A stretch of 64,000 nucleotides of DNA, from NCBI GenBank assembly GCA_965198225.1, contig CBDAOY010000004.1:128001-192000 (forward strand), in the 5' to 3' direction. Numbering within the stretch: position 1 is the first letter of the stretch; each line of letters begins with the position of its first letter. The notes under the pieces are model-generated. The model ran no database searches, had not been told where the DNA came from, and saw nothing but the letters and a program-made list of their open reading frames with translations. Shown in pieces: positions 1 through 64,000 of this stretch. The position numbers were made by a program, and so were the translations under genes. Source of the DNA: Terriglobia bacterium (GTDB lineage Bacteria; Acidobacteriota; Terriglobia; 20CM-2-55-15).

Positions 1-44
1 GTAAACGTTGCATGGACATCGGTTAGCTATCCTCTTCGACAATT

Positions 45-586
45 TCAGCACGTATGCAGCACGGCCGTTAGGAGACCGGAGTCGTACGCCCCGGCCAAGG
101 CCCCGTTGACGAAACGCTCCTGTCGGATCAGCACGGTGAGGAGCTTAGCAAGTTGATCAGGAGTCGCTTGTTTGAGAGCCTCCGTAGCTCAAGATCTAGT
201 GCCTTTCCACGAGGGCCTCGATAGCTCAAGCAGCCTCTGCCCGATGCAGCACGGCCGTTAGGAGACCGGAGGAGGCCCCGTTGACGAAACGCTCCTGTGA
301 TCAGGAGTCGCTTGTTTGAGAGCCTCCCTCGTAGCTCAAGAGCCTCTGGAGTGCCTTTCCACGAGGGCCAATCAAAGCCGATCACCCAGCCTGCCGCATA
401 CGCAGCCTCGACGAACTGATCAACGGCTTCAGACAGGGTAGTCGGGTACACCATCTGCTCATCCTGTGTGGCCTCACCCGTCGCATAATTCCGGGTAAAT
501 TCAAAGCCAGGAGCTTCGAAAACCGGGAGGAAGGCCGCGAGAGCATCGAGGCGCGTTCCGAGTGATTGGGCGTGCTGATCGGTCAT
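45..586 (-). pseudogene. DUF6508-like protein, disrupted by a scrambled internal duplication
   Basis: N-terminus LAAFLPVFEAPGFEF...FDWPSW. The C-terminus (EALKQATPDQLAKLLTVLIRQERFVNGALAGAYDSGLLTAVL) is in another frame at ~45-185, and 54-215 is imperfectly repeated at 243-368. Start overlaps the hsdM stop. Confidence 0.55.
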
Positions 587-2733
587 TGGACGCTCCCACC
601 GATGATCTCGCCGAGCAGCCCCTTGGTCTCCTTCTCCAGCGCCAGGATATCCGCCCGGATTTCCTCCAGCGACCGCATTGGCTGCGGCTTGTAGAAGTAG
701 CGGGTGAAGCTGATTTCGTAGCCGGTCTTGACGCTCGCCGGGTCGTACCAGACATCAGGCGCGTAGGGCAGCACTTCGCGGCGCAGGAATGCCTCGATGC
801 CGCCTTCTTCCAACAGCGGGATCTGCTCAGTGTCCCGCAATTCGCTGTCAGGTTCGTACTCGACCACGCGGCGCTTGCCTTTTACCGCGGAGTCGATCAA
901 GCCACGGATCGGGGCCGTCTCCATCCTGCCCGCCTTGTGGATCTTCTTGATGACGGGTTCGGCCGCCTCGTCCCGCGCCGCCAATGACGTCTGCAGCAGC
1001 TTCTTTCGCTTGGCCGTCAACTTGATGCCATGCTCGGAGATGTCCGTTTCGACGGCCGCCATGAAACGGTTGAAGTCCAGGTGAGGGCCGGCACCCAATG
1101 TTTTGGCCACGCGGTCAACGACATTGTCGAGCGGCTCATCCCGCGCTTCCTCGCAGGAGGCACGGAAGCGGGCGCGTTGTTCGACAGACAGATCGACGGC
1201 CAGCCGCAACGGCCGCTCGACCGTCACCTTCCAGTACCCGAAGCCCTGGTTCGGGAAGATCTTCGACTGCTCGGTCTCCTCGAAGGCCAGGAACGTATCG
1301 CAGATGCGGGTGATGTCTTCTTCGGACAGTTCGCAGTTCTTCTTGCCCAGGTTCTTGCGCAGCGGCTTGAACCACTGCATGGCGTCAATAAGCTGGACCT
1401 TCCCGCGTCGATGGGCGGGCTTCCGGTTGGTCAGCACCCAGACGTAGGTAGCGATGCCGGTGTTGTAGAACATGTTGAGCGGCAGCGCGACAATCGCCTC
1501 CAACCAGTCTTTCTCAATGATCCAGCGGGGGATGTTGCTCTCGCCTTGCCCGGCGTCGCCGGTGAAAAGTGAGCTGCCGTTGTGGACCTCGGCGAGGCGG
1601 CTCCCGAGCTCCGTACCGTGCTTCATCTTCGAGAGCATGTTCGCCAGGAACAGCATCTGACCGTCGCTGGAGCGGGTGATGAGCGAGTACTCGGCATCAC
1701 CGCCGTGTTCGATCAGAAAGCGCGGGTCCTTGATGTCCGCCTTCCCGCCCATGCGCTCCAGGTCACTCTTCCAGCTCTTGCCGTAGGGCGGATTGGAGAG
1801 CATGAAGTCGAACTCGCGGGATGGAAAGGCGTCGTTGGAGAGCGTCGAGTGTTCCGGCCCCCCGATGATGTTGTCGGCGGCTTCCCCCTCGCCCTTGAGG
1901 AGGAGGTCCGCCTTGGCGATGGCATAGGTCTCGGAGTTGATCTCCTGGCCGTAGAGATGGGTTGCGACCTGTTTGCCGCGCTGCTCGGTGATCTGTGTCA
2001 ACGTTTCCTCGGCCACAGTCAACATGCCCCCGGTGCCGCAAGCGCCGTCATAGAGGAGATAAGTGCCGGACTCGATCTCACTGGCGACGGGAAGGAAGAT
2101 CAGCTTGCCCATAAGCTTCACCGCGTCGCGCGGGGTCCAGTGCTCACCCGCTTCTTCGTTGTTCTCTTCGTTGAAGCGCCGCACCAATTCCTCAAAGACC
2201 GTCCCCATCCCGTGGTTGTCAAGACCTGGCTGCTTGACCGAGCCGTCGTCGTTCATCAGCGGCTTGGGGCTAAAATTGATGTCCGGCGATAGAAACTTCT
2301 CGATCAACGTGCCGAGCGCGTCAGCCTTCGAGAGCCGCGGGATCTGGTTGCGAAACTCGAAGTTTTCCAGAATGTCTTCAACGTTCGGTGAGAAGGCGTT
2401 GAGATACGCCTCGAAGTCGGCCTTGAGCTGCTGTTGATTGGCGCGGGCCTTGAGGTCGCGCGGCGTGAACTTCGAGGTGTTGTAGAACGCCTGGCCGGCG
2501 GCCTGACGTAGCGCCTGATCCTGGTGGATGATTTTCGCCTTGTCGAGCGAGGTCTTCATCGCCAGCACCGTCGGCTTGCTCGGCTCCAGCACCGAGTCGA
2601 GTCGCCGCAATACCGTCATTGGCAGGATCACGTCGCGGTACTTGCCGCGGACGTAGAGGTCGCGCAGCACGTCGTCCGCGATGCCCCAGATGAAATTGGC
2701 GATCCAGTTGAGTCGGCCTTCCTCCAAGCTCAT
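583..2733 (-). CDS. hsdM: Type I restriction-modification system N6-adenine methyltransferase (M subunit)
   Basis: FIWGIADDVLRD N-terminus, GEHWTPRD, motif I YDGACGTGGML, motif IV NPPY. ATG at 2733 is preceded by GGAGGA. Confidence 0.93.
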   Translation of the reverse strand: MSLEEGRLNWIANFIWGIADDVLRDLYVRGKYRDVILPMTVLRRLDSVLEPSKPTVLAMKTSLDKAKIIHQDQALRQAAGQAFYNTSKFTPRDLKARANQQQLKADFEAYLNAFSPNVEDILENFEFRNQIPRLSKADALGTLIEKFLSPDINFSPKPLMNDDGSVKQPGLDNHGMGTVFEELVRRFNEENNEEAGEHWTPRDAVKLMGKLIFLPVASEIESGTYLLYDGACGTGGMLTVAEETLTQITEQRGKQVATHLYGQEINSETYAIAKADLLLKGEGEAADNIIGGPEHSTLSNDAFPSREFDFMLSNPPYGKSWKSDLERMGGKADIKDPRFLIEHGGDAEYSLITRSSDGQMLFLANMLSKMKHGTELGSRLAEVHNGSSLFTGDAGQGESNIPRWIIEKDWLEAIVALPLNMFYNTGIATYVWVLTNRKPAHRRGKVQLIDAMQWFKPLRKNLGKKNCELSEEDITRICDTFLAFEETEQSKIFPNQGFGYWKVTVERPLRLAVDLSVEQRARFRASCEEARDEPLDNVVDRVAKTLGAGPHLDFNRFMAAVETDISEHGIKLTAKRKKLLQTSLAARDEAAEPVIKKIHKAGRMETAPIRGLIDSAVKGKRRVVEYEPDSELRDTEQIPLLEEGGIEAFLRREVLPYAPDVWYDPASVKTGYEISFTRYFYKPQPMRSLEEIRADILALEKETKGLLGEIIGGSVQ

Positions 2734-2875
2734 ATCCTCCAGGTATTCATGGCAGCGCCTCAATTCTCCCACACCCTCCAGCTGGCCCAATAACAACCAG
2801 CCAGACAAACTCTTGGCTGGCGGATGTGTCGCAGGTTTCAAAAAGCGGCAGAAGACAGCTTGGCCGGGTCGACCG

Positions 2876-2950
2876 GGCGCTGTTTCATGCTGCCACGTCG
2901 AACAGTTTGTTGATGAAATGAATCTGCCGCCGAACCTCCGAACCGCGTAC
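2876..2950 (-). mobile_element. IS6-family transposase 3' remnant with terminal IR
   Basis: Minus-strand VRRQIHFINKLFDVAA* resembles the IS6 transposase C-terminus and runs into GGCGCTGTTTCA, similar to IS6-type ends. Confidence 0.45.
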
Positions 2951-3527
2951 TCTTGCCCGCCAGCGCCTTAAGAATTCGCGGCACGCATGGATTGAGGGAA
3001 TGGATCGCTGGAAGACTGTCCCTGTCGTGGTCGTGGAAGCCAGCATTTTCCTGTGCTACAGTCAGAAGTGGCTCTCCTGCCGCGAACGAGATATCCTCGA
3101 GCGGACGCACCGCACTCCGTTATGCAGATGTGTGATGCGGGGTGAGTCAGAGGAGACGTGAAAGTGCCATCAGGCAGACGGGCAGAACCTTGGGTTCGAA
3201 TCCGGGCGTCTCAGCAACAGCGAGTGCTGCTGCGACTTCAACGTTAACTTTCTTCAGTTCTTCTAGAGTGTCTGCTCGGTTGAACGAAATGGAGGATAAA
3301 ACAATGAAGAATCAACAGCAGATGACTCGTCTTCGGATTTTGATGGGGTTTGTTGTCCGTGTACAAATCAGTTTTGTCGCGGTGGCAGTCCTGGTACTGG
3401 GATCGGGGGACGTGGCTTCCCTTTCTGCCTGATGGCATCTTCTAGCCTTCGGCTGCAACTCCAGATGACAGCAGTTCCAGCCTCAGAGGGATGAGGTGGA
3501 TGACGGAAGAATCCTCTCCCGCAGCGT

Positions 3528-4100
3528 CTACCCCGCGAGCCGTTCGAGTTCGCTGACAACCCGGTCCAACTCGTCAACGAGCGGCGTCCTGCCCGCTTGG
3601 ACGAGGCGATCGAGCACCGACCGGTAGTACCACAGCGTTCCTTCCTTCCGGGCTTCAAACCGTTTCCAGATTTTCTCACCGACGTCGCGGTAGTCGCTTA
3701 GGATGCTGCGCGCGTTGTGAAGCTTGTCGGCGGCACAGACGAGCCGGACCGATGCAGATGATTCACTGAGGCTCGCGATGTAGACCCGCTTTCGCTCCTC
3801 CCACGGAGGCTTCGGAATCGTTTCGGAGTCCGTACAGCCATCAACAATCCCGGTCACGCGCGCGCCGAAACGGTCACGAATCTTCTCCCGTGTCGTCACA
3901 CCGCCCTGGTCCTCGACGGCATCGTGCAGCAGTGCCGCGATAGCTTCATCCTCGTCTCCGCCATGTTCGATCACCAGCGCCGCAACGGCTAACAGGTGTG
4001 AAACATAAGGGACGTTGGAGCCCTTCCTCCGCTGCTCTCGGTGGAGTTGCGCGGCGAACACGAGGGCTTGCTCAAAACGGCTGGTCATCGCAACAGGCAT
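3528..4100 (-). CDS. HD-domain hydrolase, small RelA/SpoT-hydrolase (Mesh1)-like
   Basis: HREQRRKG..PYVSH, AALLHDAVED, ADKLHN motifs; stand-alone ~190 aa. Confidence 0.85.
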   Translation of the reverse strand: MPVAMTSRFEQALVFAAQLHREQRRKGSNVPYVSHLLAVAALVIEHGGDEDEAIAALLHDAVEDQGGVTTREKIRDRFGARVTGIVDGCTDSETIPKPPWEERKRVYIASLSESSASVRLVCAADKLHNARSILSDYRDVGEKIWKRFEARKEGTLWYYRSVLDRLVQAGRTPLVDELDRVVSELERLAG

Positions 4101-4612
4101 CGCAGCACATTACCCTACCTCGCGGCTGGTTCACAGTCACGCCCATTGTCTGCCGGAGCCACCAAGTCCGCAGGCGTGATGCAGACGAGTTGATCTGACG
4201 GGGAGCACTCCGATTGTAAGCGTTGTCGGATTGCCTTCTTCATGATCTCTTCAGGCTACCAGCCGGCGGCGGCCAAAGTTGTAACACAACCAACCCCGGG
4301 GTAGTCTCGAATCAGGCTGCGGGCGTTGGGCTCGAAGCCGCGTCTGGTTGGCGAGATTCTGTGAACGAGTGGAGACGCGGAGGGGAGGCGACGGTTTTCA
4401 AGGCGGCGTCCACGAAAAGGTCAAATGGGGCCTATGTCGGACTGTTAACGACGATAGTATCCAAAACATTATGTGACCAGATAGCATCGAACCTGACGTC
4501 CGTTTGTTTCGAACAGAACCGTACCGTTCAGAGTCATCACACGCCCACCTGCGAATCTCCAGAGAAATTTTCCATCCTAACCTCCTGCCCTGGGTTTTAC
4601 CCCGATTTCCGC

Positions 4613-4909
4613 CTACGGCGCTGGCGACGGCTCGTAGCGCTCCACCTTGATGCGGTCCTGATCCTTGCGCGCTTGCGCTAACTCGTAGGCGGTTTGCAGG
4701 CGCAGCCAATGGTCGGCGTTGGACCATCCGGCCTTCTCCAGGCGGATCGCCATATCAGGGGAGATTCCGTTTTGCCCATTGATCACGCGCGAGAGCGTGT
4801 TGCGGGTGACGCCCAAGACCTTCGCACCTTCGGTTATATTGAGACCAAGCGGCTCCAAACAGGCGTCCTTGATCGAGCGGCCCGGATACGGCGGGTTCTT
4901 CATGGGCAT
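4613..4909 (-). CDS. higA: HigA family antitoxin (HTH)
   Basis: [47 protein letters not shown]; directly downstream of higB. Confidence 0.9.
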
Positions 4910-4927
4910 GGCTCTTGCTCCTTTCTT

Positions 4928-5206
4928 CTAGTGGTAGTCGGACAGATCGACCTCGTATGCATCGCCGTCCTTAAAGCAGAAGACGATGCGCCAATTGCTG
5001 GAAATCGTCACGCTCCAGTAGCCCTTCAGGTCACCCTTGAGCGGATGGAGACGATAGCCCGGCAAATCGAGATCACCGGGGGTTTGAGCTTGGTCCAGAT
5101 GGAGCAGCACGTCGTTGATGCGGTTGCGTTGGTCGGCGCGAATTTTGCTGCCGTCTCCCTGCTTATAGAGCCGCTTCAGACCTCGGTGTCTAAAACTCTC
5201 GATCAT
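4928..5206 (-). CDS. higB: HigB family (RelE-like) toxin
   Basis: MIESFRHRGLKRL...LHPLKGDLKGYWSVTISSNWRIVF...DYH; toxin-first gene order. Confidence 0.9.
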   Translation of the reverse strand: MIESFRHRGLKRLYKQGDGSKIRADQRNRINDVLLHLDQAQTPGDLDLPGYRLHPLKGDLKGYWSVTISSNWRIVFCFKDGDAYEVDLSDYH

Positions 5207-5428
5207 AGGGAACCGTAACATGCAACGGTGCGGGTTGCGATATGCGCGTAGTCCTAAAGATCGCCGCCGCCGTTTCGGGTCTGCTCGCTCTCGCCTCGCG
5301 TCGGTCCGAAACCGAATCCCCGTTTACGTGCTTCCTCACATCCCCCCATAGGTGCGGGTCCCCAGACGTTGCACAAAGCTATTGCCAATCGAATCTCTCC
5401 TGCAATACCTTTTCGCAACGTGGAAAAG

Positions 5429-6433
5429 ATGAAATATCGCCTGTGGCTGAAGTTCCGGATAGGTAAGTCCCTGGATACGTCAGAGAATGCCCTGACAGCA
5501 TCGATCGCCGGCAGGACGGTCACGATCAAGTCAGAGAGGCAGCTGCAGCCGCTCTCGGAGGCATCTTGGTTGGTCATGGGATGTCGCGGTTTCGAAACGG
5601 AGGATCAGGCACGGGAGTTTGGGGATGAACTGCGGCGGGCGGCGCACTTAGCCGGGCTGTGCACCAGGATGGGAGTGGACGCAGGGGACCCAGGTGAAGA
5701 TCGTACAGTGTCGTGGGTCAACCCGGAGATGCTCGGCATCGGTCGAGGTAAGTATCGCGATTTGAGACTCGGACCTGATGTGCATGGCATCGTCGTCCTA
5801 CCGGATGACGGGAACACCGTGTTCTTTCGCGCCAGTCAGCCGACCGTAACGGTTCTGTCCAGCGCGGACCATTTCGTCGGAGCTTTGGAGGAGGCTTCGT
5901 TGGAAAGCGACGCGGGCCGAAGCGGTTCACCGTCGATCCGGCGGGCCATTCGGATATTAAACCTCGCGGAGATGAACGAGGACCCGATCGCCAAAGTGGT
6001 ACTGGCGGTTTCCACAGTCGAGGGCTTGGCGAACGATCCACCGTGGACGGCCGGGCAGAGCGAACTCATCGAACGTGCAGCCGGGTGGCTGGAGCAAGAC
6101 CACAGCGACGGGGAAAAGGCTAAGCAGGTCATTAGTGCGATTCGCCAGGTACGAAGGGAGAGCATTCGCCAACGTGTAAAGAGGCTGCTGGAAGCGAATA
6201 ACCTGTCGAGCGTGTGGGATGACTGGGACAAGCTCTATAAACGGCGTAGCTCTCTGTTCCACGGCCGGTCGGAAGCAGGCGGCGAGCGACAAGGCAGCCA
6301 CTTGGAGAAGACCGAACTACACAGGCTCGGGCAGGAAGCGACCAAGTTGTGCGCAACAATCATCCTCTCGGTGGCTAAGCGAGAAGGGATCGCAGTCCCC
6401 GACCGCGCTAGGGTGCACTTCGGAGTCGAATAG
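5429..6433 (+). CDS. Hypothetical protein with C-terminal HEPN-like domain (ApeA-like layout)
   Basis: AVSTVEGLA helix followed by LYKRRSSLFHG (Rx4H) near the C-terminus. Confidence 0.6.
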   Translation: MKYRLWLKFRIGKSLDTSENALTASIAGRTVTIKSERQLQPLSEASWLVMGCRGFETEDQAREFGDELRRAAHLAGLCTRMGVDAGDPGEDRTVSWVNPEMLGIGRGKYRDLRLGPDVHGIVVLPDDGNTVFFRASQPTVTVLSSADHFVGALEEASLESDAGRSGSPSIRRAIRILNLAEMNEDPIAKVVLAVSTVEGLANDPPWTAGQSELIERAAGWLEQDHSDGEKAKQVISAIRQVRRESIRQRVKRLLEANNLSSVWDDWDKLYKRRSSLFHGRSEAGGERQGSHLEKTELHRLGQEATKLCATIILSVAKREGIAVPDRARVHFGVE

Positions 6434-6663
6434 TATTCGTCAGTACGCCTGAGACTCAGGCGGCAGAGAGGTTCTCCCGCTGGCACGCCATTGCCCCGGT
6501 TGACGTAATGACAGATTCTGCTACCCTGGCAAGCGAAACATCCCTGTTTGGCGGGCCTTTCGCCTCGCCCTGGGTCGGCACTTACAGGGATTCGGCCTCG
6601 AGGCGAAAGCCCTCATCGGGTAGCCACGTAAACCGTGGCATGCCGACCATAAGGAAGGAACCC

Positions 6664-7641
6664 ATGGCGGATCGCGCAGGTTCACTGCCGCCTATAGAGC
6701 CCATAAAGTTTGTCCCAGTCAAAGGGAGCCCCGTGTTCGTGGGCCGCAGAGACAAGGCAGAGAGAATCCGTGAGGCGATCGTTGACCTCCAACTGGTAAT
6801 CGATGGATGCACCGCCAAGCAGCCTTGTGCGTCCGGCGATGTAGTAGCGTCAGTTGCGCGGCATTGCTCCATGTTTCTGAGGAAGATGGTGGTCGGTGAT
6901 GATCGGACCCGCCGCTTGCTGGACGACGAAACCTGTCGAACGGCTGGATTCGGATTCGACAGATTCCGGCGAATTTCAGGCGATCGGAGAATCCTGACCC
7001 TTGTCCCGGTGAACATCTCTGGTGGCGGCGTGAAAATCACGAAGCTGGACGAAGAGACCGGGGAGCCGGAGGCCGTTCATAACGTGCCCATGGGACCGCA
7101 GCGGCTTAGTATTGCCGTCGAGTGGCCGTTGCCCGGAATGGCGGACTGGTTCAGTCAACCGACGTCAGAAAACGCATGGGAGATGAGGCCGGAGGGGTTG
7201 TTCGAGTCACAGTCGAGCCCGAGCCCTGACTGCGATGCATGGCTCGGACAGCAATTGGTGAATTTCAACAACCGGGGGATTACCCTGAAGGATGTCATAA
7301 GGGTGATGGCTAACACAGAGGCGGCCCACTCCCCGCCGGTGCAGCGGCTAATGGTGCCGGCGGGCGACGAGGACAAAACCAGGTTCAGGGTTGTTAAGGA
7401 TAGCGAAATTCACATCCTGAGTTACATCACGGTCTGCGGTGTGAGATACAGCCACGCGATAGTGATCGAGACTGCTATGTACCTGTACCGGAAACTGACT
7501 CGGAACAAGTTGATCAAGCAGGCCGAAGGCGCAGGGGAGATTCTGGTACTCGGCTTCGCGCCCAATGACGTGTTCTTGCCTAGCCAAAACTGGCTTCAAT
7601 TTGATGACCGGGTTTCGTTCTGCCGCGCAGACTCTGGCTGA
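6664..7641 (+). CDS. Hypothetical protein, 3' end altered by an IS-end scar
   Basis: Long ORF with AAGGAAGGAA before ATG 6664; WLGQQL..TLKDVIRVMANTEAAH motif. Confidence 0.55.
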   Translation: MADRAGSLPPIEPIKFVPVKGSPVFVGRRDKAERIREAIVDLQLVIDGCTAKQPCASGDVVASVARHCSMFLRKMVVGDDRTRRLLDDETCRTAGFGFDRFRRISGDRRILTLVPVNISGGGVKITKLDEETGEPEAVHNVPMGPQRLSIAVEWPLPGMADWFSQPTSENAWEMRPEGLFESQSSPSPDCDAWLGQQLVNFNNRGITLKDVIRVMANTEAAHSPPVQRLMVPAGDEDKTRFRVVKDSEIHILSYITVCGVRYSHAIVIETAMYLYRKLTRNKLIKQAEGAGEILVLGFAPNDVFLPSQNWLQFDDRVSFCRADSG

Positions 7642-7747
7642 TGGACTCCTTCGGGGGCGCGGAGCAATCCATATCACACAGAGTAAGGGCTCCGAGGTAA
7701 TGGCACACACGGAGGCCATCCCGTTTGTGGGATAGCCTCCGGTCATA

Positions 7748-7785
7748 GGGGTCATCGCAAGGTTTGTACCTGAAATTACTCTAAG
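7748..7785 (+). repeat. Tn3-family 38-bp terminal inverted repeat
   Basis: GGGGTCATCGCAAGGTTTGTACCTGAAATTACTCTAAG is exactly 38 bp with the GGGG...TAAG consensus. Confidence 0.65.
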
Positions 7786-7981
7786 GGCGAATCTTTGGCG
7801 AACAATCGGACTGCGGAGCACTACGCCCGGTTGTTAGCCGAATTGAGGTGCTACGCAGCATGTCCCGAAAATGCTGTGGTCTATTTTGAGACTGCCCATA
7901 ATTTGGAAACGAATAAAGAGACACTTCGAAAGCCCGGAACGACGGTGAAATAGCCGTCCTGAAGCCGTCTCTGAAACGAAC

Positions 7982-9310
7982 CAGACTGTGTGAAAAGTCC
8001 AAGTCGTGGATCGCTGATCCGGCAACACCGAAGGGCAAGCACGATGACGGACCCGTGGCGACGCAGATCACTCGGGGCTGCCAGCCTTTTCGGTGGCGTG
8101 AGGTGTTGCTGTGACTGGGAAACGCGGGATGGAGGCGGATTGTTGCGCCAAAAACGGGCGGATTACCCGGTCAAACCGCTGCGACGGCAATCAAGGCGGG
8201 AATTCCTACGAGGTTGATTGCGCGGCGCATGTTGTAGGCCAAGGCGGTGAGGCTGAACTCCCCGCGGACATTGCCGAGTCGGCGCGTCAGGAACGCGCCT
8301 TGGCCCATCCACTGCTTGATCGAACCGAAGGGATGCTCGACCGACTCCCGGCGACGATCCATCACCTCGGGCCGGGCGGCGAGACGGTTCGCCATGCGCT
8401 CCATCGTTGCTTCGTTCTCGAAGCGCGTGATGCGCCGATAGGTGTTCTTGGTACATCGTTCGCGTAGACCGCAGCCTCTGCATGCGGCGCGGTTGGCGTA
8501 ACTGACAAGATACGTGCCTGTGCGCGACTTACCGACGCTTCCGCGATACAACGGCACCAGGCGCTCACCAGCGGGGCACCGGTAGGTGTCCGTGGAGTCG
8601 TCGTATTGGAAATCGGACTTCGGAAAGTGGCCACTGCGTCTGGCCGTGCTCCGGTCGGGCTTCGGAACGTAGGGCGTGATCCCGGCGGCTTCGCAGTCCT
8701 CAATGTCTTCGATCTTGTAGTAGCCTCGGTCCGCGACCGCGTCGATCTCGTCGACAGCCAAGTTCTCCCGAGCCGCTGTGGCCGTCTCCGCGAGCAGACC
8801 GAGGTCCGAGACCTTGCTATGGACCTGCTGTTCGGCGATCAGGTTGTGCTCAGTGTCGACAGCGATCTGGACGTTGTAGCCGACTCCGACCCGTGTCCCG
8901 GAATGCATTGACCGGGAGTCCGGATCCGTAAGCGACAGCTGGGCTTCTGTATCGTCCAGCGTCTGCCGATGCCCCTCCAAGGTCTCCTTTCTCTTACGGA
9001 TCGATGCGCTTCTCCTGAAGATCCGCCACGGCAGCCGCTCTGCCGCCGGAATCCGCGTCGGCCTCGTTCACCTGCGAGGTAGCGGTCGAGTCGGTCGTCG
9101 ATACGCTGCAGGTCCGTCTTCAGCTTGGCCCGCGGAACGGTCCCGGTGGTTCACCGCCTTGATGCGCGTGTCCACGGCGATCAACTCCCGCCCTACAGGT
9201 CGAGTTCCCGGCACAACCGCACGAACCGCCGAAACACCGCCCGGAACGCATGCCGATTGTCGCGCCGGAAGTCGGCGATCCGAGCCCTGGACACCATCGC
9301 CTCGAGATGT
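7982..9310 (-). mobile_element. IS1182-family element, 3' part (truncated and frameshifted)
   Basis: Begins with IR CAGACTGTGTGAAAAGTC. Near-identical to the copy at 13869 up to ~8945, then has many small deletions. Confidence 0.9.
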
Positions 9311-10753
9311 TGGATGCGGGCTCCATCGACCAACGATTCAGCTACGTCATAAGGAGCGGCGATTGACGGCCCTTGCGAGGCGAGAACGCATCAAGCTCGG
9401 CGTAGTTATCGTGCAGGGCAATCTGGAAGCTTACCGGATTGTGAGAGCCGGGTCTTGCTGTGTTTGCACAACCGCACGGACGGCCCGGCCCGTGCGGTCG
9501 AGACCCTTCCTTCCAGAAGTAATTTCATCGAGGACGAGGTCACCGGCGACCGCCTCTGCGTTTTCGATCGTCCTGGCCTTAAGAGGGCGTCGAAAGCCTC
9601 AAGGTTTCATAGGCGGACAGCCCGCGCCGCTGTCGCCCCAGCGCTTCACCATTGATTGCGAAGCCCGCGCTTGAAGGAGGAACCGGTGGCAGCGCTCTGA
9701 TGAACTCCTGGAGGGCCTGTTGCGAGCGTACTGGATCCGTTCGAGATCTGGACGGTTGGTTCGCGCTTGAATTGGTCGCCTTCCAAGTTGTCGGGCGATG
9801 AGTTGCCTGACGACACTGAGATGTTGGTGCGGGACACCATCAGCTCCGGCTAAACGATGTCGTTTGCGAAGCGCAGGAGTACCAGGCCGTGATCGCTCGA
9901 CTACGTGATGCGCCACGCACCGTTTGTGGGCCGGGAGTTGCGTCGACTGGGCAGGCTACGTCCCGGCGAAGTGATGCGACCCGCTCCGCTGGCACCGGTC
10001 CAACACGCTCCTGGGGAGGGTCATCGTGAATCGTCGTCCGCACCGCGGCTCATGAGCCGCCATCCCGGCCCCGCACCCCGACCTCCGCCAACCGCTCTTT
10101 GCTCGAACGACCGGATGTCGGGTGCCTCGAGGCGAAGTGCGCGCCGTCGGCGCTGATCCTGCACGCGCACGTGCCGTCCGATCCCGCCGTGATGCACGCT
10201 TCGACCGGGCTGTTCCCCGACAGGTCGGCCGCGATTACAAGGAAGCCGTCCTCGCTCACCGGCACGCTGGCGATGCCGTCGCCGAAGGTCGAGCAGAAGA
10301 AGCGGACGATCGGCTCCGCGTGCCAGGCCGCCCACGGTGAAGCCCCGCGAATTATGGCTTCTCTGGATGCCGTCCAGGTCTCCCACGCTCAGGCGCTGTC
10401 GCTGACCCTTCGGTGGAGATGATCCCGCCGCAATAGGTGCAGGTTTGGGCTCGCTCGATCCGCTCCATGTAAGCCCGCTCCGTCGCGAAGTCACTTCGTG
10501 GAGGGTGTCTCAGTACCGGACTATCGTTCTCGATATCATCCACGCCAACGCATGCCCGGTGCCGGAGCGCACTCTTGCCTAATATTGTCCGAACTACCAC
10601 ACCGTCAAGCTGCATAGCCCTCCGAAACGCAAGTCACAGGCAACGACAGAAGTTTTCCGCAGGTTTTCCAGCCCCGCCCGCGGTCTGACTATTCATCTGT
10701 AACCTGGAGGTGGGTCCTTTTTACTCGATCGAGGCGGGCTCTTTTTTACGTTG

Positions 10754-11068
10754 TCAAAGCGAACGCTGCACGGCACTGATGTCGAGAGGTTTAATATCCG
10801 AGACATTGACCGTCGTACTCGCCATGGCAAGATCGTAGCTCGTCTGCATATTCATCCAGTAAAGGGGACTTGTCCTGAATACTTTCGCCAGTCGAAACGC
10901 CGTATCCGGTGTCATCGATGTCTGGCCCTTTACGATGCGCTCTATCCGCGTGCGCGGTACGCCCAATTCCTTTGCCAGGGCACCGGCGCTCATCTCAAGT
11001 GGCTTGAGGTACAGTTCATCCAAAACCTCACCCGGATGCATCGGAGCAAGAATTTCGGTCATTTCCAT
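10754..11068 (-). CDS. higA: HigA family antitoxin
   Basis: PMHPGEVLDELYLKPL..LGVPRTRIERIVKG..TPDTAFRL..WMNMQTSYDL. Confidence 0.9.
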   Translation of the reverse strand: MEMTEILAPMHPGEVLDELYLKPLEMSAGALAKELGVPRTRIERIVKGQTSMTPDTAFRLAKVFRTSPLYWMNMQTSYDLAMASTTVNVSDIKPLDISAVQRSL

Positions 11069-11074
11069 CGGTCC

Positions 11075-11356
11075 TCAGTGGTAATCCACAACCTCGACTT
11101 CATCCGGTCCACTATCGGTCCAGACAAAACAGATACGCCATTGCTTGTTTATCCGAACCGAATGGCAACCTTTGCGGTCCCGAGATAACTTCTCAAGATG
11201 ATTGCCTGGCGGAAAGCGAAGATCTTCCAATTCAACTGCCGCATTCAACGCGGTCAGCATGGCATGGGTTCTTCGAAGCAAGTCTGCCTGAAACCCCTTT
11301 GGGGTTTGACCCGCAGCGATCTTTTCGGTCCGCTTATTCTTAAAACCACGTATCAC
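11075..11356 (-). CDS. higB: HigB family toxin
   Basis: DLRFPPGNHLEKLSRDRKGCHSVRINKQWRICF..VVDYH. Confidence 0.9.
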   Translation of the reverse strand: MIRGFKNKRTEKIAAGQTPKGFQADLLRRTHAMLTALNAAVELEDLRFPPGNHLEKLSRDRKGCHSVRINKQWRICFVWTDSGPDEVEVVDYH

Positions 11357-11385
11357 ACAAGTGATACGTATCACGCCATGATACG
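11349..11385. promoter_or_regulatory. Overlapping inverted repeats at the higB start, probable HigA operator
   Basis: CGTATCAC-ACAA-GTGATACG and CGTATCA-CGCCA-TGATACG overlap the start region. TA autoregulation at palindromes is established. Confidence 0.45.
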
Positions 11386-11730
11386 GCTGTCAACCTGTCT
11401 ACAGCCTCATGACAAATTCCAGGTAGCGGAATTGGCGTGTGGTTCAGGAATCCGGGCAGGGAATGGCTGAACGAAACACCGTGTCTCTATCAAAGGGGGC
11501 CTTCCTTCGATTGCGGCCTGGGACCCGTACGAGCCGGGAGCGCTCTCGTTGAAAAGCTCGAGTTGGGTTGTGCTATTCTTTGGTTGCATCTTGGAACCGC
11601 ATCCAAGGTGTCACTCCGTTTGCGCTGGCCGCGCCAAACGAAATGAGAAAGCCTCACGGTTTATTCCGTGGGGCTTTTTCTTTACCTTGCCATTGCATAA
11701 CTCGCAGTGGACACACGCGGTCAATCACCC

Positions 11731-12366
11731 TCACCGTTGCCGCATGATATCGAGACTGAATTGTGCATCGGCGTGACCTTGCTCGGCAGCGAGCCGGTAC
11801 CACTTCATGGCTTCGGCATCGTCTTCCGGCACGCCATCGCCTCTGGCGTACATGTCCCCGAGGTTGTATTGGGCATCGACATTCCCCTGCTCGGCAGCGA
11901 GTCGATACCATTTCACGGCTTCGGCCTTGTCTTCCGCCACGCCCGCACCGGTTTCGTACATGACCCCGAGGCTGTATTGGGCCTGAGCGTGTCCCTGCCT
12001 GGCCGCCTTGCGCCACCACTTGACGGCCTTTTTACTGTCTTGGGGCACGACCTCGCCGTCATCGTACATGTCACCCAGGCTGTATTGGGCACGGGCATTC
12101 CCCTGTGCGGCAGCGAGCCGGTACCACTTCATGGCTTCAGCTCTGTCTTCCGCCACGCCATCGCCGATTTCGTACATGAGACCGAGGTTGAATTGGGCGG
12201 GGGCAGTCCCCTGCTCGGCAGCGAGCCGGTACCAACGCACGGCTTCGGCCTTGTCTTCCGCCACGCCATCACCGTTGCCGTACATGACACCGAGGTTGTA
12301 TTGGGAAGCGGCCTCCCCCTGCTCCGCTGCGAGCCGATACCATTTCACGGCTTCAGCCTTGTCTTC
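11731..12366 (-). pseudogene. Sel1-like repeat protein, 5'-truncated
   Basis: About six 36-aa repeats of the form EAVKWYRLAAEQG..AQYNLG.MY..G.GV; the 5' end is replaced by IS1182 sequence. Confidence 0.85.
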
Positions 12367-12548
12367 CAATAAAACGGACCGGGTTGTCCGGTCCCACGTA
12401 GTCGTCCACAGCATCGGGCAGAAGTAGAAGTTGGGAACGATCTTCACCGGTGATATGTGCCATGACACATTTTACCAACCCCCATGGGGGGACCCGAAGC
12501 CAGTTCACCGACTCCCGCCCGGCTGTCGCCGACTTTTCACACAGTCTG
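12367..12548 (-). mobile_element. IS1182-family element, 5' end fragment
   Basis: IR GACTTTTCACACAGTCTG plus the first ~30 transposase codons (MAHITGEDRSQLLLLPD); slightly diverged from 15405-15584. Confidence 0.9.
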
Positions 12549-12661
12549 GACCGTTTCTGTGACGCCTGAGAACGGAGCGAAATCCGTGCCGTGGGCGGTC
12601 TCACAATCGGTATCTTAAACTACGACTCGGAAACCTTTGGCTCCAATCGGAAGAGACATCA

Positions 12662-12745
12662 GTGTCGGCATCTATTTTCTCAGAGACTGAGTTGGCTCGG
12701 TTGGCGAGCTTTCCCGAGGAAATCCCGAGCGATGACCTGATCATC
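12662..12745 (+). pseudogene. Tn3-family transposase N-terminal fragment
   Basis: IFSETELARLASFPEEIPSDDLI resembles DUF4158-type TnpA starts and follows a res-like region. Confidence 0.5.
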
Positions 12746-13079
12746 GCTTCCCGAAAGATTGAATTCAGGAGGAACGCCCCTTTCACGATCCCCGCATCGG
12801 GCATGTCCGGGTGCTTCGACGAGAAACCGGAACGCCAACTCGATCAGGTCCAGGTGGGCCGGCTCTTTACTGAGAAGGCTTTGGGCAAAGACGCGCTACG
12901 TGCCGAACAGAAAGGTTGCTGCCTTCGCCCGCGAAACCGCTACAGTGCTGGCCCACATCGCCGGTACATCCGATTGGTTGGCTCTAGCGGCTTTCGTGAC
13001 AGTTGTGCGGCTTCCGCTATACTGGAGAATGAGGCTTGAATTTCTAACTTTACAACTATGTAACAAAGGGGCAGCCGCC

Positions 13080-13337
13080 ATGCCAATCGTCAAAGTAAAG
13101 GGCAAATACCAAGTGACACTGCCGTCCTCAGTACGCGATCAGGTGGGTATTGCTGTTGGCGATATCCTTGAGGCCACGGTGGAGAAGGGGAGAATAACAC
13201 TCACACCGAAGAGCATTGTCGATCGCGAGATTGCCAGGGGTCTCGAAGACTTCAAGAAGGGTCGCTCCATCGGTCCGTTCGAGACTGCTGATGTCGCCGC
13301 CAAGGCCCTTCGCCGGACGACCAAACACGGCCGGTAA
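13080..13337 (+). CDS. AbrB/MazE/SpoVT family antitoxin
   Basis: KVKGKYQVTLPSSVRDQVGIAVGDIL motif. Confidence 0.88.
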   Translation: MPIVKVKGKYQVTLPSSVRDQVGIAVGDILEATVEKGRITLTPKSIVDREIARGLEDFKKGRSIGPFETADVAAKALRRTTKHGR

Positions 13338-13583
13338 GTGAGGGTTGCATTTTCAAATCGTTCTGTCCGCCAGTACAGAAAGCTTCCGGCGGCCGTTCAG
13401 GCGCGTTTCGACAAACAACTCGGTTTTCTTCTTTTAAACCTCCAGCATCCCTCGCTCCGATCCAAGAAATACGATGAGGCTGCCAATATATGGCAGGCTC
13501 GCGTCAATGACCATTACCGCTTCTATTTCCAGATCCACGGCGATACATATCGCGTTTTGAGCATAACTGGACATCCCAAATAG
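13338..13583 (+). CDS. RelE/ParE-superfamily toxin
   Basis: QYRKLP..HPSLRSKK..IWQARVNDHYRFYF..HPK; abuts the antitoxin. Confidence 0.8.
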   Translation: MRVAFSNRSVRQYRKLPAAVQARFDKQLGFLLLNLQHPSLRSKKYDEAANIWQARVNDHYRFYFQIHGDTYRVLSITGHPK

Positions 13584-13621
13584 CTCCACGGATCGTTTCG
13601 CTCATCGAACCGGCGGTTTGA

Positions 13622-13840
13622 TTATGTTGAGTTGACCCCGAGCTGCATGCCCGTGAATAGCAGGAGCTCATCGAGGACCTCGAAGGGCTGCTGCTTCGGG
13701 AAGCGGTTGAGTAGGCGCACAAAGCCGACTTGGTAAGCGAAGCCGAGCTGGTTGTGCGCGCGACGGCAGCCCTGAACCTCCGCAAGATCAACCGCGTCGA
13801 GAGTCGCCCGTTGGGCGAGGTAGTGACGGCTGAATGTCAT
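13622..13840 (-). pseudogene. Tn3-family transposase N-terminal (DUF4158) fragment
   Basis: TLDAVDLAEVQGCRRAHNQLGFAYQVGFVRLLNRFP; divergent from the resolvase across the IS. Confidence 0.7.
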
Positions 13841-13868
13841 CGGGGGGGCGACCGTCGTAAAACCGGTC

Positions 13869-15584
13869 CAGACTGTGTGAAAAGTCCAAGTCGTGGATCG
13901 CTGATCCGGCAACACCGAAGGGCAAGCACGATGACGGACCCGTGGCGACGCAGATCACTCGGGGCTGCCAGCCTTTTCGGTGGCGTGAGGTGTTGCTGTG
14001 ACTGGGAAACGCGGGATGGAGGCGGATTGTTGCGCCAAAAACGGGCGGATTACCCGGTCAAACCGCTGCGACGGCAATCAAGGCGGGAATTCCTACGAGG
14101 TTGATTGCGCGGCGCATGTTGTAGGCCAAGGCGGTGAGGCTGAACTCCCCGCGGACATTGCCGAGTCGGCGCGTCAGGAACGCGCCTTGGCCCATCCACT
14201 GCTTGATCGAACCGAAGGGATGCTCGACCGACTCCCGGCGACGATCCATCACCTCGGGCCGGGCGGCGAGACGGTTCGCCATGCGCTCCATCGTTGCTTC
14301 GTTCTCGAAGCGCGTGATGCGCCGATAGGTGTTCTTGGTACATCGTTCGCGTAGACCGCAGCCTCTGCATGCGGCGCGGTTGGCGTAACTGACAAGATAC
14401 GTGCCTGTGCGCGACTTACCGACGCTTCCGCGATACAACGGCACCAGGCGCTCACCAGCGGGGCACCGGTAGGTGTCCGTGGAGTCGTCGTATTGGAAAT
14501 CGGACTTCGGAAAGTGGCCACTGCGTCTGGCCGTGCTCCGGTCGGGCTTCGGAACGTAGGGCGTGATCCCGGCGGCTTCGCAGTCCTCAATGTCTTCGAT
14601 CTTGTAGTAGCCTCGGTCCGCGACCGCGTCGATCTCGTCGACAGCCAAGTTCTCCCGAGCCGCTGTGGCCGTCTCCGCGAGCAGACCGAGGTCCGAGACC
14701 TTGCTATGGACCTGCTGTTCGGCGATCAGGTTGTGCTCAGTGTCGACAGCGATCTGGACGTTGTAGCCGACTCCGACCCGTGTCCCGGAATGCATTGACC
14801 GGGAGTCCGGATCCGTAAGCGACAGCTGGGCTTCTCCGGTATCGTCCAGCGTCTGCCGATGCCCCTCCAAGGTCTCCTTTCTCTTACGGATCGATGCGAT
14901 CTTCTCCTGAAGATCCGCCACGGCAGCCGCTCTGCCGCCGGCATCATCCGCGTCGGCCTCGTTCACCTGGTCGAGGTAGCGGTCGAGTCGGTCGTCGATA
15001 CGCTGCAGGTCCGTCTTCAGCTTGGCCCGCGTGAAGTTGCGGTCCCGGTGGTTCACCGCCTTGATGCGCGTGCCGTCCACGGCGATCAACTCCCGCCCGT
15101 ACAGGTCGAGTTCCCGGCACAACCGCACGAACCGCCGAAACACCGCCCGGAACGCATGCCGATTGTCGCGCCGGAAGTCGGCGATCGTCTTGAAGTCGGG
15201 CTTCAGCTGGCGTAGCAGCCAGATCGCCTCGAGGTTGCGATGCGTCTCTGTCTCCAGCCTGCGGCTCGACCGAATACGATTCAGATACCCGTAGATATAC
15301 AGCTTCAGCAGATCCGCGGGATCGTAGCCTGGACGGCCCTTGTCGTTGGGCCGAACGCGCTGGAATCCAGCCGCCTCAAGGTCGAGACCGTCGACGAATG
15401 CATCAATGAAACGGACCGGGTTGTCCGGTCCCACGTAGTCGTCCACAGTATCGGGCAGAAGCAGAAGCTGGGAACGGTCTTCACCGGTGATATGTGCCAT
15501 GACACATTTTACCAACCGCCATGGGGAACCTGATGCCAGTTCACCGACTCCCGCCCGGCTGTCGCCGACTTTTCACACAGTCTG
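13869..15584 (-). mobile_element. IS1182-family insertion sequence, complete
   Basis: 18-bp IRs CAGACTGTGTGAAAAGTC / GACTTTTCACACAGTCTG enclose an intact transposase. Confidence 0.93.
14058..15500 (-). CDS. IS1182-family DDE transposase
   Basis: GRPGYDP..SSRRLE, PDFKTIADFR, AVDGTRIKA, TDPDSR, ADRGY, VEHPFG motifs. Confidence 0.93.
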   Translation of the reverse strand: MAHITGEDRSQLLLLPDTVDDYVGPDNPVRFIDAFVDGLDLEAAGFQRVRPNDKGRPGYDPADLLKLYIYGYLNRIRSSRRLETETHRNLEAIWLLRQLKPDFKTIADFRRDNRHAFRAVFRRFVRLCRELDLYGRELIAVDGTRIKAVNHRDRNFTRAKLKTDLQRIDDRLDRYLDQVNEADADDAGGRAAAVADLQEKIASIRKRKETLEGHRQTLDDTGEAQLSLTDPDSRSMHSGTRVGVGYNVQIAVDTEHNLIAEQQVHSKVSDLGLLAETATAARENLAVDEIDAVADRGYYKIEDIEDCEAAGITPYVPKPDRSTARRSGHFPKSDFQYDDSTDTYRCPAGERLVPLYRGSVGKSRTGTYLVSYANRAACRGCGLRERCTKNTYRRITRFENEATMERMANRLAARPEVMDRRRESVEHPFGSIKQWMGQGAFLTRRLGNVRGEFSLTALAYNMRRAINLVGIPALIAVAAV

Positions 15585-15729
15585 GTTCGGTTTCGCGACA
15601 GGTAACGGGGAAGGCTCACGACGCAGGATCTGGACGCTGATCGCGTTGCAAAACCCTGTCGCACAAGTCATTGTTGCAATTCTACGGGGTCGCGGCCTTT
15701 CTGCGACACCCAGACAAGGGGGGGGGGGG

Positions 15730-16286
15730 ATGATGCGCATTGGGTATGCACGGGTCTCCACCCAAGACCAGACGCTGCAACTCCAGCACGACGCGCTCAC
15801 CGACGGTGGCTGCGAGAAGCTCTCCGGCACCCGCACGACTCTCCCGGCGAAAGAGAGAAACTCCTCGCGTTCGCGCGCAAGGGCGATGTCGTCGTGGTGT
15901 GGAAACTCGATCGCCTTGGGCGCTCCCTCCGCGATCTGATTGATGTGGTGAACTCGCTCCAGGACCGCGGGGTCGGATTACGGTCTCTCCAGGAAGCCAT
16001 CGACACGACAACACCCGCCGGCAAGCTCACGTTTCACATCTTTGCCGCACTTGCCGAGTTCGAGCGCGACATGATCCGTGAGCGCACCCGTGCCGGCCTC
16101 GTCGCCGCCCACAAGCGGGGCGTGGTCATCGGACGGCCGCGAGCACTCACGCCTGAGCAGATCCTCATGGCCAAGGCGATGACGGCCGACCCCGCCATCT
16201 CAACACGGCAGGTGGCGGAGCAGTTTGGTATCCACCGCTCGACGCTCTATCGGCACCTCAACGCGCGTCAGAAACGCTCCGCTTAG
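15730..16286 (+). pseudogene. Serine recombinase (Tn3 resolvase), frameshifted
   Basis: IGYARVST in one frame, VWKLDRLGRS..AEFERDMIRERT..GRP plus HTH in another; short deletion near 15820. Confidence 0.88.
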
Positions 16287-16319
16287 CGTGCAAAATTACA
16301 CCAATCTGCCTGATACCCT
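16282..16319 (-). repeat. Tn3-family 38-bp terminal inverted repeat
   Basis: Reverse complement AGGGTATCAGGCAGATTGGTGTAATTTTGCACGCTAAG overlaps the resolvase stop. Confidence 0.7.
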
Positions 16320-16455
16320 GATACAGCCGATCCGTCTAAGACGATGACTGAAGAGAAGCAACGGCCGAAGGATCTGGAGCGAGAGGATGGGGATCATCCT
16401 TGAAGCGTACGCTTTTCTCCATTTCGCGCGAGGTACCCCTTCTTCGACATCGTGA

Positions 16456-17034
16456 CTAGAACCCAAAAAAGATCCCAACGCTGGCCTCGAGAACGTTCAA
16501 AGTGTCATTCTCGATACCGCGTATGGAGTAGATGCGGACATCGAAGCGCAGGCCAGCAGGTGGCATCACCTCCAAATTCAACCCGCCTCCATAGTTGTAG
16601 CTGAACTTCGTTCCGAAACCGCCAAGCCCGCTGCCTCCCGCACGAATGAGACCCGCACCGGCCGTTGCGTAGGGCCGGAATAGAGGTGCTGGGAATTCCA
16701 CCCGCAGATTCGTACTGAAGAGAAAGGCGTTGCCGTCGCTGTCAATGAAATTCGGACTGTATGCGGCGGTGTACTCTAATCCCAGGGGCGCAGCAGTAGG
16801 ATAGAGCCGCACTCCGAAGATTCCAAAGTCCTTAGGGTCGATCTGAAAACCTGAAAGATCACCCGGGGAGCTCAGAGAAGGCACGCCGATGGCCTCGCCC
16901 ACACCGCCCACACCTGAACGCAGTGTGAGGGTGCCCGGATGCTGGAAGCCACCAAATACCGTCATGTCTTGAGCATGGAGCGTACCGGCAAAAACCATCC
17001 ACCCCGCAGTCAGAAATCCGAGTAAGTATTTCAT
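16456..17034 (-). CDS. Outer-membrane beta-barrel protein
   Basis: Signal peptide, RPYATAGAG and NYGGG strands, C-terminal Phe. Confidence 0.75.
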   Translation of the reverse strand: MKYLLGFLTAGWMVFAGTLHAQDMTVFGGFQHPGTLTLRSGVGGVGEAIGVPSLSSPGDLSGFQIDPKDFGIFGVRLYPTAAPLGLEYTAAYSPNFIDSDGNAFLFSTNLRVEFPAPLFRPYATAGAGLIRAGGSGLGGFGTKFSYNYGGGLNLEVMPPAGLRFDVRIYSIRGIENDTLNVLEASVGIFFGF

Positions 17035-17465
17035 TAGAAAACTATCAGCAGTTCCATGCCGGAGTCCAAACTCCCTTCGCCGCTACTCCTCTTCCGCCCA
17101 AACTGGCAGATTATGGCCCAGCGCACAATTCCAAGTGTGCTATCAAACATTGTAAGGGCAAGGTCTTTCAAGGTGCTGTCAAGTTAAGCAGGATCTGTAC
17201 TGCTCCTGATTTCTTGGACAGATAAGACACACCATAATCGAGATGGTTCACTTGATCGGCAAGGGTGAAGTGGCGCCGCGAGCGGCGCCGCGACACATCG
17301 GTCCGGCAGAGAATGATCCCTGTGGAACCGTCTCATAAAACGTTCGTTATTCTAGACACCTGGCCATGATCTTTCCGTCTCGAAGTCAATTGGCAAGCAA
17401 GCAGATCACACGGAAGGGGCGAGCGGAGGCTGTCACCAAGGAAGGCCTTGCCGCAACCCTGCTCC

Positions 17466-17543
17466 CAGCACGTCAGCCCGATCGAATGGGACCACGTCAT
17501 CCTCTACGGCCAGTACGTCCTCGATCGCGCCCTGGTCCGCTAA
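17466..17543 (+). pseudogene. Tn3-family transposase C-terminal fragment
   Basis: QHVSPIEWDHVILYGQYVLDRALVR* matches the HxSPxxWxHxxxxGxY TnpA terminus. Confidence 0.75.
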
Positions 17544-17779
17544 GGAACGGGTCCTTATGTTGTATTTCAACGTGCGCCGTGAGAAGGCGCCAATCCTCAG
17601 CGGGTGCGAATCCCGCCCGGCAACTGTCGCTCCAGTCGGTAGCAATCGGAGCGGATGGTGGAGGTAACAACATCGTCTGAAGCACTCCGATGACAAAGGG
17701 CCGCCTCGGGCGGCTCAGCGACCACACAGGCCACAACGCGAGTAAACGCCGAGCAGGCCTCGTATGTGGACGCCCCCCT

Positions 17780-18131
17780 GGTTGGCAAGCCTGACTTCGA
17801 ACCGAGGATCGGTGGCATTCAGGTCAGGTACGGTCGTATGTGCGGCCTCTTGATGCGGCACTTGCTGGCCGCGGGCCCGTATGGTGTTCGTGAGATCGGA
17901 TCCAAATCGAAACGACGGGCTCGATGGCCCTTCGAGGCCTACTGGGTTTTCCGATCCCGTCTTGTCGACCGTTTGCCCCTACCTTGTCCGACGTCCTGCT
18001 TGCACTCTCCAGTTGGAACCTCCGTGGCCCGTGTCCATCCGCCCAGGCGGCCAGCCGAACGATTTCCTCTCTCTTCTCCGCGTTTCTGATCTCGCCGACC
18101 CTTCTTCGCTCCACTGATCTGACTCGCAACC
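17780..18131 (-). ncRNA. Putative bridge/seekRNA region of the IS1111 element
   Basis: Non-coding end contains AGGCCTCG and CGTTTCGAT around a GGGC/GCCC hairpin, matching both target flanks. RNA boundaries unknown. Confidence 0.6.
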
Positions 18132-19178
18132 CTACGCTGCAGCCGCAACGGCCTTTGTCATTCCCCGTGCCCTGTAGCTCTCCTCCTTCACCGTCATGGC
18201 CCAGATGATGCGTGCCATCCTGTTGGCCAGAGCCACCGCAACCACCTTCCTCGGCTTTTCGTCCAGCATCCGGCCAAGCCAGGGATCGGTGACCTTCCTC
18301 CGCCGGATGGCACTCGAGATGACCGCCGTCGCCCCCAGGTACAGGAGCCTCCGGATGTCGCGCTGTCCCATCTTTGTGATCCCTCCCAGCCGTTGGCGGC
18401 CACCCGTCGAGGATTCACGCGGCGTGATCCCGACCCATGCCGCAAAGTCACGTCCATTACGGAAGCTCTCCATCGGTGGCGCGAACGCGTGCACCGCCAT
18501 TGCCGTGAGCTCTCCCACCCCTGGAATCGTCATCAGGCGCCCGAGCGCCTCATCTTCCCTCACGATGCGACGGATCTCCCGGTCCAGCTCATCGATCTCC
18601 GCATCCAGATCGTGGGTCCGCTCGATGAGGCGGCGTATGGCGGGAGGCACCAGCGCCGGGAAACACTCTTCACGCTCCGCGAACACCTCCTCCAGCCTCC
18701 CGACGTTGTGGGTCCCAAGCGGAGCGACGAGTCCAAACTCCGCGAGATGACCCCGCAGCGCGTTGATCGTCTGTGTCCGCTGGCGCACCAGCAGTGCCCG
18801 GGCCCGGAACACCACCGATCGTGCCTGCTCCTCCTCGGTCTTCACGGCCACGAACCGCATCGTCGGCCGCTGGGCCGCCTCGACGATCGCTCCCGCGTCG
18901 TTGGCGTCATTCTTCTGCCTCTTGACGTACGGCTTCACATACATCGGGGGAATCAGGCGGACCTCGTGACCGATCTCCTGGATCATCCGCCCCCAATGAT
19001 GGGCGCTGCCGCACACTTCCATCACGACCCGGCAGACAGGCTGCTTGGCGAGGAACTCGAGTAGCTTCGGGCGCGTGAGCTGCCTGCGCAGCACAGGCTC
19101 ACCGCTTGCCGTGGCTCCATGCAGTTGGAAGTACCTCTTTGAAATGTCGATGCCGATGATGGTGATCACCTTGCCCAT
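18132..19178 (-). CDS. IS110-family DEDD transposase/recombinase
   Basis: GIDISK, VMEVCG, KNDANDA, IPGVG, SSTGG motifs. Confidence 0.93.
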   Translation of the reverse strand: MGKVITIIGIDISKRYFQLHGATASGEPVLRRQLTRPKLLEFLAKQPVCRVVMEVCGSAHHWGRMIQEIGHEVRLIPPMYVKPYVKRQKNDANDAGAIVEAAQRPTMRFVAVKTEEEQARSVVFRARALLVRQRTQTINALRGHLAEFGLVAPLGTHNVGRLEEVFAEREECFPALVPPAIRRLIERTHDLDAEIDELDREIRRIVREDEALGRLMTIPGVGELTAMAVHAFAPPMESFRNGRDFAAWVGITPRESSTGGRQRLGGITKMGQRDIRRLLYLGATAVISSAIRRRKVTDPWLGRMLDEKPRKVVAVALANRMARIIWAMTVKEESYRARGMTKAVAAAA

Positions 19179-19577
19179 GTATCCCTCCCTCTATCGTGTT
19201 CTGAACGCACCCCTTGTGCGTTCTGCTGACCCGGCCCATTCTGCCGCCGGGGAGCGGGGGCGTCCACTCCATCGAAACGCACAATGCGGAAGCCGACCCG
19301 CCGTTGAAACGGGGAAGGCTGCCAGCGGTCGGGAAGCGAGCGACGCGAGCACCGACTGGTTCCGCCGGGGTATTGGGCGGTGGCATGTATGGAAGAGGGG
19401 ATTGGACGCAACACGGGAAGCCCTGCCGGTGGCGTGGCACGCGCCAACCGACAGCCCGCGAGGGTCAGGTTGGGCCGACAGGGTGGCGGAGAGGTCCGCA
19501 GTACCAAGAAAGCCGGGTAATGCCGCGTGGAGGGAAGGGACCTCAGTTCGAGAGCAGCGCATGACGGAGGAAGGGCC

Positions 19578-20399
19578 ATGAGGACTGGCGAGAGCCTAAC
19601 AGCCTCGGAGAGAGTTCAGCGACTCCAGACGGCGCTACATGTAGAAAGCGAAGGAAGCCCTGGGCTTCCGGTTCTACTCTCTGAGCGACAAGGTGTGGCG
19701 CGACGACGTGCTCGCAGTCGCCTGGCAGGCCGTGCGACGCAACGGCGGCGCGACACGGGGTGGACGGCGAGACGGTCGCGGACATCGATGCGTTCGAGGT
19801 GGACCGGTGGCTGGGAGCACTGGCGCGGGACCTGAAGGAAGGGACCTATCGGCCGCATGCGGTTCGGCAGGTTCTCATCCCGAAGAAGCAACGAGGGAAG
19901 TTCCGGCCGTTGGGCATTCCGTGTCTCCGGGATCGGGTGGTGCAGACGGCGGCGATGCTGGTGTTATCGCCGATCTTCGAAGCCGACCTGCAACCGGAGC
20001 AGTATGCGTACCGGCCGGGCCGAGACGCGCATGACGCAGTCAGGCGCGTGCATCGGCTGCTGACGACGGGCCACCGGGAGGTGGTGGACGCCGACCTGTC
20101 GGACTACTTCGGCCAGATTCCGCACGCGGACCTGATGAAGTCCATCGCCCGGCGTGTGAGCGACGGGCGGCTGTTGGGCTGGGTCAAGGCGTGGCTGGAG
20201 ATGGCGGTGGAAGAGGACGACGGGCGCGGCGGTCGCCGCCGCACGAACCGGGCGCGTCACGAGCGGAAGGGGACCCCGCAAGGGTCTCCGATCTCGCCGC
20301 TGTTCAGCAACATCTACATGCGGCGCTTCATTCTGGGCTGGAAGGTGCTGGGCTACGCCCGGCACTTCAAGGCGGAAATCGTCAACTACGCGGATGACT
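19578..20399 (+). pseudogene. Intron A reverse transcriptase/maturase, frameshifted and cut at YADD
   Basis: VQRLQTALH, RPLGIP..DRVVQ, DADLSDYF, GTPQGSPISP, NYADD; frameshifts near 19643 and 19755. Confidence 0.9.
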
Positions 20400-22281
20400 G
20401 TGCGCCACGACGGTGCGTAGAGGAGGCGGTCATGTAGACGCCGAATCGACACAGCCTTGCTGCACGAGAGATGAGGGCGGGCCCCTCGGACTCGGGGTGC
20501 AGGCCCAGGGTCCAAACCGCCGGATGCTGCTCGGACCAAACGGCCGGGGTGGTGAGCGAGACGGAAAAGGCGGGACAAACCCGTCAGGTGAGCGATGGGA
20601 AGACGAACGTGAGTGAACCGCTGATGACGTGTCGAAAGCGTAGGGACGCCATCGAAACCAAGCTCCAGTCGTTGGCCTGGGATGAAGCTCGGGAGGAGCC
20701 TGTTGACTGCCCGAGCGGTGGCCGGCATGAAGGCGGCGTGAGCCCATTGCAGGCTCTTGTGCGGAACGTGGGAACCTATCGCCTCGATGTTAAGGGAGAA
20801 ATCCAAGTGGAGGACCCACAAGGATGAGAATACCGATGCGAGGCGAAGGGGCGGATGGGCTTGTAGGAGCGAAGAAGCCTGGTAATGCGGGTGGAGCAAA
20901 GGGGCCCAACTCTCTGGCCAAGGACGCCGGTCAACCAGCGATGGGAGGAGCCGGTGTCTGAGGCAAAGCCTTATGTGATTCCAAAGCAACTTGTCTGGGA
21001 ATCGTACCAGCGGGTGAAGGCGAACCGCGGTGCAGCGGGCGTGGACGGTGAGTCGCTGGCGGCGTTGGAGAAGGACCTGAAGGGGAATCTCTACAAGGTC
21101 TGGAACCGGATGTCGTCGGGCTCGTACTTCCCGCCGCCCGTGCGGCTCGTTGAGATACCGAAGGATAACGGCGGCAAGCGCCCACTCGGTATTCCCACTG
21201 TTGCCGACAGAGTGGCGCAAACGGTCGTGAAGATGGTGTTCGAGCCCTTGGTGGAGCCGGTATTCCACGAGGACTCGTACGGCTATCGCCCCGGCCGGTC
21301 TGCGCTCGATGCGGTGGGAGTGGCGAGGAAGCGCTGCTGGGGCGCGGATTGGGTCATCGACCTGGACATCAAAGCCTTCTTTGATTCCATCCCGCATGAC
21401 CTCATTGAGCGCGCCGTGGCCCACCACACTGACCTTCCGTGGGTCCGTCTGTACGTTGCGCGGTGGCTTCGTGTCGCTGTGCAGCGGCCAGACGGGATCC
21501 TGGAGGAGCGGACGACGGGCACGCCGCAAGGCGGAGTCGTCAGTCCGCTGCTGGCCAACCTGTTGCTGCACTACGCGTTCGACCTCTGGATGCAAAGGAC
21601 CTTTCCGAGCGTCCAGTTCGAGCGGTATGCGGACGATGCCATCGTCCATTGCAGGAGCGAACGGCAGGCGCGAGCAGTATTGGAGGCCATTCGGGGTCGG
21701 TTCGAGCAGTGCGGTTTGGAGCTTCATCCTGTGAAGACCCGTATCGTTTACTGCAAGGACGACGACCGGCCTGGGGACTACGAACACGTCAAGTTCGACT
21801 TCCTCGGGTACACCTTCCAACCTCGGCGGGCGAAGAATCGCTGTTGGAAATTCTTCGTGAGCTTCCTACCGGCGATCAGCGCCAAGGCCGCCAAGAAGAT
21901 CCGGGCCACCATCCGCGAATGGCGGATGGCGTCCACCAGGAACAACCAGCGTCTGGAGGACTTGGCACGGCTCATCAACCCGTCGGTACGTGGCTGGATG
22001 AACTACTACGGACGGTTCTACCGGTCGAAGTGTGTTCAGGTCCTTCGCCATCTCAACGAGGCCCTCGCGGCATGGGCGCGATGGAAATACAAGCGGTTTC
22101 GGCGACGTGAGCGTGCGTCGATGCACTGGCTGGGGCGCATCGCGCGACGGGACAGGCAGCTGTTTGTCCTGTGGCAACTCGGCATCGTACCCGAGGCTGG
22201 AGAGTAGGAGCCGGATGAGGCGAGAGTTTCACGTCCGGTTCTGGGAGGGCCCGGGGGGGAAGTTCCCCCGGGCTACTCGAC
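20400..22281 (+). mobile_element. Group II intron B, complete, class D (RmInt1-like)
   Basis: GTGCGCC start; domain V GAGCCGGATGAGGCGAGAGTTTCACGTCCGGTTC; domain VI ending ACTCGAC. Confidence 0.9.
20955..22207 (+). CDS. ltrA: Group II intron reverse transcriptase/maturase without endonuclease domain
   Basis: VKANRGAAGVDG, LYKVWNRMSSGSYFPPPV, GTPQGGVVSP, RYADD, FDFLG, GWMNYYG. Confidence 0.92.
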
Positions 22282-22749
22282 GTGTGCCACGAGCACTGAC
22301 GGGCGCAAGTCGGGTCAGTGCGCAACTGTTTCACTGATGAGGGAGGGCCCCTCGGAGCCGGCGTGCAGGAGCCGGCTTCAAACCACCTTCGGTGGCTGTG
22401 GTTAAAAGCCATGGTCGTGAGCGCAGAAGGAAAAGGCCCGGGAAGAACCGGGTCAGGTGGCTGGCAAGAAGAGGACCGCAAGGGAATCACTGATGACGTG
22501 TCGAAAGCGTAGGGACGATGTCAGAACCGTGGGGAGTCATTACCGCGGGATCAGTTCAGACGAGAATCTGCTTACGGGCTGAGCGGCATCCGGCATAAAG
22601 GTGGCCTGAGCTTGTCGAGAGGCGGTGAAACGGAACGTGGGAACCTGAGATTCCGATGCTAACGGAGACGCCACAAGTGGAAGAACCACGAGGGCCAGAG
22701 TACGAACCATCCTGGCTCGCGGAGTCTCAGGGGCGGAATGGCCCGTAGT
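22282..22749 (+). mobile_element. Group II intron C, 5' fragment (class D-like)
   Basis: GTGTGCC start. Domain I is colinear with intron B (GATGAGGGAGGGCCCCTCGG, TGATGACGTGTCGAAAGCGTAGGGACG, GGAACGTGGGAACC). Stops in domain III. Confidence 0.8.
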
Positions 22750-23331
22750 GCGTGCCTGGCAGCACGCGTTTCCGGCGGGTTAAAGTCCCGCTCGGCCCGA
22801 GGCCACGGGTCGATATCCAACAAGTGGGGGTAATGCCTCACTGGCCGGAGTGTAGGCAGGTATGGCAAATGCCTAAACGGGCACGAAGGCGAAAGCCGGA
22901 CACGGACAAGGCAAAGCTGGAGCCACCTACGGAAACTTTGGAGGGCAGGGCGCCCACCGCGAGGTGGGGTCTGAAGGGCATGAGGAGAACCACCGGGTCG
23001 TAATCGACGGGAGCCATCCCGAGGATGAACCGGTCGGCCAAAGATGGGGAATGGTCGAGCCCGCACTATTGGGGCGAAGGCGCATTGGTTCCACCCCATC
23101 GCACCAAGGTGTGTGCGGGCGACACGGTGGGGAAGAGACGCGAGTGACCCAGGGAGGCCTGGTATCGTCCGAGCGGAAGGTAAGGTCGAGATGATGTGGC
23201 ACCCAAGGCAGACGAAAGGGCGGGCAACCGAGAAGACAAACATCGACCTAGAGCCCTGCGCGGTAGGTGCGGATATAAGCGAGAGCGAAATTCCGGCCGA
23301 CGCGGTGTCAGGAATCGGATCGGGGAATAGT
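22750..23331 (+). mobile_element. Group II intron D1, 5' fragment (582 bp)
   Basis: Nearly identical to 23332-23910 with scattered substitutions and a 3-bp indel. Confidence 0.8.
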
Positions 23332-24235
23332 GCGTGCCTGGCAGCACGCGTTTCCGGCGGGTTAAAGTCCCGCTCGGCCCGAGGCCACGGGTCGATATCC
23401 AACAAGTGGGGGTAATGCCTCACTGGCCGAAGTGTAGACAGGTAGTGCAGATGCCTAAACGGGCACGAAGGCGAAAGCCGGATACGGCCAAGGCAAAGCT
23501 GGAGCCAGCTACGGAAACTTTGGAGGGCAGGGCGCCCACCGCGAGGTGGGGTCTGAAGGGCATGAGGAGAACCACCGGGTCGTAATCGACGGGAGCCATC
23601 CCGAGGATGAACCGGTCGGCCAAAGATGGGGAATGGTCGAGCCCGCACTATTGGGGCGAAGGCGCATTGGTTCCACCCCATCGCACCAAGGTGTGTGCGG
23701 GCGACACGGTGGAGAAGAGACGCGAGTGACCCAGGGAGGCCTGGTATCGTCCGAGCGGAAGGTAAGGTCGAGATGATGTGGCACCCGCAGACGAAAGGGC
23801 GGGCAACCGAGAAGACAAACATCGACCTAGAGCCCTGCGCGGTAGGTGCGGATATAAGCGAGAGCGAAATTCCGGCCGACGCGGTGTCAGGAATCGGATC
23901 GGGGAATAGTACTCAGGAACGAGACGGCAAACATAAGGTCTCGGATCGTTGCTTCGAGCAGCGGCGCTGGCGGGTCCAAAAGGCCCGTTGGAGGGGGAAG
24001 TCCCCGTACTCAGTCGTGAATGTGCGAGCGATGGGAAACGCGGAGATATCGTGGAATTGGATAGTTCCCTTAGCGAAAGACCCAAACGCGGTACGAACGA
24101 AGCCGCCACCTGCCGCCACACAGCGAATTCCGAACGAGGAGCAACTGAGGAAAGCGGCTTGCGGGAAAACCGCACGAGCCGTTTGATTGAGCGGACGGTG
24201 GAAGGGCCGATCGGCCCGACCACTTTCGACTCTAC
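23332..24235 (+). mobile_element. Group II intron D2, complete and ORF-less (~904 nt)
   Basis: GCGTGCC start; EBS1-like ACTATT; domain V AAAGCGGCTTGCGGGAAAACCGCACGAGCCGTTTG; ends GACTCTAC; no RT ORF. Confidence 0.8.
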
Positions 24236-25771
24236 ACTCCGAGGTCGGGAGAGCCGATCACATGGGGAAGCGGCCAGCAGAAGTGGACTCGTTCTTGGGA
24301 AACATGAGCTCCATGCAACGGGAGGATACGGTCCTCTATGCAACGAGAGGAACAACCAGTCATGGAAACGAAACTGGAACGAATAGCGGCGAAAGCTCGG
24401 AGTGAGCCAAAGCTCCGGTTCACGTCACTGGCGCATCATGTCACCCGAGAGCGTGTGTGGAAGAACCTGTGTCAAGTGCCCCGCAACACGGCTCCCGGAT
24501 GTGATGGTCAGAGGGTACCGGAGGCGAAGGAGGAATTCGGAGTCTGGGTGGAGCCAATGCTCCAGTCTGTTCACCAGAAGGGATATCGCGCTCCGCCGAT
24601 TCGGCGGGTGTATATCCCCAAGCCCGGCAAGCAGGAGAAACGTCCCCTGGGCGTGCCCTGTGTTCAAGATCGGGCCCTTCAGCGCAGCGTGGCCGAGGTA
24701 TTGGTCGCCATCTACGAGCAGGACTTCTTGCCCTGTTCCTTTGGTGGCCGGCCTGGGCTGGGCGCCCACAATGCACTGGCAACCCTCCATGAGGTGATTT
24801 CCGGATGCAAGGTGAGTTGGGTGTTGGAGGCGGACTTGAAGAACTTTTTCGGGAGTTTAGACCATGGATGGCTACTCCGCTTTGTGGAGCATCGAGTCGG
24901 AGATCCGCGGATCATCAGTCTGATACGACGATGGTTAAAGGCGGGCGTTTTCGAAGACGGGGAATTGCATTCGAACGAAGAGGGAACCCCGCAAGGTGGG
25001 TCGATCAGCGTTCTGCTGAGCAATCTGTACCTGCATTATGTGCTTGACCTGTGGTTTGACCGGATGGTCCGGCCACGCCTGAAGGGTGAAGCGTATCTGG
25101 TGCGGTACATCGACGACTTTGTCGTGTGTTTCCAATATCGGGACGATGCGCTTCGTTTCCAGAACGTTCTGCGCAAGCGACTGGGAAAGTTTGGACTGGT
25201 TCCGGAGCCGACCAAGACGAAGCTCGTCGAATTCGGCCGCTATGCCCAGCGCGATGTCGTCCGGCGCGGGAGAAAACGTCCAGAGACGATCTATTTTCTG
25301 GGCATGACCCTGTACTGTACGCGTAATCGCAAAGGCAATTTTAGAGTGGGACTGCGAACAGAGAAGTCTCGACTTCGACGCAGTCTGGCTCATCTACGCG
25401 GCGTGATGAGGCGAATGCGTCACTTGCCGGTCCGGGAGCAAGTGCACAATCTGAACCGAGTCTTGCGCGGGCACTACGCCTACTATGGCATTGCCGGGAA
25501 CCTCCGGGCTCTGCAGCACGTCGCTCGGGCCGTGGAACGTTACTGGCGCCAAATGCTCAGCAGTCGTAGTCGTGCAGGCTTCGTCCGGTGGGAAGTATTC
25601 AACCGGATTCAGCTGCACTTTCCGTTACAGCGTCCCAAGTTGGCTCTCCGCTATCGGGAGTTCCAGTCTCTCGCTGTGCTGTAAATCCAATTCTGAAGAG
25701 CGCAGTGCGGGAAATCCGCACGCTGCGTTCTGTGGGAGCCGGAGGCGGGCAACTGCCTCCGGCCACCCGGT
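24236..25771 (+). mobile_element. Group II intron E, 3' part (domain III to end), tentatively class E-like
   Basis: Domain III half ACTCCGAGGTCGGGAGAGCCGATCACATGGGGAAG, RT ORF, domain V GAGCGCAGTGCGGGAAATCCGCACGCTGCGTTC, end CACCCGGT. Confidence 0.8.
24362..25684 (+). CDS. ltrA: Group II intron reverse transcriptase/maturase
   Basis: RFTSLAHH, RPLGVP..DRALQ, EADLKNFF, GTPQGGSIS, RYIDD, RGHYAYYG. Confidence 0.92.
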   Translation: METKLERIAAKARSEPKLRFTSLAHHVTRERVWKNLCQVPRNTAPGCDGQRVPEAKEEFGVWVEPMLQSVHQKGYRAPPIRRVYIPKPGKQEKRPLGVPCVQDRALQRSVAEVLVAIYEQDFLPCSFGGRPGLGAHNALATLHEVISGCKVSWVLEADLKNFFGSLDHGWLLRFVEHRVGDPRIISLIRRWLKAGVFEDGELHSNEEGTPQGGSISVLLSNLYLHYVLDLWFDRMVRPRLKGEAYLVRYIDDFVVCFQYRDDALRFQNVLRKRLGKFGLVPEPTKTKLVEFGRYAQRDVVRRGRKRPETIYFLGMTLYCTRNRKGNFRVGLRTEKSRLRRSLAHLRGVMRRMRHLPVREQVHNLNRVLRGHYAYYGIAGNLRALQHVARAVERYWRQMLSSRSRAGFVRWEVFNRIQLHFPLQRPKLALRYREFQSLAVL

Positions 25772-25880
25772 GCGACTGGAAACGAAGCCACGGCGAGGAG
25801 TGAGGCACCGGAATCGGCGAAAGCCACCGGCAACAGCTACCCCCTTTGCCTACCGCCACCGCGCCAGTCGTCGACTCTAC
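25772..25880 (+). mobile_element. Domain VI / 3' end of a further group II intron (possibly A)
   Basis: Long hairpin CGACTGG...CCAGTCG ending TCGACTCTAC. Confidence 0.65.
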
Positions 25881-28800
25881 AACGGATGGGTTGAAGTTCT
25901 GGGTACAGGGCGCGTTACAGGTTTTCTCGCATACTCGGAATCCAATGCCGGCGGTGTTGCCGTCGTTCCGGTCCAGAATCAACCCGGCCCGCGACTCCTA
26001 TTCGGGCACATCGCTGCGCGCGTTCCATGGTCGACCGGTATAGCGGTCCTGAACGCGACAGCGACGGACACAGTCGTCGAGTTTTTTGCCATCACACCCG
26101 GCGGCGCCTTGATGGGCGGTCCCGAAGAGTCACCGCTTGCCCGCGTCGAACTTCCCTCAGGAACCAAAATTGCCAAGCTCATCAATGAATTGATACCGAA
26201 CACAGAGGGCCTAGTGGCGGACGGGGGCTTCGTCTATGCCCGAACGACGAATGATGTCGAGATCTATGGAATCGAACTGTTTTTCCTCCGCAACCTCTTT
26301 GTCTTCTCCAACGTGTCTGCGGACATCAGCATTCCGTTCGAACCGCCCGTAAGAAACCTCCCGATGCCGATGGACGGGACGTTGACGCCGGGCGACCTGC
26401 TGGCGGGGACGATCGACGCGCCGGGCGAGGTCGACGTGGTGACCCTGGCTGGGCAGACCAACGACAGAATCGTGTTGACGTTGGTCGAGACGACGGACTG
26501 GGGCGGCTTCCTCGGGGCGAATGATGTGCAGGCGACGCTGTTTGCGCCGAGCGGCGCCGAGCTCGAGGTGTTCGATTCGGACAGCCAGCAGCAGTTCACG
26601 CTCGCGGAGACGGGCGTCTACGTCATCCAGGTGAATGCGAACAACCTGGTCAGCACGGGGTCGTACACGCTGGGGCTGGAGCGGCTCGACCCGGTGGGGC
26701 CGCTCGACGGGACCTTGACGCCGGGCGACCTGCTGGCGGGGGCGATCGACGCGCCGGGCGAGGTCGACGTGGTGACCCTGGCTGGGCAGACCAACGACAG
26801 AATCGTGTTGACGTTGGTCGAGACGACGGACTGGGGCGGCTTCCTCGGGACGAATGATGCGCAGGCGACGCTGTTTGCGCCGAGCGGCGCCGAGCTCGAG
26901 GTGTTCGAATCGGACAGCCAGCAGCAGTTCACGCTCGCGGAGACGGGCGTCTACGTCATCCAGGTGAATGCGAACAACCTGGTCAGCGCCGGGTCGTACA
27001 CCCTGGGCCTGGAGCGGCTCCACCCGTTGGGGCCGCTTGACGGGACGTTGACGCCGGGCAACCTGCTGGCGGGGGCGATCGACGCGCCGGGCAAGGTCGA
27101 CGTGGTGACCCTGGCTGGGCAGACCAACGACAGAATCGTGTTGACGTTGGTCGAGACGACGAACTGGGGCGGCTCCTTCGGGGCGAATGATGTGCAGGTG
27201 ACGCTGTTTGCGCCGAGCGGTGCCGAGCTGGGGGTGTTCGATTCGGACAGCCAGCAGCAGTTCACGCTCGCGGAGTCAGGCGTCTACGTCATCCAGGTGA
27301 ACGCGAACAACCTGGTCAGCATCGGGTCGTACGCCGTGGGGCTGGAGCGGCTCCACCCGGTGGGGCCGCTGGACGGGACGTTGACGGTGGGCGACCTGCT
27401 GGCGGGGGCGATCGACGCGCCGGGCGAGGTCGACGTGGTGACCCTGACTGGGCAGACCAACGACATAATCGTGGTGACGTTGGTCGAGACAGGGGCGAAT
27501 GATGTGCATGCGAGGCTGATTGCGCCGAGCGGCGCGGAGCTCGGGGTGTTCGCGGACGTCGGGCAGCAGTTCACGCTCGGGGAGACGGGCGTCTACATCA
27601 TCCAGGTGAGCACGAACGACCTGATCAGCACGGGGTCGTACACCCTGGGGCTGGAGCGGCTCGACGCGGCCTGTAGCGCAAGCCGGCCTTGCTTTACCGA
27701 CGTGACCGCGCAGGCCGGCCTCCTTCAAGGCCCGCCGCCGGATGGCCTGCCGTTCGCCCAGGTGACCGACGTCATGACCGGAGCCGCCGCCGCCGGGGAC
27801 ATTGATAATGACGGCAACGTAGATTTGTATGTATCCCGAATCGATGCCCTCGATTCACTCTATCGAAACAAAGGCGATGGAACGTTCGAGGACATTGCGA
27901 CCGCTTCCGGTATCAATCGCGGCAGCAATTCCAACGGGGCCGCCTTCGGCGACATCGACAACGATGGCGACCTGGACTTATACGTAACCGCCGTGTCGTC
28001 CGCCGAACGAGGCACCCAAACTAGATTCTATTTGTATGTCAATGACGGCCGTGGCAATTTCAGTGAAGAAGCGATTAGTCGCGGTGCGGCGATTGCAGGC
28101 GCCGATGCACATCAGGGCTGGAGCGTGGCGTTCGGGGACTACGACAGTGACGGATACTTGGACATCCACGTCTGCGAATGGCGACTGGACTCCTTGAATT
28201 CCAGCGCTGCGCTGTCCAATTCGAGGCTTCTGCGGAACCTCGGCAGCGCTAATCCCGGAGCGTTTGAGGACGTCACAGTAGAGGCAGGTGTCGCTCTCGA
28301 CGCGGTCCAGGGCAAGTTGCGCGATCCGCAAAGAGGAACGTTCAGTTTCAGCTCAAACATCGTCGACATGGACGGCGACAGCCATCCAGACCTGATTATC
28401 GCGGCAGATTTCGGCGAGAGCCGCCTGTTCTGGAACAACGGGGACGGAACATTCACGGACGGCACCGCAGCCGCGGGAGTCGGTCTCGATGAGAACGGCA
28501 TGGGCTCGGCCGTCGGCGATATCAACGGTGATGGTCTCCTGGATTGGTTTGTCACGTCGATCTCAGGAGGCCTTTTACCTCCGTACACCGGTAACTTCAT
28601 GTACCTCAACAACGGCGATCGGACCTTCACTGACTATACCGAGGCGGCCGGCGTGCGGGACGGGTTCTGGGGATGGGGCGCGACTTTCCTGGACTATGAC
28701 AACGACGGCGACCTGGATCTGACGATGGTGAACGGGTTTCCGAACTCTGTGTTCAGCCTGATCTCGTGTTGCAATCCGATGCGGTTTTGGGAAAACGATG

Positions 28801-29246
28801 GGTCGGGACACTTCACGGAGATATCTCTGTCGGTAGGACTGCTTGATGCGCGACAGGGCAAGGGTATTTTGAGCTTCGATTACGACAACGACGGTGACCT
28901 TGATCTATTCGTGACGAACAATGCCAGTACGCCTGTGCTCTACAACAACGACGGTACAAACTCCGGGGACTGGCTGCGGATTGAGTTCGACCGAGAGGAG
29001 CCGTTTATTGGTGCGCGCATTGTCGTAACGGCGGAAGTTGACGGGGCCGAACAGCTACGTGTCGTGAACGCCGGCAATAACTACCTGAGCCAGAATGAGG
29101 TCACCGCGCACTTCGGCCTCGGTGTCGGCGCCCTGCCCGTGCATCACGTCAAGGTGACAATGCCTTCGGGCGAGATACGGGAGTTTCGTGACGTGCCGAG
29201 AAACACGACCTTGACGGTGCGTGCTCAAGAGCCCGGACTTCAGTAG
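25881..29246 (+). pseudogene. Large secreted protein (PPC-like repeats + FG-GAP/VCBS + ASPIC/UnbV, CRTAC1-like), 5'-truncated at the intron junction
   Basis: Repeated D[I/Y]DNDGDLDL motifs and YLSQN..AHFGLG. The reading frame has no native start and begins at the intron 3' end. Confidence 0.8.
26373..27665 (+). repeat. Four tandem intragenic 333-bp (111-aa) repeats
   Basis: Units start at 26373, 26706, 27039 and 27372 (DGTLTPGDLLAG...YTLGLERL); the last is shorter. Confidence 0.92.
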
Positions 29247-29279
29247 GGAAGCCATTCAGTAGGCGGCTGCGCCGCCGTC

Positions 29280-31163
29280 TCAGAATCGAAAACCGGCCGC
29301 CTGGAATGCCGGCCGGCCATCCACCAGGGTCAGGAGGATCGATTCCTCCATGTCGAGTATCCGTTCCGGATTCCGTTCCAGCTCCCGAATATCCCGAAGA
29401 TCCAACACGACGAGATCGGCGACCTTCCCCGGCTCGAGGCTACCGTTCCACTCATCGGAGTATGTGAGGTAGGCATTGTTGATGGTCATCGCCCGGAGGG
29501 CGTCTTCGATGCCGAGCGTCTCGTTCGCATTGTGAACGTCACCCCACAGGTCCCGACGGGTCAGGAGCGCGTAGAGACTGATCCAGGGGCTGTAGGGGGA
29601 GGTCCCGTAGTCCGAGCCCACGGCGACTTTGACGCCGGCCTCGACGTAGCTCCGGAAGGGCTGGAGCCGGCCCATTCGTTCCTCGCCGAGGTTCCGGGAG
29701 AAGGAACGGCCCTGGTGCCAGATGAAGGACGGGTTGACGGCGGCGATGATTCCGTTTTCTGCCATCGCGGCCAGCATGTTCGTGCCTTCTTCCTTGGGGA
29801 GGTAGGCGTGGATCACGCTCCAGCGCAGGTCCGCCTCGGGGTCCTCGGCGCGGACCCCCTCCATGAGCTTCACGTAGAGGTCCACGGTCTGACGCATCCC
29901 GAGGTCGCCTGTGGAGTGAATGTGGACTTCCCACCCCCGGTCGACGACTTCACGTAGCTGAGCCTCCCGGAGCGCGTCGTCCGCCCAGTGGTAGCCGTGA
30001 TTGGGCTCGCCCTCGATCGTTTGCCAATCCACGAAGGGTTCGCTCACCCAGGAACTGCGGGTCCCGGCTCCGCCGTCGATCTGCCACTTCGTTCCACGCC
30101 ATCGGAGGAAGCGGTCTCCCAGATTCTGGAACGGAATGGAGTCGAAGTGCGCACCGATCTCCTCCGGTGCCTGCGTGTTCCACATTCCCTCGTAAACCTG
30201 GAGGATCCTCAACTTGAGCCAGCCCCGGCGGTAGGCTTCCTGGTAGGCGCGCATCACACGGCCGCCACCCGCCGGATCGACGATGCCGGTTACGCCCAGG
30301 CGCGTCATCTCCTCGCTGCCGTAGCGGACCGCCTCCACCTGGTCATCGATGTCGGGTGCCGGAGCGCGGGCCGTCACCAGCCGGGCCGCGTTGCTCAGGA
30401 ACATCCCGGTGGGAACCTCGAGCTGGCGTGGTTGATCGTTGACGGTTACGGTCCGAGTCTCCCGGAAGATCTTGTCGTCCGGTCCGAACGATTCCGGGTC
30501 CTCGAGCCACCATTCGGGCCACGAGGAGGGATCGTCGTCCCGGATGCCCATCAGTTCGAAAGCGGCGGTGTTGACCGCAAGCCCACGGTAGACCCGATTG
30601 AGCTGCACCGGATTGTCCGGGGCGACGGCGTCGATGTCCCAACGCGTGAATGGCCGCTCGTACTTGTACTCGTCCCAACCCCGGCCGACCAGCCACTCGC
30701 CTTCGCTCGGCAGCCGGCGCTCGACCAGTTTTCTGATTTCCTCAGCCACCGCGGACACGCTCATCGCGCGCCGTAGGTCCGCCTGGAACGCCGCCTCGAT
30801 ACCCAGAAGCGAAAAGTGAAGATGCGAGTCGATGATGCCCGGGATGACGACCCGGCCGTCGAGGTCCGTGACCTCGGTGTCAGGGTCGCCGAGGGCCAGG
30901 ACCTCCTCGTCCGAGCCCACAGCCATGATCTCCGAGCCCGCGGGACTGAACCGGATGGCCAGCGCCTCGGCGATGCGGAAGTCCTCGTCCACCGTCACGA
31001 TCTGACCGTTGTGGAGAATCCGATCGGCAGTGAGCAAGGTGGCCGGGGATTGCCATCCCATTCCGACTGGGGGAAAGGCCAGCAGGATCAGGGCGCACGC
31101 GGCCGCTCCAACGTGGAGGCGCCGACGACAAGCCTGGGTGAATCGTGATCGCTGAACGCTCAT
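29280..31163 (-). CDS. Amidohydrolase 3 family (YtcJ-like) protein, secreted
   Basis: PGIIDSHLH, HSTGD, GSDYG, GSLEPGKVADLVVL. Confidence 0.88.
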   Translation of the reverse strand: MSVQRSRFTQACRRRLHVGAAACALILLAFPPVGMGWQSPATLLTADRILHNGQIVTVDEDFRIAEALAIRFSPAGSEIMAVGSDEEVLALGDPDTEVTDLDGRVVIPGIIDSHLHFSLLGIEAAFQADLRRAMSVSAVAEEIRKLVERRLPSEGEWLVGRGWDEYKYERPFTRWDIDAVAPDNPVQLNRVYRGLAVNTAAFELMGIRDDDPSSWPEWWLEDPESFGPDDKIFRETRTVTVNDQPRQLEVPTGMFLSNAARLVTARAPAPDIDDQVEAVRYGSEEMTRLGVTGIVDPAGGGRVMRAYQEAYRRGWLKLRILQVYEGMWNTQAPEEIGAHFDSIPFQNLGDRFLRWRGTKWQIDGGAGTRSSWVSEPFVDWQTIEGEPNHGYHWADDALREAQLREVVDRGWEVHIHSTGDLGMRQTVDLYVKLMEGVRAEDPEADLRWSVIHAYLPKEEGTNMLAAMAENGIIAAVNPSFIWHQGRSFSRNLGEERMGRLQPFRSYVEAGVKVAVGSDYGTSPYSPWISLYALLTRRDLWGDVHNANETLGIEDALRAMTINNAYLTYSDEWNGSLEPGKVADLVVLDLRDIRELERNPERILDMEESILLTLVDGRPAFQAAGFRF

Positions 31164-31264
31164 ACAAGACTCCTTGTCGGGGTTGCCAAGGCGGTCGGCA
31201 TTGTGCACCGGGTCAATCGTGTTCGCCGGGTCGGGCCCGAGCGCCAGGCCGCCGCGCGTGGAAT

Positions 31265-33391
31265 CTACTGGCTTGTCATCAATGGGCCCTTCCTCAGATG
31301 GTCGTCGAAGAACCGTTCGGCCCGCGTCCAGGCGTCGCGCAGGACAAACGCGCGGCGGAAGAAGTGGATCTCGCCAGGATAGATCACGGTCTCAAAGTCC
31401 TTGCCCAGTTTCACCAGGACGTCGATCAATCGCAGCGAATCGTGGAACGCGACGTTCGTGTCGTTGGTGCCGTGCATGACCATCAACGGCCGCTCGAGCC
31501 GGTCCATGTGTTTTACGGGCGCGGAGATGTCGTAGATCTCCGGATTTTCAACCGGCGTACCCAGGCGCGGTGTCGTGTAGCCTGCCCCGTAGGTCGCCCA
31601 GTCGACCACTCCGGCAACGTTGATCCCGCAACGCCAGAGCTCGGGATCAGTGTTGAGCGCCTGAAGCGTCATGAACCCCCCGTAGCTGAGTCCCCACACG
31701 CCGATTCTGTCCGGGTCCACGTAGTCGAGGGTCTTCAGGTAATCCGCCCCCGAAGCCACGTCGGCCGTGTCGGAAACGCCGACTCCCATGTGGACGCCCG
31801 TGGTCCATTCGCGGCTGTACCCCGAGCTTCCACGGTAGTCCGGCGTCAGGATGATGTAGCCCTGCTGCACCAGGTACTGGTGCACCGAGTAGTACATCCT
31901 GTAGGCGCCTGGGTGCCAGCCGATGTAGTTCTGATCGGAACCGGACCCGTGAATCCAGACGATCGCCGGATGTTTGCGTGTCCGATCCAGGTTCTCGGGG
32001 ACCATCAAGGTCGCCGGCACCTGGGCTCCGTCATGGCGGCTCGGAAAATAAACCGGAACCGGTGTGGTCAAGTCGGCTTTGTCCAATCCCGCCGGCATCG
32101 AATCACTCAGCCGGACCGACCTGGCACTGGCTCGCGCAGGCGCGGTGTAGAGATCGAGAGAGTTCTGGGGGTCCGTGCGTTGATAGAGAATGTTTGCTCC
32201 GTCCGGAGAGAAAAACGGGCTGAGGTTGACGCCACTGTTTGCGATGACAGTCTCGCTGTTGCCGGTCGCCAGGTCGACGATGTCAATGAATCGCACCATC
32301 TGGTTGCCGTCCACGCTGTGCTGGTAGGCGACCCGCTCGCTGTCGGGCGACCAGTTCGGCAGGCCGGCACCATAGTTGCCCGAGGTCAGCTGTCGGGCCT
32401 CGTTTTCGGATTCGGCGTCGACCGGCATCATATAAACGTGAGTCCAGCCGGAACGATCGCTGACGAAAGCCACGGATCTTCCGTCCGGGGAAACGACGGT
32501 TCGGTCAACACGGCGGGTCGGAGACCACCATCGATCGTCGTAATCCTTCCAGAGCGTGTTTGGTGCGCCGTCCATCGGGGCGACCTTGATTTCGCGGGTC
32601 TTTCCGTCAGATGACCGCTCCTGGTACAGAACCGAGCCGTCGCTGGTGAACTGCACCGCGCTGATTCTTCCGATCGTCGGAATCCACCGGACATCGCCGC
32701 CGAACACGGAGACGACGCCGAGCCGGCGCTCGCCGCTGGGGTTCGAGGTCCGGAACGAACGAATCAAGTTGCCGTTGAACGGCAGTGGGAAGGACTCCGG
32801 TAACGAAGTCCGGCGGGTTGTCGTGAAGGCGATCCACCGCCCGTCGGGCGAGAACACGGGGTTACCGGCCCGCATACCTTCGGGCAGGACGGTTACCTGA
32901 CGCCTTGTCTTTGCTCCAAGCGATGCGAACCAGATGTCGCCGCCCTGGACGAACGCGATCTGCGTTCTGTCGCGTGACAGCGTGAAGTTCCCCGCATCCG
33001 CCAGCCCGGGATAACGCATCGGTTCCGCCGAAGACGGCGATACTGTCCAGAGCTGCCCGTCTTTCGAGAACAGGATCTCGGTGGCAGAGACCCACGCGAG
33101 CGAATCGATGTCGGAAACCAGCAGATCCGGATCCAACGGAAAGTCGGTCAGTGCCACGGGCATCTGACCCGGTGTCACGACAAATAGATCCTGCTTTCCC
33201 CAGGAATCCCAGAGAAACGCAACCATCTTCCCGTCGGGCGACCAGGCCTGGCTCGACGGGTACTTGATTTCGGAAATGCGCTCAATCGTGATGCTTCCCC
33301 GAGGGGTCTGCGCGGTCGCGACCAACGCGAAGCAGGTCACCATCAGGGAACACGCAATCAGTCTCTTTACCATCGGGCTACCCCTCCCCAT
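31265..33391 (-). CDS. S9 family peptidase with PD40/beta-propeller domain
   Basis: WSPDG repeats, GLSYGG nucleophile, HGTND, catalytic His in GEIH. Confidence 0.9.
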   Translation of the reverse strand: MGRGSPMVKRLIACSLMVTCFALVATAQTPRGSITIERISEIKYPSSQAWSPDGKMVAFLWDSWGKQDLFVVTPGQMPVALTDFPLDPDLLVSDIDSLAWVSATEILFSKDGQLWTVSPSSAEPMRYPGLADAGNFTLSRDRTQIAFVQGGDIWFASLGAKTRRQVTVLPEGMRAGNPVFSPDGRWIAFTTTRRTSLPESFPLPFNGNLIRSFRTSNPSGERRLGVVSVFGGDVRWIPTIGRISAVQFTSDGSVLYQERSSDGKTREIKVAPMDGAPNTLWKDYDDRWWSPTRRVDRTVVSPDGRSVAFVSDRSGWTHVYMMPVDAESENEARQLTSGNYGAGLPNWSPDSERVAYQHSVDGNQMVRFIDIVDLATGNSETVIANSGVNLSPFFSPDGANILYQRTDPQNSLDLYTAPARASARSVRLSDSMPAGLDKADLTTPVPVYFPSRHDGAQVPATLMVPENLDRTRKHPAIVWIHGSGSDQNYIGWHPGAYRMYYSVHQYLVQQGYIILTPDYRGSSGYSREWTTGVHMGVGVSDTADVASGADYLKTLDYVDPDRIGVWGLSYGGFMTLQALNTDPELWRCGINVAGVVDWATYGAGYTTPRLGTPVENPEIYDISAPVKHMDRLERPLMVMHGTNDTNVAFHDSLRLIDVLVKLGKDFETVIYPGEIHFFRRAFVLRDAWTRAERFFDDHLRKGPLMTSQ

Positions 33392-33535
33392 GCACGTGAC
33401 TCAATTGTCGGAGAACGAATTGCCGAGATTATCGTCTTCCTGCATCCTTTTCATCAACAAGAACCGACACTGTTTCTTATACCCCATCCGAGGTTATTTC
33501 TGACTCCGGACACCAGCCCGCAGTGGTAGACTCCG

Positions 33536-34795
33536 ATGACACATATTCAGAAATGGAGGTTCGACCAGATGATGTGGAATCCCCTTTCCCTTCGAACGAT
33601 GGCTTGCGTGCTGGTTTTCGGCCTGGTGACGTCTCTGCCGGCGCTGTCGCAGGACTCCGACGACGAGGACGCTCTTCCACCGGGAGTCTACGAGTCGTCC
33701 CGGCACAATTTCCGGCTCGTGACTCTGGCGGAGGGATTGGACAACCCCTGGTCGCTCGCCTGGCTGCCGAGCGGTGAGATGCTCCTCGTGGAGCGGACCG
33801 GCCGTCTGAGGATCATGCGTGACGACAAGCTCGATCCGGAGCCCATATCCGGCTGGCCGAGTGTTTACAAGGAGCAGGGTCAGGGCGGGTTCATGGACAT
33901 CGTTCCGCATCCGGACTTTGCCAACAACCGTCTGCTCTACCTCGTATACGGAAAGCCGAACGCGGACGGCTCCGAGGGTACGACCACCGTCGTCCGGGGG
34001 CGCCTGGAGGGTAAGCGAGTCGTCGACGTCGAGGAGATCTTCGAGTCGGACGCCTGGGGCGGCAACAACAACCACTTTTCAGGACGTATGATCTTTGACC
34101 ACGACGGCTACCTGTTCCTAACGGTGGGCGACCGCCTGGTCACTCCCGACGAGATGTGGGACCACCCGGCACAGGACCTGACGAACCACATGGGCACCAT
34201 CGTCCGCCTCTATGACGACGGCCAGGTCCCGCCGGACAACCCCTTCGTCGGCCTCCCCGACGCCCGTCCCGAAATCTGGACGTACGGGCACCGGAACCTG
34301 CAGGGGCTTGCGCTGCATCCGGACACAGGAGAGGTCTGGTCGAACGAACACGGGCCTAGAGGTGGCGATGAGTTGAACCTCATTGTCCGCGGAGGCAACT
34401 ATGGCTGGCCTGTAGTTTCATACGGGATCCACTACAGCGGCGAGGTCTTTACGAGGGAGGTGGACCGGGAGGGGATGGAATCGGCCCGCTTCGCCTGGAT
34501 TCCCTCCATCGGCATCTCCGGGTTGATGATCTATACCGGCGATCAGTTCCCGTGGTGGAAGGGCAATGCGTTCTCGGGCGGCATGGCCGGCGAGCAGCTC
34601 TCGCGGGTCACCCTCGAGGAGGGAGATGCCGTGAGCGCGGAGGCGCTCCTCCCCGGCGTCCTGGGTCGGATCCGGGAAGTCAAACAGGGTCCGGATGGTT
34701 TCATCTACCTGACGAGCGACAACCGAGAAGGTGATCGCTTGTCGAAGATCTTCAGGCTGGAGCCCGTCGCAGGAGAAGTGCAGCCTCCGGGCTAG
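33536..34795 (+). CDS. PQQ-dependent sugar (glucose/sorbosone) dehydrogenase
   Basis: PWSLAWLP, GHRNLQGL, EHGPRGGDELN, NYGWP. Confidence 0.9.
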   Translation: MTHIQKWRFDQMMWNPLSLRTMACVLVFGLVTSLPALSQDSDDEDALPPGVYESSRHNFRLVTLAEGLDNPWSLAWLPSGEMLLVERTGRLRIMRDDKLDPEPISGWPSVYKEQGQGGFMDIVPHPDFANNRLLYLVYGKPNADGSEGTTTVVRGRLEGKRVVDVEEIFESDAWGGNNNHFSGRMIFDHDGYLFLTVGDRLVTPDEMWDHPAQDLTNHMGTIVRLYDDGQVPPDNPFVGLPDARPEIWTYGHRNLQGLALHPDTGEVWSNEHGPRGGDELNLIVRGGNYGWPVVSYGIHYSGEVFTREVDREGMESARFAWIPSIGISGLMIYTGDQFPWWKGNAFSGGMAGEQLSRVTLEEGDAVSAEALLPGVLGRIREVKQGPDGFIYLTSDNREGDRLSKIFRLEPVAGEVQPPG

Positions 34796-34885
34796 TGGCC
34801 TGTAACAGAGACAGTGACAGCGTCGCCGATGGGCCTTCCTCTGGGAGCTCGGCCGTAGTCTGTAAGTGCCACGGTAGTTTGACGA

Positions 34886-34957
34886 GGTGTAGGTGCGGTC
34901 TATGACCGCACATTCTTCGAGCCGAAACGAGGTGCGCTCATAGAGCGCACCTACACC
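34886..34957. repeat. GTAG-type REP pair (REPIN-like)
   Basis: GTAGGTGCGGTCTATGACCGCAC ... GTGCGCTCATAGAGCGCACCTAC in inverted arrangement. Confidence 0.8.
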
Positions 34958-34999
34958 CGATCCTAAAGTCTCGCGATTTCGCGGTTCCTCTCCATCACC

Positions 35000-36057
35000 C
35001 TAGGGCCTGACCCGGACATACTTGACTAATCGCTGGCGACCGACTTCTCCGGCGTAAATGTTGCCCCGGAAATCCACCCCGAGGAACTCCACGCCGGTAC
35101 CGGTCGGCGCCTCGGAGTCGGGGATGAAGGCGGTGACCCACCCGGTTTGGACGTCTCCGATTCGGATGCCCCGCTCCCATCCGGGATTCCACCGTTCACC
35201 CGACATCCCGTCGCCCGCGTAGATCGTGTCGCTGCCATCGACGAAGACCGTGCTCGGCCGACCGAACTGCGTCCACACCTTGAGCAGGTTGCCTTCCTGA
35301 TCGAAGATCTGAATTCGATTGTTTCCGCGATCCGCGACGATGATCCGTCCCTGGGAATCCATGGTGATGTCGTGCGGATCGTTGAACTTTCCCGGATCCC
35401 CGCTGACGGATTCCACACCGCCTCCGACCTCCAGCAGAAACTCCCCGTTTTTCGAGAACTTGACAATGCGGTTGTTGCCCCCGCGGTGCCCGTCCGTCAC
35501 CCAGATTTCCCCGTTCGGGGCGATGACGACACCGGACGGTCCGTTGAAGTGTTTCGGGTCGTATCCGGAGACTCCTGCCTCGCCCATGGTCATCACCACT
35601 TCTCCATCCTGGTTCAGTTTGAAAACCTGGTGCCCCATGCCTCGCCGAATCCCCTCCACCTCGCGGGGGTCCCCGGCCGGCGCGCCCTCCGTCACCCACA
35701 GGTATCCTTCATGGTCCAGGTAGAAACCGTGTGGAAACGAGAAGAGCCCTTCGCCAAAGCTCTTCACCAGGGTTCCAGGGTTCCGTCCAGATCGAACTTC
35801 AAGACCGGATCCTGGCTCGAACCCGCACAGTGGTTCGCGCCACATCTCGACAACATCCAGATGTGGTCGCCGTCGGGATCGGGGAAGACGCCGCTCGTTA
35901 CCCCGATCCTCCAACCGTTGGGCAGCTTCTCCCAGCCGTGGACGGCGTGATACGGGTTGTTGGCCACGGATTGAGCCTGAAGCCCTCCGCCCCATATCAC
36001 GACCGCCGCGGCGAAGCTGAACACGACTATCGATCCAACCCGAGCGACAGGTGACAT
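35000..36057 (-). pseudogene. NHL-repeat protein (peptidyl-alpha-hydroxyglycine lyase-like), frameshifted
   Basis: FNGPSGV, FNDPHDI, ADRGNNRIQIF; 8-bp duplication AGGGTTCC x2 at 35769-35784 splits the frame. Confidence 0.8.
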
Positions 36058-36255
36058 CTCATCCTCCTTTTGAAAACCCCTCTTTATACTGCGACTCGCC
36101 CTCTGCCGCCAGACTTTGTAGAATCTCTTTAGAAAGGAAGCATTCCATGAACATTCTCAAGGCGATGATCATGATGGCGGCGATGTCGCTCGCAGCATGT
36201 ATCTCCGACCCGGTGCCGGTGGGCCTGGATGAGCGCGCAAGCCGGCTAAAACGGA

Positions 36256-36376
36256 GGTGTAGGTGCGGTCTATAACCGCGTTCTTCGAACCGAAACATGT
36301 GCGCTCGTGTAGGTGCGGTCTATGACCGCACGTTCTTCGAACCGAAACATGTGGGCTCATAGAGCGCCCCTACACC
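36256..36376. repeat. GTAG-type REP cluster
   Basis: Two tandem GTAGGTGCGGTCTAT units plus an inverted unit. Confidence 0.8.
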
Positions 36377-36465
36377 CGATGCTGTAATTAGATCCGGCGC
36401 AGGCTGCGTTGACCTCAAGTATCGCCTCCGGTAGAATCGCTGCTCTTTAGCTGCTAGCCACCCAC

Positions 36466-36783
36466 ATGAGCTCTGAACACCCATCGACTGGGCCCAGCGC
36501 CGAAACACTGCTCCAACGGTACTGGCGTCGCAACGTCCGCATCATGGTCATCCTGCTCTTTGCTTGGGCTGCGGTCGGACTGGGGGCCGGTGTCCTCTTT
36601 GCCGACCGCCTGAACGCCTACACGATTCCCGGAACCGGATTCCCTCTTGGCTTCTGGTTTGCGCAGCAGGGCAGCATCATCGCGTTTGTCCTCCTTATCC
36701 TGGTCTACTGCCTTTTGATGAATCGGCTTGACGCGCAGCACCACGTGGAGATACAGCAGAGCCGCGATGGAGATGCCGGGTGA
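36466..36783 (+). CDS. DUF4212 small membrane protein (symporter accessory)
   Basis: YWRRN..GFPLGFWFAQQGSI; overlaps the symporter start. Confidence 0.88.
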   Translation: MSSEHPSTGPSAETLLQRYWRRNVRIMVILLFAWAAVGLGAGVLFADRLNAYTIPGTGFPLGFWFAQQGSIIAFVLLILVYCLLMNRLDAQHHVEIQQSRDGDAG

Positions 36784-38630
36784 GCGTACAGGCCTGGACG
36801 TATCTCTTCGTCGGACTCACCTTCGGCCTCTACCTGACGATCGCCTGGCTGAGCCGTGTCCGCGACACGAAGGGGTTCTACGTCGCCGGACGGGGTGTGC
36901 CTTCCGGCGCGAACGGGATGGCGACCGCGGCAGACTGGATGAGCGCGGCATCCTACATTTCGATGGCGGGGTTGATCTCGACCATGGGATATGCGGGAGG
37001 CGTTTACCTCATGGGCTGGACCGGAGGGTTCGTCCTGTTGGCTCTCCTGATCGCGCCGTATCTCAGAAAGTTCGGGCACTATACGGTGCCGGATTTCATC
37101 GGCGACCGGTATGAGTCCAACGTGGCCCGGATCGTTGCGGTGATCTGTGCGATCTTCGTCTCGTTCACCTACGTCACCGGACAGATGCGCGGTGTCGGCG
37201 TGGTCTTCAGCCGTTTCCTCGAGGTGGATATCAACGTCGGTGTCTTCATCGGCATGGCGATTGTCTTTGTGTACGCCACGCTTGGCGGTATGAAAGGGAT
37301 CACCTGGACCCAGGTCGTCCAATACTGGATCCTGATCACGGCTTTCCTCATACCCGCGATCGCAATCAGCATCCGACTGACCGGGAATCTCTTGCCGCAG
37401 GTGGGTCTCGGAGGTGAACTGGTTGGCGCGGCCGATGGTTCCGGAGTCTACCTGCTGGAACGCCTGAATCAGATCCAGACCGATCTGGGCTTTGCTGCCT
37501 ACACCGACACATTCGTCGGCGGGTGGGACAAGGTCAACGTCTTCCTCGTCACTCTGGCGCTGATGGTCGGTACCGCGGGATTGCCGCACGTGATCGTCCG
37601 CTTCTACACGGTGAAGTCGGTCAAGGCCGCGCGATGGAGTGCGTTCTGGGCGCTGTTCTTCATCTCGATGCTCTACCTCACGGCGCCGGCGACCGCGGCG
37701 TTCGCCCGCTATTTCATGATCGACAGCCTGAATGGCCAAACCGCCGAGGAGTTGCCCGAGTGGTTCGAGAACTGGGAGCGGACCGGCCTGATTCTCTGGC
37801 TGGACGACGGCGACGGCAGGTTCCGGTATGCCGAGGGCGAAGACAACGAAGTGTTTCGAAACGGGACGTTGGCCGCGGCGGAATTGGCTTCTATCAGAGC
37901 GGCTCACCAGCAATGGCTGGATACCAGCGGCGCGGCCGGCGACGACGGCCGGATCGCATTGAGGAGTGCCGGCTTGTCGGGGCCGGATCGGGACATCATC
38001 GTCCTGGCGACGCCTGAAATGGCCGGGCTGGCCAACTGGATTATTGCTCTGGTTGCGGCCGGGGGGCTTGCCGCGGCGCTCTCGACCGCCAGCGGCCTCC
38101 TGCTTGTGATGTCGTCCAGCGTCGCCCACGACCTCTATTTCCGAATCCTCCGGCCGGGCGCCGACGAAGCCCAACGGCTTCGGGTGGGACGTGCGGTCAT
38201 CGGCGTCGCCGTCGTCATCGCCGGGATTTTCGGCATCTATCCACTCGGTTTCGTCAGTCAGGTCGTTGCGTTTGCTTTCGGGCTGGCTGCCGCCAGCTTC
38301 TTCCCGGCCATCGTTCTGGGTATCTTCAGCAAACGCGTGGGAACCGTGCCGGCCGTTGCGGGAATGATCACCGGGATTTCCTTTACGGCCTTCTACATCA
38401 TCGCGACAGTTTTCTTTGGAATGGACCGCTGGACCTTTGGATTGCTCCCGGTCGGGATCGATCCCCAGGGGATCGGGACAGTTGGCATGGTCTTGAACTT
38501 CGCTGTCACTCTTGGACTCACCAGGTTTTTCCCGCCCCCGAGCGCGGCGACACGGGAACTGGTCGACCAAATCCGGGAGCCGGAAGACGTGGGCGCCGCA
38601 GTGCAGATCGAAACCGCGCCCTGGCATTGA
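36780..38630 (+). CDS. Sodium:solute symporter (ActP-related)
   Basis: NGMATAADWMSAAS, GGMKGITWTQ, GTAGLPH, AAALST. Confidence 0.92.
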   Translation: MSVQAWTYLFVGLTFGLYLTIAWLSRVRDTKGFYVAGRGVPSGANGMATAADWMSAASYISMAGLISTMGYAGGVYLMGWTGGFVLLALLIAPYLRKFGHYTVPDFIGDRYESNVARIVAVICAIFVSFTYVTGQMRGVGVVFSRFLEVDINVGVFIGMAIVFVYATLGGMKGITWTQVVQYWILITAFLIPAIAISIRLTGNLLPQVGLGGELVGAADGSGVYLLERLNQIQTDLGFAAYTDTFVGGWDKVNVFLVTLALMVGTAGLPHVIVRFYTVKSVKAARWSAFWALFFISMLYLTAPATAAFARYFMIDSLNGQTAEELPEWFENWERTGLILWLDDGDGRFRYAEGEDNEVFRNGTLAAAELASIRAAHQQWLDTSGAAGDDGRIALRSAGLSGPDRDIIVLATPEMAGLANWIIALVAAGGLAAALSTASGLLLVMSSSVAHDLYFRILRPGADEAQRLRVGRAVIGVAVVIAGIFGIYPLGFVSQVVAFAFGLAAASFFPAIVLGIFSKRVGTVPAVAGMITGISFTAFYIIATVFFGMDRWTFGLLPVGIDPQGIGTVGMVLNFAVTLGLTRFFPPPSAATRELVDQIREPEDVGAAVQIETAPWH

Positions 38631-38637
38631 CTTGTAT

Positions 38638-38915
38638 CTAGTGGCCTGTAACGGAGAGATCGGCACCATCGCCGATGGGTCTTGCCAGTCGAGGTCGAGG
38701 AGAGAGGAGGAATTGATGCGGTTTCATCATGACGACGAACGACAAAGAGATCGACGGCAACCCCCATCGGCCCGGAGGGTTGCGGCGGAACGGTCGGGTC
38801 TTCGTTGCCGCTACCATTTCATTGTAAGACCCGCTTCTCACGGGTTGTCGGCTCCTAGAATCCGGTGCCGTTCCACCGCAACGCTGGCACCGATATCTCC
38901 GTTACAGGCCACTAG
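38638..38915. mobile_element. MITE-like element flanked by CTAG
   Basis: Terminal IRs CTAGTGGCCTGTAACGGAGA.ATCGG / CCGATATCTCCGTTACAGGCCACTAG; second copy at 56960. Confidence 0.85.
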
Positions 38916-38924
38916 GAGAACGTC

Positions 38925-40520
38925 ATGAAGCGAGCGGCGATGGGATTCAAGTTGTCACCGGCATTTGTCTTCGTCTTCGTCGGGTCTGTGTTGGCGACCT
39001 GGCTGACGGCGTGTGAACCCGGCCAACAGGAGGGCGCCGATGGCGCGTCGCCGGCCGGTTCCGCGGCGATTGCACCCGAAGACAGGCTGGCGGCACCGGA
39101 TGTCGAGCAATGGGCCGATGAGACCTTCGGACAGATCCTCGCGGAGCACCGGGTTTCCGCCCTGGCCATTGCCGTCACGCAGGGCGATGAGGTGATCCTG
39201 ACCAAGGGATACGGATATGCGGACTGGGCCACGAAAACGCCGGTGGATCCGGACGTGTCGCAGTTTCGCATCGGGTCGCTGAGCAAGACTTTTCTGGCCA
39301 CTGCCATCGCCCAACTCCTGGAACGCGGCCGGATCGACTCGCTGGACGATCCCGTCAACAAGTATCTGACGCGCACTCAGCTGGAGAACCCATTCGGCCG
39401 CGACATCACCATTTGGGATCTGTTGACACACCAGGGCGGCCTCGGCAGTGCACCCGTCTTCATTCCTGAATCCGATGGTCCGAGGCCGGTGGCGCTGTTG
39501 CCGGCCGATTACGTCGCCGCCCACACTCCGGACGTCGTGCGAGAACCGGGCATATTCTCGACTTACTGCAATCCCTGCAGCGCCACGCTCGGATTCATGG
39601 TGGAAGACATCACGGGCCGGACTCTAGAAGACTTTTTGCGGGAGAACGTCTACGCGCCTCTGGGCATGACCCACACAACGCTCACGAACGCACCCGGGCC
39701 CGGCCCGAACATGGTGACACAGTATGCGTTCGTTCCCGACGGGCCGCCGGTTGCCCTGCCCTATCCGGCCATCTCGCCCTATATCTCCTATGCCGGTGAT
39801 GTCAATTCGACGGCAGGGGACATGGCAAAATGGCTCATCGCCCACATCCAGGAAGGCCGCGGCACCGGACCGGCGATCATGTCCCCGGCAACGTTCCAGC
39901 TGATGCACACCCGTCACCGGGGCAATCATCCCGACATGAGCGGTTTCGGTATGAAGTTCTTCACCTATGACTACAATGGCGAACGCGTCCTGGAGCACTA
40001 TGGGAGCATTCGGTTCAGGTCCATGGAATTCATGATGCTCGACAAGAGAATCGGTGTGTTCGTGACCATGGGGGGCGGAGGGCAGCCGAATGCAGCCTCG
40101 CTGGCCGCGGCGGACACCTCGCTACCGGCCATCACCGGCCCGGTGGAGCCCGCGTTGTCCCACAGCGGCGTGCGTGCCGTGATCCTCGAGCATTTCCTGG
40201 GCCCGCTTCCTTTCGAGAGCGATATGGAGGTCGACCTGAGTCGGTATACGGGTCAGTACCTGTATATTCCGACCAACCCCGACATTGCATCGACGCGGCC
40301 GGGCCGCATGGTCGAGGACAGCGGTGACGGTGGTCTGGTGATCGGCGGAATTGGGGTGTATCGCCCGTCGGGGCCGGATACGTTCACGCTCGACGGAGCA
40401 TTGCCGCTGGAGGCCGGGTTCAGGGACTCCAACAAGTATGTATTTGCCACGGGGCCCGACGGCCTCACCCGGATGTTCGCTCACGTCAATGCAGGCGGCT
40501 TTGAGAGGGTCAGGGACTGA
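38925..40520 (+). CDS. Serine hydrolase, beta-lactamase/AmpC-like family lipoprotein
   Basis: FRIGSLSK (SxxK), LLTHQGG, YCN, PLGM; LTAC lipobox. Confidence 0.85.
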   Translation: MKRAAMGFKLSPAFVFVFVGSVLATWLTACEPGQQEGADGASPAGSAAIAPEDRLAAPDVEQWADETFGQILAEHRVSALAIAVTQGDEVILTKGYGYADWATKTPVDPDVSQFRIGSLSKTFLATAIAQLLERGRIDSLDDPVNKYLTRTQLENPFGRDITIWDLLTHQGGLGSAPVFIPESDGPRPVALLPADYVAAHTPDVVREPGIFSTYCNPCSATLGFMVEDITGRTLEDFLRENVYAPLGMTHTTLTNAPGPGPNMVTQYAFVPDGPPVALPYPAISPYISYAGDVNSTAGDMAKWLIAHIQEGRGTGPAIMSPATFQLMHTRHRGNHPDMSGFGMKFFTYDYNGERVLEHYGSIRFRSMEFMMLDKRIGVFVTMGGGGQPNAASLAAADTSLPAITGPVEPALSHSGVRAVILEHFLGPLPFESDMEVDLSRYTGQYLYIPTNPDIASTRPGRMVEDSGDGGLVIGGIGVYRPSGPDTFTLDGALPLEAGFRDSNKYVFATGPDGLTRMFAHVNAGGFERVRD

Positions 40521-40631
40521 CATCAACTTGTCGTTCGGAAGAAGACTCAGGAGCGGCCAGTGCCGCAGTTTCGCAGACGTGGCGATTCTAACCGGAACGT
40601 CGGTAGTGATACCAAGTCCGGAGGAGGTTTC

Positions 40632-41639
40632 ATGAAGCGATCGACTCTTTTCGTGGCCGCGATCCTCGTTTTCGCGGTCAGGATGGCACCTGCTCAGGAT
40701 ACCGTCGCCGCGCACGTAGAGGTCGCGAAGGCTGCAGCGGCCGAGGACCACAAAGCGCTCTTCGAGCGCTTGTGTGCTGCTCCGGAGCCGGTTGTGGCAA
40801 CTCGAGGGGCTGCTGTGCCCGCCGCCGCTCGATCAACGGCTCCGCCGGACCGTGCACTGTGGCACGCGGATCCTGTCAAGGTCTTCGACAATCTCTACTA
40901 CGTCGGGCAGACGGCATACTCGGCCTGGGCGGTTACCACGTCCGGCGGGATCATCATCATCGACCCGATCTTTGACTATTCGGTTGAAGACGAGGTTGTG
41001 AATGGTCTCACGGCTTCAGGGTTCGATCCGCAGACGATCGAGTACGTCATCGTCAGCCACGGTCACAGAGACCATGCGGGCGGTGCGAGATACCTGCAGG
41101 ATCGGTTCGGTGCACGGGTCATTATGGGGGCAGCGGACTGGGACCTGGTCGAACGCAGTAGAGGCGCGTGGCCGAAACCCAGCCGCGACATCGTGGCGAC
41201 TGATGGGCAGAAGCTGACCCTCGGTGACACAACGCTGACCTTGTTCTTAACACCCGGTCACACACTGGGCACCATTTCGACGATCATTCCGCTGAAAGAC
41301 GGTGAGGCGTCGCACATGGCCGCTCTCTGGGGCGGCACAGCGTTCAACTGGCTCCGGAGCAGGGAAGCGTACATCACGCCGGACAGACCCGACAGCTTCT
41401 GGTTCACCTCATACAGCAGCTCCGCCCGGCGGTTTCGCGACGTTGCAGCAACGGTGAACGCCGACGTACTCCTGTCCAACCACCCGACATACGATGGGTC
41501 GACAACGAAATTGTCCGCCATGTCGAAGCGAAGGCCCGGTGAGGCTCATCCCTACGTGATCGGCAGCGAAAGTGTGCGACGGTTTCTGACGGTTGCCGAC
41601 GAGTGTGCCAAGGCCGGTCTGTTTCGGATTGGACAGTAG
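40632..41639 (+). CDS. Metallo-beta-lactamase fold hydrolase (B3-like)
   Basis: KVFDNLYYVG, SHGHRDHAGG, TPGHTLG; signal peptide. Confidence 0.88.
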   Translation: MKRSTLFVAAILVFAVRMAPAQDTVAAHVEVAKAAAAEDHKALFERLCAAPEPVVATRGAAVPAAARSTAPPDRALWHADPVKVFDNLYYVGQTAYSAWAVTTSGGIIIIDPIFDYSVEDEVVNGLTASGFDPQTIEYVIVSHGHRDHAGGARYLQDRFGARVIMGAADWDLVERSRGAWPKPSRDIVATDGQKLTLGDTTLTLFLTPGHTLGTISTIIPLKDGEASHMAALWGGTAFNWLRSREAYITPDRPDSFWFTSYSSSARRFRDVAATVNADVLLSNHPTYDGSTTKLSAMSKRRPGEAHPYVIGSESVRRFLTVADECAKAGLFRIGQ

Positions 41640-41712
41640 AGTCTGATCAACCCGTCTTGTTGGAAGCCAACTCGCCGCGGATGCGGGGAAGGGCGTTTTT
41701 GAGAACTGAGGA

Positions 41713-41872
41713 GGTGTAGGTGCGGTCTATGACCGCACATTCTTCGAGCCGAAACGATGTGCGCTCATAGAAGGTGTGAACGATCATAGAGCGCGAACGT
41801 GTAGGTGCGGTCTATGATCGCACAACTCTCGAATCCGCGTCCATTTGTGCGCTCATAGAGCGCACCTACACC
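41713..41872. repeat. GTAG-type REP cluster
   Basis: Same REP family; lies between convergent genes. Confidence 0.8.
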
Positions 41873-41914
41873 CGATCCTGAAGTTTTGGACGGCAATGCC
41901 GCGCCCACCCGCAA

Positions 41915-43408
41915 TCAGTTGGTCGTCGCCTGCGCCGCGCGAGGCATGGGCCCCGTGTATTCCAGGACGTAGAGACCCGTTCCGACTCGATCCGTGGCGT
42001 ACGCCAGTCCCCTGTGGTCGAGGTCGACGTCGTCGATCTGGATGGTTGTCGTCTGGCCCTCCACGGCAGGATGCGAATGCTCGTTCGGCTCGGGAACATA
42101 GTAGCCGATCTCACGCAGGTTGTACGGATCTGAAAGGTCTATGACCCGGATCCCGGCGTTGAAGTAGGCGATCCAGGCGATCCTGTCCTCGAACCTGTTG
42201 AGGCTTCCGTTCACCGTCTCAGCCGACTGATGCGGCCCGAAGCGCCCACCCTTGTCGCAGGAGTCGCCGACGGGCACCTCCCAGGTCGACACCGGGAACG
42301 GTCGGCTCTCGTGCGTAATATCGAACATGTAGGACTTCGCCCGAACTCCGATCGGGCACGGAGCCATGTCGTCCTCGCCCCCGGCCTCTTCCACGACCAG
42401 GGCGTAGGTTCTCGGCAGGGCGTCTGGCTTGAAGTTCGGAAGCTCGTCGTACACGATGGGCGAGATCGTATGCGGTCCCCGTCCCGGCGGGGAAACGTCC
42501 ACCATCCAGACCAGGGTCGGGTTCGTGGGATCGGAAATGTCCCACGAGCCCGTGTGACCGGCGCCGCGGAAGCCGAGGTACAACCGGTCGTTCTCTTCGT
42601 CGACGATGGGATGATGGGCGTACTGTCCTTCGAATCCCTCCTCGCCCTCTTTCTGTCCGGGCAACCATGCCCGGCCCACGAACCGGGGGTTCCTGGGGTC
42701 TTTCAAGTCCCAGATCTGCCCCAGCGCGGACCGAAATCCGGGCTCGCCTCCAGCGGAGTAAAAGTAGCCCGTCTCCGGAGACCACCAGCCCTTGTGCGCC
42801 CGCTGGATGAACTTTCCGCCGCAGCCCGGTCCGCATGAATTTTCCGGGGTGCCGGCGATTTCCGACACGAGCGAGATCTGCGACGGATCGCTATCACGGG
42901 ATGTGATGTCGAAGATCTGGAACTTCCGGTCGTCACCGGCCTCTGAATTGCGAATGAGGTAGTCCCTTCCGGGGGGATCCGAGTCGAAGCCGTAGTCGTA
43001 AACGACGGACACTCCACGCGAGTTGGCGTTGGCCTCGTTCGGGATGTGCCAAACCAACCGCGGGTTCGCGGGATCGGAAACCTCGAGAATCGACGTGCCG
43101 CTCCATTCCATCTGGTTTGTAATCGGGTTCATCCGCTGTTCGCCGTCGTAGTAGCTTTCGTGATGGCCAACGTAGACCCAGTCCCCGTTCGCCGGGTCCG
43201 ACTTGGCCACCACCATCAGAGTTTCCCGACCCTGGAGGTCGTTGTACCCGACAAGCCTGACGTTGTGCGACTCGACTCCGGCCTGCTGTTCCGGCTGCTC
43301 GCCGGGGGTTGGACCCGGGGTCGAACATCCCGCCACGCAGGACAGAAGCGCCGCCATCGACAGCGTCCTCAGGAGTGGGGCACTGTGGAGAGGTTTCGAA
43401 TCAATCAT
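41915..43408 (-). CDS. LVIVD-repeat lipoprotein
   Basis: VAGC lipobox; ILEVSDPANP, WDISDPTNP, GIRVIDLSDP repeats; GRFGPH. Confidence 0.75.
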   Translation of the reverse strand: MIDSKPLHSAPLLRTLSMAALLSCVAGCSTPGPTPGEQPEQQAGVESHNVRLVGYNDLQGRETLMVVAKSDPANGDWVYVGHHESYYDGEQRMNPITNQMEWSGTSILEVSDPANPRLVWHIPNEANANSRGVSVVYDYGFDSDPPGRDYLIRNSEAGDDRKFQIFDITSRDSDPSQISLVSEIAGTPENSCGPGCGGKFIQRAHKGWWSPETGYFYSAGGEPGFRSALGQIWDLKDPRNPRFVGRAWLPGQKEGEEGFEGQYAHHPIVDEENDRLYLGFRGAGHTGSWDISDPTNPTLVWMVDVSPPGRGPHTISPIVYDELPNFKPDALPRTYALVVEEAGGEDDMAPCPIGVRAKSYMFDITHESRPFPVSTWEVPVGDSCDKGGRFGPHQSAETVNGSLNRFEDRIAWIAYFNAGIRVIDLSDPYNLREIGYYVPEPNEHSHPAVEGQTTTIQIDDVDLDHRGLAYATDRVGTGLYVLEYTGPMPRAAQATTN

Positions 43409-43486
43409 GAATCTGCCTCCGCGTTGGAGTGGATGCCTGGTGCAGGGGATTCGTCGAGGTAATGGTGATTGTTGAGAGAGTGGGTT

Positions 43487-45004
43487 TCAATTTGTGGCGC
43501 CCAACTTTCGAAGCAGTTCCCCCGCTTTCTCGAGCTCGGGCGAAACACCTCTCCCCCGCCCGCGGCCCCCTCCGCCGGACGTGAGGGCCAGCGGCGTCTG
43601 GCCTTCCTGGTTTTTCGCATCCAGAATAGCGCCCCTCTCGGCGAGCAACTGGATAACCTTGGTGTATCCATTGCTCGCTGCCGCATGCAGGGCCGTGTCG
43701 CCGGCCACGTTGGTCTCATTTACGTCCGCGCCCCCCTCCAGCAACACCTCGACGGCTTCGAACACCCCTGGCTGCGGGCGGTCACAACAGTCATCCCCGA
43801 TGTCCGTCGAAGTATCCACGTGATCCAACGGACGATTGAGACGCCGCTCGATCGTGATTCCCGCCGCCACCAGAAGCGGCGTCGTCCCGTCTGGGAGAGC
43901 CGGTGTGACCTTCGCTCCGCCGGCCACCAGCGCTCGCATGATGTCCAGCTCGAGGTAGCTGGCCGCCAGCATCAGGGGTGTTGCACCGGCCCACGCGCTC
44001 GACAGCGCCCATTGAGAGCCGTTCCGCCGGACTGGGCTGCCCTTTGTCAGTGGCAGGTCCGGATCGGCGCCGTGAGCCAGGAGCCGTTCGACAGTTGGGA
44101 GATCACCCCTCAGCACGGCCCCATGCAGCGCCGTATATCCGCCGCCTGCGGCGTTCGGGTCGGCCCCCTCGTCCAGCAGAAAGGACGCGAGCGTCGGGTG
44201 TCCCGAGATGGCCGCGACGACCAGAGGAGAATTACCGTCCGCCCCGGCTTCGTTGATTTCCGCTCCAGACCCGAGCAGGAGCCGGGCCGAGGGCACATCA
44301 CCGGCCTGAGCGGCAAACAGCAATGCGGTGATGCCCCCTAAATCGACCTCCGTGCCGACTTCGCTGGAAGTCTTGGCGACCCTTCGAGGTCCCCGGTCGA
44401 GCATCACGATGGTGCGACGTGATCGGGAGCGGGCGTGCGGGTCCGCCCCGGCTTCGATAAGCGTCCGGACGACCCTCGGGTGTCGCCCGGCGACGGCCCA
44501 CATCAAGGCTGTCTGCCGCCGGTCATTCGTGTAAGCGTTCGCGTCCGCCCCGGACTCCATCAACACGCGTAGGGCGCCGAGACTGCCCGTGCGCGCCGCC
44601 TCCATCAACGGGGTCACACCGGTCTCGCCGGCGGCGTTGGGGTCGGCTCCCGCCCGGAGTAGTTTTCCTACGATCGCGGCATTCCCGTTCGAGCTGGCAA
44701 GCGCGAGTGGTGTGACCATCAGGTCGTTGGCGGCGTCGACGTTCGCACCGGCGGCGATCAATCGGTCGACTGTCTCGGCATCATCCCAGTACGCCGCCCA
44801 ATGCAGCGCGGTGGCCCCGTCGCCCTCGGGCACATTCACGTCGACTCCCTGTTCGAGCAGGGTTCGTACGGCAGACATGTTCTTGTGCTTGACCGCCTCG
44901 ACCAGTCGCAGATCGCCCTGAGGTTCGCTGCCGGCGGCCAGGCCTGCGACCAGGAGCGCGGGTAGCGCGGCCCGGGCAACCATCTTCTTGACAGTCAAAG
45001 ACAT
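43487..45004 (-). CDS. Ankyrin repeat protein, secreted
   Basis: Multiple GATALHWA / TPLMEAA / GDTALHAA repeats. Confidence 0.9.
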   Translation of the reverse strand: MSLTVKKMVARAALPALLVAGLAAGSEPQGDLRLVEAVKHKNMSAVRTLLEQGVDVNVPEGDGATALHWAAYWDDAETVDRLIAAGANVDAANDLMVTPLALASSNGNAAIVGKLLRAGADPNAAGETGVTPLMEAARTGSLGALRVLMESGADANAYTNDRRQTALMWAVAGRHPRVVRTLIEAGADPHARSRSRRTIVMLDRGPRRVAKTSSEVGTEVDLGGITALLFAAQAGDVPSARLLLGSGAEINEAGADGNSPLVVAAISGHPTLASFLLDEGADPNAAGGGYTALHGAVLRGDLPTVERLLAHGADPDLPLTKGSPVRRNGSQWALSSAWAGATPLMLAASYLELDIMRALVAGGAKVTPALPDGTTPLLVAAGITIERRLNRPLDHVDTSTDIGDDCCDRPQPGVFEAVEVLLEGGADVNETNVAGDTALHAAASNGYTKVIQLLAERGAILDAKNQEGQTPLALTSGGGGRGRGRGVSPELEKAGELLRKLGATN

Positions 45005-45006
45005 TC

Positions 45007-46344
45007 TTAGATTCCGGCCAGATTGTCGAGTTCCAGGGATTCCGTGCTGTTACCAAAGCTCTCCACAGGCACACCCAACTTGTCGAGCAGGGCCACGTGG
45101 AGGTTTGCCAGCGGAGTACCTTCCGGATACCGGACGTGGTCTCCTCCCTTCAGACGGCCCGCTCCCCCACCGGCCAGCACCAGCGGTAGATCTCGGATCG
45201 CATGGCCGTTCCCGTCGTTCATACCGGCGCCGAACATGATTGCGATCTGATCCAACAGGGACCCGTCGCCGTCCGGTGTCGATGCCAGACGCTCCATCAA
45301 GTACGAAAACAGCTTCACGTGGTACTGGTTGATCCTGGCGAACCTGTCCATCCGGTCGGGATCGTTTCGGTGGTGCGATATCGGGTGATGCGCATCCGGT
45401 ACCCCGATCTCGGGATAGGTCCGTCCGCTGAATTCCCGGCCCAGCATGAAGGTGGTCACGCGCGTGATGTCCGCCTGATACGCAAGCACCTGCAGGTCGA
45501 ACGTCAACTTCGCATGCTCTTCAAACGTCGCAGGGATACCGGTCGGCCGCTCCACCGCAGGCAGCTCCACGTTCTGTTCCATGGCCTTCTGGATACGCAG
45601 CTCGACGGCTCGCACACTCTCCAGGTATCCGGTCAGGCGGGATCGGTCGTCCGGGCCAACCTTGCTCCGGAGTTCGGAAACCTCTCCGAGTACCGAATCC
45701 AGAATGCTGCCCTTCTGCCGCGCACGCGCGCGGCGTGTGGCCGGGTCAGTGGTGTCATCGCCGAACATCCGTTCAAAAGCGGCCGCCGGGTCGCTCTCCA
45801 TGGGCAACGGTGAAGTGGGTCCGGCCCATGAGATCGTACCCACGTAAATACAGCTTCCATCGTCACAGGTCGCCGCCGCGTCCACGGACTCGAGCGCGAG
45901 CTCCAATGACGGTAGCTGCGTTTCCTCGCCCAGTACCCTGGCAGCAATCTGGTCCATCGACGTGCCGGCTCTCAAGGTGCGGTGGGGGTGTACGTTCGTG
46001 AGGAATTTCGTGCTGGCTCTGGCGTGAACCGCCGTGGCTGAATCGGGTGGACGAGGCGGGTTGCTGTCCAGCCCGCTCACTACCCTCAGGCGATCCCGGA
46101 ACGGCTCCAGCGGTTTCAGCGTGGGTGAGAATTCGAAACCGGACCCCTCGGTCTCGGGAAACCAGCGTGCCGGCACCACGCCGTTGGGGACGTAGACCGC
46201 GCCGAAGCGTATCGTTGGCCTGGCCGGTGTTTGAGCGAGGGCGGTCATCGAAGGCACCATCGCATCCAGCAGCGGCAGAGCGACGGTGGCGCCCAAACCA
46301 CGCAGCAGCGTACGACGGGAAATGGTCTTCTTCGTGATGATCAT
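45007..46344 (-). CDS. DUF1552 domain protein
   Basis: SRRTLLRGLGATVALPLLDAM, YVPNG, HHPISHH, DGSLLD. Confidence 0.88.
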   Translation of the reverse strand: MIITKKTISRRTLLRGLGATVALPLLDAMVPSMTALAQTPARPTIRFGAVYVPNGVVPARWFPETEGSGFEFSPTLKPLEPFRDRLRVVSGLDSNPPRPPDSATAVHARASTKFLTNVHPHRTLRAGTSMDQIAARVLGEETQLPSLELALESVDAAATCDDGSCIYVGTISWAGPTSPLPMESDPAAAFERMFGDDTTDPATRRARARQKGSILDSVLGEVSELRSKVGPDDRSRLTGYLESVRAVELRIQKAMEQNVELPAVERPTGIPATFEEHAKLTFDLQVLAYQADITRVTTFMLGREFSGRTYPEIGVPDAHHPISHHRNDPDRMDRFARINQYHVKLFSYLMERLASTPDGDGSLLDQIAIMFGAGMNDGNGHAIRDLPLVLAGGGAGRLKGGDHVRYPEGTPLANLHVALLDKLGVPVESFGNSTESLELDNLAGI

Positions 46345-48824
46345 GACGATGTTCTCCTCGTCTGAAACGGCGAACTCTTTATGATTCCCATAATGATAGA
46401 TGACCACTGGTAGTCGGTTGCGGCGGCGTCTCGCAGGATCTGGCGGATGGCGGGATTATCGTAGTACTCGACCCGGCGCCCGAGGGCGTAGGTCAGCAGT
46501 TTTGCGGTAAAGGTACGGACGAAATCCTCGCGATAGCTCAAGAGGAGCTTCCGCATGCCCGGAACACCTTCGATCGGCGTTCCGTCGGCGGCCACCGAGG
46601 ACGGATCGATCGGAATGCCGTCGCTCTCGGTGCGCCACCGGCCGACCGCATCGAAATTTTCCAGCGCGAACCCGAGCGGGTCCATTCGCACGTGGCACGC
46701 CGCGCAGGCCGGGTCCCTCCGATGCCGTTCCATCTGTTCTCGCACCGTGAGAGCCCGTCCGTCCTCACCCGTGGTTTCCAGATCCGGCACGCTGTCTGGC
46801 GGAGGAGGCGGCGGCATGCCGAGTATGTTGTCCAGCAGCCACACCCCGCGCACGACCGGCGCGGTGCGGTTCGGATAGGAGGTCACCATCAGAATGCTGC
46901 CCTGGCCCAGAAGGCCGCCACGCACGCCGTCTTCGAACGTCACCCGTCGAAGGCGCTCCCCGTAAACCCCCGTGATTCCGTAGTGCGAGGCCAGCCGTTC
47001 ATTGACGAAGGTGTAGTTCGCACTCAACAACTCCCCGACGCTCCGGTCCTCGCGGAACTGGCTGTCGATGAAGAGTCTTGTCTCCTCGAGCAAGGCATGG
47101 CGCAGGTTCTCGTCGAAATCGGGGAACTCGTCTGGATCCGGTTGCCAGACCCGTGCCTTTCGAACCGTCAGCCACTGGCTGGCGAAATTCTCCACCAGCG
47201 ATGACGACCGGGGGTCGGCCAGCATCCGTCGTACTTGACCCTCGACTACGGCAGGGTTTCGAAGCTGGGCGCGCACCGCGAGGTCCAGGAGCTCCTCGTC
47301 TGGAATGCTGCTCCAGAGGAAAAATGACAACCGAGAAGCCAGGTCCAGATCGCTGAGGCGATATACGGTGTCCGGGGCAGCGTCGGGTGGAGGGTTTTCG
47401 GTCCGGAGCAGAAAGTTGACGCTGAGGAGGAGCCGCTCGATCGCCGACTGGATGCCGGCTTCAAAGCCACCAGAGACCCGGCCCGTCTCGTAGAAGTCCA
47501 TCAGCCTCTGGACTTCCACCTCATTGACCGGACGGCGATAGGCGCGACGGGCCAGTGTCGACAGAATCGACCGGGCGCATGGTTCCTCGTCGGCAACGGT
47601 TGCAGGCCGGCAGACAAAGACCCTCCGCCGGCTGGGCGTATCCCCGGGGCCCTTCGTGAGATAGGGCCCCCCGATGGCGACACTGTCCACGCCCGCGTAA
47701 CCGTCATACTGCTGATCCGACATGATGCTGAAGCCCCTCGGTGTCGGCTGAGGCGCTCGTTCAGGTTCCCGGGGGGCCTTGACGAAGGAAACCGAGACCG
47801 TCCGTGCCCCGGCCTGGATGGGGACGCGGACTTCCAGCCCATCGTCTGCGGAGTGCATGTACTGTTCCCATTCGACGTCTCCGGTGATTTCCCCGACCCA
47901 CGTCAATGGGGCAGGCGCTCCCTTTTCCAGACCCACACCGCCTACCGTGAAACGTTTGATGCGCCTCCCATCCAGACGCACGTCCAGTTGCTGCGGATCG
48001 CCCAGGCCGATGATGTAGTCGTAGATCTGTCGTTGTAGCCGGACTTTGATCAAGTACTCGCCGTCCAGCGGGAAGTTATGGCGGATTGCGACGCCGCCGC
48101 GCGATCCGAACGGCAGGTCTTCGCTCACCCGACTGTCCTGATCCAGCATCCGGGCGACCGGGTACACTCTGAAGTTCGGAACGTCGCCGATCGTCGGGTC
48201 GCCGACGGCGAGCCGACTGATCTTGCGGGCCGCCGAAAGGTACCGCTCGAGATGCGCCGGCGAAATCGTCAGGCTGGCGGCCACGTTGTCGAAACCCTCG
48301 TCGGCCTCGTCGGGCAGCAGGAGCGCTTTCGCGTCGATCTCGACCGCGAGCAAGTCCCGGATCGCATTGGCGTACTCTGTGCCGTTCAAGCGATGCACCC
48401 CGACTCTGCCCGGATTGGGGTTCGTTCGGGCTGCCTGATCGAGAGTCGTTTCCAGCCACGCCACCGTGGCTGCCGCGGTTGCCTCATCGGGGCGTGGCAT
48501 ACCCGGCGGAGGCATCTGACCGGTGCGAAGCTTGTGCAGCACATTCTCCAACAACTCGGCGTCCCGGCTCGCGTCGTCGAAGTCGATCCCGCTGAAGGAG
48601 AGTCCCCCGGTTACCAGTTCATCGTTGTGGCAAGGCGCGCAGTATTCGTTGATGACTTCTCGCTGCGGCGAAACGGTCTCCGGAACGGGGCTCGGCGAAC
48701 GCTGGAGTCGACGCGCCGGGAGCTGCCCTCGGAGCGTTTCTTCCCTCAAGGCCTGCGCATCAAAGAGCGCCGCCGGAACCATGAGGAGCAGCAGTAGAAT
48801 TGTCCTTGTCACGCTCGACACCAT
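46341..48824 (-). CDS. DUF1592/DUF1588/DUF1587/DUF1595 protein with cytochrome c motifs
   Basis: CAPCH and CAACH, LASRLSFFLWSSIPD, PVVRGVW. Confidence 0.9.
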   Translation of the reverse strand: MVSSVTRTILLLLLMVPAALFDAQALREETLRGQLPARRLQRSPSPVPETVSPQREVINEYCAPCHNDELVTGGLSFSGIDFDDASRDAELLENVLHKLRTGQMPPPGMPRPDEATAAATVAWLETTLDQAARTNPNPGRVGVHRLNGTEYANAIRDLLAVEIDAKALLLPDEADEGFDNVAASLTISPAHLERYLSAARKISRLAVGDPTIGDVPNFRVYPVARMLDQDSRVSEDLPFGSRGGVAIRHNFPLDGEYLIKVRLQRQIYDYIIGLGDPQQLDVRLDGRRIKRFTVGGVGLEKGAPAPLTWVGEITGDVEWEQYMHSADDGLEVRVPIQAGARTVSVSFVKAPREPERAPQPTPRGFSIMSDQQYDGYAGVDSVAIGGPYLTKGPGDTPSRRRVFVCRPATVADEEPCARSILSTLARRAYRRPVNEVEVQRLMDFYETGRVSGGFEAGIQSAIERLLLSVNFLLRTENPPPDAAPDTVYRLSDLDLASRLSFFLWSSIPDEELLDLAVRAQLRNPAVVEGQVRRMLADPRSSSLVENFASQWLTVRKARVWQPDPDEFPDFDENLRHALLEETRLFIDSQFREDRSVGELLSANYTFVNERLASHYGITGVYGERLRRVTFEDGVRGGLLGQGSILMVTSYPNRTAPVVRGVWLLDNILGMPPPPPPDSVPDLETTGEDGRALTVREQMERHRRDPACAACHVRMDPLGFALENFDAVGRWRTESDGIPIDPSSVAADGTPIEGVPGMRKLLLSYREDFVRTFTAKLLTYALGRRVEYYDNPAIRQILRDAAATDYQWSSIIMGIIKSSPFQTRRTSS

Positions 48825-49168
48825 CCGCCTCCAAAGCGGGTCGACTGCGGGTTAGAAGCAGCATATCCCTAATTGCTGCGGGACTGCTAACACGAAGAAG
48901 CTAAATCGGTTAGCAACAACGTGTCAAGGGCAATTACCCACGGTTGATGGCATCACTATGCCCGGTTCCAATCTCAGCTTCCGCTAGCCGTCACCAGGGA
49001 CTCCTGATGGACAGAGATGGCCGAATCGGTCAGGATAGCGCTCAGACAGGGTTTCCGGCGAAACCGCTGACAACCACGCAAACCGCCAGTCTAGCGCTCC
49101 GGAAGACGCACAACACAGTGTGCTGAAAGTGGGACCAATGTGAGAGAGGATTGGAAAACTGGAACTAG

Positions 49169-50705
49169 GAGTCTGCGCGGCAGAAGGACCGGAATTGGGC
49201 GGATAAAGATCGAAGATATGTCATGGCACGAACCTATCGGACTTATAGCCCAGAACAAACACTGCTGATGCCACCGTCGTTGAGAGATTGGTTGGCCGAA
49301 GATCACCTGTCGTACTTCATATCGGACGCGGTGGACGCGATGGATTTGAGCGCGTTCGAACAGCGGTATGGAACCGAGGGTCCGGGCAATCAGGCGTTTG
49401 ATCCGCGGATGATGGTGAAGGTGCTGATTTATGGGTACGCGACCGGAGTGTTCTCGTCCAGGAAGATCGCGGCGAAGTTGACCGACGACGTAGCGTTCCG
49501 GATGTTGGGAGCGGAGAACTTTCCGGCGCACCGAACGATCTCGGATTTTCGCAAACTGCATCTTGAGGAGTTCGGAAACCTGTTTGTGCAAGTGGTGATG
49601 ATGGCGCGGGAAGCGGGACTGGTGAAGATGGGAACCGTGGCGGTGGACGGGACCAAGATGCGGGCGAATGCAAGCAAACGCAAAGCGATGAGCTACGAAC
49701 GCATGAAAAAGCAGGAGACCGAATTGGGTGAACAGATTCGGGATCTGTTGAACCGGGCCGAGGCGACCGATGAGGACGAAGACGAGCGATACGGCAAGGA
49801 CCGGCGCGGAGACGAACTGCCCGACGGGTTGGCCACGCGCAAGAAGCGCCTGGCCACGATACAGGCGGCCATGAAGCGGCTCGAAGAACGTCAGATGGCC
49901 GCGGACAAGGAAGCGGGACGGAACACCAAAGATCACAAACCCGGATGCGGAAAGAAGCCATTCAAACGTCCCATGGGGGAACCTAAACCCACGGCCCAGG
50001 ACAACTTCACCGACCCGGAAAGCCGGATGATGAAGACCTCCACCGAAGGGTTCCAGCAATGCTACAACGCGCAAGCGGTGGTGGATTCCCAGGCCCGGAT
50101 CATCGTGGCAACAACGGTGACTGACAATGCATCGGATGTGGGGCAGTTGGAACCCACGCTGGATGCGTTGAGCGACAATCTGGGGGAGCGTCCCGACCGC
50201 GTGCTGGCCGATGCGGGATATCGATCCGAGTCAAATCTGGGGATGTTGGAACAACGTCAGATTGACGGGTATGTTGCGATGGGTCGCGAGAAGGATCTCG
50301 CCCGTGCCCCACTCCCACCCAAAGACACCGCTGTTGGTCGGATGATGAGAAAGATGAAAACCAAGCGTGGGCGTGACCGCTACCGGGCCCGAAAGCACAT
50401 TGGTGAGCCGCCCTTCGGGTGGATCAAGTCGGTGCTCGGATTCCGACAGTTCAGTCTACGCGGTTTGGACAAAGTGACCGGGGAGTGGAATCTGGTCACT
50501 CTGGCGGTGAACTTACGACGGATGAACGGGAAGATCGAATGGGCATAATCCGGAAAACCGCAACCCGGCAGACCCGATACACGGCCAATTACGGGTGTCC
50601 GTACAACTCTGAACTCGTCGTATCGGAAGAATCGGTCGATTCTCCTCCGAAGACCCTCTCAAATCCCAATCAGTCCGAGTTCTTTGCGCTCTGCCGCGCA
50701 GACTC
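49169..50705 (+). mobile_element. IS1182-family insertion sequence (second type), complete
   Basis: 16-bp IRs GAGTCTGCGCGGCAGA / TCTGCCGCGCAGACTC flanked by CTAG on both sides. Confidence 0.92.
49223..50548 (+). CDS. IS1182-family transposase
   Basis: SSRKI, PAHRTISDFR, AVDGTK, TDPESR, ADAGY, EPPFG. Confidence 0.93.
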   Translation: MARTYRTYSPEQTLLMPPSLRDWLAEDHLSYFISDAVDAMDLSAFEQRYGTEGPGNQAFDPRMMVKVLIYGYATGVFSSRKIAAKLTDDVAFRMLGAENFPAHRTISDFRKLHLEEFGNLFVQVVMMAREAGLVKMGTVAVDGTKMRANASKRKAMSYERMKKQETELGEQIRDLLNRAEATDEDEDERYGKDRRGDELPDGLATRKKRLATIQAAMKRLEERQMAADKEAGRNTKDHKPGCGKKPFKRPMGEPKPTAQDNFTDPESRMMKTSTEGFQQCYNAQAVVDSQARIIVATTVTDNASDVGQLEPTLDALSDNLGERPDRVLADAGYRSESNLGMLEQRQIDGYVAMGREKDLARAPLPPKDTAVGRMMRKMKTKRGRDRYRARKHIGEPPFGWIKSVLGFRQFSLRGLDKVTGEWNLVTLAVNLRRMNGKIEWA

Positions 50706-50760
50706 CTAGCGCCCATTTATCCTGACCCCACCTCTCGAGGAAGGAAAGTGAAGGTAGCAC

Positions 50761-52401
50761 ATGGCACAGACGAACAATGATCATTCAACATTTAATTCCA
50801 GAGTCTGGATCAGCGAGGGCAAGAATTTCAAGTATGCGGAACAGGTGCCCGGTGTGTTGCCGGAAAACCCCAACACCGGGGTCTGTTTTTCAGGTGGCGG
50901 GACACGCTCGCTGTCGGCCACTATGGGACAGCTGAGAGGCCTTAACAAACTAGGCCTGATCGACAGAATTCGCTACATCTCCTGCGTTTCGGGCGGCTCC
51001 TGGGCATCGACCGCTTTCACTTACTACAACACCGGCTCGGCCGACGATGATGAATTCCTGGGTCCGGTAACGGAACCGAACGACATCACGATGAAAGGCC
51101 TGGGTGAGTTGAAGGAGGGTTGTCTTGGATACACGGCGACCAAGAGTCTTCGACACGTTCTTTTCGAAGACTTGGAGAATCGAGCGCGCGAAGATCGGGC
51201 GTGGATAGACGCCGTTGGCGAAATCTTTTTTCGGCAATTCGGGTTGTACGACCGCGATAACCCCGGCTACTTCAGTTTCAATGACGAGACCGTCACAGAG
51301 ATCAAGAGCCGCAACCCCAGCCTTCGAAACGCGACCTTCCATACCGTGCGTACTGCGGCACCCAGGCCCTTTCTGGTCATCAACGCCTCCCTGATTGGTC
51401 CGGTGGCTCTTTCACCTTTCAAGAAGGAGTCCGTGGTCATCTTCGAGTACACGCCGCTATACGTCGGGAATCCTTTCGCCTTGAATGTGACCTACACGCC
51501 CGAGGATGGGCGCAAGGCGGAGACATGTCTGACGGGTGGCGGCTTCGTAGAACCCTTTGCCTTCGGCGGTCCGGCTCCGGCCAGTGCTCCCAGCGGTATG
51601 ACGGTCAACCTTCCTGCACCGGCAAGGCCTTACAGCCTGGCAGACGCCAGCGGCACGAGCAGCGCTGCTTTTGCCGGGTTTGTCGAACAGCACCATCTCT
51701 TTGGCCTTTTCAGCAGCACCTGCGGCCTCTCACCGGAAGCACCCTACTGGCCAGTCACTGATTTCAGCGGCCAACCGATGGCGAATTTCGCCTTTGGCGA
51801 CGGCGGAGTGCTGGAGAACTACGGCCTGATCTCCCTTCTACAGAGAAGGGTGGAAACCATCGTGGTGTTCATCAACACACCAACTCCGTTGACCATCGAC
51901 GAGGACCCGGAGAAGCTTGCGGACGGAAAAGGCATCGATGCGAACCTGCCTCCCCTGTTCGGTCACAAGATCGATTCCACCGGCAGATTCACCGCGAACA
52001 ACCACGTTTTTGATAGATCCGATTTCCCGAAGGTCGTCCGCGGATTACAAGAGGCGAAAAAGGCCGGCAGGACTGTGATGACGACCACTGAGTTGAAAGT
52101 GCAGCCGAACGACTGGTGGGGTCTGGAGGGAGGTCAGTCAGTTAGGATTTGCTGGGTCTACCTGGACAGGGTCCGGACCTGGGAAGGCCAACTGAGTTCT
52201 GAAATTCGCAAAGAAATCGAGAGAGGCAACCACGCCTGGCTCGCTCTTGGTCCTTTCAAGAAGTTTCCGAACTACAGCACAGCAGGTGAGAACGCACTGG
52301 ATCTGGTGGAACTGACCCCCGATCAGGTTAATCTGCTCGCCGATCTGAGCTGTTGGAACATCACAAAAAACGCAAACACATTTCAGGACCTGCTCTCCTG
52401 A
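50761..52401 (+). CDS. Patatin/cPLA2-like phospholipase
   Basis: FSGGGTR, SCVSGGSW nucleophile elbow, DGG. Confidence 0.75.
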   Translation: MAQTNNDHSTFNSRVWISEGKNFKYAEQVPGVLPENPNTGVCFSGGGTRSLSATMGQLRGLNKLGLIDRIRYISCVSGGSWASTAFTYYNTGSADDDEFLGPVTEPNDITMKGLGELKEGCLGYTATKSLRHVLFEDLENRAREDRAWIDAVGEIFFRQFGLYDRDNPGYFSFNDETVTEIKSRNPSLRNATFHTVRTAAPRPFLVINASLIGPVALSPFKKESVVIFEYTPLYVGNPFALNVTYTPEDGRKAETCLTGGGFVEPFAFGGPAPASAPSGMTVNLPAPARPYSLADASGTSSAAFAGFVEQHHLFGLFSSTCGLSPEAPYWPVTDFSGQPMANFAFGDGGVLENYGLISLLQRRVETIVVFINTPTPLTIDEDPEKLADGKGIDANLPPLFGHKIDSTGRFTANNHVFDRSDFPKVVRGLQEAKKAGRTVMTTTELKVQPNDWWGLEGGQSVRICWVYLDRVRTWEGQLSSEIRKEIERGNHAWLALGPFKKFPNYSTAGENALDLVELTPDQVNLLADLSCWNITKNANTFQDLLS

Positions 52402-52498
52402 AATCCGTCATGTTGACTGGAATATTTGTGGCCGGCGGGTTGGGACTGGAAGGGACTACATGCTGAGCAGCAGCGTCGGGAGGAACCCAGGAGGTAGG

Positions 52499-52948
52499 AT
52501 GCATCGGAATATCACGTTGATAGGCTGCGTTGTCGTAATTCTGTTTGGCTGGGTGGATCGTGCGCAGGCTCAATTCAGTGTCCGGGCAGCGGCCGCGGAG
52601 CCTGTGTCCGGGTGGCAGAGGATGGAATCTCCGGACGCGGATCGAACCGTGTGGGTGGCGCCGACGCCGAGCCTCACTTCCGACGACGTCGAGCGCGCTC
52701 AATCAAGCACAGGGCCGGACGGCGGCCCGGCCGTGGCGATTCGGTTTACCGAAGCGGGTTCCGAGAAAATGCGCGAACTGTCGGCCGCGCAGGTCGGCAG
52801 ACCGATTGCCATGGTGTTGGATGGCGAGTTGATTTGGGCGCCCGTGGTTCGGACCGTGATCAGCGCCGAGGCCTTGCTTACCGGTGGTCCGAACGGCCTG
52901 AGTGCGGACCAGGTCCAGCGCATTCTCGCCAGCGTGAATCAGAGATAG
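52499..52948 (+). CDS. SecDF P1-head subdomain protein, secreted
   Basis: VAIRFTEAGSEKM..GRPIAMVLDGELIWAPVV. Confidence 0.8.
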   Translation: MHRNITLIGCVVVILFGWVDRAQAQFSVRAAAAEPVSGWQRMESPDADRTVWVAPTPSLTSDDVERAQSSTGPDGGPAVAIRFTEAGSEKMRELSAAQVGRPIAMVLDGELIWAPVVRTVISAEALLTGGPNGLSADQVQRILASVNQR

Positions 52949-53009
52949 AACGGGGCCGACACCGACGTCGAGGCGGAAAACCTGTACAGGTCCTGGAAGA
53001 GTTGATCAT

Positions 53010-53234
53010 ATGGTCGCGACGGGAATAGCTATCTTCGTCCTGGGTGCAGCTTGGGAGCTTTCAATTTATCTGAGTGCGGGGTGGCCCACGGTCTTCCCAT
53101 GGGGAATGATGGTCGTCGGACTCCTCATCACGGCCGTCGGAAGCGGCAGAAAGAGCGTTCGGGCCGGAAGGATAGCCTGGGGGCTGGCAGGCATTTTCGT
53201 CGCCATCATTCTTGGCCTTTGGGGTCTTGGTTGA
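53010..53234 (+). CDS. Small hypothetical membrane protein
   Basis: Three hydrophobic segments; start uncertain. Confidence 0.4.
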   Translation: MVATGIAIFVLGAAWELSIYLSAGWPTVFPWGMMVVGLLITAVGSGRKSVRAGRIAWGLAGIFVAIILGLWGLG

Positions 53235-53268
53235 TTGCTGCGATGCCTGACGCCCGTGAGTATTGAAA

Positions 53269-53661
53269 ATGGTCCCAGACATCAACAACGAACACGCAGT
53301 CGAGACATATCGATCGCTCATCCAGATCGCCACAGAGGGTTTGAAAGTGCTGCTGTTACTTAACGGCGGTGCTGCGGTCGCCATACTTGCGTACCTGGGC
53401 AGCATATCGGCAAACGTCACGACCGTCCCGGACATGCGAATTCCGATGGGCTGTTACATCGCCGGGCTCCTGCTCTGCGGTTTGGCTTTCGCCACTACCT
53501 ATCTGACTCAATTCGTCCGTTTTAACGAACTCGTCCATGCCGGCGATGGGAACAAAATCGGAGGTCACATGCTCTGGCTGCGCCTTACCTTTTTGTTGGC
53601 ATTTTTGAGCATCGTCTCCTTTGCAATTGGATCCTTCTATGCCGTCACCCTCTTCAGGTAG
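53269..53661 (+). CDS. Hypothetical membrane protein
   Basis: LKVLLLLNGGAAVAILAYLG plus further TM segments. Confidence 0.65.
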   Translation: MVPDINNEHAVETYRSLIQIATEGLKVLLLLNGGAAVAILAYLGSISANVTTVPDMRIPMGCYIAGLLLCGLAFATTYLTQFVRFNELVHAGDGNKIGGHMLWLRLTFLLAFLSIVSFAIGSFYAVTLFR

Positions 53662-53667
53662 GGCCTG

Positions 53668-54039
53668 ATGAAGTCGGTCTGTATCTGTGGCAGCTTCAGG
53701 TTCTACGAGGAGATGGTGGAGTTCAGAAACGCCCTGCTGGCGCGGGACGTGGTCTGCGAATGGCCCCTGCCAGGGCCACCTCGGGATCCACGCGCTATGA
53801 CTGCAGACGAGGCACGCGACGCCATCACCCGCCATTTAGAGCGCATCGATCAAGCGGACTGGATGTACGTGTTCAACCAGGACGGCCATATCGGGAACAG
53901 CGTCGTGATGGAGATCGGTTATGCCTATGCCCAGCGCAAACCGGTCTACGCGCTTGCCCCCATCCAGGACCAGTTTCTGATGGCCCTTGTCCACGGCGTA
54001 GTGAGCGTCGAGGACTTTCTGCAACTCGTGCAGGCATGA
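53668..54039 (+). CDS. Nucleoside 2-deoxyribosyltransferase-like protein
   Basis: ICGSFRF..IDQAD..N.DGHIGNSVVMEIGYA..KPVY. Confidence 0.65.
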   Translation: MKSVCICGSFRFYEEMVEFRNALLARDVVCEWPLPGPPRDPRAMTADEARDAITRHLERIDQADWMYVFNQDGHIGNSVVMEIGYAYAQRKPVYALAPIQDQFLMALVHGVVSVEDFLQLVQA

Positions 54040-54192
54040 TATGCCGTCATGCCATCGATCGGAAGCTGCCTCGGCGCTCCCATGCAGTGGTGTCCATCGG
54101 GTTCGAGCGACTGCTGGCCCGGGAGGTGGCGTAGCAGGGATGCCCGAACCGACGTAGTTGCCGAACGCCCCAACTGTTTCAGATGGAACGTC

Positions 54193-56469
54193 TCAAGCCA
54201 GGGCCACCCGGCGCACCTCTTCGAGGTCGGTCTGGCCGTTGATCATCTTTCGGATGCCGTCCTGCATGAGGGTGCGCATGCCTTGCTTCATGGCCACCTC
54301 TCGTATCTCCGTGGCCCGGCCCTTGGCATAGATGACCTTCTTGAGCTCCTCGCTGTTCACCAGCAGCTCGTGGATGCCCACCCGGGAACGATAGCCGGTC
54401 GACGAACACGCCGGGCAACTCACAGGCTGGCAGAGTTTCTGCTCCCCCGGTCGTAGCTTCAGCTCGGAAAAGTGCTCCTCACCGTAGTAGACCCGGACCA
54501 TGTCGTGGGTCGCCTCGTCGAGCGTAGAGGCCTGCTTGCAGCCCTCGCACAGGGTGCGGATCAGACGCTGGGCCAGAACCCCCGAGAGGGCGTCGGCGAA
54601 GGAGACGGGATCGAGCCCCAGGTCCAGCAGACGCACCACGGTCTCTGCCGCCGAGTTGGTGTGCAGGGTGGAGAAGACCAGATGACCGGTCAAGGAGGCG
54701 TCCACCGCCATCGCGGCGGTCTCCCTGTCGCGCATCTCCCCCACCATGATGACGTCCGGATCGGCCCGCAGAAAGGCCCGCAAGGCGTTGCTGAAGGTCA
54801 GGCCCAGATCGGGTCGGACCTGGACCTGCTGGAGGCCCGACTGGGTGATCTCCACCGGGTCCTCGGCGGTCCAGATCTTGCGTTCCGGCCGGTTCAGGTA
54901 CCCCAGGATGGCATGCAGGGTGGTGGTCTTGCCTGAGCCGGTGGGCCCCACCACCAGGAAAAGGCCGTGGGGACGGTTGACCAGCCTGACGATCTCCATC
55001 AGATTGCGCTCGGAAAGGGAGAGTTGCTTCATGGGCATGGGCTCGCGGGCCGGCAGCAGGCGCAGGATCACGTTCTCCCCGTTTACCGTGGGAATGGTGG
55101 CCACCCGTAGCTCCAGATCCAGGTCGCCGTGCCTGAGCCGGCATTTGCCATCTTGGGGCTTTCGCCGCTCGGAGATGTCCAGGTCACTGATGATCTTGAT
55201 CCGGGAGATGACGGCCTGGACTTGGGCCGCGGGCAGGGTGATCAACGGCTGACACAGACCATCCACACGGATGCGCACCGTAGCCGGCGTTCCTCCCCGG
55301 CCAGGCTCGATGTGGATATCGGAGGCCCGGGCGTCATGGGCGTCCAGGATCATCTGGTTCACCGTCTGGATGACCGAGGCCGTGGTCTCGGCTGTCTCCT
55401 CCCCTTCCTCCCCCTCTTCCTCTCCCTCCTCCCGGAGAACCTCGACCATCTCCCCGAGCTGTGCGGACTTGACCGGCTTGTCGATCTCATCGATAAAGTG
55501 ACGAATATCGTCCTCAATACCCACCCTGAAGACGTAGTTGCGTACCTTCAGGGTGCGCTGGATGTCCATCACCCGGTGGGCGTCCATGGGGTTCGCCATC
55601 AGGACCACCACCTCGTCCTCGTCCAGGGACACCGGCACCCAGCACTGGTTGCGCAGATAGGACCTGCTGATGCCCTTGAGCAGGGGAAGGGGCACCCGAA
55701 CGGTCGGCTCATAGGGCATGAAAGGCACCTGGTAGTAGCGCTCCAGAGAGGCACCGAGCTGCTTGCGGCGGACCATGCCCTCGGAGAGCAGGAGGCGGGT
55801 TACGGGGACCTTCTCCTTGCGCGCCCGGGCCTGCATCTCCTCCAGATCCTGGGCCGAGACCTTGCGCGTCTGGACCAGGTAGTGGTAGGGGTCCCGGGTG
55901 GCCTAGAAGTCGTAGACGAACCGCTGGCCCAGGACGTTGGACAGCTCGATGGCGCACTCCAGCTCGTCGTCGTTGAAGCTCCCGCCGCCCTGATGGTTGA
56001 TCAGCTGGAGCACACCCAGGATCACCTCGTGGGCCTTGATGGGCACGGCGATGATTGAGAGTGTGCGGTAGCCGGTCTGCTTGTCCAGTTCACGGCCGCC
56101 GAAGCGCAGGTTAGGATGGATCGTCTTGAGAGCCGCCTCGTCGTAGACGTCGTCGATGCGCACCGGGCTCTGGCTCATAGCCACGTAGCCCACGATGGAT
56201 GAGGCCGTCAAGGGAACCCGGATCTCCTCCACATCGTGGGCGCTATGGTGCTTGGAGACCAGCTGCTTCTCCGAACGGTTGCGCTGGAAGACCGTTACCC
56301 GCTCCGCGTTGATCAGGCCGAAGATCTCCTTTTCCACCTGGGGCATGATCTCGGCAAAGGAGCCGGCCCCGTGGATGGCCTGCATGACGTAGTTCATCTT
56401 GGTCTGAAACTCCAGGGACCGCCGCAAGGCATCCAGGTTCTCCGGCGTTCTGGCAGTGCTCTGGCTCAT
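54193..56469 (-). pseudogene. GAF domain + GspE/PulE/PilB family ATPase with one in-frame stop
   Basis: ASDIHIEP, GPTGSGKTT, EDPVE, LRADPD, TGHLVFSTLH. TAG at 55903-55905 separates two same-frame ORFs. Confidence 0.85.
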
Positions 56470-56660
56470 CTTCGACTCCTTGTCCGCGGTTTGTCTGCTG
56501 ACCAGCTCAACAGAAGATCTCCTCAACGCTAAGCCGCCGCTCCGCAGCGATTTGTTACGTATCCTATTCGGCGACCCTAACAGGACGTAATTATCCCGAG
56601 AGATCGTGTGGAGGGGAAGAAGATTCAGGGCAGGTCTGAGGTTAACGCGCTAGTTCGCGC

Positions 56661-56921
56661 TTGAAGAAGCAGAATCCTGTGAATTTTCACGGACTCAGTC
56701 GCCCAACACGCAAAGTCAACAGTCTGATCGAGATCTACATCGAGAATCCTGAACAGTCTCGCTGGATGGTGAGTTCGTCAGACTGGATACTGTTGACGAG
56801 GAACCGCGCTTTCCTCGGCCAGGAGATCCTGCGCAAGGACATGGAGGAAATGCCGGAGTCGGGACCGTTGTGGACGGACGACTTCAGCAGTCTCTTCTCG
56901 GTCGTCGAATTCGACGATTGA
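56661..56921 (+). pseudogene. C-terminal remnant of a fused membrane/spermidine-synthase-like protein
   Basis: SSDWILL...LWTDDFSSLFSVV terminus; no N-terminal part. Confidence 0.5.
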
Positions 56922-56959
56922 GAGTCGGTACCGAGAAGAGCTGCTCTTGGTACTCAGGA

Positions 56960-57234
56960 CTAGTGGCCTGTAACGGAGATATCGGCACCATCGCCGATGG
57001 GTCTTGCCAGTCGAGGTCGAGGAGAGAGGAGGAATTGATGCGGTTTCATCATGACGACGAACGACAAAGAGATCGACGGCAACCCCCATCGGCCCGGAGG
57101 GTTGCGGCGGAACGGCACCGTCTTCGTTGTCGCTCCTCCTCGCAATGTAGGAGCATTACCTCGTCGTCGACTCCTAGAATCCGGTGCCGTTCCACCGCAA
57201 CGCTGGTACCGATATCTCCGTTACAGGCCACTAG
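56960..57234. mobile_element. MITE-like element flanked by CTAG (copy 2)
   Basis: Same termini and most of the body as 38638-38915. Confidence 0.85.
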
Positions 57235-57352
57235 ATTCTCTGCTGATCTCGGACGTGCTGCGCCGGAGCGGCTCAAGATCTAGCGTAACCTCCAGGCGGC
57301 GTTTTGATTGTGCGATCGGCTCCTTCGATCACCCTGACGAGGAGCTGCTTCT

Positions 57353-60300
57353 CTAATCGGGCCCGAGGGCCGTGAGCCTCCGCTGTGCGAGCACGTATGT
57401 GGAGCCTGGTCCTTCCTCGACTTCCGTCGACTGTAGCCTCCGGTATGCGGAGACAGCAGCTCTTTGCTCTCCGAACCGTTCGTAGATCCTTCCGAAGACA
57501 TACCAATCCTCGGCGTCAGGTTCCTGGCGGCCGCCCACTTCAATGGCTTGAAGGATGACATCCAGCGCTTCAGTTGTTCTGCCGACTTCCGCAAGAAGTG
57601 AGGCGAGAGTATGGAGACTGAAGCTGGCCGCGCCTTGAAAGAGAGATGTGGCCTGGAGCGCGTGCCCGACATCTTCCTCCGTCACCTGGCGGTAAAAGAG
57701 GCTGTTCCAGGCCTTATTGTTCAGGTCGTAGCCGTTAGCCTTGCCGGCAGAAATGAGAGCCTGATACAAGGAATCCGTTGATTCGTAATTTCCGGCGTTC
57801 GCCTCCATAGAAGCCAAAGCCCGGAGTGCGAGCAGATCATCAGGTAATCGCTCCACCCGCTGTTCGATCAGGTCTCTCGCTTCATTCAACCTGTCGAGTT
57901 GCTGCAACGTGCCGGTTACGATAGAAAACGCTGCGTCCGAATCAGGTGCTAGCTGGAACAGCCCCCATGCCACAGGCAACGCTTCGTCGTGGCGCCCGAG
58001 GGTCGAAAGAGCTGTAAACAAAGCCAGGTCGAGACCGATCCGGGCGTCGTCAGAACCCGCCTCGTCACGACCTGCCCTCAGGATCGGAAGCGTCCGATCT
58101 GCGAATTCACTCGGCGCCAGAAGGCTCGCCGCCGCGAGCCGGATCGCTTGCTCGTCACCGTCGGTTCCTTCGCTCCAGAACCGCAGGAAGAGGGGTCCCG
58201 CCAAGGGATCATCCCCTGGAAGTCTGGTTCCTACTTCGCCGTAGGCCCAATCCAGCCAATGTCGAGCTCCTTCGATATCTCCGGCGTCCAGCCGTCGGAG
58301 GACCTCGAGCCCCAAAGACTCCGGGCTGTTGTTATAGGCGAGGAAGCGGTACGCGCCATTTTCCTTCACCAGGTAAGCCCGTTGGTCTAAGCTTCCGTCA
58401 GGCATAGAGATGGTTGCTCGATAGCCAAGATCATCGTCACCTTCGAGAGTCGTCTCTATGGCACCGAAAGTCAGGTCGAGGATAACTCGAACCGGCATAT
58501 CGTCACCGACGGCTCTTGCCGATTGCCCAAGATCCAAGTCCTCTTCTTGAACGCTCTCCCTGAGCTCCTCTGTGAATAAGGAAACGAAATCATCTCTGTG
58601 GTTCAGAAAGACGGCGATCAACATCTTATTGAGGACGCTCCGCGGGTCATCGTCAGGCAGCGGGACGTCTTCGAATCGTTTGGTCTTCCCGATCTGGTCG
58701 GCATATACCAGGACCGCAGACGCCGCAGGTGCCCCCCGTGCGCCCGCTCTGAGCAACACGGCTGCCGGCTCGTAAAAGCGAAGTTGCACCAATCGCGTGC
58801 CTGCCTCGATCAGCGCGGCTTGCCGCACGCTTTCGTCAAGCAGACCCCGGTTCGCTTCTCTGACTGCGGATTTCGGACCGTCGGTTGCTGCTGCTGCTGC
58901 CAGATAAAGTTCGTTCGTGGTCGCCACTTCCTTCAGCTCGTCAAAGCGGTTGGCCCAAAGCAAAGCAACGGCGAGATTCTGGTGCAAGGGGCTATCGGCC
59001 GCCACTTGATCGACTATCAACCGGTAGTGCTCGATAGCTGCATCGAGATCTGCATCCGGGCCGTACCGGATACCTTGTGTGTCGTGCTCCAGTAGAATCG
59101 CGAGATCAGCCCGCGCAACCAGGTTAGACGGATCCAGTTCCAGCGCCTTCCGGTAGGAATTAGCCGCTAGTTCGGGCTCGGCGCCGTTCTTGAACCGCAG
59201 GCCGATCAGATCGTGCTGCAGAACCCAACCGAGTGTCTGATGCGCGACGAGGGAATCCGGTTCCAACTCTACGGCCCGCCGTGCTTCTTCGCGAGCCGCT
59301 TCCCCCATGCTGCCCTCCAATAAAGCTCTGGCAATCTGCGTCCGGTGCAGAGCCTCGGCCGGATGGAGTTCGGCCAGGTTGCGGAATTCTTCCAGCGCCT
59401 CGCGAATCTCTCCAGCGAGAAGGTGCGCCTCCCCCACGTGCTCGAAAGAGACCCGAAGGACAGGTTCCTCCTCGAACGCCTCGAGTCCCTTCCTCAATGC
59501 CGCCACTTCATCAGCCGTGTACCTCCTCTTGCCGGTGTCGAAGTGCAGAATTGCCGTGACAGCCCCGTCCTCGGATGTGGAGAACTCTCTCGCCAGAAGC
59601 GCTGGGCCGAGGCGCTCGGTCTTGCTGTCTGGCAGATCGTCGAGCCGGAATCCAGGAGGCGCGACGATACGGTATCGCCATTCACCTGCAAACGCCCCGG
59701 GCATCACAAGATCTCTGATGGCATCATCCTCACCGTGAGATTCCTCGTGAGCGTTCAGGATGGAGGTCACCCCTTGTAACAGGGGCGCCGTGATAATCGC
59801 GACAGCAGCCTCGCTCAGTACGGTTTCCACCAGCTCTGCGCCGGTCGCCTCGAATCGGATTCGAAACGGCGTGGAGAAATCGTTCGGGTCCGTGTACACG
59901 AGATCATCGACCGTTTGTGCACCATAAACGTTGCCCGCGTATTCTTCGAGATGCTGCCGTATTTCGTCCGCACCAAGTTGGGCGTAGTTTGAGCGAAGCG
60001 CCAATTCGTCGAACCCAAAGGATTCGGTCGTCTCAATGATCCGACCGTAACCTTCCTCGGCAAGATAAACTTCCCGCGTCTCTACGGTCCGAGACTTCAG
60101 TTCCGGGATCCGGACCAAAGCCTCCGTGTCGGGACTGGCGATCAGGGCCAGGCGACCCTGGTCCTGGAGGGGTAACTGCCCGAGTCGCGAAAACCCAGCG
60201 GTGGGGTCGATCCACAGAGGATCGTCTCCCGGCACGTACACGACTGTATGATCGAAACGACCGAAGCCAGGAAAACCCGGCTCGACATCCGGACCTGGTC

Positions 60301-61417
60301 CGGTGCTCAGGAGTGCGATGTACGCTTCAATTCCCGCGGTACGTAACATGGAAATGAGCAAGGTGGATTGGTCCTTGCAGTCACCGTATCCCAGCTCCAA
60401 TGTTTCGGTCGGCGTCGTAGGGACGATAGCCAACTCGCCGAGTTGCACGGCCGTGTAGCGGATTACCTGCTGCACCTTGACTAATAGTCGCTCAGCGATT
60501 TCTTCAGTTGCTGTGACGCCCTGGAGCGTTTCGCGGACCAAGTCGTCCACGTTGGAAGCGGCGATCTGTTCCTCAACGACGTTGCGGTAGCGATCGGCAA
60601 TTTCACGCCACGACTGGGCCGTCGAAAAAACCACATAGGGTCGCTGTGGCTCATCCGATGGTGCGTACGGGTTGAATTGGCCAAGGCTTTCCAACCTTCC
60701 GTTAGCGAAGGCGATTCTCACGCGGCCGTTGCTCTCGATACGTGCGGGTTCCACGTCGGGAAGAAGGCGGGCTGAATTCCTCAGCGGCAGTGAGATCGGG
60801 GCGTCGATCTCCACTCGCGTACGCAACACAGGCACCGGCCTACCGAGTGCAACGTATCGGGTCACTCCACGATCGAAAAACGGTTCGGTATCGATCAAGA
60901 CAGTCTCTGCCTCGACCACCGCACCGGCCGTCAGGGCCGGCAGGGGGCCGCGTAAGAGCCTGGCGTCTCCGAAGGTTTCACGGGAGAACTCGGCCAGCGG
61001 AGCCTCGGCAATCGTGTCTTGGCTGAGCTGAAGTTCCCTCCCGTCCAGGGTGATGACCCGTGCGCGTATCTCGGGCCGCCGCTGCCGCCATGGCCGCCAC
61101 ACCGCCTCCACAGCGGACCAGCCCTCAGCGTCGGCCCTACCTATGCGATAGACCAAGCGGCGTTTTTCAACTACCCGGCTGGCGGCATCCAGGACGAACT
61201 TCCTTTCGTCCAGTAGCACAACCACCCCGGCCTCGTCCGGATCGACGAGGGACTGGGCCGCCTCGATGACGGCGTTCGGATTGGCCGAAAAAGGAGAAAC
61301 ATCCCAAGGCTCTTGTGCGGCTGCTGAAGACGGAAAGCACAAGAGCGTGAATGTCCCAACAAGGGCTGTAGCTGATTTCACACGTGCCTGAAAAAGAAAC
61401 GATACGAAAGGATTCAT
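57353..61417 (-). CDS. DUF3857 + transglutaminase-like + TPR protein
   Basis: Signal peptide, GDCKD..FDH..WIDPT catalytic triad, C-terminal TPR-like helices. Confidence 0.85.
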   Translation of the reverse strand: MNPFVSFLFQARVKSATALVGTFTLLCFPSSAAAQEPWDVSPFSANPNAVIEAAQSLVDPDEAGVVVLLDERKFVLDAASRVVEKRRLVYRIGRADAEGWSAVEAVWRPWRQRRPEIRARVITLDGRELQLSQDTIAEAPLAEFSRETFGDARLLRGPLPALTAGAVVEAETVLIDTEPFFDRGVTRYVALGRPVPVLRTRVEIDAPISLPLRNSARLLPDVEPARIESNGRVRIAFANGRLESLGQFNPYAPSDEPQRPYVVFSTAQSWREIADRYRNVVEEQIAASNVDDLVRETLQGVTATEEIAERLLVKVQQVIRYTAVQLGELAIVPTTPTETLELGYGDCKDQSTLLISMLRTAGIEAYIALLSTGPGPDVEPGFPGFGRFDHTVVYVPGDDPLWIDPTAGFSRLGQLPLQDQGRLALIASPDTEALVRIPELKSRTVETREVYLAEEGYGRIIETTESFGFDELALRSNYAQLGADEIRQHLEEYAGNVYGAQTVDDLVYTDPNDFSTPFRIRFEATGAELVETVLSEAAVAIITAPLLQGVTSILNAHEESHGEDDAIRDLVMPGAFAGEWRYRIVAPPGFRLDDLPDSKTERLGPALLAREFSTSEDGAVTAILHFDTGKRRYTADEVAALRKGLEAFEEEPVLRVSFEHVGEAHLLAGEIREALEEFRNLAELHPAEALHRTQIARALLEGSMGEAAREEARRAVELEPDSLVAHQTLGWVLQHDLIGLRFKNGAEPELAANSYRKALELDPSNLVARADLAILLEHDTQGIRYGPDADLDAAIEHYRLIVDQVAADSPLHQNLAVALLWANRFDELKEVATTNELYLAAAAATDGPKSAVREANRGLLDESVRQAALIEAGTRLVQLRFYEPAAVLLRAGARGAPAASAVLVYADQIGKTKRFEDVPLPDDDPRSVLNKMLIAVFLNHRDDFVSLFTEELRESVQEEDLDLGQSARAVGDDMPVRVILDLTFGAIETTLEGDDDLGYRATISMPDGSLDQRAYLVKENGAYRFLAYNNSPESLGLEVLRRLDAGDIEGARHWLDWAYGEVGTRLPGDDPLAGPLFLRFWSEGTDGDEQAIRLAAASLLAPSEFADRTLPILRAGRDEAGSDDARIGLDLALFTALSTLGRHDEALPVAWGLFQLAPDSDAAFSIVTGTLQQLDRLNEARDLIEQRVERLPDDLLALRALASMEANAGNYESTDSLYQALISAGKANGYDLNNKAWNSLFYRQVTEEDVGHALQATSLFQGAASFSLHTLASLLAEVGRTTEALDVILQAIEVGGRQEPDAEDWYVFGRIYERFGEQRAAVSAYRRLQSTEVEEGPGSTYVLAQRRLTALGPD

Positions 61418-61866
61418 TCTCGTCCTCCTTCCCCAGCTGCAATCTGCCTGAGGCGCCGGACGCGTCTTGCGAGCCGGCAGGGTCAATCGTGGTGGTGTTT
61501 CCTAACAACGCTGTCACAGGTGCGTGGTCCGGCGAGCTTCGGAGGCATCCTATGAACCGTCCTGACGATGCGATATCCCTGCGTGGGCTCACTCTGGATC
61601 GCTGCGCTCGTCTGGAGCCGGCATCGTCGGCACACTAGGAGGGAGCACGTGTGCAGCCATGAAGAATCCGAATAAAGGCGAGATCAGTTCGATCTCGTAA
61701 TTGCATGACAGACAGGGGCGTACCCTTGGCGAACTCGTCCGAGCAAGTTGAATGCACACACGAGTTCTATCCGTTCGGATAGCCGGGTCTACCGGATCGG
61801 ATACAACTGGTACAGGTCACTGATAAGAGATTGGATCGCACTCGAGGAGTTGAGGAGCCGCAGTCG

Positions 61867-62595
61867 CTACATCCCGGTCAGATATCCTGGGCCGCCCAGC
61901 TGTCGCACTGCGGCCTGGATCTGTTCGGCGCGAGTCCGGACGTATTCGGACGGGGCAGCGGCCGACATGCGCTTAGGACTTGGCAGGACGGCCACGAGAA
62001 TTGCGGCGTCGCGCGCAGTCAGATCAGAAGGCGATTTTCCCATGAGCCGTTCGCTGGCCTCCCCTACGCCGAAGACGCCGGGGCCAAACTCGGCGACATT
62101 CAGATAGACTTCGATAATCCGTCGCTTCGGCCAGAGTAGTTCGAGCGACACCGTGAACCAGGCTTCCGCCCCCTTCCGAATCCAGTTCTGACTGGGCCAC
62201 AAAAACAGGTTCTTGGCTAGTTGCTGCGAGATCGTGCTCCCACCACGGACTCCGCCGCCTTCGCTGTTTCGCTCCAGTGCGTTCTCGATGGCCTTCCAGT
62301 CGAAGCCAAAATGGTCGGGGAATTTCTGATCTTCGGCCGCGACGGCCGAGATCGCCAGTGCGGGAGCGATCTGCCCCCACGGCACCCAGCGGTAATGCAC
62401 GGGGTCTTCAGAAACGAGGCGCTCGCGAAGAATAAAGGCGGTGGTCGGCGGCGTCAGCCAGCGCCACGGCAGCACGATAACGACGGTCACACCAAGTGTG
62501 GCAATCGTGATGATGACCGCAAGCCGCAGCGCGCGCCGCGCCAATCCAGCGCGAGCCTTGGGTTTCTTCAAGCGCCTGCGTAGCAACAACCGCAC
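61867..62595 (-). CDS. mtgA: Monofunctional biosynthetic peptidoglycan transglycosylase
   Basis: AAEDQKFPDHFGFD, RGGSTISQQLAKNLFL, RKGAE, KRRIIEVYLN. Confidence 0.92.
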   Translation of the reverse strand: MRLLLRRRLKKPKARAGLARRALRLAVIITIATLGVTVVIVLPWRWLTPPTTAFILRERLVSEDPVHYRWVPWGQIAPALAISAVAAEDQKFPDHFGFDWKAIENALERNSEGGGVRGGSTISQQLAKNLFLWPSQNWIRKGAEAWFTVSLELLWPKRRIIEVYLNVAEFGPGVFGVGEASERLMGKSPSDLTARDAAILVAVLPSPKRMSAAAPSEYVRTRAEQIQAAVRQLGGPGYLTGM

Positions 62596-62654
62596 TTCTC
62601 AATTGTCCAGTAGGTTGGGTCTTTTACTCAGCAAGCAAGACAGCGGACGGGTGC

Positions 62655-64000
62655 TTACCGGATCCCGACGATCCCTTTGACCGACTCGTACAGCGCTCTG
62701 GAATCCCAGCCCACACCGTGCCGGAACACGATCCGGGTGTCGCGGATGTGGCCGGCCTGCTCCACGTCGCCTTCGATCACGACCAGGTCTGCGACCTTGC
62801 CGGTTTCGATCGTGCCGACATCACTGTCGATGCCGAGGACTTTGGCTCCGTTCGCGCTCATGATCTGCACGACTTCGGGAGGGGTGAATCCCGCTTCGAG
62901 CAGGAGTTCGTAGTTGCGCTGATCGCCGAGACCCGGGGGCGCGGCGCCATACCCGGTCGGGTCCACACCTGCTGCCAGGAGGCCACCGGCCTTCACGAAG
63001 GCATACTCGTACTCCATCGCCTTCTTGAGCGTGGCCGGATTGAGTCCCCTGCTCGAGTTGGGATCCGCGCCGCGGCGCTGCTCGGAGATCTCCCGTACCT
63101 CGGCCGCGATCTCTGGGGCCAGAACTTCGAAGACTCGCTCGTCGATCGGTTCGCGGCCGGGGACCGAGATCTCGTAGACAACGAGAGTCGATGTCATCGA
63201 CACGTCGTTTTCGATCATGTCGCGGAATGTGGCCTGGACCTGCTCGGAGTTGATGTCGAGATCCGCATAGGCGGCGCGGAAGTTCTGTGGACAATCGTCC
63301 GGCTGCTTGTCGGGTGCGTACTCGCTGTTGGCGAACAGGCCGTGCTCGAGGTTGTCGATCCCCAGGGCCACCGCCTCGCGGTAACCGATCGAGCACAGGT
63401 GTGCGGTCACCTTGACGCCGTTGGTGTGCGCAGCCTCGATCGCCGCGGCCAACTCCGCCCGGGATATCCACGTGTAGGCCTTGAACCAGCTGACGCCCTC
63501 CTCGGCCCAGTATTGAACTACGCGCCGGGCCTGTTCAGGACCTTCCAGGCGCGTCATCGTCGGCGAGCCCTGTTCGCCCGTCAGGTACGGCCCGGTCGTG
63601 AACATGGTCGGTCCGATCACCTGACCGGCTTCGATGTCGCGCTTGAGATTGAGTTCCTCGTAGGGCGCGCGCGCACCGGTGGTCCGGATGGTCGTGACGC
63701 CGGAAGCAAGGTAAAGTCGGGAGCCCGAGAACGACAATTGCGCCGCCCGGCCCCGTCCGCCGGTGTAATAGCTGTGGTTGTGCAGACCGACGAGCCCCGG
63801 GATGATGGTGTGGCCTCGGAGGTCGTGTACCTCCGCCCCGCCGGGAACCCTCACCTCCCCCGTCCCTCCGACGGCCGTGATACGGTCCCCTTCGATGACG
63901 ATCGTCTGAGTGTCCCGGGCGGGGGCTCCGGTGCCATCCAGTAGCTTGACGTTCGTTAGTGCCACCGTTGGCGCCTCCACGGCGACGAACTGCTCGAACT
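62655..64000 (-). CDS. Amidohydrolase family protein (5' end outside the window)
   Basis: PGLVGLHNH, LASGVTTIR, GTIETGKVADLVV. Confidence 0.88.
   Translation of the reverse strand, partial: FEQFVAVEAPTVALTNVKLLDGTGAPARDTQTIVIEGDRITAVGGTGEVRVPGGAEVHDLRGHTIIPGLVGLHNHSYYTGGRGRAAQLSFSGSRLYLASGVTTIRTTGARAPYEELNLKRDIEAGQVIGPTMFTTGPYLTGEQGSPTMTRLEGPEQARRVVQYWAEEGVSWFKAYTWISRAELAAAIEAAHTNGVKVTAHLCSIGYREAVALGIDNLEHGLFANSEYAPDKQPDDCPQNFRAAYADLDINSEQVQATFRDMIENDVSMTSTLVVYEISVPGREPIDERVFEVLAPEIAAEVREISEQRRGADPNSSRGLNPATLKKAMEYEYAFVKAGGLLAAGVDPTGYGAAPPGLGDQRNYELLLEAGFTPPEVVQIMSANGAKVLGIDSDVGTIETGKVADLVVIEGDVEQAGHIRDTRIVFRHGVGWDSRALYESVKGIVGIR

Follow-up and report, generated by a model that had tools for sequence, protein, structure and literature searches.

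Site-specific insertion sequences of the IS1111 group that are guided by a small non-coding RNA (seekRNA) include ISEc11, ISPa11, ISKpn4 and ISPst6 (Siddiquee et al. 2024, PMC11187229). Their transposases are 330–350 amino acids in length and carry a characteristic C-terminal motif, GL-P----S(t)G (PMC11187229), and natural retargeting of close relatives through changes in the guide blocks is described for ISEc11 and ISXne4 (PMC11187229). According to Durrant et al. (2024, PMC11208160), the subterminal inverted repeats of IS1111 elements measure 7–17 bp, and 93% of IS1111s have a predicted bridge RNA in their right end. Published RNAs occur in short (82–96 nt) and long (148–172 nt) forms (PMC13604230, Table 1), and a promoter formed at the circle junction is known for the IS1111 family (PMC13604230). 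Several site-specific members of IS1111/IS110 settle on repeated or mobile DNA, i.e. IS4321/IS5075 on the inverted repeats of the Tn21 family, the IS1111-attC group, and ISPa11/ISPpu9 on REP sequences (PMC11208160, PMC1525189).

Here we describe an IS1111-family element that interrupts a group II intron in a 64,000-nucleotide stretch of DNA from a Terriglobia bacterium (hereafter the window), and that is very probably directed to its site by a non-coding RNA of its own.

The element, its ends and the interrupted intron

An IS110/IS1111-type element had been predicted at about 17755–19279 of the window, and its open reading frame and Pfam domains bear this out. The transposase gene (18132–19178, minus strand) encodes a 348 amino acid protein of the IS110-family DEDD (RuvC-like) type, with PF01548 (DEDD_Tnp_IS110) at residues 8–147 (2.9e-15) and PF02371 at residues 214–289 (1.2e-21), and scores 320 bits against the NCBIfam model NF033542, 'IS110 family RNA-guided transposase' (cut-off 140). 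Sequence matches in the PDB were to ISCro4 (3.5e-14) and IS621 (6.4e-11), mainly over the C-terminal domain, and the stretch aligned to ISCro4 reads G-I-T-P-R-E-S-S-T-G at the position of the IS1111 motif. In transposase sense the element starts with ATGGA-GTGGACGCCCCC and finishes with GGGGGCGTCCAC-ATA. These two arms form an exact 12-bp inverted repeat, the left one (19256–19267, minus strand) lying 5 nt inside the left tip and the right one (17766–17777, minus strand) 3 nt inside the right tip. The transposase gene is accompanied by 369 nt of non-coding DNA downstream versus 94 nt upstream; subterminal repeats and a long downstream non-coding region are IS1111-type hallmarks (PMC11187229; PMC11208160).

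The flanks had been read as domain I of a group II intron, and we agree: Rfam RF02003 (D1-D4-4) matches 17598–17741 (82.8 bits), the intron begins with GTGCG at 17572, and some 190 nt of intron precede the insertion point. Designated intron A, it covers 17572–17762 on the plus strand with the 5′ part of its domain I and continues at 19275–20399 and 25772–25880, collinear with an uninterrupted C6 copy. It retains a truncated reverse transcriptase open reading frame (19760–20437) with a Pfam RVT_1 match, and an uninterrupted copy of the intron (L069) shows RF00029 at its 3′ end together with a GIIM domain. Compensatory changes were found in 26 of the 101 predicted intron pairs across eight copies. 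Twelve of the 34 species genomes of the order contain the intron family, and its 5′ part occurs in nine copies in the window's genome. One intron copy in another genome (G032) is broken at the same place, but the adjoining sequence is unrelated to the insertion sequence.

Comparison with empty intron copies defined the junction. Three near-identical copies in the same genome (C5:610064, C6:7763 and C6:838999) all read AGGCCT-CG-AAACG at the site, while three further copies of 88–89% identity read AGGCCTCGTAACG (two copies) and AGGCCTCGGAACG (one copy), two natural variants that depart from the perfect site beside the core. Since the empty copies contain one CG and the filled site two, at 17761–17762 beside the right end and again at 19273–19274, the core dinucleotide is CG and the element occupies 17763–19272 on the minus strand, i.e. 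1510 bp with the core excluded. In 4 of 4 public runs, which come from four studies, contigs join 17759 to 19272, skipping 1512 bases with three ambiguous letters. The relatives in which both ends were found have the same ends, with CG at both sides in 20 of 22 records. The original prediction had taken AT as the core, with AGGCCTCGT-AT-CGAAACG as the restored site, which the three empty copies reading AGGCCT-CG-AAACG contradict; given a CG core, its circle junction CACTCC-AT-GTGGAC is 5 bases too short, and a circle-junction PCR or a target plasmid designed from it, lacking the CG, would fail. The circle junction had no match in the assembly, and no go-back joint indicative of a circle was present among the 15 joints shown of the 20 in the public-run contigs.

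Guide blocks, flanks and a conserved scaffold

On the transposase-sense strand the target reads CGTTT-CG-AGGCCT, and two segments of the downstream non-coding region match it. The putative 5′ target guide, AGGCCUCGAA (17931–17940, minus strand; AGGCCTCGAA in RNA sense from 17940 to 17931), is the complement of the target top strand over 10 nt, TT-CG-AGGCCT. The putative 3′ target guide, CGUUUCGA (17907–17914, minus strand; CGTTTCGA in RNA sense from 17914 to 17907), is identical to the top strand over 8 nt, CGTTT-CG-A, and so would pair with the bottom strand. The guides fit the target better with a CG core than with an AT core, and they overlap on the CG, with the top-strand match lying 5′ of the bottom-strand match. 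The letters originally given for 17940–17906 in transposase sense are correct, and the positions proposed for two guides separated by a hairpin coincide with the two blocks that covary with the flanks in relatives (see below), but the proposed division of labour, with one guide for the left flank and the other for the core plus right flank, does not survive, because with CG as the core both guides reach across it.

Judged from the window element by itself, the match is suggestive only. Dinucleotide shuffles of the non-coding region (n = 3000) produced a complement match of at least 10 nt in 27 cases and an identity match of at least 8 nt in 224, while both matches reached at least 8 nt in 39 of the 3000. 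These 39 shuffles lend something to the view that the transposase protein alone sets the site and that the non-coding matches are due to chance or are a by-product of shared sequence, and it is the covariation in relatives that lifts the match above chance. Species genomes were scanned for relatives, and 68 loci were recovered, with transposases 30–87% identical at the amino acid level. The strict pattern at both ends was present in 22 of 69 records (window included), and the covariation count leaves out the remaining 47 (truncated genes, insertions and other end variants) as well as one locus that has no left flank (L009). An alignment of the 215 nt that precede the right end revealed a highly conserved scaffold with exactly two variable blocks, located where the window has its two matches.

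Guides were scored against the flanks over 11 positions (6 nt plus 5 nt beside the core). Across 18 unique guide/flank combinations, the mean score of a guide pair with its own flanks was 9.06 of 11, compared with 3.58 for 300 non-cognate pairs, and none of 20 000 permutations equalled the observed sum, so that the covariation of both segments with their flanks expected among homologous copies was indeed found. Reducing the data to a single row for each distinct guide pair left the outcome unchanged (16 rows, 146 of 176 positions matched, 0 of 20 000 permutations as high). The block homologous to the 5′ guide covaries with the right flanks of the relatives and the 3′-guide block with their left flanks. 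Three of the 18 combinations fitted poorly, i.e. L019 (3 of 11), L020 (6 of 11, at a locus with two right ends) and L005 (7 of 11, with a 1-nt indel). Transposases 85–87% identical to that of the window are associated with three guide pairs, one shared by the window, L002 and L003, and two others in L001 and L007, both of which have 87% amino acid identity to the window's protein; the flanks fit the guides in the window, L002 and L007, and none were recovered for L001. Site choice by the protein alone accounts neither for position-homologous blocks that track the flanks nor for near relatives carrying three different guide pairs, and in ISEc11 and its relatives the RNA is both required and reprogrammable (PMC11187229). 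We regard that explanation as scarcely credible. The data instead support the reading of the downstream non-coding region of this IS1111-type element as the carrier of two short target guides flanking a hairpin, as predicted from sequence.

The guide blocks lie within a conserved, structured region of about 150 nt (17825–17975, minus strand), a predicted seekRNA or bridge-RNA-like RNA whose scaffold is kept in the 22 records. The consensus fold, obtained with RNAalifold from 17 distinct sequences, has two stem-loops. The first of these, a predicted target-binding stem-loop of 73 nt (17889–17961, minus strand), would consist of an outer stem, an internal loop holding both guides and an inner hairpin. 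In the consensus structure, 98.4% of the cells are paired, compared with 26–47% when the partners are slid by 1–3 columns. Double changes occur in four consensus pairs, a number reached in 8 of 500 shuffles, and three consensus pairs contain G-U in 13, 15 and 3 of the 17 sequences respectively; as G-U pairs would be mismatches on the opposite strand, this points to the transposase-sense strand as the one that forms the RNA. The folding energy of the single sequence is no better than that of shuffles (z −0.41 for 369 nt and z −1.53 for 156 nt), and the case for structure thus comes from the alignment. At 17946, in a loop of the scaffold, the window copy shows a base private to it. An additional outer stem enclosing both loops (ACGGUCG with CGACCGU) was predicted in the window copy but was dropped by RNAalifold in the relatives, so that we do not adopt it. 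No Rfam family covered the non-coding RNA in the window, in 11 loci or in 20 further loci.

The second conserved stem-loop (17827–17888, minus strand) is a candidate donor-binding loop. Its 3′ strand, CACAUACGA (17842–17834), equals the right-end tail (ACATA) followed by CG and the first base of the left end. This stem-loop is near-invariant in the main family, as are the element ends, and where the right end of relatives varies (ACATA, ACACC or ACACA) the 3′ strand of the loop matches each variant. A subfamily at about 50% amino acid identity accordingly combines right-end tails ACACC/ACACA with loop strands ACACC/ACACA, and the two core positions of its 3′ strand usually agree with the left-junction core (TG, AG or CG). 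The 5′ strand, ACACCAU (17887–17881), could pair at 6 of 7 positions with the left-end ATGGAGT in the window, with unclear pairing at the core; it hardly varies, and across elements only 4–6 nt of the left end are matched. A donor loop had previously been placed at about 18000–18040, but that interval falls outside and upstream of the conserved aligned scaffold, which starts at about 17975, and offers only 6-mer matches, so that 17827–17888 is preferred.

No sigma-70-like promoter was found in the linear element, and none of the listed public runs is recorded as an RNA run. The right end contains TTGCCA (17783–17788, minus strand), a possible −35 box read from the sequence, and joining the ends would create TACGAT at a spacing of 18 nt, a hexamer that arises only across the joint; a promoter completed only in the circle is therefore possible. 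The TTGC is retained at this right-end position in 21 of the 22 aligned records.

The following sequence of events would reconcile these features. The 3′ non-coding region would be transcribed in transposase sense, and the transcript would fold into a two-stem-loop scaffold about 150 nt long. The first, target-binding stem-loop would present the two guides, overlapping on the core, in an internal loop, and the second would offer segments for the element's own joined ends, namely the right-end tail ACATA plus CG plus A, and the left-end ATGG. The RNA-bound DEDD transposase would then bring the circular element to the target, with strand exchange at the CG. We infer the production of this RNA, its binding to the transposase and its role in directing recombination by analogy with ISEc11, ISPa11, ISKpn4 and IS621.

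Distribution of the element and its address in the ribozyme

All three copies of the insertion sequence in the window's genome sit at the same intron site. The two others, one at C5:746527-748087 (99.5% identity) and one truncated after about 1150 nt of the element (98.4%), show 8 and 19 differences, none of them in the guides or the donor loop; the truncated copy has one difference in the scaffold of the target stem-loop, at 17946. The 13-mer target occurs three more times in this genome, always empty and always within intron copies. The shorter 11-mers occur 5 and 8 times outside the 13-mer sites, and none of these is among the three places occupied by the element. With three perfect target sites unoccupied, activity may be low or past. 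Among the 34 species genomes the element was found in the window's genome only, the others reaching 41% amino acid identity at most.

The address contained in the guides corresponds to the block CAGGCCTCGAA of intron domain I. Although overall identity among eight aligned intron copies is only about 75%, the block CAGGCCTCG is invariant in all of them; the base after it is A in seven copies and T in one, and the position beyond that is invariably A. When these eight copies are folded to a consensus, GCCUCG makes up the 5′ strand of a long-range domain I helix, 6 pairs in length and invariant, and is followed by unpaired AAAC, and the helices neighbouring it show compensatory changes. As the guide address is an invariant block of this intron family, the element lives in intron copies and would break the ribozyme on landing.

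The same address is used in another lineage. The Longimicrobiales MAG OX639991 carries two copies, L002 and L003, with 85% amino acid identity and the same guides as the window; both adjoin an RF02003 match, and in L002 the distance between this match and the right end is 22 nt, the same as in the window. Rfam gave no intron match at 20 further related loci, so that the window, L002 and L003 are the only ones among the loci examined to show intron targeting. An unrelated IS1111-type element (the second insertion sequence) is present in the window's genome at another site of the window's intron.

This distribution might also arise if one old insertion had been duplicated together with its intron, whether through recombination, gene conversion or intron mobility, in which case it would say little about current targeting. 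The occupied sites all belong to one intron family and the homology between loci ends at the 5′ end of the intron, as such copying would have it; the window and L002 have diverged to a similar degree in the 5′ part of the intron (153 identical of 200 aligned columns) and in the insertion sequence (1253 of 1537); and the second insertion sequence is 100% identical in two intron copies, C5:610 and C5:746, so that composites of intron and insertion sequence may indeed be copied. Yet these same two copies differ in the presence of the window's element, which must have entered or left precisely at its site, independently of the intron lineage. A 1.5-kb insert in a domain I helix should, moreover, stop splicing and hence retrohoming, and the tracking of flanks by guides over 16 distinct guide pairs in other hosts would be left without explanation. 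We therefore consider copying of a single old insertion unlikely, and retain RNA-guided choice of the site as the preferred reading.

What the element gains from, or does to, the intron is a separate matter. That the element has an address dedicated to the intron is as compatible with a safe, multi-copy landing site as it is with antagonism. It is conceivable, though we hold it only tentatively and lean against it, that this lineage is a dedicated hyperparasite of the group II intron family, its guide RNA fixed on a ribozyme block that the intron cannot change without loss of function. If so, the intron would be a stable, multi-copy and horizontally travelling address, each insertion would kill an intron copy, and, together with the second IS1111-type element in the same intron, such introns would represent a recurrent habitat for RNA-guided insertion sequences.

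Comparison with described RNA-guided insertion sequences

In its general organization the window element resembles the IS1111 seekRNA elements described in PMC11187229, with a DEDD transposase in the range of 330–350 amino acids, subterminal repeats and a long downstream non-coding region. It shares with the seekRNAs of ISEc11, ISPa11 and ISKpn4 the overlapping target matches, the top-strand one being 5′ of the bottom-strand one, and with the group in general the placement of two guides on either side of a hairpin and the retargeting of close relatives through changes in the guide blocks (PMC11187229). In size, the predicted target stem-loop (about 73 nt) and the whole region (about 150 nt) also come close to the published short and long RNA forms (PMC13604230). 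With the bridge RNA of IS621/IS110 the element has in common a predicted target loop and a candidate donor loop, guides for both strands and inclusion of the core, and the discontinuous pairing of one donor guide is likewise found in the bridge RNA paper (PMC11208160). It departs from IS621 in the position of its predicted RNA, on the downstream side of the gene, in the reversed order of the guides and in its long subterminal repeats; the 5′ strand of its candidate donor loop also shows no clear pairing at the core.

As the mechanism has been known since 2024, no new class is opened here. The family does provide 16 distinct guide pairs on one conserved scaffold in which the core, the guide lengths (about 6+2 and 5+2) and a candidate donor loop can be read, and this readable set helps the annotation of IS1111 elements and the choice of scaffolds for retargeting. 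The window element further suggests that a recombinase of the predicted RNA-guided kind can be addressed to a ribozyme motif that is under functional constraint in some other mobile element.

The targets of the IS1111 seekRNA elements in PMC11187229 are REP sequences, attC sites and transposon ends, whereas that of the window element is an invariant ribozyme block of a group II intron. In full-text literature searches, including passages of PMC1525189 and PMC3205602, we found no report of an IS110/IS1111 element aimed at a group II intron. Like IS4321/IS5075, the IS1111-attC group and ISPa11/ISPpu9, the window element uses a conserved multi-copy address on another genetic element; what sets it apart is that the host element is a self-splicing retroelement whose catalytic RNA domain contains the address. 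The element is thus a typical, predicted RNA-guided insertion sequence of the IS1111 type, and its natural target is unusual.

Interruptions of intron A and its surroundings

The reverse transcriptase (RT) ORF of intron A, the group II intron that carries the main IS1111-type element (window 17763–19272, minus strand), houses two more group II introns, B and C (window 20400–25771). Intron B spans 20473–22281, with its RT at 20885–22207, and intron C spans 22339–25771, with its RT at 24338–25684; intron A then resumes for its final 109 nt (25772–25880). With the main IS and introns B and C all lying within it, this copy of intron A is therefore interrupted three times. An antisense ORF of 387 amino acids was also found within intron C (window 22659–23822, minus strand) and had no match in Pfam. 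A DDE transposase gene with DUF772 and DDE_Tnp_1 domains (window 14058–15515, minus strand) is located 2 kb upstream of the intron, whose surroundings are thus rich in mobile elements.

Another copy of the intron (L076, G032:C1:650286–650468), found in a species genome of the same order and displaying 90% identity, reads AGGCCGCG at the site. This intron copy breaks off at exactly the insertion position of the main IS, and the adjoining DNA is unrelated to that element.

Variation in the RNA scaffold and cores

Window position 17946, in the scaffold loop immediately ahead of the 5' guide, is G in the window copy but T in copy 3, the truncated third copy in this genome, and in contigs of all four runs (4/4); T is also the family consensus. 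Two related loci, L003 (which has the same guides as the window element) and L010, contain 0.3–1.5 kb of additional DNA between the transposase gene and the conserved scaffold, giving gene-to-scaffold offsets of 1665 and 417 nt, respectively, compared with ~140–190 nt in other relatives. Apart from this additional DNA, both scaffolds are intact.

In the relatives at ~50% amino acid identity (L032–L046), the donor loop has a UG core, as does the 3' target guide, whereas the 5' target guide has CG. Several of these loci display TG at the left junction and CG at the right. A single-base difference seems to distinguish the donor core from that of the target, each junction retaining a different one of the two.

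A second IS1111-type element in the same genome

The genome also contains a second IS1111-type element of 1455 bp, with its own 10-bp subterminal repeats and a transposase sharing 37% amino acid identity with that of the main IS. Two copies lie in copies of intron A (C5:608366–609820 and C5:~744857–746311), at a different site from that of the main IS, the equivalent position in the window (19515/19516) being empty. The element is also present at two sites outside introns that have similar flanks (C5:838638–840105 and C4:355360–356829).

Follow-up and report, generated by a model that had tools for sequence, protein, structure and literature searches.

Group II introns of archaea reportedly home into the ORFs of related introns (Dai & Zimmerly 2003). 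Passages of Zimmerly & Semper (2015, PMC4424553) describe up to five nested introns in Methanosarcina acetivorans, where repeated site-specific homing into introns is balanced by deletions via homologous recombination. In Thermosynechococcus elongatus, as parts of Mohr et al. (2010, PMC2882425) relate, ORF-less introns that stem from ORF-containing relatives occupy one conserved domain IV site of other introns; in these twintrons, reverse transcriptases (RTs) acting in trans mobilize the ORF-less introns, one intron contains an insertion sequence (IS), and the authors discuss proliferation through homing to other mobile elements. Finally, portions of Zumkeller et al. (2020, PMC7049729) describe a self-invading group II intron, cox1i1149g2, in the mitochondria of Lycopodiaceae.

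The locus considered here belongs to a bacterium, a member of the Terriglobia (Acidobacteriota), and lies at an intergenic site within a 64,000-nt stretch of its genome (hereafter, the window). Positions 17572-25880 make up a single outer group II intron, A, which retains both of its ends and has other elements inside, altogether six intron copies of five families plus one IS. An earlier note, made from the sequence alone, had described a nested stack of 6-7 introns. The nested stack is confirmed, and Rfam, Pfam and tiling recover all segments that the note listed, with their coordinates and order; the count is six because the terminal 109 nt, which the note took for domain VI of another intron, belong to intron A itself. 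The exact boundaries come from tiling with reference elements taken from copies elsewhere in the genome (for intron A, C6:7952-5959; C2 to C9 are contigs), which yields the following order:

17565..17571, + strand: last 5'-exon bases, IBS1 (UUUCAAC) of the outer A, complementary to GUUGAAA at 19303-19309
17572..17762, + strand: intron A 1-191, matching reference A at 100% identity, with 5' GUGCG and the start of domain I (Rfam D1-D4 match RF02003 at 17598-17741, 82.8 bits)
17763..19271, - strand: IS110-family IS of IS1111-like layout, 1509 nt (Pfam DEDD_Tnp_IS110 2.9e-15, Transposase_20 1.2e-21)
19272..20399, + strand: intron A 189-1314 (99.0% identity with reference A), remaining domains I-III, domain IVa and N-terminal part of the RT as far as the YADD codons
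20386..20399, + strand: putative B/C target in A, read from the sequence, with IBS2 CUACGC (20386-20391), GG and IBS1 AUGACU (20394-20399) (..TAC GCG GAT GAC T)
20400..22281, + strand: complete intron B 1-1882, 1882 nt, 5' GUGCG (D1-D4 match RF01999 at 20473-20589, 92.3 bits; domain V/VI match RF00029 at 22206-22281, 59.2 bits)
22282..22749, + strand: intron C 1-468, only the 5' 468 nt, 5' GUGUG, domains I-III (D1-D4 match RF01999 at 22339-22458, 106.6 bits)
22750..23331, + strand: D1, positions 1-579 of intron D, the outer copy, ending in D's own AUAGU target, 97.9% identical to D2
23332..24235, + strand: D2, complete ORF-less intron D 1-904, 904 nt, 5' GCGUG, ending CUCUAC, delimited by empty versus occupied sites
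24236..25771, + strand: E 3' part 1-1536, that is, positions 402-1937 of intron G/E, from domain IV to the 3' end ..CCCGGU (domain V/VI match RF00029 at 25696-25771, 47.1 bits)
25772..25880, + strand: intron A 1886-1994, the long domain VI and the 3' end of A itself (..CGACUCUAC), with 100% identity to intact A (C6:6067-5959)

Thus, the Rfam check that the note had proposed returns D1-D4 and domain V/VI matches for several of the listed introns. Pfam identifies an IS110-family transposase (18132-19178, - strand), a truncated RT (19760-20437) and two full RT plus maturase ORFs (20885-22207 and 24338-25684), the RTs of the three lineages in the stack being 29-37% identical. The claim that each junction coincides with an intron end also holds: all seven internal junctions (7/7) fall on exact element ends known from independent copies with other flanks and, hence, are not chance.

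Since all families are present in multiple copies at 97-100% identity (the 5' half of B excepted), an assembler could have mis-joined repeated copies, so that the stack would not be one molecule. Short contigs from individual sequencing runs lend this some support, in that none crosses any junction with at least 31 letters on each side (the overlaps are 19 and 27 letters at A-B, 29 and 30 at B-C, 23 at C-D and 22 at D-E). Moreover, the whole stack is seen in no single run, and B and the D1 variant are never both covered in one: the depth of the D1-specific variant (22853-23139) is near nil (0.23 in run X15, 0 in X17, 1.09 in X19), and B has zero depth in two bins of X1. However, every junction lies precisely at an intron end or target site, not at an arbitrary point within a repeat; junctions of these types are also seen elsewhere in the genome, with other flanks, and in the independently assembled genome G020; and the junction-specific words for A-B, B-C, C-D and D-E occur, with 0-4 differences, in contigs from runs of three studies. 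In addition, the assembly separates numerous near-identical repeats of 2 kb in 9 contigs, which suggests that it was made from long reads. We therefore consider a mis-joined stack very unlikely.

Taking the stack as one molecule, its assembly can be envisaged as starting with retrohoming of intron A to the site that it usually takes, where a short repeat ends. The upstream sequence ..TTTCAA(C/T)| is common to five A copies, EBS1 of A (GUUGAAA) lies at 19303-19309, and genome G020 contains empty A sites, ..TGTATTTCAAC|ACCCATATGGGCGC. Intron A would then have acted as a landing pad for other elements of the genome, inasmuch as these base-pair with conserved features of group II introns. The A RT now has its reading frame split between ORFs in different frames (19527-19835 and 19760-20437) and covers only positions 1-156 of the 205 of the RVT_1 profile. 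The outer A and C are probably dead, whereas B, D2 and the RT of E may still be active.

Insertion sequences of the IS1111 subgroup (IS110 family) target conserved parts of other mobile elements, and an IS110-family element would have inserted into domain I of A. Like that subgroup, it combines a DEDD transposase and a Transposase_20 domain (ORF 18132-19178) with subterminal inverted repeats (12 bp, GTGGACGCCCCC / GGGGGCGTCCAC, with TCG flanking both sides), and all its copies share one orientation and one exact site, which lies within another mobile element; the target here is, in distinction, domain I of a group II intron, and the likeness to the subgroup is one of layout. The left junction is identical in 3/3 genomic copies, every one at the same position of A domain I, and the form of A without the IS is seen in contigs of 4/4 sequencing runs.

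Intron C would have reverse-spliced behind the YADD codons of the A RT gene, followed later by its relative B (69-73% identical in domain I), which would have landed on the same 5' exon, immediately upstream of the resident C. In B (RT ORF 20885-22207, 440 aa; RVT_1 2.1e-40, GIIM 3.9e-14; domain V/VI at 22206-22281), EBS2 is GCGUAG (20638-20643) and EBS1 AGUCGU (20667-20672), the proposed EBS1 lying outside any clean hairpin loop in the MFE fold; in C, EBS2 is GCGUAG (22507-22512) and EBS1 AGUCAU (22535-22540), the latter in a hairpin loop by folding. These elements occupy homologous positions, are complementary to the GAT GAC T site of YADD, and would pair with AUGACU (EBS1) and CUACGC (EBS2). 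A C-like intron at another site (..GATATCA|) has a different loop, GUGAUGU, and a C homologue in genome G015 is located at a non-intron site. Seven A copies keep the YADD site, with 1/7 occupied and 6/7 uninterrupted (..GATGACT|TCGCGG) with identical flanks, and one contig of run X17 joins 20399 to 22282, from the YADD codons of A to the first base of C, omitting exactly the 1882 nt of B. The 5' end of B is unique in the genome (1 match), and the only other copy of C is at C5:889501. Because B and C are carried by one A copy only, the apparent YADD targeting rests on one site plus the complementarity.

The 5' part of C ends in GUAGU, which is the target of D. This ORF-less intron would have inserted into C, G/E and D itself, each time at RUAGU|A, the domain III/IV junction, and was presumably mobilized by an RT that full-length D copies supply in trans; ORF-bearing relatives with an RT ORF of 475 aa are found at C6:345941-343788 and C5:503866-501714. 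Four comparisons of empty and occupied sites place the start of the mobile unit at GCGUG, two bases past the GT picked by eye. D has 20 5' ends in the genome, spread over 10 contexts; nine of these contexts are intron-like and end in (A/G)TA(G/A)T, and exact empty sites are provided by seven copies of host family K (GGTCATAGT|AGCCC), by D itself and, for one ectopic copy, by a paralogous gene. The note's "D2 complete" stands as a complete 904-nt intron, one that lacks an ORF, the RT ORF at 24338-25684 belonging to E. In D2, EBS1 is ACUAU (23647-23651) and its own target AUAGU|A (23906-23910) is unoccupied; its domain V/VI (about 24152-24235) folds at -46.4 kcal/mol (z -5.97), and no Rfam match to D1-D4 or domain V/VI of D reaches the cut-off in the window (RF02001 scores 24.5 bits for D2, under the cut-off of 32). 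Complete D-in-D twintrons are present at C6:840163-841975, C5:64012-62160 and G020:C24. As in the portions of PMC7049729 on cox1i1149g2, an intron thus sits in its own domain IV (for D, at its own AUAGU|A), but that system is organellar, with degenerate, non-splicing "zombie" inner copies, whereas inner and outer D are 98-100% identical at 4 loci. With the T. elongatus twintrons, as parts of PMC2882425 present them, the stack shares ORF-less inner introns, a domain IV site, a presumably trans-acting RT and an IS in an intron; there, however, inner and outer introns are close relatives with one nesting level and a site between two ATGs of the ORF, whereas D resides in at least nine intron-like hosts, including itself, just before domain IVa, and the nests are up to four levels deep (A{G/E{D{D}}}).

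Intron G/E, represented in the stack by E (RT ORF 24338-25684, 448 aa; RVT_1 5e-29, GIIM 7.9e-05, at the cut-off; domain V/VI 25696-25771), would have inserted 8 nt after domain V of A, in the 5' strand of domain VI, where its EBS1 CGCUC would pair with GAGCG. It occupies this site (GATGAGCG|) in 4/6 A copies, 2/6 being empty, and is found in two further contexts of this genome; in genome G020, an unrelated host intron carries it at the equivalent structural position. The 3' end of A occurs 10 times in the genome, 8 times behind the E 3' end and 2 times behind A's own domain V. Accordingly, the partition of targets that the note had surmised, with the IS in domain I, B/C at YADD, D at RUAGU|A and G/E past domain V, is supported.

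The note's other proposal, loss of the missing halves by recombination, is likewise supported. Absent from the stack are the 3' part of C, the remainder of the outer D, A:1315-1885 (which holds domain V and the C-terminus of the RT) and the first 401 nt of G/E; a single homologous crossover in which D in G/E recombined with the D array in C would delete exactly all of them. The G/E 5' part is found at 6 loci, with D following it at each (401+1536 = 1937 nt, 53/56 relatives being 1936-1945 nt long); the C 3' half was not found in this genome and is present in G020, where contig C9 carries D in a C that keeps its own 3' part. An undeleted nest A{G/E{D{D}}}, four levels deep, is found at C6:838810-843620, and C 5' part, D and E 3' part adjoin at C5:889501-892399.

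Once A's own domain V has been deleted, the E domain V (25698-25731), just 5' of A domain VI, might serve the outer ribozyme, so that the composite would still reverse-splice. The two domains V are alike in sequence and shape. The deleted architecture of the stack (B, C 5' part, D, E 3' part, A domain VI) recurs at C5:888811-892508 with a different A-type 3' exon (3' flank ACGAATGTGGGCGC), and 5'-truncated copies ending at the A 3' end occur at C9:18872-19280 and C2:42569-42702. However, the second composite is joined 5' to a kinase-like ORF instead of A's 5' exon and looks like the product of a later event between A copies, either rearrangement or gene conversion; the truncated copies could come from A copies that still had domain V; 23 nt of 3' flank are common to the C9 and C5 copies; and the composite ribozyme core holds the IS and a broken C. 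A mobile composite thus appears very unlikely.

Relatives in other genomes bear on whether insertion was site-specific at all. Among loci of G/E relatives with a placed 5' end, a hairpin of domain V architecture ends 8-9 nt upstream at 47/64 (42 distinct hairpins; background 103/16000 windows), and 17/64 fail the descriptor. Pairing of EBS1 with IBS1, which covary over 62 loci, is 5/5 at 46/62 (shuffled mean 14.9, maximum 26); host domain VI pairing is found at 44/56 loci versus 301/1120 controls, and the upstream host has an Rfam D1-D4 match at only 9/20 loci scanned. For D relatives, 42/59 5' flanks end in RTAGT, in 50 distinct contexts. Recombination itself is clear from internal deletions of A and of G (C6:839045/839044 and C5:817200) and odd duplications (C4:97570/97569); yet, if illegitimate or homologous recombination and tandem duplication of dispersed copies had produced the arrangement with no intron-into-intron insertion, scattered breakpoints and no EBS/IBS match would be expected, and both predictions failed. 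Breakpoints coincide with the ends of whole introns, empty and occupied sites form clean pairs with exact tiling, complementarity covaries, and the insertion position relative to the host domain V varies by no more than 1 nt, so that recombination alone deserves hardly any credence. A pile-up of selfish elements within one group II intron is the best explanation and, in our view, a highly probable one.

The stack is not of a new kind because M. acetivorans offers a precedent for nested arrays that grow by homing into introns and shrink by recombination; the unusual depth that the note had seen is weakened by the five-deep nesting there. In the passages of PMC4424553, the archaeal arrays likewise comprise several nested introns, ORF-less and RT-encoding ones mixed, with no coding exon around. 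In contrast to them, the host here is a bacterium, three unrelated lineages have a site each (behind the YADD codons for B/C, at the junction of domains III and IV for D, in the 5' strand of domain VI for G/E), and an IS110-family element occupies a fourth. Of more interest than the stack are the relatives of G/E and D in other genomes, for whose intron-targeting pattern no paper was found in a search that covered the older key literature incompletely: this pattern points to intron lineages specialized in living inside other introns.

When one asks how an assembled 8.3-kb region can consist of nested group II introns and an insertion sequence, it is important first to establish which pieces belong together. 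In the source genome (6.4 Mb in 9 contigs; the window is C4:128001-192000), a genome-wide BLAST search with the region places all its pieces, except for the 5' part of intron B, in multi-copy families, and the presence of multiple copies at 98-100% identity suggests recent mobility of these families; in total, the genome contains 31 matches to the maturase domain and 32 to domain V. Exact boundaries were obtained by tiling the region with reference elements drawn from other genomic loci.

Elements of the stack, in window coordinates, as delimited by tiling with reference copies
17572-17762: outer intron A, positions 1-191
17763-19271, minus strand: insertion sequence (IS), 1509 nt
19272-20399: intron A, positions 189-1314
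20400-22281: intron B, complete
22282-22749: intron C, 5' 468 nt
22750-23331: intron D, positions 1-579 (D1, the outer partial copy)
23332-24235: intron D, positions 1-904, complete, ORF-less (D2, the inner copy)
24236-25771: intron G/E, positions 402-1937 (the 3' part, E)
25772-25880: intron A, positions 1886-1994

The last of these elements had been described in the earlier note as domain VI of another intron. However, in an intact A (1994 nt, C6:7952-5959), GAUGAGCG separates domain V from the same 109-nt domain VI that closes the region, so these nucleotides are the 3' end of A, and in the assembly this single intron encloses all 8.3 kb. Assignment of the 109-nt tail to G/E or to a seventh intron was rejected as well, because the tail continues intact A and two copies of G/E end without it. 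The window copy of A lacks A:1315-1885, that is, the RT C-terminus and domain V. The homing site of A is the end of a ~230-nt repeat, and empty sites are seen in G020, an independently assembled related genome. This repeat, located at window 17338-17571 upstream of A, has an 86-90% match in G020 and partial matches at C5:825305-825141 and C5:510994-511060; it ends with CCTTATGTTGTATTTCAAC, the A homing site, and one of its reading frames ends with ILYGQYVLDRALVR and a stop codon. The flank of A gave no usable match in three genomes of the same genus (G001-G003), so that these provide no empty site for the window locus.

The assignment to group II introns, originally made by eye, holds up against the Rfam models, all matches lying on the plus strand within 17598-25771: domains D1-D4 are found for A (RF02003, 82.8 bits), B (RF01999, 92.3 bits) and C (RF01999, 106.6 bits), and domain V/VI (RF00029) for B (59.2 bits) and E (47.1 bits). 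The D1-D4 domains of intron D match only RF02001, at 24.5-24.9 bits, under the cut-off of 32; a search of D within the window with RF00029 gave no match, a sister copy of D scores 33.4 bits and intact A copies 38.1 bits against the cut-off of 40, and the 3' part of D yields a fold of domain V/VI shape (z -5.97). Pfam recognizes an IS110-family transposase (minus strand), an RT cut after profile position 156, and two complete RT and maturase ORFs, those of B (440 aa, RVT_1 and GIIM) and E (448 aa, RVT_1, with GIIM at cut-off). The RT of A in the window is frameshifted and ends at the YADD motif; D has no ORF, and an RT of ~475 aa is encoded by its full-length relatives. Pairwise identity is 29-37% among the RTs encoded by A, B, E, the full-length form of D, and K, another host intron family. 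Compared with the group II consensus GUGYG...AY, the 5' termini are GUGCG in A and B, GUGUG in C, GCGUG in D and UUGCG in G/E, and the 3' termini are AC in A, B and D, and GGU in G/E. The intron and exon pairing sites (EBS with IBS) are GUUGAAA with UUUCAAC in A, ACUAU with AUAGU in D, and CGCUC with GAGCG in G/E.

Each invader occupies its own part of the host intron, as the earlier note had proposed: the IS lies in domain I, B and C at the YADD codons, D at the domain III/IV junction, and G/E past domain V. The YADD site, TAC GCG GAT GAC T/TCGCGG (here and below, a slash marks the insertion point), is uninterrupted in 6 other copies of A and occupied in the window, where B begins directly after the T of GAT GAC T. 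The domain I sequences of B and C are 69-73% identical, and both introns carry, at homologous positions, EBS2 GCGUAG and an EBS1 (AGUCGU in B, AGUCAU in C) that complement the 5' exon at CUACGC and AUGACU. Where a C-like intron occupies a different site (GATATCA/), the corresponding loop reads GUGAUGU. C starts right at the end of B, and a contig of sequencing run X17 links 20399 to 22282, as in a form with C and without B (its shorter side is 27 letters, and among these short Logan contigs bridges under 31 letters weigh neither way). On these grounds, B is read as a second homing event into the same 5' exon, upstream of a resident C. Tandem 5'-truncated copies of a B-like intron precede C in G020:C9.

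Intron D has 20 5' ends in the source genome, in 10 contexts, 9 of which are intron-like and end with (A/G)TA(G/A)T. Seven copies of K are empty at the D site (GGTCATAGT/AGCCCGG) versus one occupied, D itself is a target (AAUAGU/ACUCAGG empty, versus four D-in-D junctions), and one ectopic copy of D has an empty paralogue; these comparisons define the mobile unit as GCGUG...CUCUAC, 904 nt, with its EBS1 at 23647-23651. By BLAST, D matches a full-length form on either side of a ~1250-nt ORF segment (window 23327-24126 and 24129-24238 versus C6:345946-345146 and 343894-343785); D is, judging by these alignments, an ORF-deletion derivative of an ORF-containing intron of the same genome. Two other readings of D were abandoned: an RT-ORF intron starting with GUGCG at 23330-25771, because numerous copies stop at 24235, each closed by a domain V/VI of its own, and because empty sites place the start two bases later; and loss of a GT by microhomology collapse, because relatives start with GUGUG directly after AGU. 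Among the best 80 of 142 relatives of D in metagenome_contigs, RTAGT closes the 5' flank in 42 of 59 loci, in 50 distinct contexts, the intron starts with GUGUG in 53 of 64, and the 3' exon begins with A in 67 of 68.

Identity of 98-100% to D is found, among 40 genomes (the source and 39 relatives), only in the source genome and in G020; G001-G003, although of the same genus, gave no usable match. The label of G020 places it in another genus within the same family; its D, D-in-D and G/E are 99-100% identical to those of the source genome, a distribution that suggests either recent horizontal spread or a kinship closer than the labels imply.

The site specificity of G/E can be followed over a wider range of genomes. 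Within A, 4 of 6 copies are occupied at GAUGAGCG/ and 2 are empty; two further contexts in the source genome both end with GAGCG/, the complement of the G/E EBS1, and in G020 G/E interrupts a different, C-like intron between its domains V and VI. E-type RTs have at least 505 relatives in genome_contigs, and the best 80 loci come from Acidobacteriota, several classes of Pseudomonadota, Desulfobacterota and others. Among these 80, the 5' end is UUGCGCC in 51 and UUGUGCC in 18 of the 69 placed, the 3' end is CCCGGU in 69 of 74, and the size is 1936-1945 nt in 53 of 56; of 20 loci scanned, all match RF02005, and 9 contain a second, upstream D1-D4, that of the host intron. With the descriptor relaxed to R-C at triad positions 2-3, 47 of the 64 loci with enough flank show an upstream hairpin of domain V architecture, which ends at a distance of 8 nt in 41 loci and of 9 nt in 6, versus 103 of 16000 random windows; 42 of the hairpins are distinct. 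With the strict, AGC-type triad only, the figure is 30 of 64. The last five upstream bases form a domain-VI-like stem with the downstream flank in 44 of 56 loci, versus 301 of 1120 controls, and pair at 5 of 5 positions with the EBS1 loop in 46 of 62, whereas shuffled partners reach 14.9 on average and 26 at most; GCGGG with CCCGU and GGAGG with CCUCC exemplify the covariation. The termini UUGYG...GGU go together, the first base being U, not G, and the penultimate one G, not A. Given that UUGCG or UUGUG opens all 69 placed introns and the 3' end recurs in 69 of 74, these termini are a trait of the lineage rather than damage. The first and penultimate nucleotides of group II introns make contact, and G/E may represent a natural covariation of this contact.

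As to the insertion sequences, all 3 genomic copies of the window type occupy one position of A in one orientation. This IS matches PF01548 (DEDD transposase, 2.9e-15) and PF02371 (Transposase_20, 1.2e-21), has 12-bp subterminal inverted repeats, and extends 369 nt past the stop codon versus 93 nt ahead of the start codon; subterminal inverted repeats, a long non-coding stretch beyond the 3' end of the transposase gene and a sequence-specific target are features of the IS1111 subgroup, to which this IS may belong. Another IS, 1455 nt long and organized in a similar way (subterminal repeats GGACTCCTCC and GGAGGAGTCC), is found at position 433/434, uninterrupted in the window copy, of two other A copies (C5:609820-608366 and C5:746311-744857), with two more identical copies at C5:840100-838646 and C4:355363-356817.

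How did the stack lose its halves? The earlier note invoked recombination between repeated copies and suggested that the missing parts be sought elsewhere in the genome. The 401-nt 5' part of G/E (UUGCGCC...GAUAGU) is indeed present there, in six copies, with D always next, whereas nhmmer found no 3' half of C in the source genome; the latter turned up in G020 only, where C9 carries C with an inserted D, followed by C's own 3' part. An undeleted nest with all halves present, A{G/E{D{D}}} (braces enclose the inserted element), spans C6:838810-843620; an extra intron once suspected at C6:839190-840160 is really the rest of A followed by the 5' part of G/E. The segments missing from the window stack are flanked by copies of D and undeleted forms occur elsewhere, and we infer the order of events and the crossover itself: a single crossover that joined the inner D of a D{D} within C to the D within G/E would yield exactly the window order, deleting the 3' part of C, D:580-904, A:1315-1885 and G:1-401.

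The deleted form occurs a second time at C5:888811-892508, there lacking the extra D1 and adjoining a different A-type 3' exon. This copy begins inside B, at position 1193, and the ORF fused there (C5:888600-888811) ends with FEILSLLGRGG, a sequence resembling a Ser/Thr kinase glycine loop; a host gene thus appears to be truncated. In runs X15, X17 and X19, which contain B at 100% identity, contig depth over the D1-specific variant (window 22853-23139) is close to nil, and run X1 contains this variant with nil depth for B in two bins (21131-21704), so that the version of the stack seems to differ between samples. All four runs consist of short Logan contigs, whose uncovered parts weigh neither way. 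The region turned up in no RNA run.

The surroundings of the stack are rich in mobile elements. A DDE transposase ORF (14058-15515, minus strand, 485 aa; DUF772, DDE_Tnp_1_6 and DDE_Tnp_1) lies 2 kb upstream, and Pfam identifies an outer-membrane beta-barrel ORF at 16456-17034. The 1253-aa ORF listed from 25485 encodes an FG-GAP / ASPIC-UnbV repeat protein (window 25881-29246; Pfam) with 333-nt tandem DNA repeats at 26366-26998 and more copies downstream; since this ORF crosses the end of the stack, its real start must be past 25880.

Nested introns have several precedents: according to a review, Methanosarcina acetivorans has up to five nested introns, with repeated site-specific homing and recombinational deletion as a balance (PMC4424553); in T. 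elongatus, ORF-less introns lie within domain IV of relatives and one intron holds an IS (PMC2882425); and a plant mitochondrial intron inserts into its own domain IV (PMC7049729). As in M. acetivorans, insertion here is at fixed sites in host introns with empty host copies present (occupied versus empty: YADD, 1 versus 6; A domain V/VI, 4 versus 2; K, 1 versus 7), and, as in T. elongatus, an ORF-less form, D, presumably mobilized in trans, exists beside its ORF-containing parent form in one genome. In the light of these precedents, the stack adds a bacterial case to a type already known; as a counterpart of the archaeal arrays, it bears out homing into introns and is consistent with trimming by recombination. 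There is no sign of a benefit of the stack to the host cell. In a full-text literature search, no paper turned up on lineages whose homing site is the domain V/VI linker or the domain III/IV junction; Dai & Zimmerly 2003, Simon et al. 2008 and Michel et al. 2007, which lie outside this search, may bear on the matter.

Taken together, these observations make intron-in-intron insertion look like a regular way of life in at least two lineages, at exact, structure-defined sites, rather than an occasional event. With slightly less than even confidence, we further propose that the window samples a "hyper-parasitic" intron ecosystem, in which lineages across phyla home to conserved structural parts of other group II introns. 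Under this proposal, G/E (RF02005-type, ~1937 nt, U1...G(n-1)U) would home to host domain VI, in its 5' strand and 8-9 nt past domain V, with an EBS1 covarying with the sequence of the host; for the D lineage, the homing site would be RUAGU/A at the domain III/IV junction; and these two, together with the locally retargeted YADD invaders and the domain I IS, would split the host intron into niches. If such insertion is a regular way of life, surveys that drop multi-intron loci miss G/E- and D-type lineages; one published pipeline leaves out twintrons and other multi-intron sequences, 21 of 513 (PMC4028801). G/E would, moreover, be a natural system in which the inner intron must exit before the host branch site forms, and its U1/G(n-1) termini a natural variant of the intron-boundary interaction. 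If the hyper-parasitic ecosystem is real, each new intron copy would bring new landing sites.

Follow-up and report, generated by a model that had tools for sequence, protein, structure and literature searches.

An ORF-less group II intron and its probable homing target, a conserved motif in domain III of other introns and of its own kind

The window, i.e., the whole stretch of 64,000 nt of Terriglobia bacterium DNA analysed here, contains an ORF-less group II intron, referred to as D, whose genomic copies in 18 of 20 cases occupy one short motif in domain III, be it that of D itself or that of another group II intron. We consider it highly probable that D is a non-autonomous derivative of a longer sibling, D-FL, which homes into this domain III motif, and that the arrangement seen in the window arose from the nesting of one D in another followed by recombination through D sequences.

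The D element and its target

The complete copy in the window, D2, occupies 904 nt at 23332..24235 on the forward strand, as do all parts of the window described below, and was delimited from BLAST copies and exact empty sites. It begins with GCGUG and ends with CUCUAC (CTCTAC at 24230-24235, followed by ACTCCGAGG), and over all 904 nt it is 100% identical to two other genomic copies. The reconstituted empty site was found exactly in the genome, seven times in a host intron termed H and 14 times in D's own domain III, so the inserted unit is exactly GCGTG...CTCTAC; the non-canonical GCGUG 5' end proposed in a first-pass annotation is thereby upheld, since the exact empty sites exclude a start at the GTGCG two bases upstream. 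Instead of GUGYG, the 5' end reads GCGUG in D, D-FL, the copies of genome G020 and one Terriglobia MAG, whereas the aligned position reads GUGUG or GUGCG in 64 of 68 metagenome relatives. As these canonical GTGTG or GTGCG starts align base for base with the GCGTG of D, it is concluded that D carries a U2-to-C variant of the motif.

An RT/maturase ORF is absent from domain IV of D2, as the annotation had claimed, and the longest ORF (23626-24186) has no Pfam match. Domain V (24153..24186) is a 34-nt hairpin with the catalytic triad AGC, a 2-nt bulge and a GAAAA loop, according to the RF00029 alignment of an identical sequence and the MFE fold. A D copy with the same 86-nt sequence as 24150-24235 scores 36.9 bits (E 3.3e-4) against RF00029, a value below the gathering score of 40, and the RF00029 search on D2 itself reported no domain V/VI despite this identity. 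In the MFE fold, domain VI (24189..24235) is predicted to bulge out the A at 24229, which is followed by six bases and is thus the seventh counted from the 3' end, in agreement with a branch adenosine expected 7-8 nt from the end. Domain I gave a weak match to RF02001 (24.5 bits, in comparison to 32.4 bits for a 77%-identical relative of D), and local folds were used since the whole-molecule MFE fold of D gave no clean six-domain map. These features confirm, at the sequence level, D2 as a discrete ORF-less group II intron that presumably splices. The positions previously given for the start of D1, for D2, for the two ACTATT loops and for D2's own AATAGT/ACTC at 23905-23914 (the slash marks the junction) are all correct.

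A census of D flanks had been proposed beforehand. BLAST of D against the genome returned 34 matching segments with 20 D 5' ends, of which 19 are preceded by TAGT or TAAT. The 18 ends in domain III lie at RUAGU/A (GUAAU in one case), showing that the copies are not mostly elsewhere, and the first base 3' of the cut is always A. The hosts of these ends are E (6), D (4), C and G (2 each), and F, H, I and K (1 each). The two copies outside recognisable intron sites comprise one unclear case and one within a membrane-protein ORF, in antisense orientation and at the same motif. Hosts E, F and I belong to class RF02005, G and H to RF02001, and C and K to RF01999, while a rearranged D-FL sits in an RF02003-class intron; the reported occurrence of junctions at AGU/A of domain III across intron classes and in D itself therefore extends to at least four Rfam D1-D4 classes. 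With 1672 RTAGTA sites unoccupied genome-wide, the distribution of D over target sites is not due to chance. At this site intron A has CGCAGT (19497-19502) and intron B has TGTAGG (20862-20867), as annotated, and neither is interrupted there.

The insertion site is on the 5' side of an asymmetric internal loop just above the domain III basal helix of many group II introns; in host E the ORF begins 102 nt past it. The 6-nt spacer that precedes RUAGU differs in sequence among E, F, I, D and C, and in all five it has a complement at 6/6 positions 35-91 nt downstream, in comparison to 5/6 in G and H and 4/6 at the non-intron site. D2's own free target (23895..23911) consists of CGGAT at 23895-23899, the spacer CGGGGA at 23900-23905, ATAGT at 23906-23910 and A at 23911, and 6/6 pairing of the spacer with TCCCCG, which lies 91 nt downstream, makes up the basal helix of D domain III; this site is occupied in four other D copies. 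The copy of intron C in genome G020 has the spacer TGGCCC, with a 6/6 complement 36 nt downstream.

The sequence ACUAUU is found at 23065..23070 in D1, in a hairpin homologous to the RF02001 EBS1 hairpin, and at 23647..23652 in D2, in the hairpin 23637-23664, where it is complementary to AAUAGU. Both the hairpin homology and the covariation of loop and target establish ACTATT as the EBS1 loop, as had been suggested, and the loop ACUAUU or ACUAUG pairs with NRUAGU at the 5' exon end. Within the genome, target position -6 and the sixth base of the loop covary: copies with G in the loop are at CATAGT in 3/3 ORF-less cases, and copies with U are at (A/G)ATAGT or AGTAGT in 12 of 15, the exceptions being two at CGTAGT and one unclear case. 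Among relatives, the 4-bp EBS1 stem shows two compensatory changes (C-G to U-A, in L046 and L047), and the relative in genome G032 has the loop CCAAAG with the flank CTTTGG, a further covariation. The homologous hairpin loop of hosts H and G likewise pairs with their own 5' exons.

In view of the 1672 free RTAGTA sites, the 6-7 paired bases cannot suffice and an extra determinant is needed. A CRGAY block is present at -16..-12 in 16 of the 20 occupied sites, the non-intron site included, and otherwise at only four free non-D sites in the genome. An EBS2-like pairing of this block with GUCUG (D positions 219-223) was considered and rejected for want of covariation: among the 19 metagenome relatives (out of 68) in which the pattern located the motif, GUCUG is almost constant, whereas the target block varies. 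The block may be conserved through protein recognition or simply as part of host J2/3.

A specificity far above that of 6-7 paired bases, together with a site that is single-stranded in the host RNA fold, could also be expected if D were inserted by reverse splicing into folded host intron RNA, followed by reverse transcription and recombination, instead of by DNA retrohoming. We regard this route as unlikely, given that the only non-intron copy is antisense to its ORF and lacks such a fold (4/6 spacer complement), and that the closest solved relatives of the D-FL RT are IIC-type enzymes, which act on DNA. DNA is taken as the probable target of D.

D-FL and probable mobilisation in trans

D-FL is a 2154-nt sibling of D, present in two intact copies that are 99.3% alike. 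Its ORF of 402 aa contains RVT_1 and GIIM but no En domain and scores 390 bits against TIGR04416 (cut-off 300). In comparison to solved RTs, the D-FL RT scored 221 bits with 7uim, 216 with the GsI-IIC RT, 155 with 6me0 and 136 with LtrA, and its nearest relatives in the genome are the RTs of hosts G and H, with 39% identity. Outside the ORF, the RNAs of D and D-FL are 96-97% identical; the EBS1 loop is ACUAUG in D-FL and in one D subfamily, in comparison to ACUAUU in D. The BLAST alignment of D2 with D-FL breaks at D positions 795/798, corresponding to a deletion point at 24126..24129 in domain IV, where D-FL has about 1250 extra nt with the RT/maturase ORF.

D would thus have arisen from D-FL through loss of this ORF of about 1250 nt, and the D RNA, bound and mobilised in trans by the D-FL protein, would retrohome by reverse splicing. 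Pairing of the six-base EBS1 loop with NRUAGU would direct it into the ribozyme core of at least four RNA classes, and landing in its own domain III would generate D-in-D nests.

The first-pass annotation had D borrow an RT in trans and named each resident RT as a possible donor. Borrowing as such still appears the best reading, while the comparison favours D-FL over the resident RTs at large, by its two intact copies and its 96-97% RNA identity, and the sequences make D-FL the likely donor. Mobilisation by the RTs of the host introns (E, H, G and others) would have the advantage that D always resides inside an RT-encoding host, so that the protein is made nearby, and it would sit well with the sixth EBS1 base, which is U in D and G in D-FL. 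It is nevertheless improbable, since the RTs of these hosts reach no more than 31-39% identity with the D-FL RT and group II maturases are generally specific for their own RNA. The accessible text on the ORF-less introns of Thermosynechococcus elongatus likewise has them moved by the IEPs of closely related introns (PMC2882425).

Public sequencing runs were also searched for splice joints. Of 24 runs that matched, four were used, and the E::D locus L006:3000-7300 was chosen in place of the window, since the window holds a long tandem repeat. No D-skipping joint was found at this locus in the assembled contigs of two RNA-library and two DNA runs; several bins had no cover, and the result bears neither way on splicing.

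Layout of the window

Upstream of D1 lies C5' (22283..22749), the 5' part of host intron C with domains I-II and the 5' strand of domain III, which matches RF01999 with 106.6 bits at 22339-22458 and ends in the target CGGAA-TGGCCC-GTAGT at 22733-22749. D1 (22750..23331) begins at 22750, after GCCCGTAGT, and comprises the first 582 nt of a D copy, without domains IV-VI, cut at its own domain III target AATAGT (23326-23331), where D2 follows. Downstream of D2 lies E3 (24236..25771), the 3' portion of host intron E, starting at the internal loop of domain III, with an RT ORF at 24338-25684 (RVT_1 and GIIM domains; 317 bits against TIGR04416) and domain V/VI at 25696-25771 (RF00029, 47.1 bits). 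The last 109 nt (25772..25880) belong to an outermost A-type intron that starts at about 17572; they were recognised from identical copies, of which there are eleven at 100% identity, the window's own included, several directly after E 3' ends and others after an uninterrupted A-type domain V match.

E3 is 100% identical to five other copies. Four of these follow a D sitting in an RF02005-class 5' part (E5'), and the fifth, at C5:890864, is preceded by C5' in the same arrangement as in the window. As all six E copies have identical 3' parts and carry D, composite spread of E together with D is possible for this host, which would suit the idea that the shared position reflects common descent, i.e., one old insertion inherited as host introns multiplied. 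As a general explanation this is very improbable, because at least four unrelated Rfam D1-D4 classes are represented among the hosts, host H has one filled and seven empty copies, one and the same G-type site is filled by D in one of its copies and by D-FL in another, at least 44 distinct flanks occur in metagenomes, and D is present once at the same motif within a non-intron ORF. Repeated homing into the domain III motif remains the preferred reading.

D1 is 97.9% identical to D2 positions 1-579, with nine substitutions and one 3-nt insertion (AAG), and seven of the nine D1 states recur in D copies of hosts F, H, I or C; D1 is a copy of separate origin and not a duplicate of D2. Complete nests, consisting of D positions 1-579, an entire D and D positions 580-904, were found at C6:840163-841975, C5:62160-64012 and C8:158737-160383, and also in genome G020. 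A tandem duplication of D1/D2 by slippage at the TAGT microhomology, or an artefact of the assembly (9 contigs, 2.75% contamination), deserves hardly any weight against these differences and nests, even though the repeat starts 4 nt before D1, at the shared TAGT, and the 3' part of D1 is missing from the window.

The twintron character of D is supported by its insertion in H, for which the seven empty copies are available, by its insertion in D, with the 14 empty sites, and by the nests at three other loci. The C intron of genome G020 also has D at the corresponding site, followed by C's own B-like 3' half, so that C and E are indeed different introns, as had been annotated. The view of the three D junctions as independent insertions did not hold up, and a nest followed by recombination through D fits both G020 and the comparison of D copies better. 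The outer halves in the window come from different introns (C and E), presumably because of recombination, and a mosaic D at C5:889958 changes sublineage between positions 115 and 119, which indicates a crossover inside D.

The layout C5'-D1-D2-E3 is therefore best read as a D-in-D nest in which homologous recombination fused C and E. In the most parsimonious reconstruction, including the order of events, a D belonging to another sublineage (D2) would have inserted into domain III of a D copy (D1) already resident in intron C. Recombination between D sequences would then have joined this nest to a D in an intron E downstream, within the same A-type intron, removing the 3' part of D1, the 3' half of C and the 5' half of E, together with the rest of the ORF of A and its domain V.

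Relatives and known systems

Relatives of D-FL occur in MAGs of several phyla and in metagenomes, mostly with the EBS1 loop ACUAUG and the same flank. Among genome loci, the RTAGT flank was seen in 10 of 11 with a defined 5' end, ACTATG was read in 11 of 12 EBS1 hairpins, and an Rfam D1-D4 match lies just upstream in 7 of 11. Metagenome contigs, which were fetched by a 5'-end motif that excludes the flank, gave at least 68 relatives; RTAGT was found in 46 of them, with 44 distinct flanks, the loop ACTATG in 35 of 57, and 9 of the 20 contigs scanned have, immediately upstream and in the same orientation, a match to group II D1-D4. As the relatives mostly keep ACUAUG and the RTAGT flank, the whole D-FL clade appears, from these sequences, to home into domain III, and the habit is not peculiar to the source genome but belongs to a clade in several phyla. 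The relatives in G032, with 77-83% identity, are outside recognisable intron sites and have a different EBS1, so they represent retargeted members and not counter-examples.

A broader proposition, which we would put at about even odds, is that this clade, sister to class C and spread across several phyla, is an obligate parasite of group II introns, its almost unvarying EBS1 (ACUAUG) being hard-wired to the conserved internal-loop motif of domain III in the ribozyme core. If so, any group II intron of any class, the parasite included, would be a potential host. The clade would spawn ORF-less miniatures, would inactivate host splicing or make it conditional, and would select for domain III escape variants; the homology carried by its copies would shuffle intron halves between classes, e.g., the C/E and K/I chimeras in this genome.

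It is known that group II introns may hide within other mobile elements and that a few of them home into the ORF regions of closely related introns; recognition by a lineage of a conserved motif in the ribozyme core itself would represent a different strategy. No group II intron can dispense with such a target, so that hosts are found across intron classes and bacterial phyla, and the element may nest in itself without limit. The twintrons of Euglena chloroplasts are introns within introns from which the inner one is removed first; they are organellar and degenerate, and we know of no evidence there for one conserved ribozyme motif as a common target. D shares the intron-in-intron layout and differs in having such a target. 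In Methanosarcina acetivorans, Dai and Zimmerly are said, from the title of their 2003 work, to have described homing into the ORFs of related introns, whereas D probably homes into a conserved RNA motif across classes. The accessible part of one study (PMC4424553) mentions the Euglena twintrons and describes nested introns of M. acetivorans with the same dynamics as in the window.

The closest parallel, as far as the accessible text of Mohr et al. 2010 (PMC2882425) describes it, is T. elongatus, in which ORF-less TeI3 (F3) introns lie inside TeI4 (F1) introns. Like D, these are ORF-less deletion derivatives that proliferated in one genome and that use a conserved site of another mobile group II intron, giving twintrons; a related intron supplies the protein that splices and mobilises them in trans, an arrangement that for D is probable from its likeness to D-FL. 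Their site, unlike the domain III internal loop used by D, belongs to domain IV and separates the first two ATGs of the host ORF; their hosts form one related family, in comparison to at least four RNA classes for D. D differs further in that it also invades itself and that its habit is common to a clade in several phyla.

In the accessible open literature compared (PMC4424553, PMC2882425, PMC4649490, PMC4476101, PMC7306698, PMC8919778, PMC3552965, PMC12584367 and PMC12306022), no report of homing into domain III was found; subscription journals and supplements lie beyond this set, and an earlier description may exist. Since homing of introns into introns is already known, we rate the conserved domain III target as a variant on it.

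The system may serve as a natural setting for asking how an En-less, IIC-like RNP attains high specificity from a short pairing, whether splicing of an inner intron gates the activity of the outer one, in what way intron populations change under hyperparasitism and recombination through shared inserts, and how ORF-less derivatives stay mobile. The 904-nt D RNA and its likely partner protein are a compact candidate for structural and retargeting work.

With class C (IIC) introns, D-FL shares an RT without an En domain whose best solved relatives are IIC enzymes, and D shares the weak domain I match to RF02001 and a similar 5'-terminal hairpin. D differs in its domain V triad, AGC in comparison to CGC for host H in the same alignment, in an EBS1 of six bases in comparison to about four, and in a larger RNA with a domain III of about 100 nt. 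Class C introns insert after terminator-like or attC hairpins with an IBS1 of 3-4 nt, whereas the sites of D are inside domain III, not after terminator hairpins, and use six-base pairing. Hosts G and H do show the IIC pattern, sitting after terminator hairpins.

Ends and domains of intron D

The ORF-less group II intron D, 904 nt long, is present in the window as a complete copy, D2 (23332-24235), preceded by a partial copy, D1 (22750-23331), and all of the coordinates in the first-pass annotation proved correct. D2 is without an RT ORF, as described there, since no protein match was found in its 904 nt, and domains V and VI are present: the predicted fold shows AGC and a 2-nt bulge in domain V, and in domain VI the A at 24229, seventh from the end, is bulged. 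The RF00029 search on D2 itself reported no match, although its last 86 nt are identical to those of another D copy that aligned to this family with 36.9 bits (E 3.3e-4), below the gathering score.

BLAST of D2 against the genome returned 34 matching segments with 20 5' ends, and the inserted unit in every case ran from GCGTGCC to CGACTCTAC. Exact 28-nt matches to the rebuilt uninterrupted site numbered seven for host intron H and 14 for the domain III of D itself, so that the ends of D are fixed to the base; the start falls at the proposed non-canonical GCGUG, and one at GTGCG two bases upstream is ruled out. In relatives from other genomes the start is GTGTG or GTGCG, which aligns base by base to the GCGTG of D, and the 68 metagenome relatives with a G-Y-G-Y-G start among the matches listed comprise 58 GTGTG, 6 GTGCG and 4 GCGTG. 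D thus has a U2-to-C variant of the usual start, one that seems to be tolerated, given the number of near-identical copies. An isolated 47-nt fragment at C6:885611-885657, matching the 3' end of D (positions 857-904) and ending CTCTAC in unrelated context, may be a 5'-truncated insertion.

Target site and its recognition

When the flanks of all 20 5' ends in the genome were tabulated, nearly all lay in other introns or in D. Six are in intron E (flank GATAGT), four in D itself (AATAGT), two in intron C (CGTAGT), two in G (GATAGT; one D and one D-FL, the 2154-nt full-length sibling with an RT/maturase ORF), one each in F, H and I (CATAGT), and one, a D-FL, in K (CGTAAT); one more is antisense in a 234-aa membrane-protein ORF (AGTAGT), and the last, at C5:3834, has an unrelated flank that is probably the result of a deletion. 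The base following the 3' end is A wherever the 3' junction survives. The hosts belong to RF02005 (E, F and I), RF02001 (G and H) and RF01999 (C and K), and a rearranged D-FL is inside an RF02003-class intron. Introns A (GCAGU) and B (GUAGG) are uninterrupted at this site, as had been noted, and in B the position adjoining the cut, which has to be U, is G. The sole clear non-intron site, at C8:158737-160383, holds a complete D-in-D nest antisense in the hydrophobic 234-aa ORF and reads CGGAC, six bases, then GTAGT/A (slash, cut).

The placement of the junctions in domain III was borne out by the structure around the cut. The hexamer preceding RUAGU is fully complementary to a stretch 35-91 nt downstream in E, F, I, D and C (5/6 in G and H, 4/6 at the non-intron site), and because this sequence differs host by host yet stays complementary, the pairing represents compensatory covariation; with the spacer so paired, the cut falls in the 5' strand of an asymmetric internal loop that sits immediately on top of the basal helix of a hairpin domain. 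In intron E about 50 nt separate the end of this domain from the RT ORF, whose start is 102 nt past the cut, and in D it precedes the point where D-FL has its ORF. The target domain is the last before domain IV, i.e., domain III. An uninvaded E-like intron at C5:817013-818778 (about 8014-9770 of locus L007), whose 3' part is 91.5% identical to that of E, is without the 11 nt holding the spacer and IBS1 at the homologous point, which prevents the basal helix of its domain III from forming; possible readings are an escape variant, a scar left when D was imprecisely lost, or a further chimera.

The proposal that ACUAUU is the EBS1 loop, which pairs with IBS1 in the last bases of the 5' flank, is supported by homology as well as by covariation. 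Its hairpin aligned to the terminal hairpin of RF02001, the homologous loop pairs with the 5' exon in hosts H (CAAC/GUUG) and G (UUGA/UCAG), and the 4-bp stem shows two compensatory changes among relatives. In this genome all three ORF-less copies with loop ACUAUG are at CATAGT, 12 of the 15 loop-U copies are at A- or G-ATAGT or AGTAGT (the exceptions being two at CGTAGT and C5:3834), and a 77% identical relative in genome G032 combines loop CCAAAG with flank CTTTGG.

The genome (6.41 Mb, 60.4% G+C) has 1672 free RTAGTA sites, and with CRGAY required at -16 to -12 only 18 are left, 14 in D itself and 4 elsewhere. The strict CRGAY motif is matched by 16 of the 20 occupied sites and a relaxed one by 19; at the non-intron site the CGGAC has the same spacing. 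These counts argue for a target specificity above what EBS1 pairing explains. Pairing of the CRGAY block with GUCUG of D was rejected, as no covariation was seen in relatives, which leaves the extra determinant to other candidates; it could lie in protein contacts, target structure or selection.

The ORF-containing sibling and its clade

At three loci D was found with ~1250 additional nt between its positions 795 and 798. Two of these D-FL copies are intact (C6:343788-345941 and C5:501714-503866, 99.3% alike), and the third is rearranged and frameshifted. The intact ORF encodes 402 aa with RVT_1 and GIIM domains (TIGR04416, 390 bits; cut-off 300), and nothing is C-terminal of the maturase domain, hence no endonuclease. 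Among solved structures the protein scored 221 bits with 7uim, 216 with the GsI-IIC RT, 155 with 6me0 and 136 with LtrA, its best solved relatives being IIC enzymes; the closest RTs in the genome are those of hosts G and H (39%), which are placed just after terminator-like hairpins, as class C introns also are. Since D-FL is D plus ~1250 nt with the RT/maturase ORF, D is a deletion derivative of D-FL, and D-FL would be the evident donor of RT and maturase in trans; both splicing of D and its trans mobilisation are putative, on the basis of sequence comparison.

G020, a genome that belongs to the same family but to a different genus, contains identical D, with a nest inside E among the copies, and those at G020:C24:1863-3670 and G020:C9:15698-16602 are 98-100% identical to those of the window, which points to recent transfer or very close relatedness of both genomes. 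With the D-FL protein as query against one genome per species, 19 loci (53-94% identity) were found in MAGs labelled Terriglobia, Desulfobacterales, delta proteobacterium, NC10, Alphaproteobacteria, Nitrospinota, Pyrinomonadaceae, Geminicoccaceae and Stellaceae. The EBS1 hairpin carries ACTATG at 11 of 12 of the genome loci, RTAGT is directly upstream at 10 of the 11 with a defined 5' end, and Rfam D1-D4 host matches, from four families, are found 150-450 nt upstream on the same strand at 7 of 11. A metagenome scan by 5'-end motif excluding the flank gave at least 120 stretches, and 80 were examined; among these 80 matches listed, a flank of 20 nt or more was available in 78 and the G-Y-G-Y-G start in 68, and RTAGT preceded 46 of those 68 (44 distinct flanks), most others being one base off. 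The loop was ACTATG in 35 of the 57 listed contigs long enough to show it, and of the contigs with 600 nt or more of upstream sequence, 9 of the first 20 had a group II D1-D4 match just upstream on the same strand. Together, the flanks, loops and upstream matches indicate that domain III homing characterises this clade. The D-FL relatives in G032 (L031 and L028; 77-83% identical, EBS1 CCAAAG, located after CTTTGG) border another repeat, not recognisably a group II intron, and one copy is directly 3' of another intron's domain VI.

Homing of introns into introns is already known: in T. elongatus the ORF-less TeI3 inserts into TeI4 ORFs between their first and second ATG and is mobilised in trans (PMC2882425), in M. 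acetivorans nested arrays arise from repeated homing and are trimmed by recombination (as summarised in PMC4424553), and in Trichodesmium the inner intron is in domain I of its host (PMC4649490). As described in the relevant parts of these papers, none of the three has a cross-class conserved domain III motif as its target, unlike D; no such target appears in a 2025 introduction listing specialised bacterial lineages (PMC12584367, section 3), and no report of homing into domain III was found in the main text of openly accessible articles. The finding of the first-pass annotation is real, and the mechanism it proposed, a non-autonomous intron targeting domain III of other introns and of itself, is the reading that the sequence comparisons support best.

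Intron array and chimeric introns

In the 17.6-25.8 kb interval of the window, Rfam recognised five group II pieces. An A-type intron (RF02003) starts near 17572, holds in its 5' part an IS110-family transposase gene on the minus strand (18132-19178; Transposase_20 and DEDD_Tnp_IS110), and has an RT ORF continuing to the YADD codons at 20399. Intron B (20400-22282; RF01999, RT ORF, domain V/VI) is directly followed by the B-like 5' 467 nt of intron C (22283-22749; RF01999), D1, D2, the 3' 1536 nt of intron E (RT ORF 24338-25684, domain V/VI 25696-25771) and a 109-nt tail (25772-25880), the 3' end of A-type introns, which occurs 11 times in the genome, the window's included, at 100% identity (e.g., C5:743295-743403 and C6:5959-6067). 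E-type introns sit exactly before this tail, at the 3' edge of A's domain V match, so E also homes into another intron. B and C stand head to tail (20399/20400 and 22282/22283) with domain I ~70-80% alike and share one point in A's RT ORF, right after the YADD codons, which looks like the result of two homing events in turn at a single site in the ORF of another intron.

D1 differs from D2 by nine substitutions and an AAG insertion. Four of its substitution states recur in the copies from F, H, I and C, another three in those from F, H or I, so D1 and D2 come from different sublineages; slippage duplication or a collapsed assembly is excluded by these states in other copies. Complete nests (D 1-579, whole D, D 580-904) occur at three other loci and in G020. 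Because the 5' part of C and D are followed in G020 by C's own B-like 3' half, and the 3' part of E in this genome usually comes after an RF02005-class 5' part, the two in the window are halves of two introns joined through D. At C5:888811-892509, a paralogous C-D-E chimera, D switches sublineage between positions 115 and 119, the footprint of a crossover within it. With C located in A's ORF and E-type introns normally 109 nt before the end of A-type introns, the simplest history is that one A intron bore both C::D and E::D; the D of C::D would itself have been invaded by a second D, and recombination between D sequences would then have removed everything between C::D and E::D, an order of events that we infer. 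A second cross-class chimera, at C5:501714-503866 (L004), has the 5' part of K (RF01999) and the 3' part of I (RF02005-class) around D-FL, whose 3' flank is the same sequence that follows D in intron I.

In locus L011 (C6:837000-846000, about 1837-2781) the A-type D1-D4 and domain V matches are only ~900 nt apart and BLAST showed most of the ORF region to be absent; this intron probably derives from A and lacks an ORF. A large gene downstream of the intron nest, with the domains FG-GAP and ASPIC/UnbV, contains two tandem units of 333 nt (26366-26998; 97% alike).
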